Made by a program: the position numbers and the translations under genes
Source of the DNA: Candidatus Nanohalobium sp.
Lineage (GTDB): Archaea > Nanohalarchaeota > Nanosalinia > Nanosalinales > Nanosalinaceae
Length of the DNA stretch: 27,839 nt
Reading direction: 5' to 3'
NCBI GenBank assembly: GCA_042217555.1
Contig: JBDGSL010000022.1
Location: 1 to 27,839 of the forward strand
Part shown: piece by piece, positions 1-27,839 of the stretch
Layout: every line of letters starts with the position of its first letter
Position numbering within the stretch: position 1 is the stretch's first letter
The notes under the pieces: model-generated
What the model was told of the DNA's origin: nothing
What the model saw: only the letters and a program-made list of their open reading frames with translations
Databases searched by the model: none

Positions 1-693
1 CAGATCTCCGCTCATTACTGCGCCTGTTGTCATACCAAGCTTGTTACCTGTCCTTACATCAGCCATACGATCTCCTATAAACACTGAACCGGTAGGAAGA
101 TAGGTGAAGTAGTTCCTGAAGACGTCCCTGAACACTTCGCTTGGCTTACCTACAAGCTCCACCTGCGATTCATCCGTGAACTCCTTCAAAGCCTGGTTTA
201 TCGCTGCCTGATGCGGTTGCTCACCGCTTGTCTTCCTGAAAGTTCTTTCCGTCGAGCAGATGTACAGCTTGCCGCCATCTCCAAGAATATCCACGGCCTT
301 TCTTAGCTTCGAGTAGTTAAACTGTCGGTCCAGACCAACAACTACAGCATTGGAATCCTGTGAGACCTCAATATCCCGTGCCTCAAGCTCATCGATCAAA
401 CCCTTCTCACCGACGACATAGGCACGTGTAACACCATCCCGACCAAGCTTCTCCGCAGCCACATAACCCGAAGTCAACACATCCTCCTCATCCGCAGGGA
501 AACCCATGGAAGAAAGCTTCCTAGCATACTCACGTCGAGAAAGCAAAGTATTATCAGTATGGAAGTAATAACTCTTACCACTCTCCCTAAGAGAATCCAC
601 AAGATCCTCCGCACCGATAATACTATCATCCCAGTTCCAGATAGTCTTATCCAGATCAAAGAAAAAATCATCCAACTCATTTAACTCCTGCAT
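1..693 (-). CDS. HAD-superfamily subfamily IIA (NagD-like) phosphatase, 3' end runs off the window
   Basis: Not in the ORF track because there is no stop in the window. Manual translation from ATG at 693: MQELNELDDFFFDLDKTIW...FHTDN...VGKPS...FIGDRMADVRTGNKLGM, giving HAD motif I (DxD), motif II, motif III (GKP) and motif IV (GDxxxD). Confidence 0.88.
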   Translation of the reverse strand, partial: MQELNELDDFFFDLDKTIWNWDDSIIGAEDLVDSLRESGKSYYFHTDNTLLSRREYARKLSSMGFPADEEDVLTSGYVAAEKLGRDGVTRAYVVGEKGLIDELEARDIEVSQDSNAVVVGLDRQFNYSKLRKAVDILGDGGKLYICSTERTFRKTSGEQPHQAAINQALKEFTDESQVELVGKPSEVFRDVFRNYFTYLPTGSVFIGDRMADVRTGNKLGMTTGAVMSGDL

Positions 694-787
694 AGTAAAC
701 AGTTGACAGGTCAAATCTCTTATACCTGTAAGCTGAACTGTCTGTAGACCTTACTTATTTGTATGTCCTGGCAAAAAGACTTGGTTG

Positions 788-3580
788 ATGGCTTCCCGTT
801 CTAGCAAACTGGTTGTGGTATTTCTTCTTGTCGCTTCATTCACCTCCTTTTCTTCGGCGACGGAGATAGAGTCAGGAAGTTTTCAGGTGTCTTCTACAGG
901 TACTATCTCGGAGCAGATAGGTTTCCGCCCTGACTACATCGAGTTTATAACAGCGCAGCAGATAGAGTCGACGGATTTCTCTGAGAGAGATCCGAGGAAT
1001 AATGACTGTCCGGATAACGTGAATGGTTGGTCTGAGGGATCTGTAGTATTTGACTCTTCAGGCGTTGATAAACAGTTCTCTATCGGTATGTTCCGTAACT
1101 CGGATAGCACAAACGGCCACAAAGTGGCTTCCTCCACTTCTGACGTTATAAAAAACCTGTATGTCAGTCAGGATGGTAATCAGTGTGGTAAGCTGGAGGT
1201 TTCTGTGGTTGAACCTTTAGATAAAGGCTTCAAGGTCGATGTGGAGAGCAAGTACAGTAACTATGACGAGATAGTAAGGTATAAAGCGTATCAGTTCCCG
1301 GACAACATGGAGTTTGATGCAGGAATGGTGAAAATAAGCTCTGAAGGATCTTTTGACGTTAATCTAGGCTTTCAACCGGCTAATCTGCATGTAAGATCAG
1401 GGCAGCAGATATCCGGTAAGGATGTAAATAAGAGGTACTGGAGAAGTTCTATGGGCCGTTCCAAGGGTTATGCAACACTGGATGAAAACGGCAATGTTAT
1501 TTCTCAGCAGTCTATAGGAACTGCGTCCAGTTCTGATTCGACCAACGCTCACAGGAGTATAGCGAGCGATAATTATATTCTGAACACTGTATACGTGGAT
1601 CAGAATGCTAATGTGAAGGGAAGACTGAGAGCAAAGATTACTGGAGCTGACGGAAGTGGTTTTACCATGCAGGTTGATGATAAGTGGAGTGGTACGGACG
1701 AAGTTTTTCTCTACCGTGCCTGGGGTTTCAGCTACTATGACTTCGATATAGGTTACAAAGTTGTCGACACGGAAGGGACAAAGTCCTTTACCACTGGCTT
1801 TGAGCCGGATGCGATCGATTTCTACGCCGAGCAGCAGATCGACAGTATCAACCAAGAGGTCGTAACTCCGAAGAACAGCGGATGCGACAACGCGGGAGGA
1901 TGGAGCAACGGTTTCTATGAGACAGATGACAACAGGCAGTGGGCTTTAGCTACTGGTAGGACTTCTGACTCTCAGAACTCTCACAGGTATGGATCCACAA
2001 CTTCCTACTCAATCTTCAACCTTTACGCAGGCCACAACGGCGGTGACTGTGGTAACTTCAAAGGTTCAGTTACCTCAACGGACAGCAATGGTTTCAATAT
2101 GGATTTCAGTTTTGACAGTGGTTTTGACAGTAACTACGACAAGGAGATGGTATACTACAGGGCATTCAACTTCAGGCTTGCTCCTCCTCAGGTAACCAGC
2201 TTAAAGTTCTACAACTCAACTACAGGACACGCATTTGGACTGGAAGCTAACGTAAGCGAGGGATCAAACGATGTCAATAGCTGTGACATAACAGCCAGCA
2301 GCGATAACGGAAATGAAGCTACTTACTCAGGTACTGTATCCAAGATAAACTCTACGCACTCGACATGCAAGTATGAGTGGATAAGATATGACGATAACTC
2401 TCAGTGGAAGAACCGTCACGATAACTCAGCGGAACTTCTGAACCTTACCGTAGAGATAAATGTTTCAGACGTTGACGGCCTTAACTCCCAGGAAAAAGGG
2501 TATAACACCTTCCCGGAAAACAGGCCTGTCGTGCAAGACATTTCGTTCAGTAACTATACTGATATACACGCTTTCAATGTCACGGCTGAACTTCAGGATC
2601 CTGATGCATCTAACCCTGATGAGATAGAGTCGTGTCGTATGACTTTTTCAGATGGTGAAGGGAACGACGTAACGGTTTCACCAACAGTCAACTACGGGTT
2701 TGGTGACAGGGATCAGGCAAGCTGTTCTTACAGCAACGTTAACTCCTCGATGCCCTATCCTTCCGGCCTTGATTCAGGTTTCCAGGTAGATGAAAGTATA
2801 GACGTAGAGGTCAACGTTACTGATCATCACGGCAACAGCAGTCAGAAAACTGAAAGCAATACTGTACCTAACTCCGTTCCTTTCCCGGAAGATCCAGAGC
2901 CTCGTGACAGTGCACAGGTAACTTCGTTCCCTGTGATCCTCAACGCTACTGTCAGAGACAGGGAAGGAGACAGTATAAATGCCACAATTTACAACATGTC
3001 GGGTGCTGAACTTGATTCTGAGCACAACCTCGGTACAGGAGATAAGGTAGACGCGGTATACGACCTGCCTGAGGCCAGGAACACTGACTACACCTGGAAA
3101 GTGGAATTAAAGGATCGCTGGAGCGCTAGGAATACGACTTTTGAGTTTACGAAGGTGATTGGCAGGGCTTATAGGAGTGTGGTTGAGGTTGAGTTGAATT
3201 ATTCTTCGATGATTGTGAATGCTGGTTCGAACAGGTATGTGGATTTGACAGTGAGGAATCATGTGGATGAGAAGGATCTTACTGTTAATCTTACCGGTGT
3301 TGAGGCCGAGTTTCTTGATGGTTCGACGGTTAAACGGTTTCCTGGGTTCCCTGCTTCGTCAAGCAAGAGTTTTACGGTCAGGGTGACGCCTGACAGCGTT
3401 ACAGATAAGGATTTGAAGGTGGTTGTTGAGAACAATGAGCTTGGTGTAGATACGACGGAGACTGTGCCGGTAACTGTTTTGCCTGGTACTACGGAGGAGA
3501 GAACTGTTCCGGGTGTAGGCTGGTACCAGTTACTGTTCCTGACGGTTTTTTCTACAGTTCTTTATTCTGCAGTACTCTGA
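788..3580 (+). CDS. Large secreted/surface glycoprotein (~930 aa) with three tandem ~145-aa beta-rich repeats, Ig-like repeats and a C-terminal membrane anchor
   Basis: N-terminal signal peptide (KLVVVFLLVASFTSFSSA), many NxS/T sequons, and a C-terminal VPG plus hydrophobic helix resembling archaeosortase-type sorting signals. ATG at 788 preferred over TTG at 785. Confidence 0.85.
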   Translation: MASRSSKLVVVFLLVASFTSFSSATEIESGSFQVSSTGTISEQIGFRPDYIEFITAQQIESTDFSERDPRNNDCPDNVNGWSEGSVVFDSSGVDKQFSIGMFRNSDSTNGHKVASSTSDVIKNLYVSQDGNQCGKLEVSVVEPLDKGFKVDVESKYSNYDEIVRYKAYQFPDNMEFDAGMVKISSEGSFDVNLGFQPANLHVRSGQQISGKDVNKRYWRSSMGRSKGYATLDENGNVISQQSIGTASSSDSTNAHRSIASDNYILNTVYVDQNANVKGRLRAKITGADGSGFTMQVDDKWSGTDEVFLYRAWGFSYYDFDIGYKVVDTEGTKSFTTGFEPDAIDFYAEQQIDSINQEVVTPKNSGCDNAGGWSNGFYETDDNRQWALATGRTSDSQNSHRYGSTTSYSIFNLYAGHNGGDCGNFKGSVTSTDSNGFNMDFSFDSGFDSNYDKEMVYYRAFNFRLAPPQVTSLKFYNSTTGHAFGLEANVSEGSNDVNSCDITASSDNGNEATYSGTVSKINSTHSTCKYEWIRYDDNSQWKNRHDNSAELLNLTVEINVSDVDGLNSQEKGYNTFPENRPVVQDISFSNYTDIHAFNVTAELQDPDASNPDEIESCRMTFSDGEGNDVTVSPTVNYGFGDRDQASCSYSNVNSSMPYPSGLDSGFQVDESIDVEVNVTDHHGNSSQKTESNTVPNSVPFPEDPEPRDSAQVTSFPVILNATVRDREGDSINATIYNMSGAELDSEHNLGTGDKVDAVYDLPEARNTDYTWKVELKDRWSARNTTFEFTKVIGRAYRSVVEVELNYSSMIVNAGSNRYVDLTVRNHVDEKDLTVNLTGVEAEFLDGSTVKRFPGFPASSSKSFTVRVTPDSVTDKDLKVVVENNELGVDTTETVPVTVLPGTTEERTVPGVGWYQLLFLTVFSTVLYSAVL

Positions 3581-3743
3581 CGATATATCCGGCGACACGG
3601 TTCCTCAATCTCTTGGATTCGAATTCTCCTGTCTCCTTAAGTGCTTCCTTGTTTTCATTGAAGTCCTCTGAGAATCTTTCCTCGTCTGCATCAACCAGAT
3701 CCTGTGCAAGACGCTTGACGTAAGTCTGTCTTACTCTTCCCAT
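3552..3743 (-). CDS. rps17e: 30S ribosomal protein S17e
   Basis: MGRVRQTYVKR...FSEDFNENK...SKRLRNRVAGYI is the S17e signature. Its 3' end overlaps the convergent surface-protein gene by 29 nt. Confidence 0.97.
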   Translation of the reverse strand: MGRVRQTYVKRLAQDLVDADEERFSEDFNENKEALKETGEFESKRLRNRVAGYIVRVLQNKEL

Positions 3744-3819
3744 ACATTGACTAGCGGTGATTAAAGTTTCTTAAACCCTCCTGCTTTAAACCTGTGAAGA
3801 ACCAAACAAAAATGGTGTT

Positions 3820-4509
3820 ATGACAAATATCAGGAGACTGGTGCTTGACGTACTTAAACCACATCAGCCGTCGATAACAGAGTTCGCACAGGAAACAGAA
3901 GGGATAAATGGTGTGGGGGGTGTGAACGCCAAACTGCTTGAGATCGATGAAGAAGTACAGAACAGTGACTTCATCTCCGAGCTGAAGCACGGAGCTTCGT
4001 TCCATTCTACCCTTCCAGTCCAAGATTGAGGTATTAAACGAACAAAGTGCCGTGAAGCGTCACGGACGCTTCCATAAGCATTTGTCTGACGGGTTTTCCA
4101 CTACCTGCAACCAGCTTACATCTTTTTAGAGGCTGGATTCAACGGTGTGAAATTTAGAGCCGAGTCACAAACGGCTCGATTCCAGAGCCTTGCCCAAATA
4201 TCCAACTCGGACAAAGCCTGCTGCCTGAAACTCTTGGCTGTTTCCAGACTCGGCATATAAGGCTCGGAATCTTTCTATACGGTAGATATTGCCAAACTTT
4301 TTTACTTTTTGTCGGGCTGTATCTCCCACCTAAAGGAAGGAGATTTAGCCCTGTCCAAACTATTTAAACTGACGGTAGAAGGAGAGGATATAAGTGAGGA
4401 AAAAGTTAAAGATTCGGTTGAAGGTCTCGGCGGCAGCATCCACAGCATCGACGAAATAGTATGTGGCAACAAAATGGTAGAACAGGTTGAAACACCGCAG
4501 GACGGATGA
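3820..4509 (+). pseudogene. DUF211 (COG1888) family gene interrupted by an IS200/IS605-family miniature element
   Basis: 5' part IRRLVLDVLKPHQPSI...EIDEEVQN and 3' part KLTVEGEDI...GGSIHSIDEIVCG...ETPQD are the two halves of DUF211. Removing 3965-4363 restores an in-frame ...AAC ATT AAA CTG (VQNIKLTVEG). Confidence 0.92.
3965..4363 (-). mobile_element. Non-autonomous IS200/IS605-family element (399 bp, no intact tnpA/tnpB)
   Basis: On the minus strand, target TTTAA (4368-4364) abuts the left end. Subterminal LE hairpin (4314-4351) is preceded by guide AAAT. RE hairpin (3975-3994) is preceded by guide GAAG, and the element ends in TCAC. No TSD, as expected for Y1 HUH transposition. Confidence 0.9.
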
Positions 4510-5078
4510 TACAGGAACTCAGGGAAAACTGGCAGCGGGAGGAAGTAAGAAGTATATCCCGCAGATACTTCATCTCCAACGGGTTCGATGGAACACTTAC
4601 GGCAACAGGAGTAACAGTCGGTTCCTTCCTCTCAGGTGTTCCAGATGGTTTAACTGTTTTCAAGGTCGGGGTAGGTGCAGGTATCGGACTGGCAACTTCC
4701 GGAGTATGGAGCGTCTGGGAGATAGAAAAAGCAGAGAAACTGGCTCGGCTACACGACCTTGAAGACTCCATGATGGAGGAGTTGGAAGGCACGGAAGTCC
4801 ACAGGAAAAAAGAGCAGGGAAGAATAATAAACTCGCTCAGCAGCGGCCTAGGACCGGTCATAGGAGTAATGATACCTATACTGCCATTCCTCCTAGAAGG
4901 CAGCGTCCTGAACATGCTTCAGGCAACTATCGCATCGGTAATCCTGGCAGTCCTCTTACTCGGAGCCTTCGGAGCCTATATGGCGAAAATATCTCGGCAA
5001 AAAATCTTTAGAGCTGCCGCAAGGATGGGCCTAGCTGGATTAGTTGTGGCCATGCTGAACATCATTCTCCCCGGATAG
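4506..5078 (+). CDS. VIT1/CCC1-like membrane protein (TIGR00267 family)
   Basis: RRYFISNGFDGTLT motif, multiple TM helices, E-rich loop. ATGA overlap with the DUF211 stop; this is the usual partner gene. Confidence 0.88.
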   Translation: MIQELRENWQREEVRSISRRYFISNGFDGTLTATGVTVGSFLSGVPDGLTVFKVGVGAGIGLATSGVWSVWEIEKAEKLARLHDLEDSMMEELEGTEVHRKKEQGRIINSLSSGLGPVIGVMIPILPFLLEGSVLNMLQATIASVILAVLLLGAFGAYMAKISRQKIFRAAARMGLAGLVVAMLNIILPG

Positions 5079-5309
5079 CCCGCTGCAAACTACTCTTAGT
5101 AAACTCGAACCCTTCCTTCAGCAAAGTAGTATTGACTGAACCAGAAAAGTACAGGCCGAAGACAGGTACTTCCACGTCTCCTTCAACAATCCGGTAAATA
5201 CGCTGCTATCAGGACACGGCTGGAAAAGGTGATTTAAAGTGTGTAAAAGGTGTATTTGATTCACACGAAGAGTTCAAGAATATAGTTCTGAATAAGAGGT
5301 TTTAGTCCA

Positions 5310-7100
5310 TTATTGTTCATAGAACTCTCCGCTCTTCCTCTGTTCCTGATCTTTCTGGCTTCCTGGTTTGTTGGCACGCGGCCTCCCTGACTCCGGGTCT
5401 TTTCTGAAGGTTATCTCTACTTCTTCCAGGAAGTCGTTCATCGCGTCCTCTATCCTCACAGGTTTGGTTGATTTCCCGTGTTTCCCGGTTTTTCCTTTGA
5501 AGACCATTCCTCTGTCGGCGATGTAGTCAAGGAGCAGTAGGTCGTGGTCGATGACGAGTAGCGGTTTTTCTGTCTTCCGTGCGAACCTCTTCAAGGTCTT
5601 TCCCAGTTCTACTCTGGATTCCACGTCGAGGTAGGCTGAGGGCTCGTCCAGGAGGTACAGGTCGGCGTCCTTCGCCAGACACATCGCGATGCCGACCCTC
5701 TGAAGCTCTCCACCGGAAAGTTCGCTTAACTTCTGCTCGTACAGCGGTTCCAGCGTTAAGGGTTCTGCGATACGTGTCTCGAACTTCCTGCTGTCAGGGT
5801 TCGCGACTTCCCGCAGTGCTGTCTCTACTGTCTGGTCTCCTGCCTCAAGGTACTGAGGCTTGTAGCTGATATCTATGTCTAGTGACTCTCCTGTGTCTGG
5901 GTCGATGGCGCCTGCCAGCATCTTTGCGAAAACCGTCTTTCCGAGGCCGTTCTCTCCGAAGATCGCGAGTATCTCTTCCTCATGTATGCTTCCTTCCTGT
6001 GTTTCCAGTTCGAACTCGTTCTCTCCGAAGTCTTTAGTGAACTGCGGGAACTTTGCGACCACTGGCTTGTTTTCTACCTGGCTTCTCTTGCTTCTGTCAA
6101 ACGTTATCTCGTCGCTTCTGATCCTGATATTATCGCTGGGAAGGTATCCTTCCAGGTACCGGTTTACTCCTTCCTTGCTGCTTAGTGCGTTGGAAACCAT
6201 TCCGTAGCTTCCGGGATCGCCGAAGAATATATTTATCCTGTCCGATATAAGGTCGAGTGTGGCCAGGTCGTGCTCTACAGCCAGTACAGGCCTGTCTTCT
6301 GAAAGTTTTCTGATTTCCTGTCCCATGTTCAACCTCTGCTTGACGTCGAGGAAGGAAGACGGCTCGTCTATCATGTAGATATCCGCCTCTTTAAGCACTG
6401 TTGAGGCGATCGCCACTCTCTGTAATTCTCCTCCGGAAAGATGCTCTACCTCTCTGTCCAGAAGCTTCTTGATGTCGAGCTGCTCCGCTACTTCCTCCAC
6501 TTCTTTCCTCTCAGCCACTCCTTCAAGAAGTTTCTGAACCTTTCCGTCGTATGCTTTCGGTATGTCCTCAACTTTCTGAGGTTTGAACGCGGCTTCTACA
6601 TTGTCTTCCGCCAGTTTGTCGAAATGGTTCTGCAGGTCGGTTCCCCGATATCTTTCCTGTATCTCGCTCCATTCAGGAGGTTTTTCGAAGTTTCCCAGGT
6701 TGGGTTTGATGTCTCCTGCCAGTATCTTCAGTGCCACCGACTTTCCTGTACCGTTCTCTCCTATTATCCCGACCACGCTTCCCTCATCTGGTGCCGGCAG
6801 TCCGTACAGTCTGAAGGAGTTGTCGTGGAACTGGTGGACTTTCTCTCCTTCCTCGGCCGGAAGCTGTATCATTTTGATGGCGTCTTCGTAGGGATACTTG
6901 TTGATCGCCATCTTGTGCGCCTCCATCACATCCTCTTCGTCGATGTGAAGCTCCTCATTTTCGTCTATGTAGAAGCCTCCTTCCTTTCCTGCCCTGTTGA
7001 GAGGATCGTAGTTTATGACTGTCTCGCGTGCCAGGTCCGGCTCTATCTTGTCCTGGTCGATAACTACCACGAACCTGTCGCTGTTTTTCTCCGATGCCAT
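5310..7100 (-). CDS. rli: Ribosome recycling ATPase ABCE1/Rli1 (N-terminal Fe-S cysteines absent)
   Basis: Two NBDs (GENGTGKS, GENGLGKT), two LSGGELQR signatures, DEPSS/DEPSA Walker B, FRLYGLP, and C-terminal ITFRKDPESGRPRANKPGSQKD hinge. Confidence 0.96.
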   Translation of the reverse strand: MASEKNSDRFVVVIDQDKIEPDLARETVINYDPLNRAGKEGGFYIDENEELHIDEEDVMEAHKMAINKYPYEDAIKMIQLPAEEGEKVHQFHDNSFRLYGLPAPDEGSVVGIIGENGTGKSVALKILAGDIKPNLGNFEKPPEWSEIQERYRGTDLQNHFDKLAEDNVEAAFKPQKVEDIPKAYDGKVQKLLEGVAERKEVEEVAEQLDIKKLLDREVEHLSGGELQRVAIASTVLKEADIYMIDEPSSFLDVKQRLNMGQEIRKLSEDRPVLAVEHDLATLDLISDRINIFFGDPGSYGMVSNALSSKEGVNRYLEGYLPSDNIRIRSDEITFDRSKRSQVENKPVVAKFPQFTKDFGENEFELETQEGSIHEEEILAIFGENGLGKTVFAKMLAGAIDPDTGESLDIDISYKPQYLEAGDQTVETALREVANPDSRKFETRIAEPLTLEPLYEQKLSELSGGELQRVGIAMCLAKDADLYLLDEPSAYLDVESRVELGKTLKRFARKTEKPLLVIDHDLLLLDYIADRGMVFKGKTGKHGKSTKPVRIEDAMNDFLEEVEITFRKDPESGRPRANKPGSQKDQEQRKSGEFYEQ

Positions 7101-7131
7101 AACTGGAAGTTTACCTCAAAGAATTAAAGTT

Positions 7132-8136
7132 CTAGTTCAGCGGCCGACTTCTTGACTGTAGTTCAGATATGTCGAAGTCAAGTGCTGCACGATATGAACT
7201 GTCTCTTATATCTTCGAAGTCTTCATCGGTTACGGGTATGCTGAATGGGCCGAGATCAGGAACGTGTTTCCATACTCCCCCGTCTTCTTGGTTGTATCCG
7301 GGCAGCATATCGGCGAATGTTCTAACAGCGTTCTTCGTGTCTATGGCTTCTTCCAGTATAGACTGTATAGAGTTTTCAGGTTCGATTACTTGTACTTCTT
7401 CCACTCTGTCTGTTATTTCATCGCTGTCTCCGCCAGGTATAAGGCCGACTCCAGATAGGTTATGAGGGAGGTGTACATGGTGATCCTGTTCTGGAATAAG
7501 AGGTATATCCTCTTCTCGGGACAGGTCGTAGACTGAGGTATCGCTTCCCACTTCTCCTGTTGCCATACTGTCTAGCACACCGTAAGCGTGTGTTTCGGGC
7601 AGGAAAAGTTGAGCCTCAGAATCCTGGCCGATATCTATTACATCTTCAATAATATCTTCTTCCATTCCAAAATCCATGAAATATGGATGTGCTGGATGTA
7701 TGTAATCTGATCTATCGGCAAGCCATTCCATGTCATCGGAATTTAAGTTGAGGTAATCTTCCTCGTCATTTATAGGTAGGCCAGCCGCTATGATGTGGTT
7801 CTGATTGTCTTTGTAAGATGCTTCAACACCATTCCATACAGTTACCTCTGAGCCTCCTTGTTCCAGGTTTAGGGAATTCTCGTTTAGAGTGTAATTGCCT
7901 CCATCTCTTTCAATGTCTCTTCCCAGTTCCTTGTACCAGTCCTCGCCGTTGGTAGAGAAGTGCTCCGTGACTACGATAGCTGCCTTCTGCCCTTCATCCA
8001 GCTCTTCTGCTATCTTAGCAGGAGAACCGTGATGGTTTACCGCAGTGAAGTCCCTCAATCTTTCATGATATGTTGACTCTTTGGTATGAAAGTGGTTGAG
8101 AAAGACTGTATTACACTGATTTTCGGAGAGGCTCAT
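7132..8136 (-). CDS. PHP-fold metal-dependent phosphoesterase-like protein (acidic paralogue)
   Basis: PHP-like metal ligands HFHT, TEH, NGVEASY..H, HPAHP, EQDHH. Confidence 0.7.
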   Translation of the reverse strand: MSLSENQCNTVFLNHFHTKESTYHERLRDFTAVNHHGSPAKIAEELDEGQKAAIVVTEHFSTNGEDWYKELGRDIERDGGNYTLNENSLNLEQGGSEVTVWNGVEASYKDNQNHIIAAGLPINDEEDYLNLNSDDMEWLADRSDYIHPAHPYFMDFGMEEDIIEDVIDIGQDSEAQLFLPETHAYGVLDSMATGEVGSDTSVYDLSREEDIPLIPEQDHHVHLPHNLSGVGLIPGGDSDEITDRVEEVQVIEPENSIQSILEEAIDTKNAVRTFADMLPGYNQEDGGVWKHVPDLGPFSIPVTDEDFEDIRDSSYRAALDFDISELQSRSRPLN

Positions 8137-8228
8137 ACATGTTACTTAGTGGTAGTAACTTATAATTCTTTGGTTAAAAAGAGAGGGCTATACCTAAATT
8201 GTTTCCTGGGATGGAAGTAGAAAAATAC

Positions 8229-9227
8229 TTAGTTGAGCTTCCTGCTTCTTTCTTTCAAGTTTTCTATATCTATGTTTTCAAGTTCAGAAGAATAATACTT
8301 GTCTCTCCATGACTCCAGTTCCTTTGTCCCGTATGGGAACGTTAGTTTCTTCCAGAGGCTTTTCCATTCTATGTAGTTCGGTAACTGGTCAGCGAAAGTC
8401 CTTCCTGCACGGAAAAGATCTCGGAATGTATCTCTCCTTCTAGGTTCGATGACGTTCATGTCTTCAATTTCTTTCACCGGTATCTGTCCTTCTTCCAATG
8501 CCTCTATAGCTGAGTCTTTCAGTAATCCGATTCCGCCCAGTCCACTGGGAAGATGAACGTGGTGATCATGTTCTAGGATAATAGGTGCGTCATATCTCTT
8601 AGCAAGCTCTTTTACATCTAAATCGTTCTTCTTCTCTCCTCGTGCCTGCCTATCAATCCTGACGTTGTATGCATAGGTATAAGGTATGAACAACTTGGCA
8701 GAAGATCTTTGTATAGTCCTGATTACTTCATCTAGTTCATCCAAGCTCATTCTGAACTCACCTAGGAAAGGGTGAGCCGGGTGGGCATAGGCTGTTTCTT
8801 TAAGCGCTTCTGAGAGCTTTTCCCTGTCAATGTTATAGTAATTCTCTTTTTCTTCCAGTTTCAGCCCTGATAGGACTATATGCTTGTCTCTTTGTTTGTA
8901 GGATGCTTCTACGCCGTTGATTATGGCTATTTTGCTGCCTTCATGTTCCATTATCAGGCTTCTTTCTCTCATCCTGTAACTGCCGCCTAGTTTTTCAGCC
9001 TTCTCTCCGAGCTCTCTAAAGAAATCTTCTCCGTTTGTTCTGTAATGTTCTGTTAGTGAGATGACTGCTTTCTGGTCTTCGTCTAGTTTCTCTAGTATCT
9101 TCAGTGGATCGCCGAGATGGTTGATTCCCTTCCATTCTGGTTCATCTGTCAGCTCTTTGACGTACTCTGTAGATTTGTCGGTGTGGAAGTGGTGCAAGAA
9201 AAGAGTGTTTCTTTTTTCTTGACTCAT
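8229..9227 (-). CDS. PHP-fold metal-dependent phosphoesterase-like protein (K/R-rich paralogue)
   Basis: Same motifs as the neighbour: HHFHT, TEH, NGVEASY, HPAHP, EHDHHVHLP, RTFAD.LP.Y. Confidence 0.7.
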   Translation of the reverse strand: MSQEKRNTLFLHHFHTDKSTEYVKELTDEPEWKGINHLGDPLKILEKLDEDQKAVISLTEHYRTNGEDFFRELGEKAEKLGGSYRMRERSLIMEHEGSKIAIINGVEASYKQRDKHIVLSGLKLEEKENYYNIDREKLSEALKETAYAHPAHPFLGEFRMSLDELDEVIRTIQRSSAKLFIPYTYAYNVRIDRQARGEKKNDLDVKELAKRYDAPIILEHDHHVHLPSGLGGIGLLKDSAIEALEEGQIPVKEIEDMNVIEPRRRDTFRDLFRAGRTFADQLPNYIEWKSLWKKLTFPYGTKELESWRDKYYSSELENIDIENLKERSRKLN

Positions 9228-9271
9228 GGGATTAGTTAGGAAAGATAGAGATTAAAAGAAAATGTGGGGGA

Positions 9272-9775
9272 TTACTCGAAGCTGAGTTGGTAGTAGGTGT
9301 CTGTGATTGTCTTGATGATGTCTTCGAGCTCCTCTACGGACATGTTGATCTTTCCTTCGTACTCTTCGTCGACTACTACCTTCTTGTGTTCTCCTTCAGG
9401 TGAGAAGACGGTGTTGACGGATTCTATCTCCGCAGGGCTCAATAGTCCTTTGATTACTTCTCTGTCGCTGTCGCTTTTCTCTACAACTCTGATGCTTTTG
9501 TCGATCTCCTCTGCGACTTTCTTGACAATCTCTCCGCTTCTTCCCACGACCTTGGCTCCGTCTCCCTCTGCTGTTACTATCACTACTACGTTTTCAGTGT
9601 CGTAAATGTTCAGGATTTCACTGTCTCTCAGCGAGCCGTACTCCTCACTGAGTTCCTTGAGTTTTCTTGATATCTTGATTTCAAGCTCGTTTATCTCTCC
9701 TTTTTCTTTTTTCTCCTCGCAGTTGCTGCAGAGGACGTCGCTCTTAAGACATACGTTACATATTGGCGCCTTCAT
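9272..9775 (-). CDS. NusA-like KH-domain protein with N-terminal Zn finger
   Basis: MKAPICNVCLKSDVLCSNC zinc motif, KH GxxG loop (VVGRSGEIVK) and IRVVE. Confidence 0.85.
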   Translation of the reverse strand: MKAPICNVCLKSDVLCSNCEEKKEKGEINELEIKISRKLKELSEEYGSLRDSEILNIYDTENVVVIVTAEGDGAKVVGRSGEIVKKVAEEIDKSIRVVEKSDSDREVIKGLLSPAEIESVNTVFSPEGEHKKVVVDEEYEGKINMSVEELEDIIKTITDTYYQLSFE

Positions 9776-9815
9776 GTATTTACGTCGCGTTGTGAAAAAT
9801 TAAATAGGTGGAGAT

Positions 9816-10322
9816 TTACGGCCTCTGTTTCCTCCATACGTGAAGGATCTGCCGGACTGATTCGGCTAACGCCATCAAAGCCAGCAAACTGTAACCGTAG
9901 AACAACACATAATGGTTGAAGAACGACAGTAGAAGCGTAACGGTCAATACAGTTATTCTCTCAGGACGTCCAAATAGTTCAGAGTACTTGACACTGGTTT
10001 TGTCATGTAGCTCCCATGAAAAAGACTGTCGAAAACCTACAGCGGCCAGTGCCAGCAGTATAGGCCATGAAGTGCTTACAACCAGAGCGCCTGCTGCTAT
10101 ACCTGTAAACTCTATAAGATTGCCGCCGACAGCGTGAAGTATCCTGGCGCCTACAGTTCTACCTCTCAACCTGGCCAGGTGGTCCTGCCTCCGATACAGA
10201 AGATAGGATAGACCTGTCGCTATCCCGAACACCAGCGAGTTGTGTCTGATTGTGCCGTAGGCCAGCCCCAGGGACAGGACTGAAAGCGATACCAGGGCCC
10301 AGTGATAGTATCTGGTTCTCAC
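9816..10322 (-). CDS. Membrane protein, probably a degenerate CDP-alcohol phosphatidyltransferase homologue
   Basis: About 5-6 TM segments, LAR...G spacing and C-terminal FGRPER motif typical of the family, but the catalytic Asp residues are replaced. GTG start with TTAATA about 25 nt upstream. Confidence 0.55.
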   Translation of the reverse strand: MRTRYYHWALVSLSVLSLGLAYGTIRHNSLVFGIATGLSYLLYRRQDHLARLRGRTVGARILHAVGGNLIEFTGIAAGALVVSTSWPILLALAAVGFRQSFSWELHDKTSVKYSELFGRPERITVLTVTLLLSFFNHYVLFYGYSLLALMALAESVRQILHVWRKQRP

Positions 10323-10385
10323 AGAAAACGTTTCTACAGTTAAGTATTAACACTTTTTCCCTTTTTGATTTAGAAAGCAAGAAAA

Positions 10386-10886
10386 GTCCCTTCTGGAGAG
10401 AAAAAAGGTTTTCCGGGCGTTCTACAGGCTTCCAGTAAAGGGACTTTGAGAGGTATTCCCGGGAAAAAAGGGGGGGGGAAGGGGAGTGTTCTGATTTTTT
10501 CTCCGGGAAACCACTTCTGTAGTCCACTGGAAAACCTACTTGCCCGTCCATTCTCTCCAGATGGGACCGTTGAAATATCTGTTTTTAAGGATTTTGGAGG
10601 AGTCCCGGCGGAACACAAAAGGGGGGGAGGGGAGTTTTTTGTCTTCGCCCGGACTCCTCCTAACATGACGACGAAAGCCGGAGACTTTCTGGAGTCGAAG
10701 ACTTCTCAGTCTTCTGTGCCGAGAAACCTGTCAAGGTTTCGGCCCAGGAAAATCTCCGATTTTCGTACTTTTCAGGCCCTTGCAGGACCTCTTTGAAGCC
10801 TAAGGCTTCCATTGGTGGAAAATCCTTTCCGGATTTTCTGTTAAGCAGGAGACCTCCGATCTTCAGTTTTTTCGAAATTTGGAGGC
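10386..10886 (-). ncRNA. Candidate structured RNA or long ftsZ 3' trailer (alternatively a replication-origin-like region)
   Basis: Non-coding and densely palindromic. Two long stems with homologous polypurine/polypyrimidine loops (10386-10567, 10596-10660) are followed by at least 7 short hairpins, one with a GAGA tetraloop on the minus strand. Confidence 0.5.
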
Positions 10887-10894
10887 TTTCTAGT

Positions 10895-11962
10895 TTACTT
10901 CATGACTTCAAGTCCGAGGTCGTTGACGTCTCCTTCTACCTGGGTTTCTTCTGATTCGTCCAGGTCTCCGAGGACGTAAGGGCTCTCGACTCCTGTGATG
11001 ATGGAGATGACCTGCAGTTTGCCCTGAAGTTCTTCCTTCACTCGTGCACCCCAGATTGTCTGTGCCTGGCTGTCAAGCTTTTTCTTGACGTGCTGGCCGA
11101 CCTCGTTGATCTCGTTCAGGGTCAGGTCGTTGCCTCCTGCTACGTGAAGCAGTGCTCCGTTTGCACCGTCGAAGTTGACGTCGAGCAAGGGGTTGGAGAG
11201 TGCTTCGTGGATCGCTTCTTGGCCCTTGTTGTTCGTGTCTGACTCTCCGTATCCTACTACTGCGACTCCTCCATCGTTCATGATGGCCTGTACATCGGCG
11301 TAGTCCAGGTTGACGAGCGAAGGTTTGCTGATTGTCTCCGTGATTCCTTTGATCATCGTGGTGATCAGTTCGTCTGCGACTCCGAACGCCTGGTCGAGTG
11401 GCATGTCGCCTGCGATGTCAAGTAGTTTGTCGTTTTCGATTACGATTGCCGTGTCGACGTGCTGCCTGAGCTGGTAGAGTCCGTCCTCTGCCTTGGACAT
11501 TCTTGCGCCTTCGATCTCGAAAGGCATTGTCACTGTTCCGATTACGATGCAGTCCTCTTTCTTTGCGATCTCGGCCAGTACAGGTGAAACACCTGTGCCT
11601 GTACCTCCTCCGAGTCCTGCCGTCAGGAATACCATGTCGGCGTCCTTGAACAGGTTACGCAGTTCCGCTCTGTTCTCTTCTGCTGCACGTGCACCTTTCT
11701 CCGGTTCTCCACCGGCTCCAAGCCCACGGGTAAGATCTTTACCCACCAGTATCTTCCTGTCGGCCGATGACATCTCTAGGTGCTGCTTGTCGGTGTTGAT
11801 CGCGACTGTTTCAGCTCCCTCCACATCCTTGTTCTGGATACGGGTAACCTGGTTGTTTCCAGCACCTCCAGCACCAACCACCAGGATCTTGGCATCTTTC
11901 ACATCATCAAGGTTTTCCGAGGTTTTGCCGTCGTCTTCTGCGTTGTCAATTATAGATTCCAT
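10895..11962 (-). CDS. ftsZ: Cell division protein FtsZ
   Basis: GAGGAGNN, GLGAGG.PE.G, tubulin signature GGGTGTG, T7 loop VNLDYADV. Confidence 0.99.
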   Translation of the reverse strand: MESIIDNAEDDGKTSENLDDVKDAKILVVGAGGAGNNQVTRIQNKDVEGAETVAINTDKQHLEMSSADRKILVGKDLTRGLGAGGEPEKGARAAEENRAELRNLFKDADMVFLTAGLGGGTGTGVSPVLAEIAKKEDCIVIGTVTMPFEIEGARMSKAEDGLYQLRQHVDTAIVIENDKLLDIAGDMPLDQAFGVADELITTMIKGITETISKPSLVNLDYADVQAIMNDGGVAVVGYGESDTNNKGQEAIHEALSNPLLDVNFDGANGALLHVAGGNDLTLNEINEVGQHVKKKLDSQAQTIWGARVKEELQGKLQVISIITGVESPYVLGDLDESEETQVEGDVNDLGLEVMK

Positions 11963-12032
11963 TGTAGTACCAGCCTGCGATATAGCATAACCTTTTTAAG
12001 TGCAGAGACCTAACTCTACTTATAGAAAGACT

Positions 12033-12205
12033 GAGTCTTGCCCAAGACTCGATACATTCGATACTTGCCTAAATACTGACTCGAACTTTGCCCAAAGTTC
12101 GAACGAATCAAACTGTTTACTCGCAAGTCCCAATCGTTTCAACTCGTGCCCGCGAGTCGAAACACGTATTCAGGTCGTCCCGCCCAAAGGACGAACAAAT
12201 CTTGC
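12033..12205 (-). ncRNA. Candidate sRNA made of five hairpins with (G/A)GGC loops
   Basis: Hairpins at 12033-12050, 12061-12076, 12081-12102, 12136-12163 and 12175-12194 have different stems and the same loop. Several pairs are G-U only on the minus strand. TTTATAAA at about 12230-12237. Confidence 0.5.
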
Positions 12206-12381
12206 TTATACTAACATTCTCAAGACTCCTTTATAAATCTTCTGTCGTTTCCGCTGTTTCACATCTCAACCTGTGGAACCGTTTCTAACAGTTCACAGAT
12301 ACATTTATCGAACTACTTAGAAGCTGGCAACTTCAAGGAAAGGTCCAGGTTCTAAAAACATTTAGCTCCAACATGAATAAC

Positions 12382-12660
12382 ATGGTAGACGCCGAACAAG
12401 TGGAAGAAGTCGCGGAAAACGCAAGGATAAACATAGACAGGGAAGAAGCCGAGAACTTCTCCGAAGAGTTCGAGGAGATACTTGAAAAATTCAACCAACT
12501 CGACCAGATTGACACAGAAGACGTAGAACCGGCCTTCCACCCGGTAGACATAGAACCGGAAACCAGGGAAGACGAAAAAGAGAAGACACTGCAGGAAGAA
12601 GACGTCTTCCGAAACACGGAAAACAGAGAAAACGGCTTCTTTAAAGGCCCAAGCGCATGA
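12382..12660 (+). CDS. gatC: Asp-tRNA(Asn)/Glu-tRNA(Gln) amidotransferase subunit C
   Basis: VAENARINI...ILEKFNQLDQIDTEDVEP...REDE...GFFKGP. Start could be 12373 or 12382. Confidence 0.9.
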   Translation: MVDAEQVEEVAENARINIDREEAENFSEEFEEILEKFNQLDQIDTEDVEPAFHPVDIEPETREDEKEKTLQEEDVFRNTENRENGFFKGPSA

Positions 12661-12672
12661 AGTGAACTCTAA

Positions 12673-13164
12673 ATGAAACTAGGGATAATCTCCGACACCC
12701 ACGACAACTTTGACGTGATCAGTGAAGCAGTAGACTTCTTTGAAACTGAAAACTGTGACAAAGTAATCCACTGCGGTGACATGATCTGTCCTGCTGCAGC
12801 AGAACTCTTCGACGCCGACTTCGATTTCCACGCCGTCAAAGGAAACAATGACGGAGAATGGAAGCTAAAAGAAACAGTTGAACGGTTTGGAAACTGGATG
12901 GGCAACACAGGAGAACTGGAGATAGACGGAGAAAAGATAGCAGTATACCACGGAACAGACGAAGAAATCGCCGACTCACTGACTCGATCAGAGAAATACA
13001 GTTACGTGTTCAGAGGACACACTCACAGAAAAAACGTGAAAGAAAAAGGAAAAACAGTAGAAATAAACCCTGGCGGCGTCAAACTACCTTTCCAGGACGA
13101 AAAAATCCATGTAGTAACACTCAACACAGAAAACCAGGAATTCAAATTTCACGAAATAACATGA
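12673..13164 (+). CDS. YfcE/MJ0936-type calcineurin-like metallophosphoesterase
   Basis: ISDTHDN, HCGD, GNND, YHG, GHTH, INPG motifs. Confidence 0.93.
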   Translation: MKLGIISDTHDNFDVISEAVDFFETENCDKVIHCGDMICPAAAELFDADFDFHAVKGNNDGEWKLKETVERFGNWMGNTGELEIDGEKIAVYHGTDEEIADSLTRSEKYSYVFRGHTHRKNVKEKGKTVEINPGGVKLPFQDEKIHVVTLNTENQEFKFHEIT

Positions 13165-13283
13165 AACTGGAATGCCCGGAATGCGGAGGAAAAATGGCCT
13201 TCAACGGCTACCGCCCACTATTCCCCACATGCACCCGGTGTGGAAAAACACTTCACATAGAAAAATGTCGGAAAAACCAGTAA
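13161..13283 (+). CDS. 40-aa CPxCG-type zinc-ribbon microprotein
   Basis: Below the ORF-track cutoff. MKLECPECGGKMAFNGYRPLFPTCTRCGKTLHIEKCRKNQ*, with two CxxC motifs and ATGA coupling to the upstream stop. Confidence 0.8.
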   Translation: MKLECPECGGKMAFNGYRPLFPTCTRCGKTLHIEKCRKNQ

Positions 13284-13429
13284 AAACTGCTCTAATCTCC
13301 AATCCACTTCTTTAAACTCTTTTCAAACAACCTCAAAAACTCTTCCTACCTGTCTCTACCTCTATTTCATCTTCAAGATTGGAAGAATCTTTTACAGAGA
13401 AAAAAAGAGGCTTTGCACAATAAAGGTAT

Positions 13430-13910
13430 CTATTCTTGTGCAAGAATTTCGTCTGCACAATTTTCGAAATCTGGCTGAATGCCAAGAGTATGTGCTGCCT
13501 TTATCAGGACAAGAATGTTGTGGGCAACACACTTGGTCAATATCTCATTTCTCTGGCTGACTGGTTTCCTATTATTGAGCTTCACACCGAACTTCCGTTT
13601 CAGCATCGCAAAGGCTGACTCTACATTTACTTCTCTGATGGTAATGTCGCTTAAACTCGTCTCGATGATTCTTGAAGTAGTCATACATTTCCGACCAAAT
13701 TCTTGAGCCATCAGCGTTTCCAGTCGTGTTTTCCTTGAACGGTATAAACGGAATCATTCCGTTTTCTTTGGCTGCTTCTAAGTTCGCCCTACTGCTGTAA
13801 GCCTTGTCTGCTGAAACCTCTCGTATCTCAAAATGCTTTGCAGTATTTTCGATCAGTTCTTCGAACTCTGGACTGTCGTGGTTTTTCCCTTTTGTAACCT
13901 CTGCCTGTGA
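13430..13910 (-). pseudogene. DDE transposase (IS5/IS4-like) C-terminal remnant, 5'-truncated and frameshifted
   Basis: ...HDSPEF...VSADKAYSSRANL...PFIPFK...HYHQRS/NVESAFAMLKRKFG...CVAHNI. An extra A near 13627 breaks the Y-R-E-K motif region. Confidence 0.9.
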
Positions 13911-14059
13911 TAATTATTGGTTTCTGTACCTGATGCTATATGAGCCTTCAAGAATTTGTCTGGGAAACAGCCAAAGACAGACTCGAAGACCTCTGGGAAG
14001 ATCACTACATCGAAAGAGAAGACAAAGGAAACAGCATAGAATGGTGGATTGAAGAGTAA

Positions 14060-14911
14060 TTATTTTTCAGCCAGAAAATCAGCGTGGATCCCTTTATCTT
14101 CCTTGAATACAGGATATTGAGACCTCAAGGTTCGAGCCTGTTTAACCGACCATTCATTCCTAAGTCCAAGTTTCTTGGCCGCCTTCATCATAGGAACGCC
14201 TATAAGACCTAAAGCACGCATCTTTTCAGCCGACGGCTTTATTCTATCCCAGTGATCTACCATATCAATTTCGGTAAACCCTGTATCTCTCATCATCTCT
14301 TCAAATTCTTCATAATTTCTTCCTTCTGGTAAAGCCCAGCCTTCCAAAACATCTTCAATCTGCTTTTGGTCCTTTAAGGAATAATCTTGGACTTCAGGAT
14401 TTTCTAAATCATAAGTTTCTCCAGTAAGCCAACCGTCAGATACCAAGATATTTCCTTCATCGTTAAGAACTCGATATGCTTCTTTTAGAAAATCTTCTTT
14501 TGAGTCAGAGTGCGAAACAGTTTCAATAGCAGCTATAGAATCAAAACTTTCTGAGTCGAATGGAAGATTATGGAAGTCTCCCTGTAAAAATTCAGTAGAG
14601 TCTTCAGTTCCTTTATTTCTGCTCATCTTTCTGGCTTTTCTGATGTGTCTATTGTTTAGGTCGAGACCGTAAATCTCTGCATCTGTGTTTTCAGCCAGAA
14701 AGTTCGAAAATCCTCCTTTACCGCATCCGACAACTAGGACTTTATCTTCAGGAGAGATATCTAATCTGTCCTGGTAATGCTGGTTGGAGTTCTCTATTGC
14801 TGTAGAATTGATATAGGAATCAAAACCGTAGTGCATCGTATCGTTACTCCAGAAAAACTCGTAGTCAAAGGCTGTAGAATCATATAAGTCATTAATGTCT
14901 TCAGAATCCAT
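14060..14911 (-). CDS. Class I SAM-dependent methyltransferase, tocopherol/MPBQ/sterol C-methyltransferase-like
   Basis: W...MHYG, VLVVGCGKGG, GDFHNLPFDSESFD, EAYRVLNDEG motifs. Confidence 0.85.
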   Translation of the reverse strand: MDSEDINDLYDSTAFDYEFFWSNDTMHYGFDSYINSTAIENSNQHYQDRLDISPEDKVLVVGCGKGGFSNFLAENTDAEIYGLDLNNRHIRKARKMSRNKGTEDSTEFLQGDFHNLPFDSESFDSIAAIETVSHSDSKEDFLKEAYRVLNDEGNILVSDGWLTGETYDLENPEVQDYSLKDQKQIEDVLEGWALPEGRNYEEFEEMMRDTGFTEIDMVDHWDRIKPSAEKMRALGLIGVPMMKAAKKLGLRNEWSVKQARTLRSQYPVFKEDKGIHADFLAEK

Positions 14912-14963
14912 AGGCTGTTTAGGGATAAATAATAATTTAAAATTGGTTTGTATTTTGCTACTT

Positions 14964-16136
14964 ATGGATGGACACGATATAGTGGTTGTTGGTGCTGGAC
15001 CTGCGGGTCTGCAGTATGCCAGAGAACTTGCCGATGAGTATGATGTGGCTATTTATGAAAAAGATTCTGATATAACTGAAAGGAAGAAGTCTACAGGCGG
15101 AACATTTCCAGAAATGATGGATGAATTTGATATTCCTGAAAGCCTTGCTATGGCGGAAACCGATGAAGTAGTTTTTACATCCCCTAATTCCGAATCAAGA
15201 GTAGATGTAGACGGATATGTATTAGAATACGGAGACTTTCTCGAATACCTCTCTGAAGAAGCTCAAAATCAAGGAGCAGAACTAAATTTAGACTCAAATG
15301 TTACAGGTTACAACACAGATACAAAAGGTGATATAAACTCCATTAATGTAGACGGGAGAGAGGTTAAAGCAGATTTATTTGTTGATGCTTCTGGACCTGA
15401 AGCAGTAATCGCACGAGATTACCTCGGTTTAAATCCAAATGAAGACGATAGATGGATAGGGGTAGAGCAGGAGCTACGAGGAGGAGATTATGATGGACAG
15501 ATGGTGTTCGAGTTTGGTGATGTAGCTCTTGGAGGCTATGCTTGGGCCTTTGATGCAGGAGAAAACACCAAAGTAGGAGTTTGCTGGTCTAAAGAGTTTT
15601 TCAGTAAACAGGGAGGCGAAGGAACACTTCAAGACTACCTGCAAGACTGGATAGCACAACTCGAACTTGAAAATAACAGCGTGGAAGAAGTTCACGCAGG
15701 AAGTGCGTTCTCGTATCCGTTTGATGTAGATAGGTCTGGCGATAGATTCCTTGCAGTAGGGGATACTGTGGCAAGTATTAATCCTCTGCTTTTGGAGGGT
15801 ATAAGACCGGGTATGCAGTCTGCAAGGTACGCCGCAGAGATAACAGATCAAGCTATGGAACAAAGTGACTTATCTGTGAGAAACTTGCAGAGATACGACC
15901 AAAAATGGGACGAAGAAAAAGGCAAGAGCTTTAGAAAACAAAAACTTGCCCAAGAGCTTATCTACCAGCTTGATGAAGAGAGACTGGACCAGACTATTGA
16001 AAATGTAGGCAAACTTGATGATGAATTAGTAGAAGACTTTGTCCACTACGATCTTAACTTGCGAGATATGTGGAAAATTTATCCTTCGCTTAAAGCAAGA
16101 GATTTGGTTAGAGTTGGAAGATTCCTATCTAAATAG
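14964..16136 (+). CDS. Geranylgeranyl reductase-family FAD-dependent oxidoreductase
   Basis: DIVVVGAGPAG Rossmann motif, VDASG, GGYAWAF, VGD...INPL..EGI. The ATG at 14964 avoids the overlap created by the ORF-track start. Confidence 0.85.
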   Translation: MDGHDIVVVGAGPAGLQYARELADEYDVAIYEKDSDITERKKSTGGTFPEMMDEFDIPESLAMAETDEVVFTSPNSESRVDVDGYVLEYGDFLEYLSEEAQNQGAELNLDSNVTGYNTDTKGDINSINVDGREVKADLFVDASGPEAVIARDYLGLNPNEDDRWIGVEQELRGGDYDGQMVFEFGDVALGGYAWAFDAGENTKVGVCWSKEFFSKQGGEGTLQDYLQDWIAQLELENNSVEEVHAGSAFSYPFDVDRSGDRFLAVGDTVASINPLLLEGIRPGMQSARYAAEITDQAMEQSDLSVRNLQRYDQKWDEEKGKSFRKQKLAQELIYQLDEERLDQTIENVGKLDDELVEDFVHYDLNLRDMWKIYPSLKARDLVRVGRFLSK

Positions 16137-16140
16137 GCGA

Positions 16141-16419
16141 TTAGAAATCTTCAAGGTTTCTTTCTCCTAAATCTTCTTTTCTGTCCAGAAACTTATCCTT
16201 CAGTGATTGGCTTAATGCTCCGAATAGCTGTGTAAAGTGGCTTTCTCCTGCTTGTTCTGCATCCTTCTTGAAACGGTCGAAGCTGGCAGCCAATTTCAAA
16301 GCCGATTATTTGTCGGCAGAATCGAGCCTTTCAGCCGCCTTCTCCAAGAAAAATGTTTCAATTTCTGCCTTTCTGTCTCGGTCTTCGGTTTCCAGTAGTT
16401 CCTCGAACTTGTCCTGCAT
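16141..16419 (-). pseudogene. ~92-codon acidic helical protein with internal TAA (16306-16308)
   Basis: MQDKFEELLETEDRDRK...DSADK*SALKLAASF...GERNLEDF*. The frame is protein-like on both sides of the stop, and the C-terminus resembles a PIP box. Confidence 0.55.
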
Positions 16420-16513
16420 ATCTCTGAATTATTGTGCAAACCTTGTTATTTTTGTGCGATTTTTGTGCAGAAAGGGAGGGTTTGTGCAAGCCAAAAAAAG
16501 AGAAAGGTTTTTT

Positions 16514-16855
16514 TGGGGGTGGTAGGATTTGAACCCACAACCTACCGCTTTCTCCGGGAACTTCTGAAAGTTCCATCATCAGAAGCCATGACAAGCATGG
16601 CTTACAGGGATGTAATCATCGGAACACGAAGATCCGAAAGATCTTCTCGAACTGACACGCAGAAGCGAGCCAGTGTTCCTCATCCCTCCAGTTCGCGTAA
16701 CAGGGTAAGAGATGGTTCCTGAGAACCATCAGGTACTGTCGACCTGCTCCAAACCACGTTGCGGTTTGTGTGAATCCAGAAAATCCTTCTCAGGATTTTC
16801 GTCTGCTACGGTAGTCGCTGGAGGCGGTCGCTCTCCCAGGTTGAGCTACACCCCC
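16514..16855 (-). tRNA. tRNA-Trp(CCA) with a 268-nt intron at 37/38 (intron 16550-16817)
   Basis: Acceptor GGGGGTG/CACCCCC+A, anticodon stem ACCGC/GCGGT with loop CT-CCA-G|A, T arm GTGGG-TTCAAAT-CCTAC. BHB-like junction with a CTCC/GGAG central helix. CCA not encoded. Confidence 0.95.
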
Positions 16856-16903
16856 TCTCTCTTTCTTTTTTTCTTCCTGTGTTTGTGGAGTTGTTGGCTA
16901 GTT

Positions 16904-18133
16904 TTATATTATGTTGATTGTCTGGTCTGTGATTTTGTATGTGGTTGCTGTTGCCATGATTAGGATTCCGGCGATGGTGAGTGGCATTGATGGTGTGGCG
17001 ATGGCTGCTGTGATTCCTGAGAGCATGCTGGGGAATGCGTTTCCGAGCGCTCTGATGCTTTGGTTGGTGCCGAGTGCGAGACCCTGGTTTTTTTCACTGG
17101 CTTTGTTTGAGACCAGTGTGTTTAGGCTGATCTGTGTTATGGAGTTGTTGAATGAGAACAGTGTTACTACTGCCATGAATGCTGTCAGGGAGTTTGGTAT
17201 GGGTTGGAGGAAGATGAAGAGTCCTGTGAGGAAGAGTGTTATCGGCATGACGTTTTCTTCCCTGTATCTGGTGAACAGTTGCGGAACTATGATTCCCTGG
17301 CCTATTATAAGCAGTATTCCGATGTAGAGGAAGAAGTTACCGGTTTGGAACTGTGTGAATCCGAAGTTTTTGACGAGGTAGACCGGTATGAAGGTTGTGA
17401 AGAATGCAAAACCTGAGAAGTAGAAGAAGTTGGCGGTGAAAAGCTTTTTCAGGCCTGGAAGTGTCAGTCCTTTCTTTAACTGGGTTAATGGTTTCAACCA
17501 GTCTATATGCTTGTCTTCCATTGGACTGGTCTCCTTGAGTGAAATCCTTACGTATACAAGTGAAAGTGCTGAAAGCAGGGCTGCGAACCAGAATGGGAAT
17601 GAGGCGGAGAAGAAGGGTAGGAAGTCGGATGACAGGAATCCTCCGAGGAAAGGCCCCAGGATAAAGCCTATTCCGTATGCCATGCCTATTATACCGAAGT
17701 TTTTGGACTTGTTGCTGTCTTCCGTCACGTCTGCGATAGTTGCCTGGGCTACAGAGATAAGGCCTCCTGTTAGACCGTTGACTATCCGGGAAATGAATAG
17801 GACTGCTATGTTACCCAGGGTTATGCCTACTGCGAATATAACAGATGCCAGTACTGTTCCCAGTATCGAGATCTGTATGGTCTTTCTTCTCCCGTATATG
17901 TCGCTTATTTCGCCGAGTATAGGGGTAGAAACAAACTGTGAAAGCGGGTAAAGACCTATCAGCAGTCCTAACAGTATGTATCCGGTCTGTATGGACAGGT
18001 TTTCTGGAAGCATGAAGAACCCTGAACCGGGCTCTGTCAGGAGAAGAGGTACTATAGGAAGCAGTATACCGAAGCTTATAACCTCTGCAACGATAGTAGG
18101 GAAAAGGGTACGGATAACTTTTGAACTACTCAT
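16904..18133 (-). CDS. MFS transporter, DHA1/TetA-like
   Basis: About 12 TMs, motif A GEISDIYGRRK, motif C GFILGPFLGG. ATG at 18133 preferred over TTG at 18154. Confidence 0.92.
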   Translation of the reverse strand: MSSSKVIRTLFPTIVAEVISFGILLPIVPLLLTEPGSGFFMLPENLSIQTGYILLGLLIGLYPLSQFVSTPILGEISDIYGRRKTIQISILGTVLASVIFAVGITLGNIAVLFISRIVNGLTGGLISVAQATIADVTEDSNKSKNFGIIGMAYGIGFILGPFLGGFLSSDFLPFFSASFPFWFAALLSALSLVYVRISLKETSPMEDKHIDWLKPLTQLKKGLTLPGLKKLFTANFFYFSGFAFFTTFIPVYLVKNFGFTQFQTGNFFLYIGILLIIGQGIIVPQLFTRYREENVMPITLFLTGLFIFLQPIPNSLTAFMAVVTLFSFNNSITQISLNTLVSNKASEKNQGLALGTNQSIRALGNAFPSMLSGITAAIATPSMPLTIAGILIMATATTYKITDQTINII

Positions 18134-18215
18134 GGAAAACAGGTTCTCCCACAAGTTATTTCAAACCGGCGAGAAACATAAAAACCGATTTAAAAACTGG
18201 AGCCAATCACCTGGT

Positions 18216-19178
18216 GTGAAGATAACGGAAAAAGACGGGATACACATACACGGCGAGAAAAAGGTTGTGGCTGACTCAAGAAACAGTAAGGGAGATATCA
18301 ACTTTGTTTCCCACGCACACTTCGATCACATGCACCGGTCGGACACAAAGGTGGTGGCCTCAGAGCTTACAGCAAAGCTGGCCGAAGCCCGTTCAGATGA
18401 AACGGTGCAGAGGACGGAATCAGAGAATTTAGAGCTTATCCCGTCTGGACACATACTTGGAAGTTCCTCGGCGTTGATCAAAGGTGAGGAAGATGTTCTC
18501 TACACAGGCGATGTATCACTAAGGGATAGAGTGTATCTTGATGGATTTAAACCGGTTTCTGCAGATATACTGGTAGTTGAGTCAACTTACGGTATACCGG
18601 CGTACAGGTTCCCTGAGCAACAAGTTATAGAAAACAGGATAAAGGACTTTATCCGGGATGAGGACTCTCCTCTGATCCTGTTCGGCTACTCTCTCGGTAA
18701 GGCTCAGAAGATACAGAAACTTGTCGAAGAAGCTACAGAAAGACCGGTCCTGGCGCATGAATCCGTCAAGAAGATGAACGATGTGGTAGAAGAAGCCACA
18801 GACATGAATTTCTCCGCTATTCCCTACGGAGAAAACAAGGAGCTGATGGAAGAAAATGGTATTCTGATAGCACCTTCAAGAAGCTCACAGAGTAACTGGG
18901 TTGAAAAACTTGTAGGTAAAACAGGTGCGGTCAAGGCCGGGTTCTCAGGATGGGCAACCACAGAATCGTTCAAGTACCGTGGAGGATACGACGAAACGTT
19001 CCAGTTGTCTGACCACTGCGACTTCGATGGACTGGTGGAACTTGTCGAGAAGGTTGACCCGGAAAAAGTCTACGTCCAGCACGGCTTCGACGAGGAGTTC
19101 GCATCATACCTGAAGAAGGAGAAAGGGTTTAACGCCCGTGCCCTGAAGAAGAATCAAAGCAGCCTCACAGATTTCTAG
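18216..19178 (+). CDS. Metallo-beta-lactamase/beta-CASP nuclease (COG1236-like) with C-terminal PIP box
   Basis: SHAHFDH, GHILGS, YTGD, VESTYG, YSLGKAQ, SGW, LSDHCD, HG motifs; ends QSSLTDF. GTG at 18216 with TTTAAAAA about 25 nt upstream. Confidence 0.9.
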   Translation: MKITEKDGIHIHGEKKVVADSRNSKGDINFVSHAHFDHMHRSDTKVVASELTAKLAEARSDETVQRTESENLELIPSGHILGSSSALIKGEEDVLYTGDVSLRDRVYLDGFKPVSADILVVESTYGIPAYRFPEQQVIENRIKDFIRDEDSPLILFGYSLGKAQKIQKLVEEATERPVLAHESVKKMNDVVEEATDMNFSAIPYGENKELMEENGILIAPSRSSQSNWVEKLVGKTGAVKAGFSGWATTESFKYRGGYDETFQLSDHCDFDGLVELVEKVDPEKVYVQHGFDEEFASYLKKEKGFNARALKKNQSSLTDF

Positions 19179-19813
19179 AAGTCCTCGGCCTTCATCTCCT
19201 TCTCCATCCGACGTACCGTCTCTTTATGCCTCTCCAGTCTTTCCCGGGCGACTTCCTCTGACCTCTGGAAGTGCAGTTCTTCGATCTGATCCTCGAACTC
19301 ATCCACTGCTGTATCCCAGAAGTACTCGATGCTCTCCCAGAACCCGCGGACGTGTTGACAGGAGTAATGTATCTGCCGCCAGAGATTACTGACCCCAAAG
19401 TTTGACACTTTGTCAGCGTCCTGCACAATCCTTCCTTCAGCAGTCTCCGGTTCTGAGTGATGGTTAAGTATAATTTCCCTGATCTTTTCCAGCTGTTCAT
19501 CTGTCACGAAATCTGAAACGTATTCTCCTACTATCCTGGCACCTCTCTCCGCATGGCCTTCATGGCCTTCAAACAGATCCATCTCACCGTCTTCAATATC
19601 TTCAGAACGGCCGATATCGTGGTACAGAGCAGATATCTCCAGAACCTTTCTGTCGACCTCTACATCCGGTTCGCCGGCCAGCTTACAGACCATTTTATGG
19701 ACGGTTTCCAGGTGTGTGAAACGGTAGTTCTTCCCGCCCGCGGTTTCAGTATAGTTAGAGAACTCTTCCCTCAGTCTTGACTTCAATTCCTCTAGCTCGG
19801 AATCCTTCAGCAT
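19175..19813 (-). CDS. HD-domain phosphohydrolase
   Basis: H...ALYHDIGR...HAERGA...ILNHH...VQDADK. Confidence 0.92.
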   Translation of the reverse strand: MLKDSELEELKSRLREEFSNYTETAGGKNYRFTHLETVHKMVCKLAGEPDVEVDRKVLEISALYHDIGRSEDIEDGEMDLFEGHEGHAERGARIVGEYVSDFVTDEQLEKIREIILNHHSEPETAEGRIVQDADKVSNFGVSNLWRQIHYSCQHVRGFWESIEYFWDTAVDEFEDQIEELHFQRSEEVARERLERHKETVRRMEKEMKAEDF

Positions 19814-19845
19814 GTGGAATTATTGGGTGGAAGTTTCTTTGAGTT

Positions 19846-20271
19846 TTACGGGTCAAAGAACAGATCATCCATCGCGGCGTCCACAAACTTCTCTTCTCTG
19901 TCCTTAAAAAGCGGTCTTACGTCCTCAACAGCTCTCCTGTCTTTTGAGGTTAGCTGGGCGCCGAACTCTTTCCTGGCTGATCTGACTACGTCTATGTCTT
20001 TCTGTAGTCTCCTTGATATCTCCCTTGCTTCTTCTTTTCCGTGCTGATCGAAGTCTGTCAGTACTACGACTTTTTCTGTGGAGCGTGTTATGTCTTCGCA
20101 GAGGTCGTCGTGTGTTCTTTCCGCTGAGAGAAATATTTTTCCTTTGAAGCCAAGTTTCTGAAGCATTTTTTTGTCAGCCCAGCCCTCTACTACTGCTGCG
20201 TCCACATCACCTGAAATCTTCTTGACGATTTTTTCCAATCTTTTCTTCTCAATGTAGTCCTGTCTTTTCAT
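19846..20271 (-). CDS. Stand-alone TOPRIM-domain protein (small primase-like/RNase M5-like)
   Basis: VVEGWADK and VLTDFDQHG TOPRIM motifs. Confidence 0.88.
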   Translation of the reverse strand: MKRQDYIEKKRLEKIVKKISGDVDAAVVEGWADKKMLQKLGFKGKIFLSAERTHDDLCEDITRSTEKVVVLTDFDQHGKEEAREISRRLQKDIDVVRSARKEFGAQLTSKDRRAVEDVRPLFKDREEKFVDAAMDDLFFDP

Positions 20272-21500
20272 TTTTCCGTAAGTTCTGCTATCTTCCTGCT
20301 GTATACAGGGTTTACAGATGAGTGGAAAATATTTTTAACTGTCTGGCTGTATTCCCGGAAGTTTTCTCTTCTCCTGTGTTTTATCTCCAGGTTTTCCCCT
20401 ACTTCTATGACGTGTTTCCATGTCCTGTCCTCAAGCTCTCCCAGTTCTTTACGTGTATTCATATTTCTCTCCTTTATCCTTGAAGCAGCTTCCTCATTCA
20501 GGTAGGCAGTTACCTCGTGTTTCACGTCCCTCTCTGATTTCACTGTAAGCCGGAACTCCAGTTCCGGAGAGACAAGTTCTATAACTCCGTCCCTGTAGTT
20601 TTTCTCCACTTGCAGCCGGGGATGGAACAGTTCTGCTACCTGTTCAGGTGAAAGTATCCCCATGGCGTCCCGAAGTTTTTCCTTGAACTCTTCAGGTCTA
20701 CACGTGAAGTCCGAGTCCACGTCAAAGCTGTGGATGGATACATAGTACGCGTCCTGCTCTATCTTTTCCTCCAGCTGCCTGGCCCTTCTCTCCGCTTTCC
20801 GGGCTTCTTCCGCCGAGTAAGGTACATCAACGAGAAATACGCCGTCCCGCATGCTGTGCTGGAGAACGGCGTCCGAAGGAGGTGAGAACTCGAGGGAGCT
20901 GAAGGGAGGAGTGTAGAGCTTGAGACTCAGGAACTCCTCCTCAAGCTCTTCCAGGTCTGAATGAACTTTCTCCAGTCTCCGGCGGAAAGGCCTCAGTGAA
21001 CGGTTTAAAAGCCGGGCCTGGCTCTGTGAAAGCTCTTTTCTCTCCGCCATCTTCGCCACGTCCCGGACTATCCTGTTGGTATCATTGTATATCAGTTCTT
21101 TCTGAAGGAACTGGTGCGCTCTCCTGAAAGCAACGGTTTCAAACTCTGAAGCTGCCTCTTCTAAAGTTATGAAGATCCCTCTCAGCTCATGTTCTGAAAG
21201 CTCGGAAAGTTCGAGTCCGACGTCGACAGGGTTGCGTTCGACCTGGCTGATGTATTTTTCCATACGTTTCTCGTCCTCACTGTCTATACTTCCTTTGTTC
21301 TTAGCGTCCAGCACCCAGATCTCCTTTTTTTCCTCTCTCGTAATGCGTGCAAAGGCGTCAGGCCTTGAATTGTCGCTGAGAGACCCCACTCTCTCAAAGA
21401 AGTCGAAGAAGCCTTCATACTGGCGTACAAGGTCAAGTACGTCTGTCTGGAAGACCTTCCAATCTCTGTTTATTCTTCGACCGTTTTTCTTCTCAGACAT
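20268..21500 (-). CDS. Hypothetical protein with N-terminal PD-(D/E)xK-like nuclease domain
   Basis: WKVFQ...RPDAFAR...VLDAKNK resembles the Mrr-like restriction-endonuclease fold. Overlaps the neighbouring genes, suggesting an operon. Confidence 0.55.
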   Translation of the reverse strand: MSEKKNGRRINRDWKVFQTDVLDLVRQYEGFFDFFERVGSLSDNSRPDAFARITREEKKEIWVLDAKNKGSIDSEDEKRMEKYISQVERNPVDVGLELSELSEHELRGIFITLEEAASEFETVAFRRAHQFLQKELIYNDTNRIVRDVAKMAERKELSQSQARLLNRSLRPFRRRLEKVHSDLEELEEEFLSLKLYTPPFSSLEFSPPSDAVLQHSMRDGVFLVDVPYSAEEARKAERRARQLEEKIEQDAYYVSIHSFDVDSDFTCRPEEFKEKLRDAMGILSPEQVAELFHPRLQVEKNYRDGVIELVSPELEFRLTVKSERDVKHEVTAYLNEEAASRIKERNMNTRKELGELEDRTWKHVIEVGENLEIKHRRRENFREYSQTVKNIFHSSVNPVYSRKIAELTEK

Positions 21501-22404
21501 TTTTCTCCATCACCCTGTACTCATCTATCTCTCCGTCGCTGTTTAAATCCAGTCCCTTCACCACTGCGTAGAACCGGCCTCCCTCGTAACCTTCTACTAG
21601 CTGTTCCAGGTCTGAAAACGCTTTTACAGCCGCTCTGGTACCCTTGCTCTGTACTCCTGCGACAAGAAACAGGCTTTCACTCCTGTTTTGAGGGTTAGGT
21701 GTCTTCGCAACCACACCTATCTCTCCCGAGCCGTAACTGTTTTCAGGAGTCCTCAACTCTCTGTAAGGGAACTTATCGCTGGGAAAGTACGCAGGAAAGC
21801 TCTCATTGAACTCCTTCGCCACCACATTGGTAAGTACGCCGCCCAGAAGAAGCAGAGACCTGTCAAACAGTTCCTTCTTCACTATCTCGGTGTCAAGAAG
21901 CACGACGTCGCTGTTTCGCCTGGAGTAGTTTCCCAGCTTGAAAGCTATCTCCGAGGCAAGATGTCCGTCACGCGCCCGTACCTGGTCAGGGCCGTGCTGA
22001 TCCGGAGAACCCGCTACAACATGCCCGTTCATCTCCTTCTCACGTACCAGAGGCCGGAGAAAACTTACAGCGTCACTGTTACTCTCCGGTACGGGAAACT
22101 CCTCGCTGTCTCCATCCAGGTCAAGCACATAGGCATCCTCCGAAGGCCTGTAATAGGTTGCCTCACCGCCTGAAATCTGTGAACTGCTGTCTTTCTCCAC
22201 CAGTCCTGCATCCTCCATCTTCCGGAAATGATAGTAGATCTTCTGCCTGTCACATCCAAGTTTTTCAGCAATTTCAGCAGGATAAGAAGGATTCTCAGCC
22301 AGCTCTTCCAGTATATCTGCCCTTAAAGGCGTTAAAACAGATAACTGCTTGTCGGAAAGCCTTTCGGCCTCCACTATGCTACCATCTCTCACAAAACCTT
22401 CCAT
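21493..22404 (-). CDS. ArsR-like HTH transcriptional regulator with C-terminal alpha/beta domain
   Basis: PLRADILEELAENPSYPAEIAEKLG..RQKIYYHFRKMEDAGLV winged HTH; C-terminal LLLLGG..TN and VAG...GT.AA. Confidence 0.8.
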   Translation of the reverse strand: MEGFVRDGSIVEAERLSDKQLSVLTPLRADILEELAENPSYPAEIAEKLGCDRQKIYYHFRKMEDAGLVEKDSSSQISGGEATYYRPSEDAYVLDLDGDSEEFPVPESNSDAVSFLRPLVREKEMNGHVVAGSPDQHGPDQVRARDGHLASEIAFKLGNYSRRNSDVVLLDTEIVKKELFDRSLLLLGGVLTNVVAKEFNESFPAYFPSDKFPYRELRTPENSYGSGEIGVVAKTPNPQNRSESLFLVAGVQSKGTRAAVKAFSDLEQLVEGYEGGRFYAVVKGLDLNSDGEIDEYRVMEKNV

Positions 22405-22563
22405 TGTAACAAGTTTTTAACAGGACTTATAAATAAGTCCAGGTGTTTTTCTTTTCACCTATTTTTCCCTGTGTTAAGAAAGACTGTTGTAAAGTATTTT
22501 TTACAGGATTGGTGTGTTTGCAGATGGCTTTTAAGATGGTGGAGTGCGTACAGTTGTCTAGTT

Positions 22564-24294
22564 ATGTGCGGAATCGTAGGCTACAAGGGAGAAGGCGATG
22601 CATCGGAGATAGTTTTCAAAGGACTGAAGAAGCTTGAGTACAGAGGCTATGACTCGGCAGGCATAGCAACTGCCAGAGAGTCTTCCGTACAGGTAGAGAA
22701 AGGAGAAGGCACTATCGACGAGGTATCTCCCGAGCCACGTGAAAGCCAGGCAGGCATAGGACACACCCGCTGGGCCACACATGGAGGAGTAAACGATACG
22801 AACGCACATCCGCACACTGACTGCAGCGAAGATATTGCAGTCGTACACAACGGGATAATAAACAACTACGAGGAACTACGGCAGGAGCTTGAGAGGAAAG
22901 ACCACAGCTTTAAATCGGAGACGGATACAGAAGTCATCCCTCACCTTATGGAGGAAGCAGTGGACGATGAGAAAACTCTGGAGGCAGCAGCTCAGAGAGT
23001 GGCTGACAGGCTTCAGGGCTCCTACGCTGTCGTGGCGGCTTTCTCCACCGGCGACATAGTAGCGTTCAAGAACGAGTCTCCGCTCGTGATAGGGGTTGGA
23101 GAGGAAGAGAACTTTCTGGCCTCCGATGTCACACCATTCCTTGAACACACCGATGAAGCAATCTTCCTGGAGGACGGAGAGACAGCAGTACTTAATGGAG
23201 AACTGAAGATATTCCACGAAGGAAAACAGGTAGATAAAAAACCGGAGAAGATCGACTGGGACGCAGAACAGGCCTCCAAGGAGGGACACAACCACTTTAT
23301 GGAGAAAGAAATCAAGGAACAGAGCCAGACAGTTAAAAGGGCAGCATTCCAGGACCGTTCAGACATGGTAAAAGCCGTAAAAATGGTTGAAGAAGCGGAA
23401 AACGTCTACCTGACAGGATGTGGGACAGCAAGCTTTGCATCCAGCCTCGGAGCCAAGTACCTGAGAGATACAGGGATCAAAACTATCTCGGAACAGGCCC
23501 ACGAACTTGAGTACAGAGCCGACGAGATAGGAGAAGAAGACCTGGTCATAGCTGTAAGCCAGTCAGGAGAAACAGCAGATCTTCTCTCAATGCTGAAAAA
23601 AGTGGATGCACCGGTACTTGCAGTAGTAAACGTCGTCGGATCAACTCTTGCAAGAAAATCAGACCACAAAATCTTTGTCAACGCCGGTCCGGAGATCGGA
23701 GTAGCATCCACGAAAGCGTTTACAGCACAGGTAACAGCCCTCAAACTTTTGAAATACACGCTTCAACACAGACTGGAAAAAGGCCGCAAAACACTTGTAG
23801 AAACAGCAGACAAGATAGAAAAAGTGCTGGAAGAACAGGAAGAAACCCTGGAAGAGATCAGCGACTACCTGCTGGAGAAAGACCACGTCTTCACCATAGG
23901 CAGGAACAAAGGCCACGAGATGGCGAAAGAGTCCGCACTGAAACTGAAAGAACTCTCCTACATACACGTCGAAGCATTCCCGGGAGGAGAGTTCAAACAT
24001 GGAAACCTGGCGCTTGTAGAAGACGGCGTACCGGTTATAAGCTTCCTGAAAGAAGAAAGCTTCGACGAGATACTGTCCAACACGCTGGAAGCCCATTCAA
24101 GAGGAGCAGACATAATAGGAGTAGGTACAGAAGAACTTGAAAACTTCAAACACTTCATCCGGATACCAGACGACCCCAACCAGGAGATACTGGAAGTGAT
24201 ACCGTTCCAGATGATAGCCTACAGAACATCCATAAAGAAAGGTAACAACCCTGACAAACCCCGCAACCTGGCCAAAAGCGTCACAGTCAAGTAA
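22564..24294 (+). CDS. glmS: Glutamine--fructose-6-phosphate aminotransferase
   Basis: N-terminal MCGIVGY (catalytic Cys1), LEYRGYDSAG, GHTRWATHG, SQSGETAD, VASTKAF, PRNLAKSVTVK. Confidence 0.99.
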   Translation: MCGIVGYKGEGDASEIVFKGLKKLEYRGYDSAGIATARESSVQVEKGEGTIDEVSPEPRESQAGIGHTRWATHGGVNDTNAHPHTDCSEDIAVVHNGIINNYEELRQELERKDHSFKSETDTEVIPHLMEEAVDDEKTLEAAAQRVADRLQGSYAVVAAFSTGDIVAFKNESPLVIGVGEEENFLASDVTPFLEHTDEAIFLEDGETAVLNGELKIFHEGKQVDKKPEKIDWDAEQASKEGHNHFMEKEIKEQSQTVKRAAFQDRSDMVKAVKMVEEAENVYLTGCGTASFASSLGAKYLRDTGIKTISEQAHELEYRADEIGEEDLVIAVSQSGETADLLSMLKKVDAPVLAVVNVVGSTLARKSDHKIFVNAGPEIGVASTKAFTAQVTALKLLKYTLQHRLEKGRKTLVETADKIEKVLEEQEETLEEISDYLLEKDHVFTIGRNKGHEMAKESALKLKELSYIHVEAFPGGEFKHGNLALVEDGVPVISFLKEESFDEILSNTLEAHSRGADIIGVGTEELENFKHFIRIPDDPNQEILEVIPFQMIAYRTSIKKGNNPDKPRNLAKSVTVK

Positions 24295-24359
24295 AAAAGA
24301 AACTTGCTTCTGCAGAACTGTCTACAGATTTTTTAACCTGGCCGGGATAAACTTTACAC

Positions 24360-24803
24360 ATGAAGAAAGCACTCGTACTACTCGTACTTCTCACACCTTC
24401 ACTCGCAGGAGCCGTAACAGAAACAGAACTACAGCAGTTCAAACAGTCCTACAACCAGCAGACAGAACAGGTACCATCCTTCGTCGGCGAAATAGTAGGA
24501 GGAGAGAAGATCAGCTTCAAGATGGAAGTAAACGGAGAAAACCAGACGCTCGGAGTAGCATTTGAAGGAGTGAAGATATCAAACATCACCCGGAAAGAGT
24601 TCGACAAACCCACACTGAAGGTATGGACCCGACAGGAAACAGTTACAGCAGTGATAAACTCCGAAAACTCGTACGCCACACTCCAGCAAAAACTCGACGA
24701 AAAAAAGATACAGTACAAAGCCACAAACATGGAAACAGGCCTGAAAGTCATGATATTCGACACACTGAGAAACCTCGCCGACATGATCGGACTAAACCTC
24801 TGA
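24360..24803 (+). CDS. Secreted hypothetical protein
   Basis: Signal peptide MKKALVLLVLLTPSLAGA; 147-aa ORF. Confidence 0.8.
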   Translation: MKKALVLLVLLTPSLAGAVTETELQQFKQSYNQQTEQVPSFVGEIVGGEKISFKMEVNGENQTLGVAFEGVKISNITRKEFDKPTLKVWTRQETVTAVINSENSYATLQQKLDEKKIQYKATNMETGLKVMIFDTLRNLADMIGLNL

Positions 24804-25379
24804 ACCAGGCTCAACAACCCTGCAGTCAATACTTCGATCCTCCAGCTCGGCCTCAACCCTCCTCACATCCTTCCCCACCTCATCAAAACGGTACGGAACA
24901 ACAAGATCCGGCTTGATACTTACACCCGCCCTCACAGCATCCTCAACACCCATAACACCTCCAACAGGCAAAAACGCCATATCCACACGGTTCTCCAAAT
25001 CCCTCATATCATCAACAAAACCTGTCTCACCAGCCACATAGAAACTCATACCACCCATACTGAAACGATAACCCACACCACGCAAACCACCATCATACGC
25101 AGGAACCGCCTCAATCTCCACACCATAAACATCAATCATCTCACCCGGCCCCAGAAACTCCACATCACGGAAAGAAACATCACCCACAGACCCAGGAAAC
25201 ACAAAAACAGTCCTACCACCATTCAAATCCTCCAAAACCTCAGAATCAAAACCCTTCCCCGTCACAAGCACAAGATCAGCCTCAACATCAACACAGGAAA
25301 CAGGATCAACAACCACAGAAAAACCATCATCCTCAACACAGACACAACCACCCCCCATCCAAGACACATCAAAAACCAC
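24792..25379 (-). CDS. MBL-fold (UPF0173/Lactamase_B_3-like) protein lacking metal-binding His residues
   Basis: VVVDP...ADLVLVT, IEAVPAY, FYVAGETG, DMAFLPVGG, AV..IKP.LVVP scaffold present. HxHxDH is replaced by TGKGFD. Confidence 0.75.
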   Translation of the reverse strand: MVFDVSWMGGGCVCVEDDGFSVVVDPVSCVDVEADLVLVTGKGFDSEVLEDLNGGRTVFVFPGSVGDVSFRDVEFLGPGEMIDVYGVEIEAVPAYDGGLRGVGYRFSMGGMSFYVAGETGFVDDMRDLENRVDMAFLPVGGVMGVEDAVRAGVSIKPDLVVPYRFDEVGKDVRRVEAELEDRSIDCRVVEPGSEV

Positions 25380-25610
25380 AGAAACTCTCCCCCACTACCA
25401 TACAACCCAAAATAAAACACAAAAACAATTAAACACTAACCCCTCTCAACCACCACGGGAATAAAAAACTCACCACCAAAAAACCAAACACACACCAAAA
25501 ACACAGGGGCAGCACAAGAAACTCCTGCCAACCACGCAAATCAAAAGATTTGCTGGAGCAGAAGACATTCAACATCTTCAACCCCGTCAACACACCCCAT
25601 ACCACAAGAT

Positions 25611-25805
25611 GCGGGGGTAGCCAAGTGGTCAAAGGCGCAGGGTTTAGGAACCTTCAGTTTCCAGACGGAAACAAGGACCGAGAAGACGAAAATCCACCAA
25701 TGGATTTTCTCAAAGAAGATTCCGAAGGCAAACTTCGGATCTCTGATCTTCAATTAAAATACCCTGTCGGTTAGCCGTTCGCAGGTTCAAATCCTGTCCC
25801 CCGCA
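25611..25805 (+). tRNA. tRNA-Leu(UAG) with a 112-nt intron at 37/38 (intron 25649-25760)
   Basis: Acceptor GCGGGGG/CCCCCGC+A, anticodon stem CAGGG/CCCTG with loop TT-TAG-G|A, long variable arm CGGTTAGCCG, T arm GCAGG-TTCAAAT-CCTGT. BHB with TTTA/TAAA helix and GGA/ATA bulges. Confidence 0.95.
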
Positions 25806-25828
25806 CTACAGCCTTTCTGTTTAATTCA

Positions 25829-27208
25829 TTATTCGCTTTCGAGGTCATAATTTTGTTCAAGATAATCCATTTGGGAAGACATTACCTGTGTAACTCTTTC
25901 CTCCTGGGATCCTTGTGCCTGATCATACATCTGGAAGATATCATCCATTGTTTCATCAAGACCCTCAGCGTCATACCCATCAAGTCTGTCATAAACCTCT
26001 TCTCTATTATCCTCAAGGTTACCTTTCCGGTACGCTGTCCAGAACTGAGCAAAAGCCTCTGTAAACTCCGTAGGAACTTGAGCGCTTTTTTCAACTCTAT
26101 CAGCATACTGTTCCATATGCCTCTCAAAGTCTCCCTGTAACTCAGCCTCCCTCAGAATAGCGCCTTCAAGATGTTCGACAGTATCACCTTTGTATCTAAG
26201 AGGCTTCAGAGTTTTTTCCTTCCATTCTTCCTCGACTTCTCTTACATCTTTCAGAGTATCCTTGATCTCCTGTTTGGAAACTCCGGCCTGTCTAATCTCT
26301 TCGTATTCATCTACGCCTTCTTCCTCTAACTCATCTACAGCCTGATTAATACCTTCGAAATCCTCCATTTCATCCATTTTGGGATCCGCAAGATTAGTTA
26401 GTTCATCAAATTTAAACTCAGTCATAGGATCTAGAGAATTTGTTACATCAGAAGTTAACTCTTCTTTCTCACTTCTGTACTGTTCATGAGCACTCTGGTA
26501 TTTATTTTCCCACTTCATGTGCTCTCTACCAGCCAAACTTACAATATTTTGCAATCTATCGTCATCTACGAAATCCATCGCAGCAGCAAGCTCAATATCC
26601 TTCAGGGTAGAAATACCTTCATTAATCTGTCTTTCATCGTACCGATCAAGATCCTCATTAATATTCTTCACATCACGAACATAATTCCTGAAATTCTGCT
26701 CAAGAGGTTCCACATTCCCATCCATCACATACTGATAATGTGATGCATGAACAAGTTCATGTTCAGAATCATGCAAAAGCTCATCATCAAGAGAATCTCT
26801 CAAATCCTGTTGAAAATTATCATCGACCTCACTGTCATTTACAGCTGCAAGATAATGAAACTTGGAAAGTTTCACACTATCAGCGAAACTCAAGTCATCT
26901 CCCATAAGGCCTATAGTCCTCAACTCATCTGAAAAAGCTCCTCTATTCCTCTCAAAAGCCTCAGTAACCTGTTCCATATCCGCATCATCAAGTTCATTAA
27001 TAACTCTGGTAGCAGCAAGAGGCTTATAAATATCAATTCTATCGTCAAGACTGCTGTAACTTGCAGCCTCAAGGCCTTCACTCACACCAAAAGTAGAAAA
27101 CAACTCCGACTTTGAATTAACCTGATCATGGGATTTTACAGTCTCAGGACTCTCGACATCAACACCGTGATCCTTTAGGTTCTCAAGAGCTTCATCAACA
27201 GTAGACAT
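25829..27208 (-). CDS. Highly acidic 459-aa protein with HExxH motif (putative zincin metallopeptidase-like)
   Basis: HELVHASH plus distal TEAFAQF (possible third ligand E), with a long helical insert between them. Confidence 0.6.
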   Translation of the reverse strand: MSTVDEALENLKDHGVDVESPETVKSHDQVNSKSELFSTFGVSEGLEAASYSSLDDRIDIYKPLAATRVINELDDADMEQVTEAFERNRGAFSDELRTIGLMGDDLSFADSVKLSKFHYLAAVNDSEVDDNFQQDLRDSLDDELLHDSEHELVHASHYQYVMDGNVEPLEQNFRNYVRDVKNINEDLDRYDERQINEGISTLKDIELAAAMDFVDDDRLQNIVSLAGREHMKWENKYQSAHEQYRSEKEELTSDVTNSLDPMTEFKFDELTNLADPKMDEMEDFEGINQAVDELEEEGVDEYEEIRQAGVSKQEIKDTLKDVREVEEEWKEKTLKPLRYKGDTVEHLEGAILREAELQGDFERHMEQYADRVEKSAQVPTEFTEAFAQFWTAYRKGNLEDNREEVYDRLDGYDAEGLDETMDDIFQMYDQAQGSQEERVTQVMSSQMDYLEQNYDLESE

Positions 27209-27493
27209 ATGTTGTCATTTTATAGTAACAATTAAATATGTTTTGGCTGTTTCAGGACTTGGATAAGATATTGAGGAATTCAACGATTCGCAGATAGGTT
27301 TCGAATCTGTTCTGAAAGTGGAGTTATGCTCACAATCTGGTTTTCAAAAATTCTCCTAATTGGTTAAATTTTTGACCAGCCACTTAATTTTCTAACCTAG
27401 AAGGTTAAATAGGTATTTAAAAGTTAAGTAGAAAGCTTAGGCAAGGTTAAAGCCTTAAGCGAAAGCAGAAAATGATGTATAAGTCTTGTCGCG

Positions 27494-27684
27494 TGTCCCC
27501 CGCATCATTTCGTCTCACGAAATGCTGCTATTAACAGCATCGCCGAAGGCGAATGCTGTGCCCCGCACTTTTCCTCTGGAAAACATGCTAGAGCTGGAAT
27601 CAAGTTCGAATCCAGCGTCCCGCATCATTTCGTTTCACGAAATTTGCTTTGAGAAGCAGCTTGTAGAGCCTGCTTCGCCCCTCA
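27494..27684. repeat. Three-unit structured repeat (~60-bp period), each unit CCCGCA-hairpin-TGCT plus a second hairpin
   Basis: CCCGCA at 27499, 27562 and 27619. 27499-27523 and 27619-27643 are 24/25 identical. TGTCCCCCGCA (27494-27504) equals the last 11 nt of tRNA-Leu. Confidence 0.7.
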
Positions 27685-27839
27685 ACTTAAATTTTTAAAC
27701 TCAAATCAGTTTCTGAGCATACTTCTCTTGAGAAACTTCTCAAACCTGTCAACTATTTAAGCCAGCAGTGAAATATGTTAAATTTTTTAAATCTTTACAA
27801 CACTTACAATGTTATTATGTCTGCGACAAAGAGGATTCC

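Follow-up and report, generated by a model that had tools for sequence, protein, structure and literature searches.

What are the repeated hairpins in front of the division gene ftsZ, and at which level could they act on this gene? We analyzed a stretch of 27,839 nucleotides (the window), which corresponds to contig C15 in a genome of 1.31 Mb and 88 contigs whose encoded proteins are very acidic. In the window, ftsZ (10895-11962, minus strand) encodes a protein of 355 aa that contains the Tubulin and FtsZ_C domains and matches TIGR00065. It is divergent from gatC (12373-12660, plus strand), and a 410-bp spacer lies between the two genes. The genome encodes a second FtsZ on contig C58. Since the window FtsZ scores below this paralog when compared with 'FtsZ homolog 1' of M. 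jannaschii (347 versus 416 bits), it is most likely the FtsZ2-type paralog. The set used for comparison was a phylum of 70 small genomes, which comprises one order with five families. Judging from the acidic proteins and from this phylum, the lineage is probably nanohaloarchaeal and of the DPANN type. To our knowledge, no mechanism has been established for the timing of division in reduced-genome, host-dependent archaea.

The original prediction had described five inverted repeats with differing stems and a conserved loop in the spacer, and each of them was found at the predicted coordinates. When read on the minus strand, which is the sense strand of ftsZ, they form an array at 12033-12194 of five hairpins, four strong and one degenerate, whose loops are of the (U)UGGGC type. 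The units are as follows.

12175-12194, minus strand: hairpin H1, UCGUCC(U)-UUGGGC-(G)GGACGA; the inverted repeat in plus-strand letters is TCGTCC-CGCCCAAA-GGACGA
12136-12163, minus strand: hairpin H2, GUUUCGACUCG-CGGGCA-CGAGUUGAAAC, with sequence conservation in the core stem ACUCG/CGAGU; the inverted repeat in plus-strand letters is GTTTCAACTCGT-GCCC-GCGAGTCGAAAC
12128-12133, minus strand: extra copy of the motif, UUGGGA, between H2 and H3; this sixth copy was absent from the original prediction
12081-12102, minus strand: hairpin H3, UCGAACUUU-GGGC-AAAGUUCGA, or UUGGGCAA with the U-A pairs closed; the inverted repeat in plus-strand letters is TCGAACTTT-GCCC-AAAGTTCGA
12061-12076, minus strand: degenerate unit, GUAUUU-AGGC-AAGUAU; the inverted repeat in plus-strand letters is ATACTT-GCCT-AAATAC
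12033-12050, minus strand: hairpin H5, GAGUCUU-GGGC-AAGACUC; the inverted repeat in plus-strand letters is GAGTCTT-GCCC-AAGACTC

The A-C mismatches in the second and fourth hairpins of the plus strand (12061-12076 and 12136-12163) become G.U pairs on the minus strand, as had been proposed. The degenerate unit at 12061-12076 is weak, having six pairs, two of which are G.U on the minus strand, and the loop AGGC; close relatives carry UGGGCA at its position. The array is beyond chance. Among 3945 GGGC sites in the genome, 19 are enclosed by a stem of at least 7 pairs, and four of these 19 are located in the array; other tetramers form 2.8-7.6 such hairpins per 1000 sites. Moreover, the array is the only cluster of at least three such hairpins in the 1.3 Mb genome. 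The region 11963-12240 folded better than 200 of 200 shuffled sequences on both strands (z-scores: minus strand, -4.2; plus strand, -4.8). Since both strands outfold the shuffles, folding energy alone does not choose the strand.

We compared the regions upstream of orthologous ftsZ from 61 genomes, which represent all five families of the 70-genome phylum. The conservation of loop and structure in these regions was confirmed: at least two hairpins with the motif loop were present in 59 of the 61 regions, and of the remaining two, counted in the same way, one had a single hairpin and the other had no motif hairpin. A distal TATA box was located at the expected distance in 55 of the 61 regions, which are referred to as leaders hereafter. 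The ftsZ-sense strand of the 55 leaders contains 215 copies of the motif UGGG[CA], and the antisense strand contains none. The density of the motif is 17.4 per kb in the leaders versus 1.13 per kb in the genome of the window, and 63% of the copies in the leaders are held by a stem of at least 6 pairs, compared with 1.5% genome-wide. The loops of 130 distinct hairpins included TTGGGC (36), TTTGGGCG (28), and TGGGCA (20). Most lineages use UUGGGC; some genera have GGUGGGAC or UUGGGA, the GGGA variants being present in a few genera only, and one family has UUUGGCG. The stem of H1 differs by genus and the loop is kept, as seen in UCGUCC/GGACGA, UCACGC/GCGUGA, UUCGUG/CACGAA, and UUCGC/GCGAA.

Covariation was evaluated on a MAFFT alignment of 22 leaders (A1) that had not been selected for pairing, and RNAalifold recovered both H1 and H2 from it. 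In H1, 86% of the cells were paired versus 67% in shuffles, with 0 of 500 shuffles reaching as high a value, and the cells changed on both sides numbered 29 versus 11 in shuffles. The core stem pairs of H2 (122-125/134-137) were unchanged in 21-22 of the 22 sequences. The hairpins of another alignment (A2) had been picked for pairing, and its pair count was not used as evidence. A conserved loop on covarying stems is thus repeated within one leader, and the variable stems and conserved loop of the original prediction are borne out as a conserved, strand-specific structure of the RNA type. The upstream neighbor is gatC in 27 of 30 loci, and other genes occupy this position in some families. Since the upstream neighbor changes between families, the array travels with ftsZ, not with gatC.

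The strand was assessed with 55 distinct hairpins in which Watson-Crick pairs at offsets 2-5 set the register. On the sense strand the loop-closing position was pairable in all 55 hairpins, with 28 G.U or U.G and 0 A.C combinations, whereas 28 of the 55 closing positions would be mismatches on the opposite strand. Mismatches within the stems had no strand bias (33 G.U versus 41 A.C). As these internal mismatches are uninformative, the strand call rests on the closing pair, the orientation of the promoters, and the depletion of U-runs described below.

The TATA box and the TATA-like element that had been claimed at 12230-12237 and 11993-11999, respectively, are both present and are conserved in relatives. 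Together with neighboring elements they are arranged in the spacer as follows.

12250-12300, minus strand: candidate upstream transcription-factor sites, (G/A)TGAAC(A/T)GT-like repeats ahead of the distal TATA
12230-12243, minus strand: distal promoter P1, in which a purine-rich, BRE-like AGAAGA stands before TTTATAAA (12230-12237)
12203-12207, minus strand: predicted start of the P1 transcript, where the nearly invariant TA of 'TAAG' falls
12014-12029, minus strand: conserved palindrome that follows the array and precedes the proximal TATA; its consensus is TTCTA-NNN-TAGAA
11993-11999, minus strand: P2, a proximal TATA-like element whose consensus is TTTAAAAAGGTTAGG; in the window family its distance to the ATG is 37-45 nt
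11971-11977, minus strand: Shine-Dalgarno-like AGGCUGG, which is AGGCUGAU in relatives and GAGGUGA or GGAGGA in other families

The TTTATAAA box is invariant in the 22 sequences of A1 and has purine-rich bases on its gatC side. In the genome of the window, TATA octamers are most frequent at 30-34 nt upstream of the ATG of long ORFs; the distal TATA is not followed by an ORF start at this usual distance. With the usual 30-34 nt spacing, the transcript is expected to start near 12203-12207, which is 10-15 nt before H1. Ahead of the distal TATA, the candidate sites appear in many relatives as a tandem GTGAACAGT-N2-GTGAACAGT. Direct repeats of (G/A)TGAACAGT about 11 nt apart were also observed 20-60 nt upstream of the distal TATA in the window and in L006, L015-L017, and L036-L038; such repeats are probably a transcription-factor site. 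The palindrome at 12014-12029 may be bound by a transcription factor or may form a last small hairpin; since it is conserved in sequence, it offers no covariation to decide between the two.

The core TTAAAAA of P2 is invariant in A1, and P2 resembles a proximal promoter, transcripts from which would have a leader of 4-12 nt. Because distal and proximal promoter-like elements coexist, two ftsZ isoforms are likely. A stem enclosing the proximal TATA (72% paired versus 64% in shuffles) was too weak to claim, and so was an alternative stem near it (68% versus 63%). The Shine-Dalgarno-like word is located 8-16 nt before the AUG and fits the 3' end of 16S rRNA, GGAUCACCUCC, of a genome of the same genus.

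Oligo-U is the intrinsic stop signal of transcription in archaea. Runs of at least 4 T were present in 15 of the 55 leaders versus 37 ± 3.2 in shuffles, runs of at least 5 T in 4 of 55 versus 13.8 ± 3.1, and runs of at least 6 T in 0 of 55 versus 4.1, and the leader of the window has no U-run from the array to ftsZ. Since U-runs are depleted up to the ATG of ftsZ and oligo-U is the stop signal, read-through into ftsZ is the simplest reading. The depletion may also stem from structural reasons that come with a hairpin-rich sequence.

To examine how specific the array is to this locus, a covariance model of one hairpin unit with 8 pairs and the loop UUGGGC (R1) was built from 70 hairpins. Since these hairpins were chosen for pairing, R1 matches its own locus by construction and only its absence elsewhere is informative. 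With E<=1 and strict filters, R1 gave 84 matches in 36 of the 70 genomes; all 84 are located 110-380 nt upstream of an FtsZ2-type ftsZ on its sense strand, and none was found at other loci of the 70 genomes. A regulon search in the 70 genomes revealed no second site of the hairpin-presented motif, and an array is missing from the gene of the other FtsZ paralog, whose spacer is short. Outside long ORFs, the genome of the window contains just one further hairpin of similar type, a lone perfect one, ACACUUUU-GGGC-AAAAGUGU, at C10:16-35 on the minus strand; it is located at the very end of the contig, where its context is cut off. The sole exact match to the 18-mer of H2, considered as a viral copy, was in coding-looking sequence of a high-GC phage contig and was rejected as unrelated. 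An rRNA partner was also sought: GCCCA does not occur in the 16S rRNA of a genome of the same genus, and GCCCAA of 23S rRNA pairs with its own neighboring UUGGGC; neither observation points to a partner. On this comparative evidence, the array is a predicted structured RNA element that is undescribed, phylum-wide, and locus-specific; no published description was found in the literature searched, including the accessible parts of PMC10443357 and PMC11001535.

The architecture invites comparison with known RNA systems. The original prediction had likened the array to CsrB/RsmZ of bacteria, which it resembles in that hairpins with unrelated stems carry one short G-rich loop motif. Membership in this class did not hold up: the motif is UUGGGC in the array and A(N)GGA, not UUGGGC, in CsrB/RsmZ, CsrA (PF02599) scored above the cut-off in 0 of 70 genomes, with one sub-threshold match that contains stops, and no Rfam family matched the array. 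Unlike CsrB/RsmZ, the array is archaeal, is tied to the position directly before one gene, and is not separated from this gene by a terminator; it probably acts in cis. Iron-responsive elements also form arrays, such as the five elements in the transferrin-receptor mRNA, and they act in cis, with protein binding setting translation or stability. The resemblance lies in repeated UTR hairpins with a common loop and variable stems, which in the case of the iron-responsive elements are read by one RNA-binding protein. The array differs in being archaeal, in its loop sequence, in having loops of 4-8 nt without the C-bulge, and in its location in the 5' leader of a division gene. By analogy, a loop motif shared by repeated hairpins suggests multivalent binding of one factor. 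In a search of the window against Rfam 15, the sole match was a tRNA at 25611-25805; for 11900-12450 the best hit was SmY, with E=8.2 and 11.4 bits compared with a gathering score of 39. The tRNA match (RF00005, 43.8 bits) spans 195 nt, and an intron is probable.

In other archaea, the position upstream of ftsZ2 is occupied by cdrS, a small ORF that is located directly upstream of ftsZ2 and co-transcribed with it, according to the accessible parts of PMC7439475 and PMC12126565. Co-occurrence of cdrS and ftsZ2 is stated for all archaeal clades except DPANN, and DPANN are reported to be without this companion of ftsZ2 (PMC7439475, accessible part). The array likewise is located directly upstream of an FtsZ2-type gene, has its own predicted promoter, and would be read through into ftsZ. 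Unlike cdrS, it contains no ORF, so that the slot would be filled by a non-coding structured RNA. From this analogy we infer that the array may replace the function of CdrS. A decayed cdrS was considered and, within the reach of an HMM search, rejected, as 29 RHH_1 matches were obtained in the genome at E<=10 and none of them was on contig C15. A coding reading was also rejected: the motif appears in different frames (LG, WA) within one open stretch and its spacing varies. Stop-free stretches in the leaders have a median of 52 aa. Another archaeal leader structure is the k-turn bound by L7Ae, which mediates translational autoregulation (PMC6298567, accessible part). That case shares with the array a structured archaeal 5' leader, which is protein-bound in the L7Ae mRNA; as far as the available text goes, the mRNA of the regulator itself carries just one k-turn site, whereas the array has a multi-copy loop motif, no k-turn features, and a division gene downstream.

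Our preferred reading, to which we give an even chance, is that ftsZ2 has a 5' leader of about 245 nt, whose structured part is the array, and that the array provides multivalent docking for a protein. The leader would run from the conserved distal promoter, with a start near 12207, to the AUG at 11962, and the RNA would fold into three to six independent hairpins whose stems are free to vary. Each tip would present U(U/G)GGG(C/A), or UUGGCG in one family, and one RNA-binding factor with sequence specificity, most probably a protein, would dock at several of these tips. By occupying them cooperatively, it would set the translation or the stability of the long ftsZ2 mRNA isoform, and a second isoform, made from the proximal promoter, would have almost no leader and escape control by the array. 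Transcription of the region, binding of a protein, and an effect on FtsZ2 output are what we infer from the conserved patterns described above. The array is a phylum-wide, locus-specific non-coding structure in the slot that is held by cdrS elsewhere, and it offers a testable handle on division control, as a regulator can be sought with the loop motif as bait and reporters can carry mutated hairpins. Very few cis-regulatory RNAs of archaea are clearly supported by comparative data; the array would add to them and would be the first described one of repeated-loop, multi-hairpin design.

Several other explanations have to be weighed against protein docking on a leader. The original prediction had named either a sponge RNA of about 180 nt or an ftsZ leader; the leader is favored by the depletion of U-runs, and nothing tested speaks for a trans-acting sponge. 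It is unlikely, in our estimate, that the distal promoter produces an independent small RNA that ends or is processed before the proximal promoter and titrates an RNA-binding protein as a decoy in trans, working like CsrB/RsmZ without being one. The array has its own invariant distal TATA, its single loop motif in several copies on variable stems is the architecture of a sponge, and the array is separated from ftsZ by a conserved TATA-like element, which has a palindrome upstream and is located near the usual TATA-to-ATG spacing. This proximal element and the palindrome could be the main ftsZ promoter, in which case the array would be a separate upstream RNA. However, no U-run terminator separates the array from ftsZ, where U-runs are depleted, and the 70 genomes hold no competing target site with the motif presented on a hairpin. 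Linkage to ftsZ is strict over five families though the upstream neighbor changes, and CsrA, the protein to be titrated in the bacterial systems, is absent. An element acting at the DNA level, either as sites of a DNA-binding protein or as a cruciform insulator between the divergent genes, has very little probability. The location between divergent genes, along with other sites that are likely bound by transcription factors, would suit it, as would the internal stem mismatches, which show no excess of G.U. Nevertheless, the half-sites vary and the asymmetric center is conserved, which is the opposite of a dimeric DNA site, the closing pairs include 28 G.U and 0 A.C, and the linkage follows ftsZ, not gatC. 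We consider it just as improbable that about four GGG tracts form an RNA G-quadruplex in a potassium-rich cytoplasm and compete with the hairpins as a switch. The leaders contain a mean of 3.9 UGGG[CA] tracts (215 in 55), and a potassium-rich cytoplasm would be expected from the acidic proteins, but a quadruplex needs neither the conserved flanking U, U, and C nor the stems, some leaders have 2-3 tracts only, and the UUGGCG of one family (L061) contains only two G.

A partner of the array within the same mRNA was suggested by the original prediction, in which the GGG loops could pair with C-rich loops 3' of ftsZ. The C-rich loops proved to be real, conserved, and locus-specific, whereas their complementarity to the 5' loops is limited to GGG:CCC. 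The element is located as follows.

10420-10670, minus strand: 3' companion element, two hairpins with large loops ACACUCCCCU(C/U)CCCCCC, followed by U-runs

Hairpins with C-rich loops were found 3' of FtsZ2-type ftsZ in 29 of 30 loci and also in families f2-f5. The 13-mer CTCCCCT[TC]CCCCC occurs twice in the genome of the window, both times in the 3' element. CTCCCYTCCCCC was matched 45 times across the phylum; 37 of these matches are located within about 400 nt downstream of FtsZ2-type ftsZ on the same strand, and the reversed-pattern control gave 14 matches. Since the stems covary and the length of the C-runs changes in steps that are not multiples of three, the element is non-coding, and since the first U-runs after ftsZ are inside it, it is probably in the 3' UTR. 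No extended complementarity to the 5' loops was seen in the 3' flanks, where CCCAA was present in 12 of 36, which is about chance for 400 nt, and GCCCAA in 1 of 36; variants of the 5' loops are not mirrored in the C-runs. In haloarchaea, functional interaction of the 5' and 3' UTRs is reported to be needed for translational control (PMC2636863, accessible part). The two cases are alike in having conserved elements at both ends of an mRNA in a halophilic archaeon, and, to the extent that this source is accessible, no relation in sequence or structure between them is known.

We regard it as quite unlikely that the GGG tips contact these C-run loops, directly or via a bridging factor, and thereby join the ends of the ftsZ2 mRNA. 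The recurrence of C-rich loops downstream of ftsZ in nearly all loci and in families f2-f5, the confinement of the 13-mer to the 3' element, the excess of downstream CTCCCYTCCCCC matches over the control matches, the probable position of the element in the 3' UTR with its U-runs, and the haloarchaeal precedent (PMC2636863, accessible part) would all accord with such contacts. They are countered by complementarity that stops at three G-C pairs, with longer matches at about the chance level or in a single flank, and by the loop variants GGUGGGAC and UUGGCG, which have no matching changes in the C-runs. In addition, there is conservation of the U, U, and C that flank GGG in UUGGGC, none of which could pair with a C-run, and the G runs never exceed the length needed. 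A broader proposal, which we also hold to be unlikely, is that the ftsZ2 mRNA of this halophilic, DPANN-type phylum is bracketed by two RNA modules that occur nowhere else in the genome, a 5' GGG array and 3' C-run loops, and that these communicate and form an RNA-based division switch in place of the CdrS module. Multivalent GGG:CCC loop-loop contacts, stabilized by molar salt, or a bridging protein would then close the ftsZ2 mRNA and gate the synthesis of FtsZ2.

Additional features were observed around the 3' element. It starts with AUGUUAGGAGGAG, and the same AUGUUAG heptamer is present after the distal TATA of the 5' leader. About seven small hairpins, such as GAAAAUCCGGAAAGGAUUUUC, GAAGCCUUAGGCUUC, and GAAGACUGAGAAGUCUUC, directly follow the stop codon of ftsZ at 10700-10890 on the minus strand, and they are found in the closest relatives only (L002; partly L003 and L007). 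In the window family, the C-run element is followed by a gene for a 168-aa protein without a Pfam match and then by that for a NusA-like KH protein (9272-9775), and in L065-L067 (families f3 and f4) the gene after the C-run element encodes the translation factor aIF5A, as judged from its translated start.

Follow-up and report, generated by a model that had tools for sequence, protein, structure and literature searches.

The question raised by this locus is what a 268-nt intron does inside a tRNA-Trp gene of Candidatus Nanohalobium sp., and where so much length came from. The window, that is the whole stretch of 27,839 nucleotides that was analysed, carried on its minus strand at 16514-16855 a complete tRNA-Trp(CCA) cloverleaf split by this intron. 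The features of the gene and of its splice site were as follows.

16514..16855, minus strand: tRNA-Trp(CCA) gene, with exon 1 at 16818-16855 and exon 2 at 16514-16549 (cloverleaf)
16550..16817, minus strand: BHB intron of 268 nt at the canonical 37/38 site (ARAGORN, fold, splice geometry)
16552..16555, minus strand: GGAG, which provides the intron side of the 4-bp central splice helix and pairs with CUCC (tRNA 32-35, 16820-16823) (BHB search)
16557-16574, minus strand: hairpin Y, GGAACUU-UCAG-AAGUUCC, adjoining the splice helix

The tRNA had a 7-bp acceptor stem, a D arm, a T arm and discriminator A, and its anticodon stem ACCGC/GCGGU enclosed the loop CUCCAGA, with the interruption after G37. 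The exons were 80-98% identical to Trp genes of relatives, and no second tRNA-Trp was found in the genome (1.31 Mb, 88 contigs, 94% complete). Default ARAGORN missed the gene. With introns permitted it was detected, with the intron put at 16552-16819, which is 2 nt off and of equal length; the boundaries 16550-16817 were taken because the BHB geometry and the comparison with relatives, in which CCUCCAG and A38 were invariant and the flanking intron letters variable, both fit them. No ORF of at least 40 aa lay inside the intron on the tRNA strand. Thus the non-coding 268-nt tRNA-Trp intron of the preliminary description was confirmed by the ARAGORN length, the splice geometry and the lack of such an ORF. 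No Rfam family reached its gathering score for the gene, and a scan of 16300-17100 with E up to 10 gave chance-level matches only, e.g. SNORD66 with 17 bits against a cut-off of 32.

The intron has a strong predicted fold. Its minimum free energy was -100.2 kcal/mol against -77.9 +/- 5.1 in 200 dinucleotide shuffles, none of which was as good (z -4.38), and the hairpins listed in the preliminary description were all present in the sequence and in this fold. The antisense strand also folded stably (z -3.82), as hairpins should; the strand therefore cannot be read from fold energy by itself and was assigned from the tRNA. The assembly was checked in four runs, all of them DNA contigs. One 9081-nt contig of run X1 spanned 16558-17100 continuously with zero differences, a support that is not independent because X1 may be the source sample. 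In run X2 16597-16758 was uncovered, and runs X3 and X6 reached the exons only; the middle of the intron thus stands without independent assembly support. Contig ends of X1 and X2 fell at 16558-16586. Runs X1 (1.00 of sampled words) and X2 (0.92), which held most of the stretch, were labelled as salt-lake metagenomes.

The splice motif had the geometry h=5 bp, H=CUCC/GGAG and h'=1 bp (G16816-C16556), with two 3-nt bulges, AA|A38 on the 3' side and A36 G37|C on the 5' side. With an outer helix of only 1 bp the motif is relaxed, and its GGAG-NN|A was conserved among relatives. Hairpin Y stacked where the outer helix would be. In relatives the splice helix was in every case adjoined by this hairpin or, in other introns, by its reverse-complement twin placed at the 5' end, so that hairpin Y probably substitutes for the absent outer helix. 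A single EndA gene turned up (182 aa, with the N-terminal domain PF02778 and the catalytic domain PF01974), of the single-unit type and aligning at full length to the M. jannaschii homotetramer chain 1a79, and the ligase RtcB was also encoded. Single-unit EndA is classically held to require a strict splice motif, and the occurrence of an h'=1 motif where this is the sole type of EndA found speaks against the explanation preferred below. As reported in PMC5829648, DPANN enzymes of the single-unit EndA type co-occur with disrupted tRNA genes. A splice-like motif between leader and trailer around the whole tRNA was rejected; it was made by purine/pyrimidine tracts and was unconserved in the nearest same-genus relatives L006 and L007 (-5 vs -15.7 kcal/mol).

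Within the intron, one element of the form YUGGAGG-N-AUGA-[covarying stem]-RAU-GAUUA(A) was kept in 37 of the 38 distinct tRNA-Trp genes collected from Nanohaloarchaeota and two other DPANN records. One variant of it was divergent (CCGA/GACGA), and the one gene without it, L029, came from another family. In the window its parts were the following.

16685..16691, minus strand: putative guide CUGGAGG, antisense to tRNA 31-37, with G16687 pairing C34 (comparison, RNAalifold)
16680..16683, minus strand: D'-like box AUGA, the non-bulged kink-turn strand, preceded by the variable G16684 (comparison)
16673..16679, minus strand: GGAACAC, 5' arm of the canonical stem of the kink-turn, pairing with 16621-16627 (covariation)
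16621..16627, minus strand: GUGUUCC, 3' arm of the same stem (covariation)
16613..16620, minus strand: C'-like box GAUGAUUA, with the loop G-A-U at 16618-16620, GA at 16616-16617 and then UUA (comparison)
16604..16612, minus strand: pyrimidine spacer CAUCCCUGU, able to form a helix with AGGGAUG, the guide's 3' part (fold, alignment)

The spacing GGAGG-N-AUGA was invariant in all 31 parsed Trp genes, and in the same genes closing pairs 1-3 of the stem were always canonical, around an insert of 11-59 nt. For the first four stem pairs 119 of 124 cells were paired, against a mean of 81 and a maximum of 93 after 1000 shuffles of the partners; L029, without the core, and L057, whose core was seen by eye, were left out of this count because the script could not locate their 3' stem. 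The 17 genes that were found by tRNA homology and not by pattern gave the same picture (64/68 cells paired vs 45 shuffled). In alignment A1, of 18 sequences, the stem was 97% paired with double-sided changes at three of its four pairs, none of 500 shuffles matched the covariation score, and slid registers were at most 51% paired.

The geometry was that of a kink-turn. The stem ended in C-G, the 3' strand continued with an R-A-U loop and then G-A, and the G-A of the 5' strand adjoined the stem; beyond the tandem GA the next pairs were U.U and U-A. The consensus of the boxes is RUGAUGA for the C type and CUGA for the D type. The C' box AUGAUUA departed from RUGAUGA once, by G to U, which matches the C to A of the D' box, so that a G-C pair becomes U-A and the two departures compensate. 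AUGAUUA and AUGA with their covarying stem thus have what is expected of a C-type/D-type kink-turn under this consensus, and by comparison of relatives they are a predicted single D'/C'-type kink-turn. The preliminary description had noted a TGATGA; the motif was present at 16575-16581, but the partner of the D-like box proved to be GAUGAUUA, across the covarying GGAACAC/GUGUUCC stem.

A covariance model built from the core was run on 70 genomes of the order and gave exactly one match per genome in 35 of them, and in 33 of 49 within the family. The match in this genome, the only one, was at 16610-16693 with E 0.007, a weak value because of the 59-nt insert in the kink-turn stem. The other 35 genomes had no match, some being incomplete or having long inserts, which counts against the guide reading. 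A homology search of 41 relatives with the gene gave matches in 34, and ARAGORN predicted tRNA-Trp in 18 of the returned loci, every one with an intron. A scan with the core pattern over one genome per species found 109 stretches; among the 80 matches listed at least 16 lay in tRNA-Trp introns, and those 16 belonged to Nanohaloarchaea/Nanohalarchaeota/Ca. Nanosalina (10), Woesearchaeota (1) and untitled archaea (5). Another copy of the core was seen in the tRNA-Trp of a 'Nanoarchaeota' record. Several Trp genes of relatives matched those of the named records in every letter, which places the genome among the nanohaloarchaea of the Nanosalina family. The pattern matches in Methanobrevibacter were coding sequence, those in bacteria were coding or chance, and a loose genome-wide kink-turn regex was dropped after giving 103 matches that were mostly chance.

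The register of the antisense element could be read from the box: with AUGA as the D-like box, G16687 is the fifth base upstream and faces C34, and the pairs run 2-C31, 3-C32, 4-U33, 5-C34, 6-C35, 7-A36 and 8-G37. Methylation by box C/D enzymes falls on the target nucleotide of the fifth pair, counted from the box. C34 stood at this N+5 position in 31/31 parsed Trp genes and in 24/24 Met genes, and RNAalifold on eight Trp genes paired the anticodon loop with the guide. The antisense CTGGAGG-G-ATGA with C34 at N+5 had been proposed in the preliminary description, and it was borne out by its conservation in 37/38 Trp genes. The proteins whose presence had been proposed as a check were all encoded, namely fibrillarin and Nop5 (adjacent genes on contig C76) and L7Ae.

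The tRNA-Met(CAU) introns of relatives carried a parallel device. RUGAG(C/U)-N-(A/C)UGA-stem-GAUGAU(U/C) was found in all 24 distinct genes, in introns of 42-262 nt, and the elongator tRNA-Met(CAU) of this genome (contig C31:50-239) had it too, in a 117-nt intron. The Met element was complementary to positions 31-37 of its own tRNA in the register of Trp, with C34 fifth. Since the Met element matches its own loop, the antisense part changes with its target while box and spacing stay constant, and this retargeting is the strongest support for the guide reading. Taken together, C34 is predicted to be 2'-O-methylated through the intron guide.

Several facts speak against the guide reading. The duplex with the tRNA has just 7 bp, while archaeal guides typically use about 10-12 bp; both boxes are non-consensus and there is one kink-turn; and the spacer after C' can mask part of the D' box as well as the guide. 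The spacer-guide helix, the AGGGATG/CATCCCT stem that the preliminary description named as a competitor, was indeed present and was kept in the alignment, with 78.9% of cells paired, limited covariation and some A-U/G-C exchange. In several relatives the spacer was able to pair with the terminal GGAG instead. A precursor that switches between one fold for methylation and another for splicing would fit these alternative pairings, which are no proof of it.

No consistent second kink-turn was found in the intron of the window or in those of relatives, and the combination of C/D and C'/D' in one RNA was not seen; the short introns of relatives (48-62 nt) lacked terminal C and D boxes. Candidates at the flanks of hairpin B and from hairpin Y with GGAGA were rejected, being inconsistent across relatives or misfitting the window. 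The spacer after C' and the CUACCG with which the intron starts on its 5' side were considered as guides for position 39, but no duplex of either with exon 2 was conserved. The Haloferax-type two-motif guide for Cm34 and Um39, to which the preliminary description had referred, was not upheld, since one kink-turn is supported and position 39 is G.

The length of the intron came from three expansions of the minimal form, of 126 nt before the guide (6-9 nt in the minimal form), 59 nt in the kink-turn stem (11 nt) and 62 nt after C' (12-15 nt). They contained the following elements.

16692..16817, minus strand: 5' accessory block of 126 nt, with a CGAC..GUCG helix, GAUGGUUC/GAACCAUC as a hairpin and CGUAGCAG/CUGUUACG as the closing helix
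16744..16802, minus strand: window-specific 59-nt insertion between repeated AGCAG (alignment A2)
16779-16800, minus strand: A-hairpin of the insertion, GAAAAUCC-UGAGAA-GGAUUUUC (GAAAAUC..GAUUUUC)
16751-16767, minus strand: hairpin of the insertion, AAACCGC-AAC-GUGGUUU
16628..16672, minus strand: two-hairpin domain nested in the kink-turn stem, CUGGCUCGC..GCGUGUCAG, GUUCGAGAAG and GAAGAUC-UUUCG-GAUCUUC
16557..16603, minus strand: 3' accessory block (matches, alignment)
16583-16603, minus strand: hairpin X, AAGCCAUG/CAUGGCUU
16575-16581, minus strand: UGAUGAU, conserved in front of hairpin Y

The 5' block minus its insertion was common to seven aligned relatives, all of which lacked the 59-nt insertion. 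The pair formed by the A-hairpin and AAACC..GGUUU had 14 copies in the genome and none in the reversed genome, and 24 GAAAAUC A-hairpins were located outside tRNAs, of which 19 were not within long ORFs either. The nested two-hairpin GUUYGAGAA domain was present in 7 of the 35 introns of the genome, where about 1 was expected, and also in Trp and Met introns of several genera. The 3' block matched the introns of Arg(UCU), Leu(UAA), Thr(GGU) and Leu(CAG) and four non-tRNA sites. Modules thus recurred in other tRNA introns, in one tRNA spacer and in intergenic DNA. Each expansion was found separately in relatives, and G049, of another genus, had all three in 196 nt, while the same-genus G002 had a different 5' block, which matched the Thr(UGU) intron of this genome. 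The extra length is largely explained as copies of shared hairpin modules with fast turnover. An expanded RNA with extra domains of unknown function had been suggested for this intron; the expansion is real beside relatives of 48-62 nt, but the domains are copies of shared modules.

Among the 38 distinct genes the Trp introns ranged from 48 to 268 nt with a median of 105 nt, the window intron being the longest, and within the genus they measured 75, 159, 213 and 268 nt. Long introns elsewhere in relatives were of 213 and 196 nt in Trp and 262 and 203 nt in Met. In this genome 35 of 42 ARAGORN tRNA predictions, about six of which look doubtful, had introns of 33-268 nt (median 76). Hairpin-packed long introns are therefore usual in the lineage. 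The preliminary description had called the length unusual, unless such lengths were routine in the lineage; the intron was indeed the longest Trp intron of the survey, but that exception applies in part because long hairpin-packed introns are usual here. We found no published description of such introns in the literature on tRNA introns of Nanohaloarchaeota and DPANN. A 2014 review puts archaeal tRNA introns at 11-129 nt, with medians between 12 and 25 nt and a median of 65 nt for those of Trp (PMC4090602), so that the window intron is twice the maximum quoted there. The genome papers on cultured nanohaloarchaea give counts only, with 15/39 and 4/38 tRNAs having introns (PMC10266531).

The explanation that we regard as probable is that the locus is a functional single-copy tRNA-Trp whose intron consists of a guide core and accessory hairpin modules, with alternative folds for splicing and methylation. 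About 50 nt would be conserved core and about 210 nt accessory modules. The AUGA and AUGAUUA kink-turn would be the binding site of L7Ae, which would recruit Nop5 and fibrillarin; CUGGAGG would pair with tRNA 31-37, and C34 at the fifth pair would be 2'-O-methylated. Because the guide and the terminal GGAG need the same CUCC, methylation and splicing would each require a different fold of the precursor. Cleavage by EndA at 37|38 would follow, after which the exons would be joined, and the intron probably closed into a circle, by RtcB. The accessory modules, which come and go between close relatives, would mostly be dispensable passengers, and the 59-nt insertion would be a recent event within the 5' block.

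A wider version of this explanation is proposed only tentatively, as it is rather less likely to be right than wrong. Nanohaloarchaeota and some other DPANN may use single-kink-turn 'half-mer' guides in Trp and Met introns, with a methylate-first switch and with the introns as landing pads for modules. The switch could have four elements, with the exon CUCC and the internal pyrimidine mimic on one side and the guide GGAG and the terminal GGAG on the other. If this holds, introns would be safe landing pads for mobile hairpin modules, their length differing several times over inside one genus (75 to 268 nt), and the excised circles would be the largest ORF-free tRNA intron circles that we found reported.

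Other explanations differ in what they make of the hairpins and of the core. The accessory blocks could be working parts of a stable circular RNA, with the 3' block as a permuted second C/D kink-turn, so that the excised circle would be a full two-motif guide RNP or would carry further guides or protein sites. In favour of this are the UGAUGA(U) kept before hairpin Y, the covariation of hairpins X and Y, the excess of the nested GUUYGAGAA domain in introns, and the stability that PMC3326292 describes for the circular Trp intron of Haloferax and Sulfolobus. The permuted motif made of xxGA, hairpin X and UGAUGAU fitted some relatives, and among 14 folded 3' regions xxGA was read directly 5' of hairpin X in 6 of the 11 that were recognisable. 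In the window, however, the D-like position reads UGUA, and among relatives the loop from hairpin X to GA has anything between 2 and 8 nt, where a kink-turn has 3 nt. The search for a target of the spacer that separates C' from hairpin X found none, many relatives keep the core alone in introns of 48-62 nt (75 nt in the same genus), and the 5' block of G002 is wholly different. Working accessory blocks are thus an unlikely reading. It is more improbable still that the core is no guide, and that kink-turn and antisense hold the precursor fold, as an RNA chaperone or as a timer of splicing or aminoacylation, with L7Ae as the sole protein. The antisense of only 7 nt, four of whose target bases are also claimed by the splice helix, and the lone kink-turn, unusual for a methylation guide, would agree with a masking element; such an element has no need of the invariant antisense-box distance or of C34 standing at N+5 in Trp and Met alike. 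Besides, the genome encodes fibrillarin and Nop5, and according to the review PMC4090602 the Trp intron of Haloferax is an established guide for methylation of C34.

Least probable, and very much so, is a decaying pseudo-tRNA or an assembly chimera with mis-stitched repeats. Several modules are genome-wide repeats, assembly graphs break at them, as the contig ends of X1 and X2 at 16558-16586 show, and the 59-nt insertion is known from this genome only. Yet the exons form a perfect cloverleaf and are the sole tRNA-Trp of a 94%-complete genome, the conserved core and the splice helix are intact, and the X1 contig, possibly from the source sample, crosses the region without difference. In addition, G049 repeats the three-block layout in another genus, without the insertion. 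A functional tRNA-Trp with a guide core and accessory modules thus remains the preferred explanation.

Repeat modules differ between species of one genus, so the series of 75, 159, 213 and 268 nt is a natural one with filled and empty sites. It lets one ask how archaeal introns grow and what single-unit EndA tolerates, and it also bears on what role a large, structured circle of RNA has in a cell whose genome is 1.3 Mb.

A function of archaeal tRNA introns is known for essentially one case, the euryarchaeal Trp guide, according to PMC4090602. The 103-105-nt intron of the H. volcanii pre-tRNA-Trp is a box C/D guide and forms a stable circle, as summarised in PMC3326292, PMC4090602 and PMC7714728, which cite Clouet d'Orval 2001 and Singh 2004 for the guide. 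The window intron is like it in the tRNA, in the 37/38 site and in the antisense with C34 at N+5 of a D'-type box; guide pairing and splice structure are mutually exclusive in both, and L7Ae, Nop5 and fibrillarin are present. It is unlike it in having D'/C' only, with no terminal C/D found and position 39, a G, unguided, in the boxes AUGA/AUGAUUA, in a D'-C' stem with up to 59 nt instead of a short loop, in a guide of 7 nt, and in its 268 nt against about 105.

For the 66-nt intron in the elongator tRNA-Met of Nanoarchaeum equitans, a C/D-like RNA was suggested by RNA-seq and box motifs in PMC3491384. Both are cases of a guide-like RNA in a non-Trp tRNA intron of DPANN, here the Met introns of relatives (24/24); the stable guide-like RNA there is a suggestion from RNA-seq and box motifs, whereas here the evidence is comparative and consists of the retargeted guide and the covarying stem. 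In Thermoproteales, BHB tRNA introns were transposed between tRNA genes (Fujishima et al. 2010, as summarised in PMC4090602). Related sequences in different tRNA genes of one genome likewise imply transfer here, but the units are hairpin modules smaller than an intron, which also occur in a tRNA spacer and in intergenic DNA and were inserted into a pre-existing functional intron, whereas in Thermoproteales entire introns moved to new sites.

The core itself resembles the archaeal C'/D' kink-turn or K-loop in its C-G stem end, its 3-nt loop ending in U, the tandem G.A/A.G, the U.U pair and the position of D' upstream of C'. Because a long stem closes it, it is a kink-turn and not a K-loop. Its fourth pair is U-A instead of G-C, and it stands alone, as a natural 'half-mer'. 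Such a pared-down guide with one kink-turn, retargeted in tRNA-Met, would challenge the requirement of archaeal C/D enzymes for two juxtaposed motifs.

Hairpins related to those of the tRNA-Trp intron were also found in a second tRNA gene and in an intergenic stretch of the window.

25611-25806, plus strand: tRNA-Leu(UAG) gene with a 112-nt intron
10670-10880: hairpin-dense intergenic stretch whose short hairpins belong to the intron-module families

The tRNA-Leu(UAG) gene, the sole tRNA in the window detected by Rfam at gathering score, had two features in common with the tRNA-Trp intron: the hairpin GACGAAAAUCC..GGAUUUUCU and an element reading GAAGAU..GAUCUUC. The intergenic stretch, where tRNA prediction called no tRNA, started with GGACTCCTCCTAAC, similar to how the introns of Arg(GCG) and Asn begin at their 5' ends, and contained GAAAAUC..GAUUUUC (two copies), GAGAAACC..GGUUUC and GAAGCC..GGCUUC.

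Elsewhere in the same genome, modules were located outside tRNA introns on three further contigs.

C31:240-425 (L174): spacer between tRNA-Val and tRNA-Met, both on the same strand
C7:3918-3990: module copy outside predicted tRNAs
C27:26640-26960: module copies outside predicted tRNAs

The spacer was composed of modules shared with the Arg(GCG) and Thr(CGU) introns, with GGUUACGC...GCGUAAC inverted repeats at its edges. The C7 copy was an element of about 85 nt, upstream of a gene and flanked by two similar GGAGGTG..ATG stretches, and the C27 copies formed an array with direct repeats ATATAAGAGCGTAACCTTATGC at its borders.

For the tRNA-Trp gene itself, two elements were identified in the flanks.

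16893-16907, minus strand: promoter-like element AATATAAAAC(T)(A/G)GCC, upstream of the gene
16430-16490, plus strand: four TTGTGC(A/G)A repeats spaced by about 10-13 nt

The upstream element, also found in three same-genus relatives, is likely a TATA-type promoter, and in the window an additional purine tract lay between it and the gene. The repeats lay directly downstream of the T-run terminator. The purine-rich leader (16856-16880) could pair with the pyrimidine-rich trailer (16490-16512) at -15.7 kcal/mol; in the two nearest relatives of the genus (L006 and L007) this pairing was not conserved. In the salt-lake metagenome run X1, one DNA contig from the same sample had exon 1 fused to the core region (window 16675/16818), skipping about 142 nt, with the intervening letters not known. 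This contig probably comes from a relative that co-occurs in the sample and whose 5' block is different and shorter.

Two other loci of the genome were noted.

C12:82506-85223: RtcB, a two-piece match in one open frame of 951 aa
C31:50-239: elongator tRNA-Met, whose intron has a putative guide and kink-turn (also in relatives, L175-L199)

Both pieces fell within this single frame, which is roughly double the normal size for RtcB and suggests that an intein or some other insertion is present. The tRNA-Met intron had the same guide-plus-kink-turn device as the tRNA-Trp intron, with the predicted guide directed at C34 of tRNA-Met itself in all 24 distinct genes, and in more distant families the D' box of these introns was the consensus CUGA.

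Follow-up and report, generated by a model that had tools for sequence, protein, structure and literature searches.

The two stem-loops found in the introns of the tRNA-Trp(CCA) and tRNA-Leu(UAG) genes of the window (the whole stretch of 27,839 nucleotides that was analysed) are both instances of a short, abundant hairpin module, and there is no element that is special to this pair of genes. Their similarity is real and far beyond chance. What had been proposed as a family linking two introns is thereby narrowed, and the potential novelty now lies in a tRNA-associated hairpin class that extends through the phylum and appears to be undescribed.

The two genes and their stem-loops are located as follows.
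16514 to 16855, minus strand: tRNA-Trp(CCA) gene, found by ARAGORN with introns allowed; 268-nt intron at the canonical 37/38 site
25611 to 25806, plus strand: tRNA-Leu(UAG) gene, found by ARAGORN and Rfam; 112-nt intron (25649 to 25760) at 37/38
16778 to 16804, minus strand: 27-nt stem-loop of the Trp intron, AGAC + GAAAAUCCU-GAGA-AGGAUUUUC + U
25684 to 25710, plus strand: 27-nt stem-loop of the Leu intron, AGAC + GAAAAUCCA-CCAA-UGGAUUUUC + U

A default tRNA scan made no calls at all. With introns allowed, ARAGORN reported i(37,268) for Trp and i(39,112) for Leu, which places both hairpins inside introns; Rfam scores the Leu tRNA at 43.8 bits. From the exon ends, the Trp intron runs from about 16817 to 16550, with a 2-nt ambiguity of the boundary because A/AG is repeated. 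The central helix of its BHB motif was read by eye as CUCC/GGAG with 3-nt bulges. The host is an archaeon of ~1.3 Mb, of salt lake origin and with an acidic proteome, probably a nanohaloarchaeon. Gene calls used in the analysis were crude ORF lists.

The Trp copy reads AGACGAAAATCCTGAGAAGGATTTTCT on the minus strand (16804-16778) and the Leu copy AGACGAAAATCCACCAATGGATTTTCT on the plus strand, and the form common to both is AGAC-GAAAAUCC-N6-GGAUUUUC-U. Most of what the preliminary description had stated about this pair was borne out. The copies are identical at 22 of 27 positions, of which 21 lie in the flanks and arms and one in the six-base centre. Both are predicted to fold into a 9-bp stem with a 4-nt loop (-11.3 kcal/mol for Trp and -9.9 for Leu, equalled by none of 200 shuffles), the Trp loop GAGA being of the GNRA type. 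The unpaired 5' AGAC is the same in both copies, and so is the 3' U. The second stem reported downstream, GAAGAT...TTCGGATCT, is likewise present in both introns (Trp 16648-16627, Leu 25715-25753), and Rfam searches returned no match to the motif. The claimed compensatory change stands in part: the closing pair is indeed U-A in Trp and A-U in Leu, but this is not orthologous covariation, since the copies are paralogous and their loops unrelated. Reading the introns of relatives revealed no orthologous copy at the same intron position, so the hairpin lacks covariation support. As the stems and flanks are identical while the centre agrees at one base of six, the copies are not recent duplicates. 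On Logan contigs of run X1, possibly the source sample itself, both hairpins showed no differences, and no strain without a hairpin was seen among these contigs.

The motif recurs both in other introns and in relatives, and the similarity is not confined to Trp and Leu. A third intron, that of tRNA-Lys UUU, contains GAAAAUCC-UUUCGA-GGAUUUUC, and four further introns carry stems of the GAAAAUC or GAAAAC type. The class can be summarized as a stem GAA(A/G)...(U/C)UUC, very often GAAAAUC(C)...(G)GAUUUUC, around a free loop of 3-6 nt. The genome of the window (G000) holds 258 perfect GAA..TTC hairpins with stems of at least 6 bp, compared to 26-42 in five shuffles, and 66 hairpins of the form [G/C]AAAA..TTTT[C/G], compared to 0-2 in ten shuffles; 142 of its 660 perfect hairpins with stems of at least 7 bp begin with GAA. 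GAAAATC occurs 187 times and is followed 3-9 nt later by GATTTTC in 28 cases, against none for swapped arms and 0-2 for direct repeats. The exact form GAAAAUC...GAUUUUC was found in 33 of 41 relatives and in 52 of 70 genomes of the phylum, where a reversed-pattern control matched in one of 70.

These hairpins are concentrated at tRNA genes. Their density per kb in G000 is 2.64 in tRNA genes, 1.98 in the flanks and 0.168 elsewhere; the corresponding values in the closed genome G020 (130 hairpins vs 28-33 in shuffles) are 1.88, 2.57 and 0.094. tRNA genes with their 150-nt flanks are thus 12-27 times denser in the class than other DNA. At least one hairpin was found in 13 of the 35 introns of G000 (17 copies in 3190 nt). 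These 17 are part of 258 class copies, the rest being in tRNA flanks, spacer arrays and 5' UTRs, so the description of the motif as intron-borne was too narrow. Nine intron pairs of G000 share segments of 14-36 nt at 88-100% identity (BLAST, E up to 0.001), and the Trp intron of the sister species G002 has a module close to one in the tRNA-Thr(UGU) intron of G000. Intron stems are nearly all Watson-Crick, with 58 G-U among 977 pairs. Of 35 introns, 18 folded more stably as the sense than as the antisense strand (Wilcoxon p 0.96), although z was below -2 in 26. The scarcity of G-U pairs and the equal stability of the two strands point to palindromes at the level of DNA. The window also contains a spacer array.
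10697 to 10838, no strand assigned: array of 5-6 GAA..UUC hairpins with 7-8-nt linkers in the spacer after ftsZ
The ftsZ gene itself lies at 10895-11962 on the minus strand, and the array, which includes GAAAAUCC-UUUCC-GGAUUUUC at 10818-10838, has no C or D boxes between 10697 and 10838. Four perfect hairpins and an imperfect fifth, with the same linkers, occur in G002, three hairpins in G003 and none in G001.

The Trp intron consists of a conserved core and added modules.
16744 to 16802, minus strand: 59-nt segment present only in G000, from comparison with 15 other tRNA-Trp introns, notably those of G021 (L005) and G001 (L003)
16613 to 16691, minus strand: core resembling a box C'/D' unit, from conservation and complementarity by reading
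16627 to 16648, minus strand: hairpin GA-GAAGAUC-UUUCG-GAUCUUC-G within the D'-C' linker
16557 to 16603, minus strand: 3' module AAGCCAUGC..GCAUGGCUU-CUGAUGAUGG-hairpin, from BLAST

The 59-nt segment comprises, in order, the GAAAAUCC hairpin, an 11-nt linker starting with UGG (UGGAUUCACAC), an AAACCGC-AAC-GUGGUUU hairpin and GGAGCAG. The predicted fold places it in a multiloop that CGUAGCAG/CUGUUACG closes, and each edge of the segment carries a copy of GCAG. The core begins with the guide CUGGAGGG and AUGA (16691-16680), continues through the hairpin-bearing linker and ends with CGAUGAUUA (16621-16613). The guide is complementary to C31-G37 of the tRNA, with C34 paired to the fifth base upstream of AUGA, and UGGAGG(G/A/U)AUGAG together with AUGAUUA is present in 15 of 16 Trp introns. 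The predicted role of the core is to direct 2'-O-methylation at C34. At the position of the linker hairpin, six of the 16 introns have GAAG...CUUC hairpins whose distal pairs differ, and BLAST finds the 3' module in the tRNA-Arg UCU intron and at many loci of relatives.

The Leu intron belongs to a family, here called type I, that was defined by aligning 12 related introns from seven tRNA identities and four genomes.
25651 to 25676, plus strand: helix H1, CCUU..GUUUCC-AGAC-GGAAAC..AAGG, from the alignment and predicted fold
25680 to 25753, plus strand: helix H2, GA-GAAGA ... UCUUC-AA

This architecture recurs in Leu, Cys, Arg, Pro, Gln, Thr and Lys tRNAs of the four genomes. H2 of the Leu intron in G000 is enlarged by about 60 nt (25687-25746), in which the GAAAAUCC hairpin is accompanied by another one at 25715-25743. 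The counterpart of this helix in G002 forms a simple hairpin, GAGAAGGC-AGAC-GCCUUCGA. Occupation of orthologous sites, for which a test of patchiness had been proposed, was found to be patchy at both loci. At the Trp position, the 27-nt hairpin occurs in one of 16 introns, that of G000 (G004 has a hairpin elsewhere in the intron), and among 19 tRNA-Leu(UAG) genes six have an intron, three of these with the hairpin. The idea of insertion at BHB sites found no sign in its favour: both hairpins occupy an interior position (junction or loop) in an older intron, away from the splice site, and form separate multiloop arms in the predicted folds.

The reading preferred here, to which we give about an even chance, is that the hairpin is a self-folding module accumulating in the removable parts of pre-tRNAs. 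In this phylum the module builds up in discarded or noncoding parts of transcripts, chiefly tRNA introns and the 150 nt flanking tRNA genes, and also in spacer arrays and just before some start codons. Each window copy sits in a lineage-specific expansion of an older intron, placed in the junction loop of a box C/D-like intron for Trp and inside H2 of a type I intron for Leu(UAG). Once transcribed, the hairpin would fold alone, and therefore the added sequence would stay sealed and leave the BHB splice signal undisturbed. The splicing endonuclease would excise it with the intron, so that it would play no part in the mature tRNA; its role may be neutral or structural. New copies would arise in the DNA as near-perfect palindromes, without an IS200/IS605 transposase. 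No insertion was caught in the act, the sister genomes being too diverged for exact indel mapping, and loss of the hairpin in relatives is a formally possible alternative to gain in G000.

That two unrelated introns came to hold similar A/U-rich hairpins by chance or convergence is very improbable. The loops are unrelated (one base of six), and the pair is not among the nine BLAST-similar intron pairs; however, GACGAAAATCC-N6-GGATTTTC occurs at two sites in the window where shuffles give 0.01 expected, the control patterns yield 0-2 against 28, and the 4-nt 5' flank and 3' U are identical. A stronger competitor, though still rather doubtful, is that the GAAR...YUUC helix with its purine-purine flanks is a site for a phylum-specific or general RNA-binding protein. 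The putative binder, an L7Ae-type kink-turn binder or another factor, might aid the folding, marking or processing of pre-tRNA leaders, introns, trailers and some 5' UTRs. The stem sequence is kept across five families, and identical stems in genomes that are ~70% identical in coding DNA point to selection, for example by a binding protein, and not to neutral filler. The preferred flank, (C/G)A..GA (49 and 30 of 388 hairpins), and the direction of copies in or downstream of tRNA genes, which is that of the tRNA in 30 and opposite in 7, argue for an RNA role and against the self-folding module. GA..GA flanks would give tandem G-A/A-G pairs beside a G-C pair, an arrangement that the non-canonical stem of kink-turns also has, and in type I introns the hairpin follows H1, about three unpaired bases and GA. 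A role in RNA is also favoured by stable sense-strand tetraloops (GAGA in Trp, UUCG in Lys), by a subclass that precedes start codons by 2-5 nt and has GGAGGUG within its loop and 3' arm, and by the ftsZ array, well conserved between G000 and G002 including its linkers. However, the window copies have minority flanks (AC...UG and AC...UC) in place of GA..GA and run in the minority direction. Moreover, copies per genome range from 0 to 28, with none in G019 and G022 (complete at 99% and 96%), the hairpin is often absent from orthologous sites, G-U pairs are few and strand asymmetry is absent.

An unlikely alternative is that the hairpin represents a small DNA palindrome, mobile or linked to recombination, with tRNA genes as its target and introns as safe landing places, comparable to bacterial REP sequences, miniature IS200/IS605 derivatives or the attachment-site arm of an integrative element. 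The perfectly palindromic stems, patchy orthologous sites and strong enrichment at tRNA genes fit such an origin. In addition, a repeat of the tRNA's own 3' end lies downstream of 4 of 39 tRNAs in G000 and 8 of 35 in G020, with an inverted copy of the T-arm, UUGCA and a GAAR hairpin directly before it. Fillers of ~54 nt behind tRNA-Lys and tRNA-Trp of G020 are homologous to each other, and orphan tRNA-Pro 3' ends were found, which indicates that integrative elements use tRNA genes. Hairpins of the same kind also lie upstream of tnpA and tnpB in G000. However, the Y1 transposase is present in 3 of 41 genomes and TnpB above the cut-off in 10 of 41, neither tracking hairpin counts, and the closed, hairpin-rich genomes G003, G004 and G009 have neither. 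Dependence on IS200/IS605 was rejected on this distribution. Arm spacing varies (3-9 nt), and no copy-and-paste unit can be defined because the copies have stems in common but not loops and flanks. Scans of viral contigs gave no match to the UUGCA-flanked trailer pattern and six to the window pattern, of unexamined origin; metagenome contigs of run X1 showed no polymorphic insertion.

Among known systems, bacterial REP and palindrome-associated elements are tied to IS200/IS605-type transposases. The present class resembles them in consisting of numerous short, extragenic palindromes in which the base of the stem is conserved and the distal part varies. It differs in that the defining transposase is missing in 38 of 41 genomes searched, and in that the hairpins, at 17-27 nt, are shorter, cluster at tRNA genes and occur within introns. 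Expansion segments of rRNA grow by helix insertion into existing helices. Here too, self-contained helices are added at loops or junctions while older helices stay intact, but it is discarded RNA (introns, trailers) that grows, and a sequence signature is common to the added helices.

According to the review PMC4090602, the tRNA-Trp intron of Haloferax volcanii and other Euryarchaeota contains a box C/D guide. The Trp intron of G000 resembles it in its 37/38 position, kink-turn boxes, a guide complementary to the anticodon loop and C34 five bases from a D'-type box, with a core kept in 15 of 16 relatives. Unlike the guide as presented there, it has one evident box pair, AUGA with AUGAUUA, in which U-A replaces the usual G-C. 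Clear terminal C and D boxes and a position-39 guide were not found in it, and it reaches 268 nt through extra hairpins, the 27-nt stem-loop being an addition and not the guide. A 2010 system, in the summary that PMC4090602 gives, also has introns of different tRNAs with common sequence; the present case concerns another phylum, modules and not whole introns are shared, and the class is abundant outside introns. In Nanoarchaeum equitans, C/D box sRNA genes suspected of being mobile lie beside or inside tRNA genes, according to PMC3491384. That small symbiotic archaeon thus offers a parallel for structured small RNAs in tRNA introns or adjoining tRNA genes, although the hairpins of the window, unlike those sRNAs, are not C/D box RNAs.

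The two hairpins at issue lie within the introns of two tRNA genes, both of which were called by ARAGORN with introns allowed; Rfam confirms the tRNA-Leu gene.

16855-16514, minus strand: tRNA-Trp(CCA) gene with a 268-nt intron
16804-16778, minus strand: 27-nt stem-loop in the tRNA-Trp intron
25611-25806, plus strand: tRNA-Leu(UAG) gene with a 112-nt intron
25684-25710, plus strand: 27-nt stem-loop in the tRNA-Leu intron

A default scan of the window (ARAGORN without intron mode) detected neither gene and called no tRNA at all; the lesson for annotation is that such intron-bearing tRNA genes escape default tRNA finders. The tRNA model alone passes threshold in the window with Rfam (release 15). 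Both introns are located at 37/38, one base 3' of the anticodon, according to ARAGORN with introns and a reading of the exon ends. The bulge-helix-bulge splice motifs, read by eye, consist of a central 4-bp helix CUCC/GGAG with 3-nt bulges cut as AG-C and AA-A in tRNA-Trp, and of UUUA/UAAA with bulges cut as GG-A and AU-A in tRNA-Leu; the outer helix is weak in both. Next to the tRNA-Trp gene, probably by coincidence, is a 400-aa ORF (17976-19178, plus strand) that contains an RMMBL domain (Zn-dependent metallo-hydrolase, RNA specificity domain).

The source assembly, G000, comprises 1.31 Mb in 88 contigs with 45.8% G+C, the window being its contig C15, and encodes an acidic proteome (D+E 17.5% vs K+R 11.6%). 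A search of it for rRNA found no LSU and only a partial SSU. The genomes of relatives range from 0.5 to 1.7 Mb, the phylum is represented in the genome collection by a single order of 70 species, and the DNA also occurs in salt-lake and hypersaline metagenomes. The organism is probably a nanohaloarchaeon. ARAGORN called introns in 35 of 42 G000 tRNA genes, a few of these calls looking doubtful; a published account of two cultivated nanohaloarchaea gives 15 of 39 and 4 of 38 (PMC10266531).

The two 27-mers had been described as 22/27 identical with a common geometry, and both statements are borne out: the sequences are exact, and each forms a 9-bp stem closed by a 4-nt loop (-11.3 and -9.9 kcal/mol), a fold that no shuffle out of 200 equalled. 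The pattern has two sites in the window against 0.01 matches expected. Stems and short flanks are identical between the copies, and the central bases agree at one of six positions. The pair had also been proposed as a candidate new RNA family, and no existing family claims it in Rfam release 15, where the best match on the hairpin was b55 (18.4 bits against a gathering score of 70) and the Leu intron had no match. Both stem-loops are covered without difference by Logan contigs of a salt-lake metagenome run that is possibly the source sample. No strain without either hairpin was seen among the metagenome contigs over the two sites; these contigs also hold a co-occurring sister species with introns of the type found in the relative G002. 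A scan of metagenome contigs for the Trp exon-intron junction returned no matches.

The tRNA-Trp intron is built around a core, UGGAGG(G/A/U)AUGAG ... AUGAUUA, that is common to 15 of the 16 tRNA-Trp introns of the family. The guide CUGGAGG (16680-16691 together with AUGA) is the exact complement of tRNA C31-G37, and its fifth base upstream of AUGA pairs with C34. Fifth-base pairing is the rule for box C/D 2'-O-methylation, and the Haloferax tRNA-Trp intron has the same C34 target (PMC4090602). One degenerate box pair, AUGA with (C/A)GAUGAUUA, is present in 15 of 16 introns, the kink-turn standard being C/C' RUGAUGA with D/D' CUGA. Judged from the sequence, pairing of AUGA with AUGAUUA could give the usual G-A/A-G/U-U set, with U-A replacing G-C. 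Terminal C and D boxes were looked for in the Trp intron and not found, and its best Rfam C/D match reaches 17 bits, below threshold. A second guide, aimed at position 39, was not found: neither the G000 intron nor the minimal introns of relatives contain a complement of 38-43 after the C'-like box. The shortest Trp introns measure 55-62 nt, barely more than the core, and the 268 nt of G000 stem from added helices. The 27-nt stem-loop is part of a 59-nt segment with two hairpins (16802-16744), placed in a multiloop that CGUAGCAG/CUGUUACG closes; GCAG stands at either edge of the segment, and this segment is missing from the otherwise similar 5' intron parts of the relatives G021 and G001.

The tRNA-Leu(UAG) intron, present in 6 of 19 such genes read, belongs to a type I family that spans Leu, Cys, Arg, Pro, Gln, Thr and Lys tRNAs in four genomes. 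Its layout is NNCCUCAAGUYCUC-loop-GAGRACGAGGAC (first helix), about 3 nt, GA, a GAAG.../GAAAAUC... hairpin (second helix), GA and a short tail. The second helix is a plain hairpin in G002; in G000 it encloses about 60 extra nt, which include the GAAAAUCC hairpin and a second hairpin. In G035 and G040, from other families, the second helix is itself GAAAAUCC-GUCA-GGAUUUUC. In each case, then, the window copy has been added to an older intron unrelated to the other, and both additions open with the same AGAC-GAAAAUCC...GGAUUUUC-U.

Modules of 14-36 nt are common to nine pairs of G000 introns linked by BLAST at E up to 0.001, the Trp/Leu pair being outside these nine, and near-identical whole introns in tRNAs of different identity were not seen within G000. 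The 5' part of the G002 tRNA-Trp intron (GGGACUGGUUACGCUCGGUCCACACGCAAUUAGGCAUUC..., L002) is almost identical to the G000 tRNA-Thr(UGU) intron (C73:1-155), which is module exchange between the introns of different tRNAs across species. The Trp (window 16557-16603), Met and Arg(UCU) introns all end, immediately upstream of the 3' splice site, in another module, GCAUUC..GAAUGC-UAUGKUGAU-hairpin. This module also abuts the mature 5' end of tRNA-Val (91953) and tRNA-Ser(CGA) (700685) in G020, a closed genome of another genus, and thus adjoins two kinds of processing site.

The preliminary description had picked up a true signal and read it too narrowly, for the motif is the visible tip of a phylum-wide hairpin class tied to tRNAs, with a function that is only putative. 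The class has GAA(R)...(Y)UUC stems, often GAAAAUC...GAUUUUC, with variable loops and flanks. G000 contains 258 GAA...UUC hairpins with stems of at least 6 bp (26-42 in shuffles) and 66 [G/C]AAAA...UUUU[C/G] hairpins (0-2 in shuffles); among its 660 perfect hairpins with stems of at least 7 bp, 142 begin with GAA. The heptamer GAAAATC occurs 187 times and is followed 28 times by GATTTTC within 3-9 nt, against none for the swapped order and 0-2 for direct repeats. This exact pattern was found in 33 of 41 relatives and 52 of 70 phylum genomes, at 1-28 copies per genome, with G000 highest; the reversed control matched one genome only. The same 17-20-mers, such as GAAAAUCC-GUCA-GGAUUUUC, recur across families. 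Two scans of viral contigs gave no matches for a UUGCA-flanked trailer pattern and six for the window pattern. A separate scan of genome contigs with ACGAAAATCC-N3-8-GGATTTTCT gave at least 145 stretches; the 80 matches listed are all bacterial, mostly from Flavobacteriaceae or related Bacteroidota, with none archaeal among them, and an unrelated 23-nt hairpin, ACGAAAATCC-N-GGATTTTCT, is recurrent among these (L041-L120), often several times per contig.

In G000, 178 of the 258 copies lie outside ORFs of at least 150 aa, which cover 73% of the genome, and 13 of its 35 introns contain one copy or more. The hairpins are concentrated in and beside tRNA genes.

Hairpin density per kb in two genomes
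G000: tRNA genes 2.64; 150-nt flanks 1.98; rest 0.168
G020: tRNA genes 1.88; 150-nt flanks 2.57; rest 0.094

A role as intrinsic terminators or 3' ends was considered and found no support. With crude ORF calls, density per kb was 0.80 in tandem, 0.62 in divergent and 0.64 in convergent spacers, without enrichment after gene ends or depletion in divergent spacers; the similar density in all spacer types speaks against 3'-end terminators. Arrays with 7-8-nt linkers also occur, as after ftsZ (10697-10838), where there are six hairpins in G000, four perfect and one imperfect in G002, three in G003 and none in G001. A conserved element, AUGUUAGGAGGAGUCC ... AAAACACUCCCCUCCCCCC (window 10560-10666, minus strand), lies 3' of ftsZ in nearly all genera, sometimes twice, and in most family members (L200-L214). 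The beginning of a 98-aa ORF (10370-10666) overlaps this element, which has no match in Rfam and could represent either a structured RNA or a small conserved gene.

One hairpin subclass ends 2-5 nt before start codons and carries a GGAGGUG-like Shine-Dalgarno sequence in its loop and 3' arm. As its 5' arm is similar to the 3' tail of 16S rRNA, the Shine-Dalgarno sequence would be paired. Its loci are as follows.

G000: C12:91813-93084, C12 105504, C2:15755, C28:1017, C74:2558
G020: 487883, 605427, 663213 and others

Near the hairpins, tRNA ends are sometimes duplicated. The last 16-21 nt of a tRNA (at least 16 being counted) are repeated within 260 nt downstream, at a spacing of 40-110 nt, for 8 of 35 tRNAs in G020 and 4 of 39 in G000. 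Directly before the repeat stand a T-arm copy in inverted orientation, UUGCA, a GAAR hairpin and GAA, and the G020 fillers after tRNA-Lys and tRNA-Trp are homologous. Transcription may not reach the duplicated part in some cases, where a T-run comes right after the first copy. Similarly, some tRNA-Leu genes have a second copy of their first 15 or so nt about 50 nt upstream, a conserved filler, AAUAGCUUGCC...GGCAAGC, separating the two, and a contig of metagenome run X2 shows a like duplication at the 5' end of the window's tRNA-Leu (window 25604-25629). Integrative elements may have left these duplicated ends as scars, or a tRNA-targeting process or mini-element may have produced them.

3'-end repeats, G020 (L226-L277): e.g. 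after tRNA-Lys(UUU) 728214 and tRNA-Trp 921928
3'-end repeats, G000: C24:2363-2440, C76:1300-1414, C27:61560-61642, C83:16327-16430
5'-end repeats, G020: upstream of tRNA-Leu(UAG) 248467 and tRNA-Leu(GAG) 931276
5'-end repeats, G000: C12, upstream of 131675

Several lines of evidence point to a DNA-level origin of the hairpins. The stems are near-perfect palindromes (G-U pairs 58/977), copy number varies from 0 to 28 among complete genomes, and hairpins are gained and lost at orthologous sites, as the ftsZ spacer counts illustrate. For all the strong structure of the introns (mean z -3.3), the sense strand has no stability advantage over the antisense (Wilcoxon p 0.96), a null result for RNA-level selection. 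As for copy-and-paste spread, identical hairpins, such as GAAAAUC-UCU-GAUUUUC (four times), stand elsewhere between unrelated flanks, and there is no definable unit longer than the hairpin. When compared for insertions, the sister genomes G001-G003 align to G000 in coding DNA only (67-74% identity). An IS200/IS605 (REP-type) source was also considered. G000 has one such element and five more TnpB genes, with similar hairpins upstream of two. However, Y1 transposase (PF01797) occurs in 3 of 41 genomes against 33 of 41 for the hairpin, TnpB is above cut-off in 10 of 41 and uncorrelated with the hairpins, and hairpin-rich closed genomes were found to have neither, so this route is rejected as a general driver.

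A role in RNA is favoured by the flank consensus (C/G)A...GA, the orientation in and downstream of tRNA genes (30 copies along the tRNA direction vs 7 against), the GNRA and UUCG loops on the sense strand and the good conservation of the hairpin array between G000 and G002. Other class members have kink-turn-like flanks, and the GA...GA around the second helix of type I introns would yield kink-turn-like tandem G-A pairs. The window copies speak against this reading, as they carry a minority flank type, AC...UG (Trp) and AC...UC (Leu). When both were examined for an L7Ae-binding kink-turn, in which a 3-nt bulge and a canonical helix adjoin tandem G-A/A-G pairs at the base of the helix, those tandem pairs were not found. 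Given this minority flank, the preferred reading is a tolerated, self-sealing module, ahead of a protein-binding RNA element, with an active tRNA-targeting mobile element in third place. It is improbable, though worth stating, that the GAAR...YUUC hairpins with (C/G)A...GA flanks constitute an undescribed, phylum-specific tRNA-gene system, taken jointly as an RNA-recognition element or a tRNA-targeting mini-element. As the former, they could flag, for a specific protein, those segments of pre-tRNAs and some mRNAs that are removable or lie next to processing sites. As the latter, insertion could create and expand introns and duplicate tRNA 3' and 5' ends, and would then be the driving force behind the almost complete interruption of tRNA genes seen in some nanohaloarchaea.

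If the preferred reading holds and the hairpins are tolerated filler only, they document an archaeal phylum whose tRNA introns grow by stereotyped helices. If instead a protein recognises them or an enzyme moves them, they would provide a way into the long-standing question of how archaeal tRNA genes acquire introns and how these spread. The strong tie to tRNA flanks, duplicated ends included, makes this directly testable in the few existing nanohaloarchaeal co-cultures. Searches of the open-access literature turned up nothing about the hairpin class or about intron motifs or palindromes in nanohaloarchaea. The box C/D-like tRNA-Trp intron is of an already known kind. For Nanoarchaeum equitans, PMC3491384 describes small RNAs of suspected mobility that lie within tRNA genes or next to them. 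Intron sequence common to different tRNAs has a precedent in Thermoproteales, according to PMC4090602, and the modules common to unrelated tRNAs here are a second case after it.
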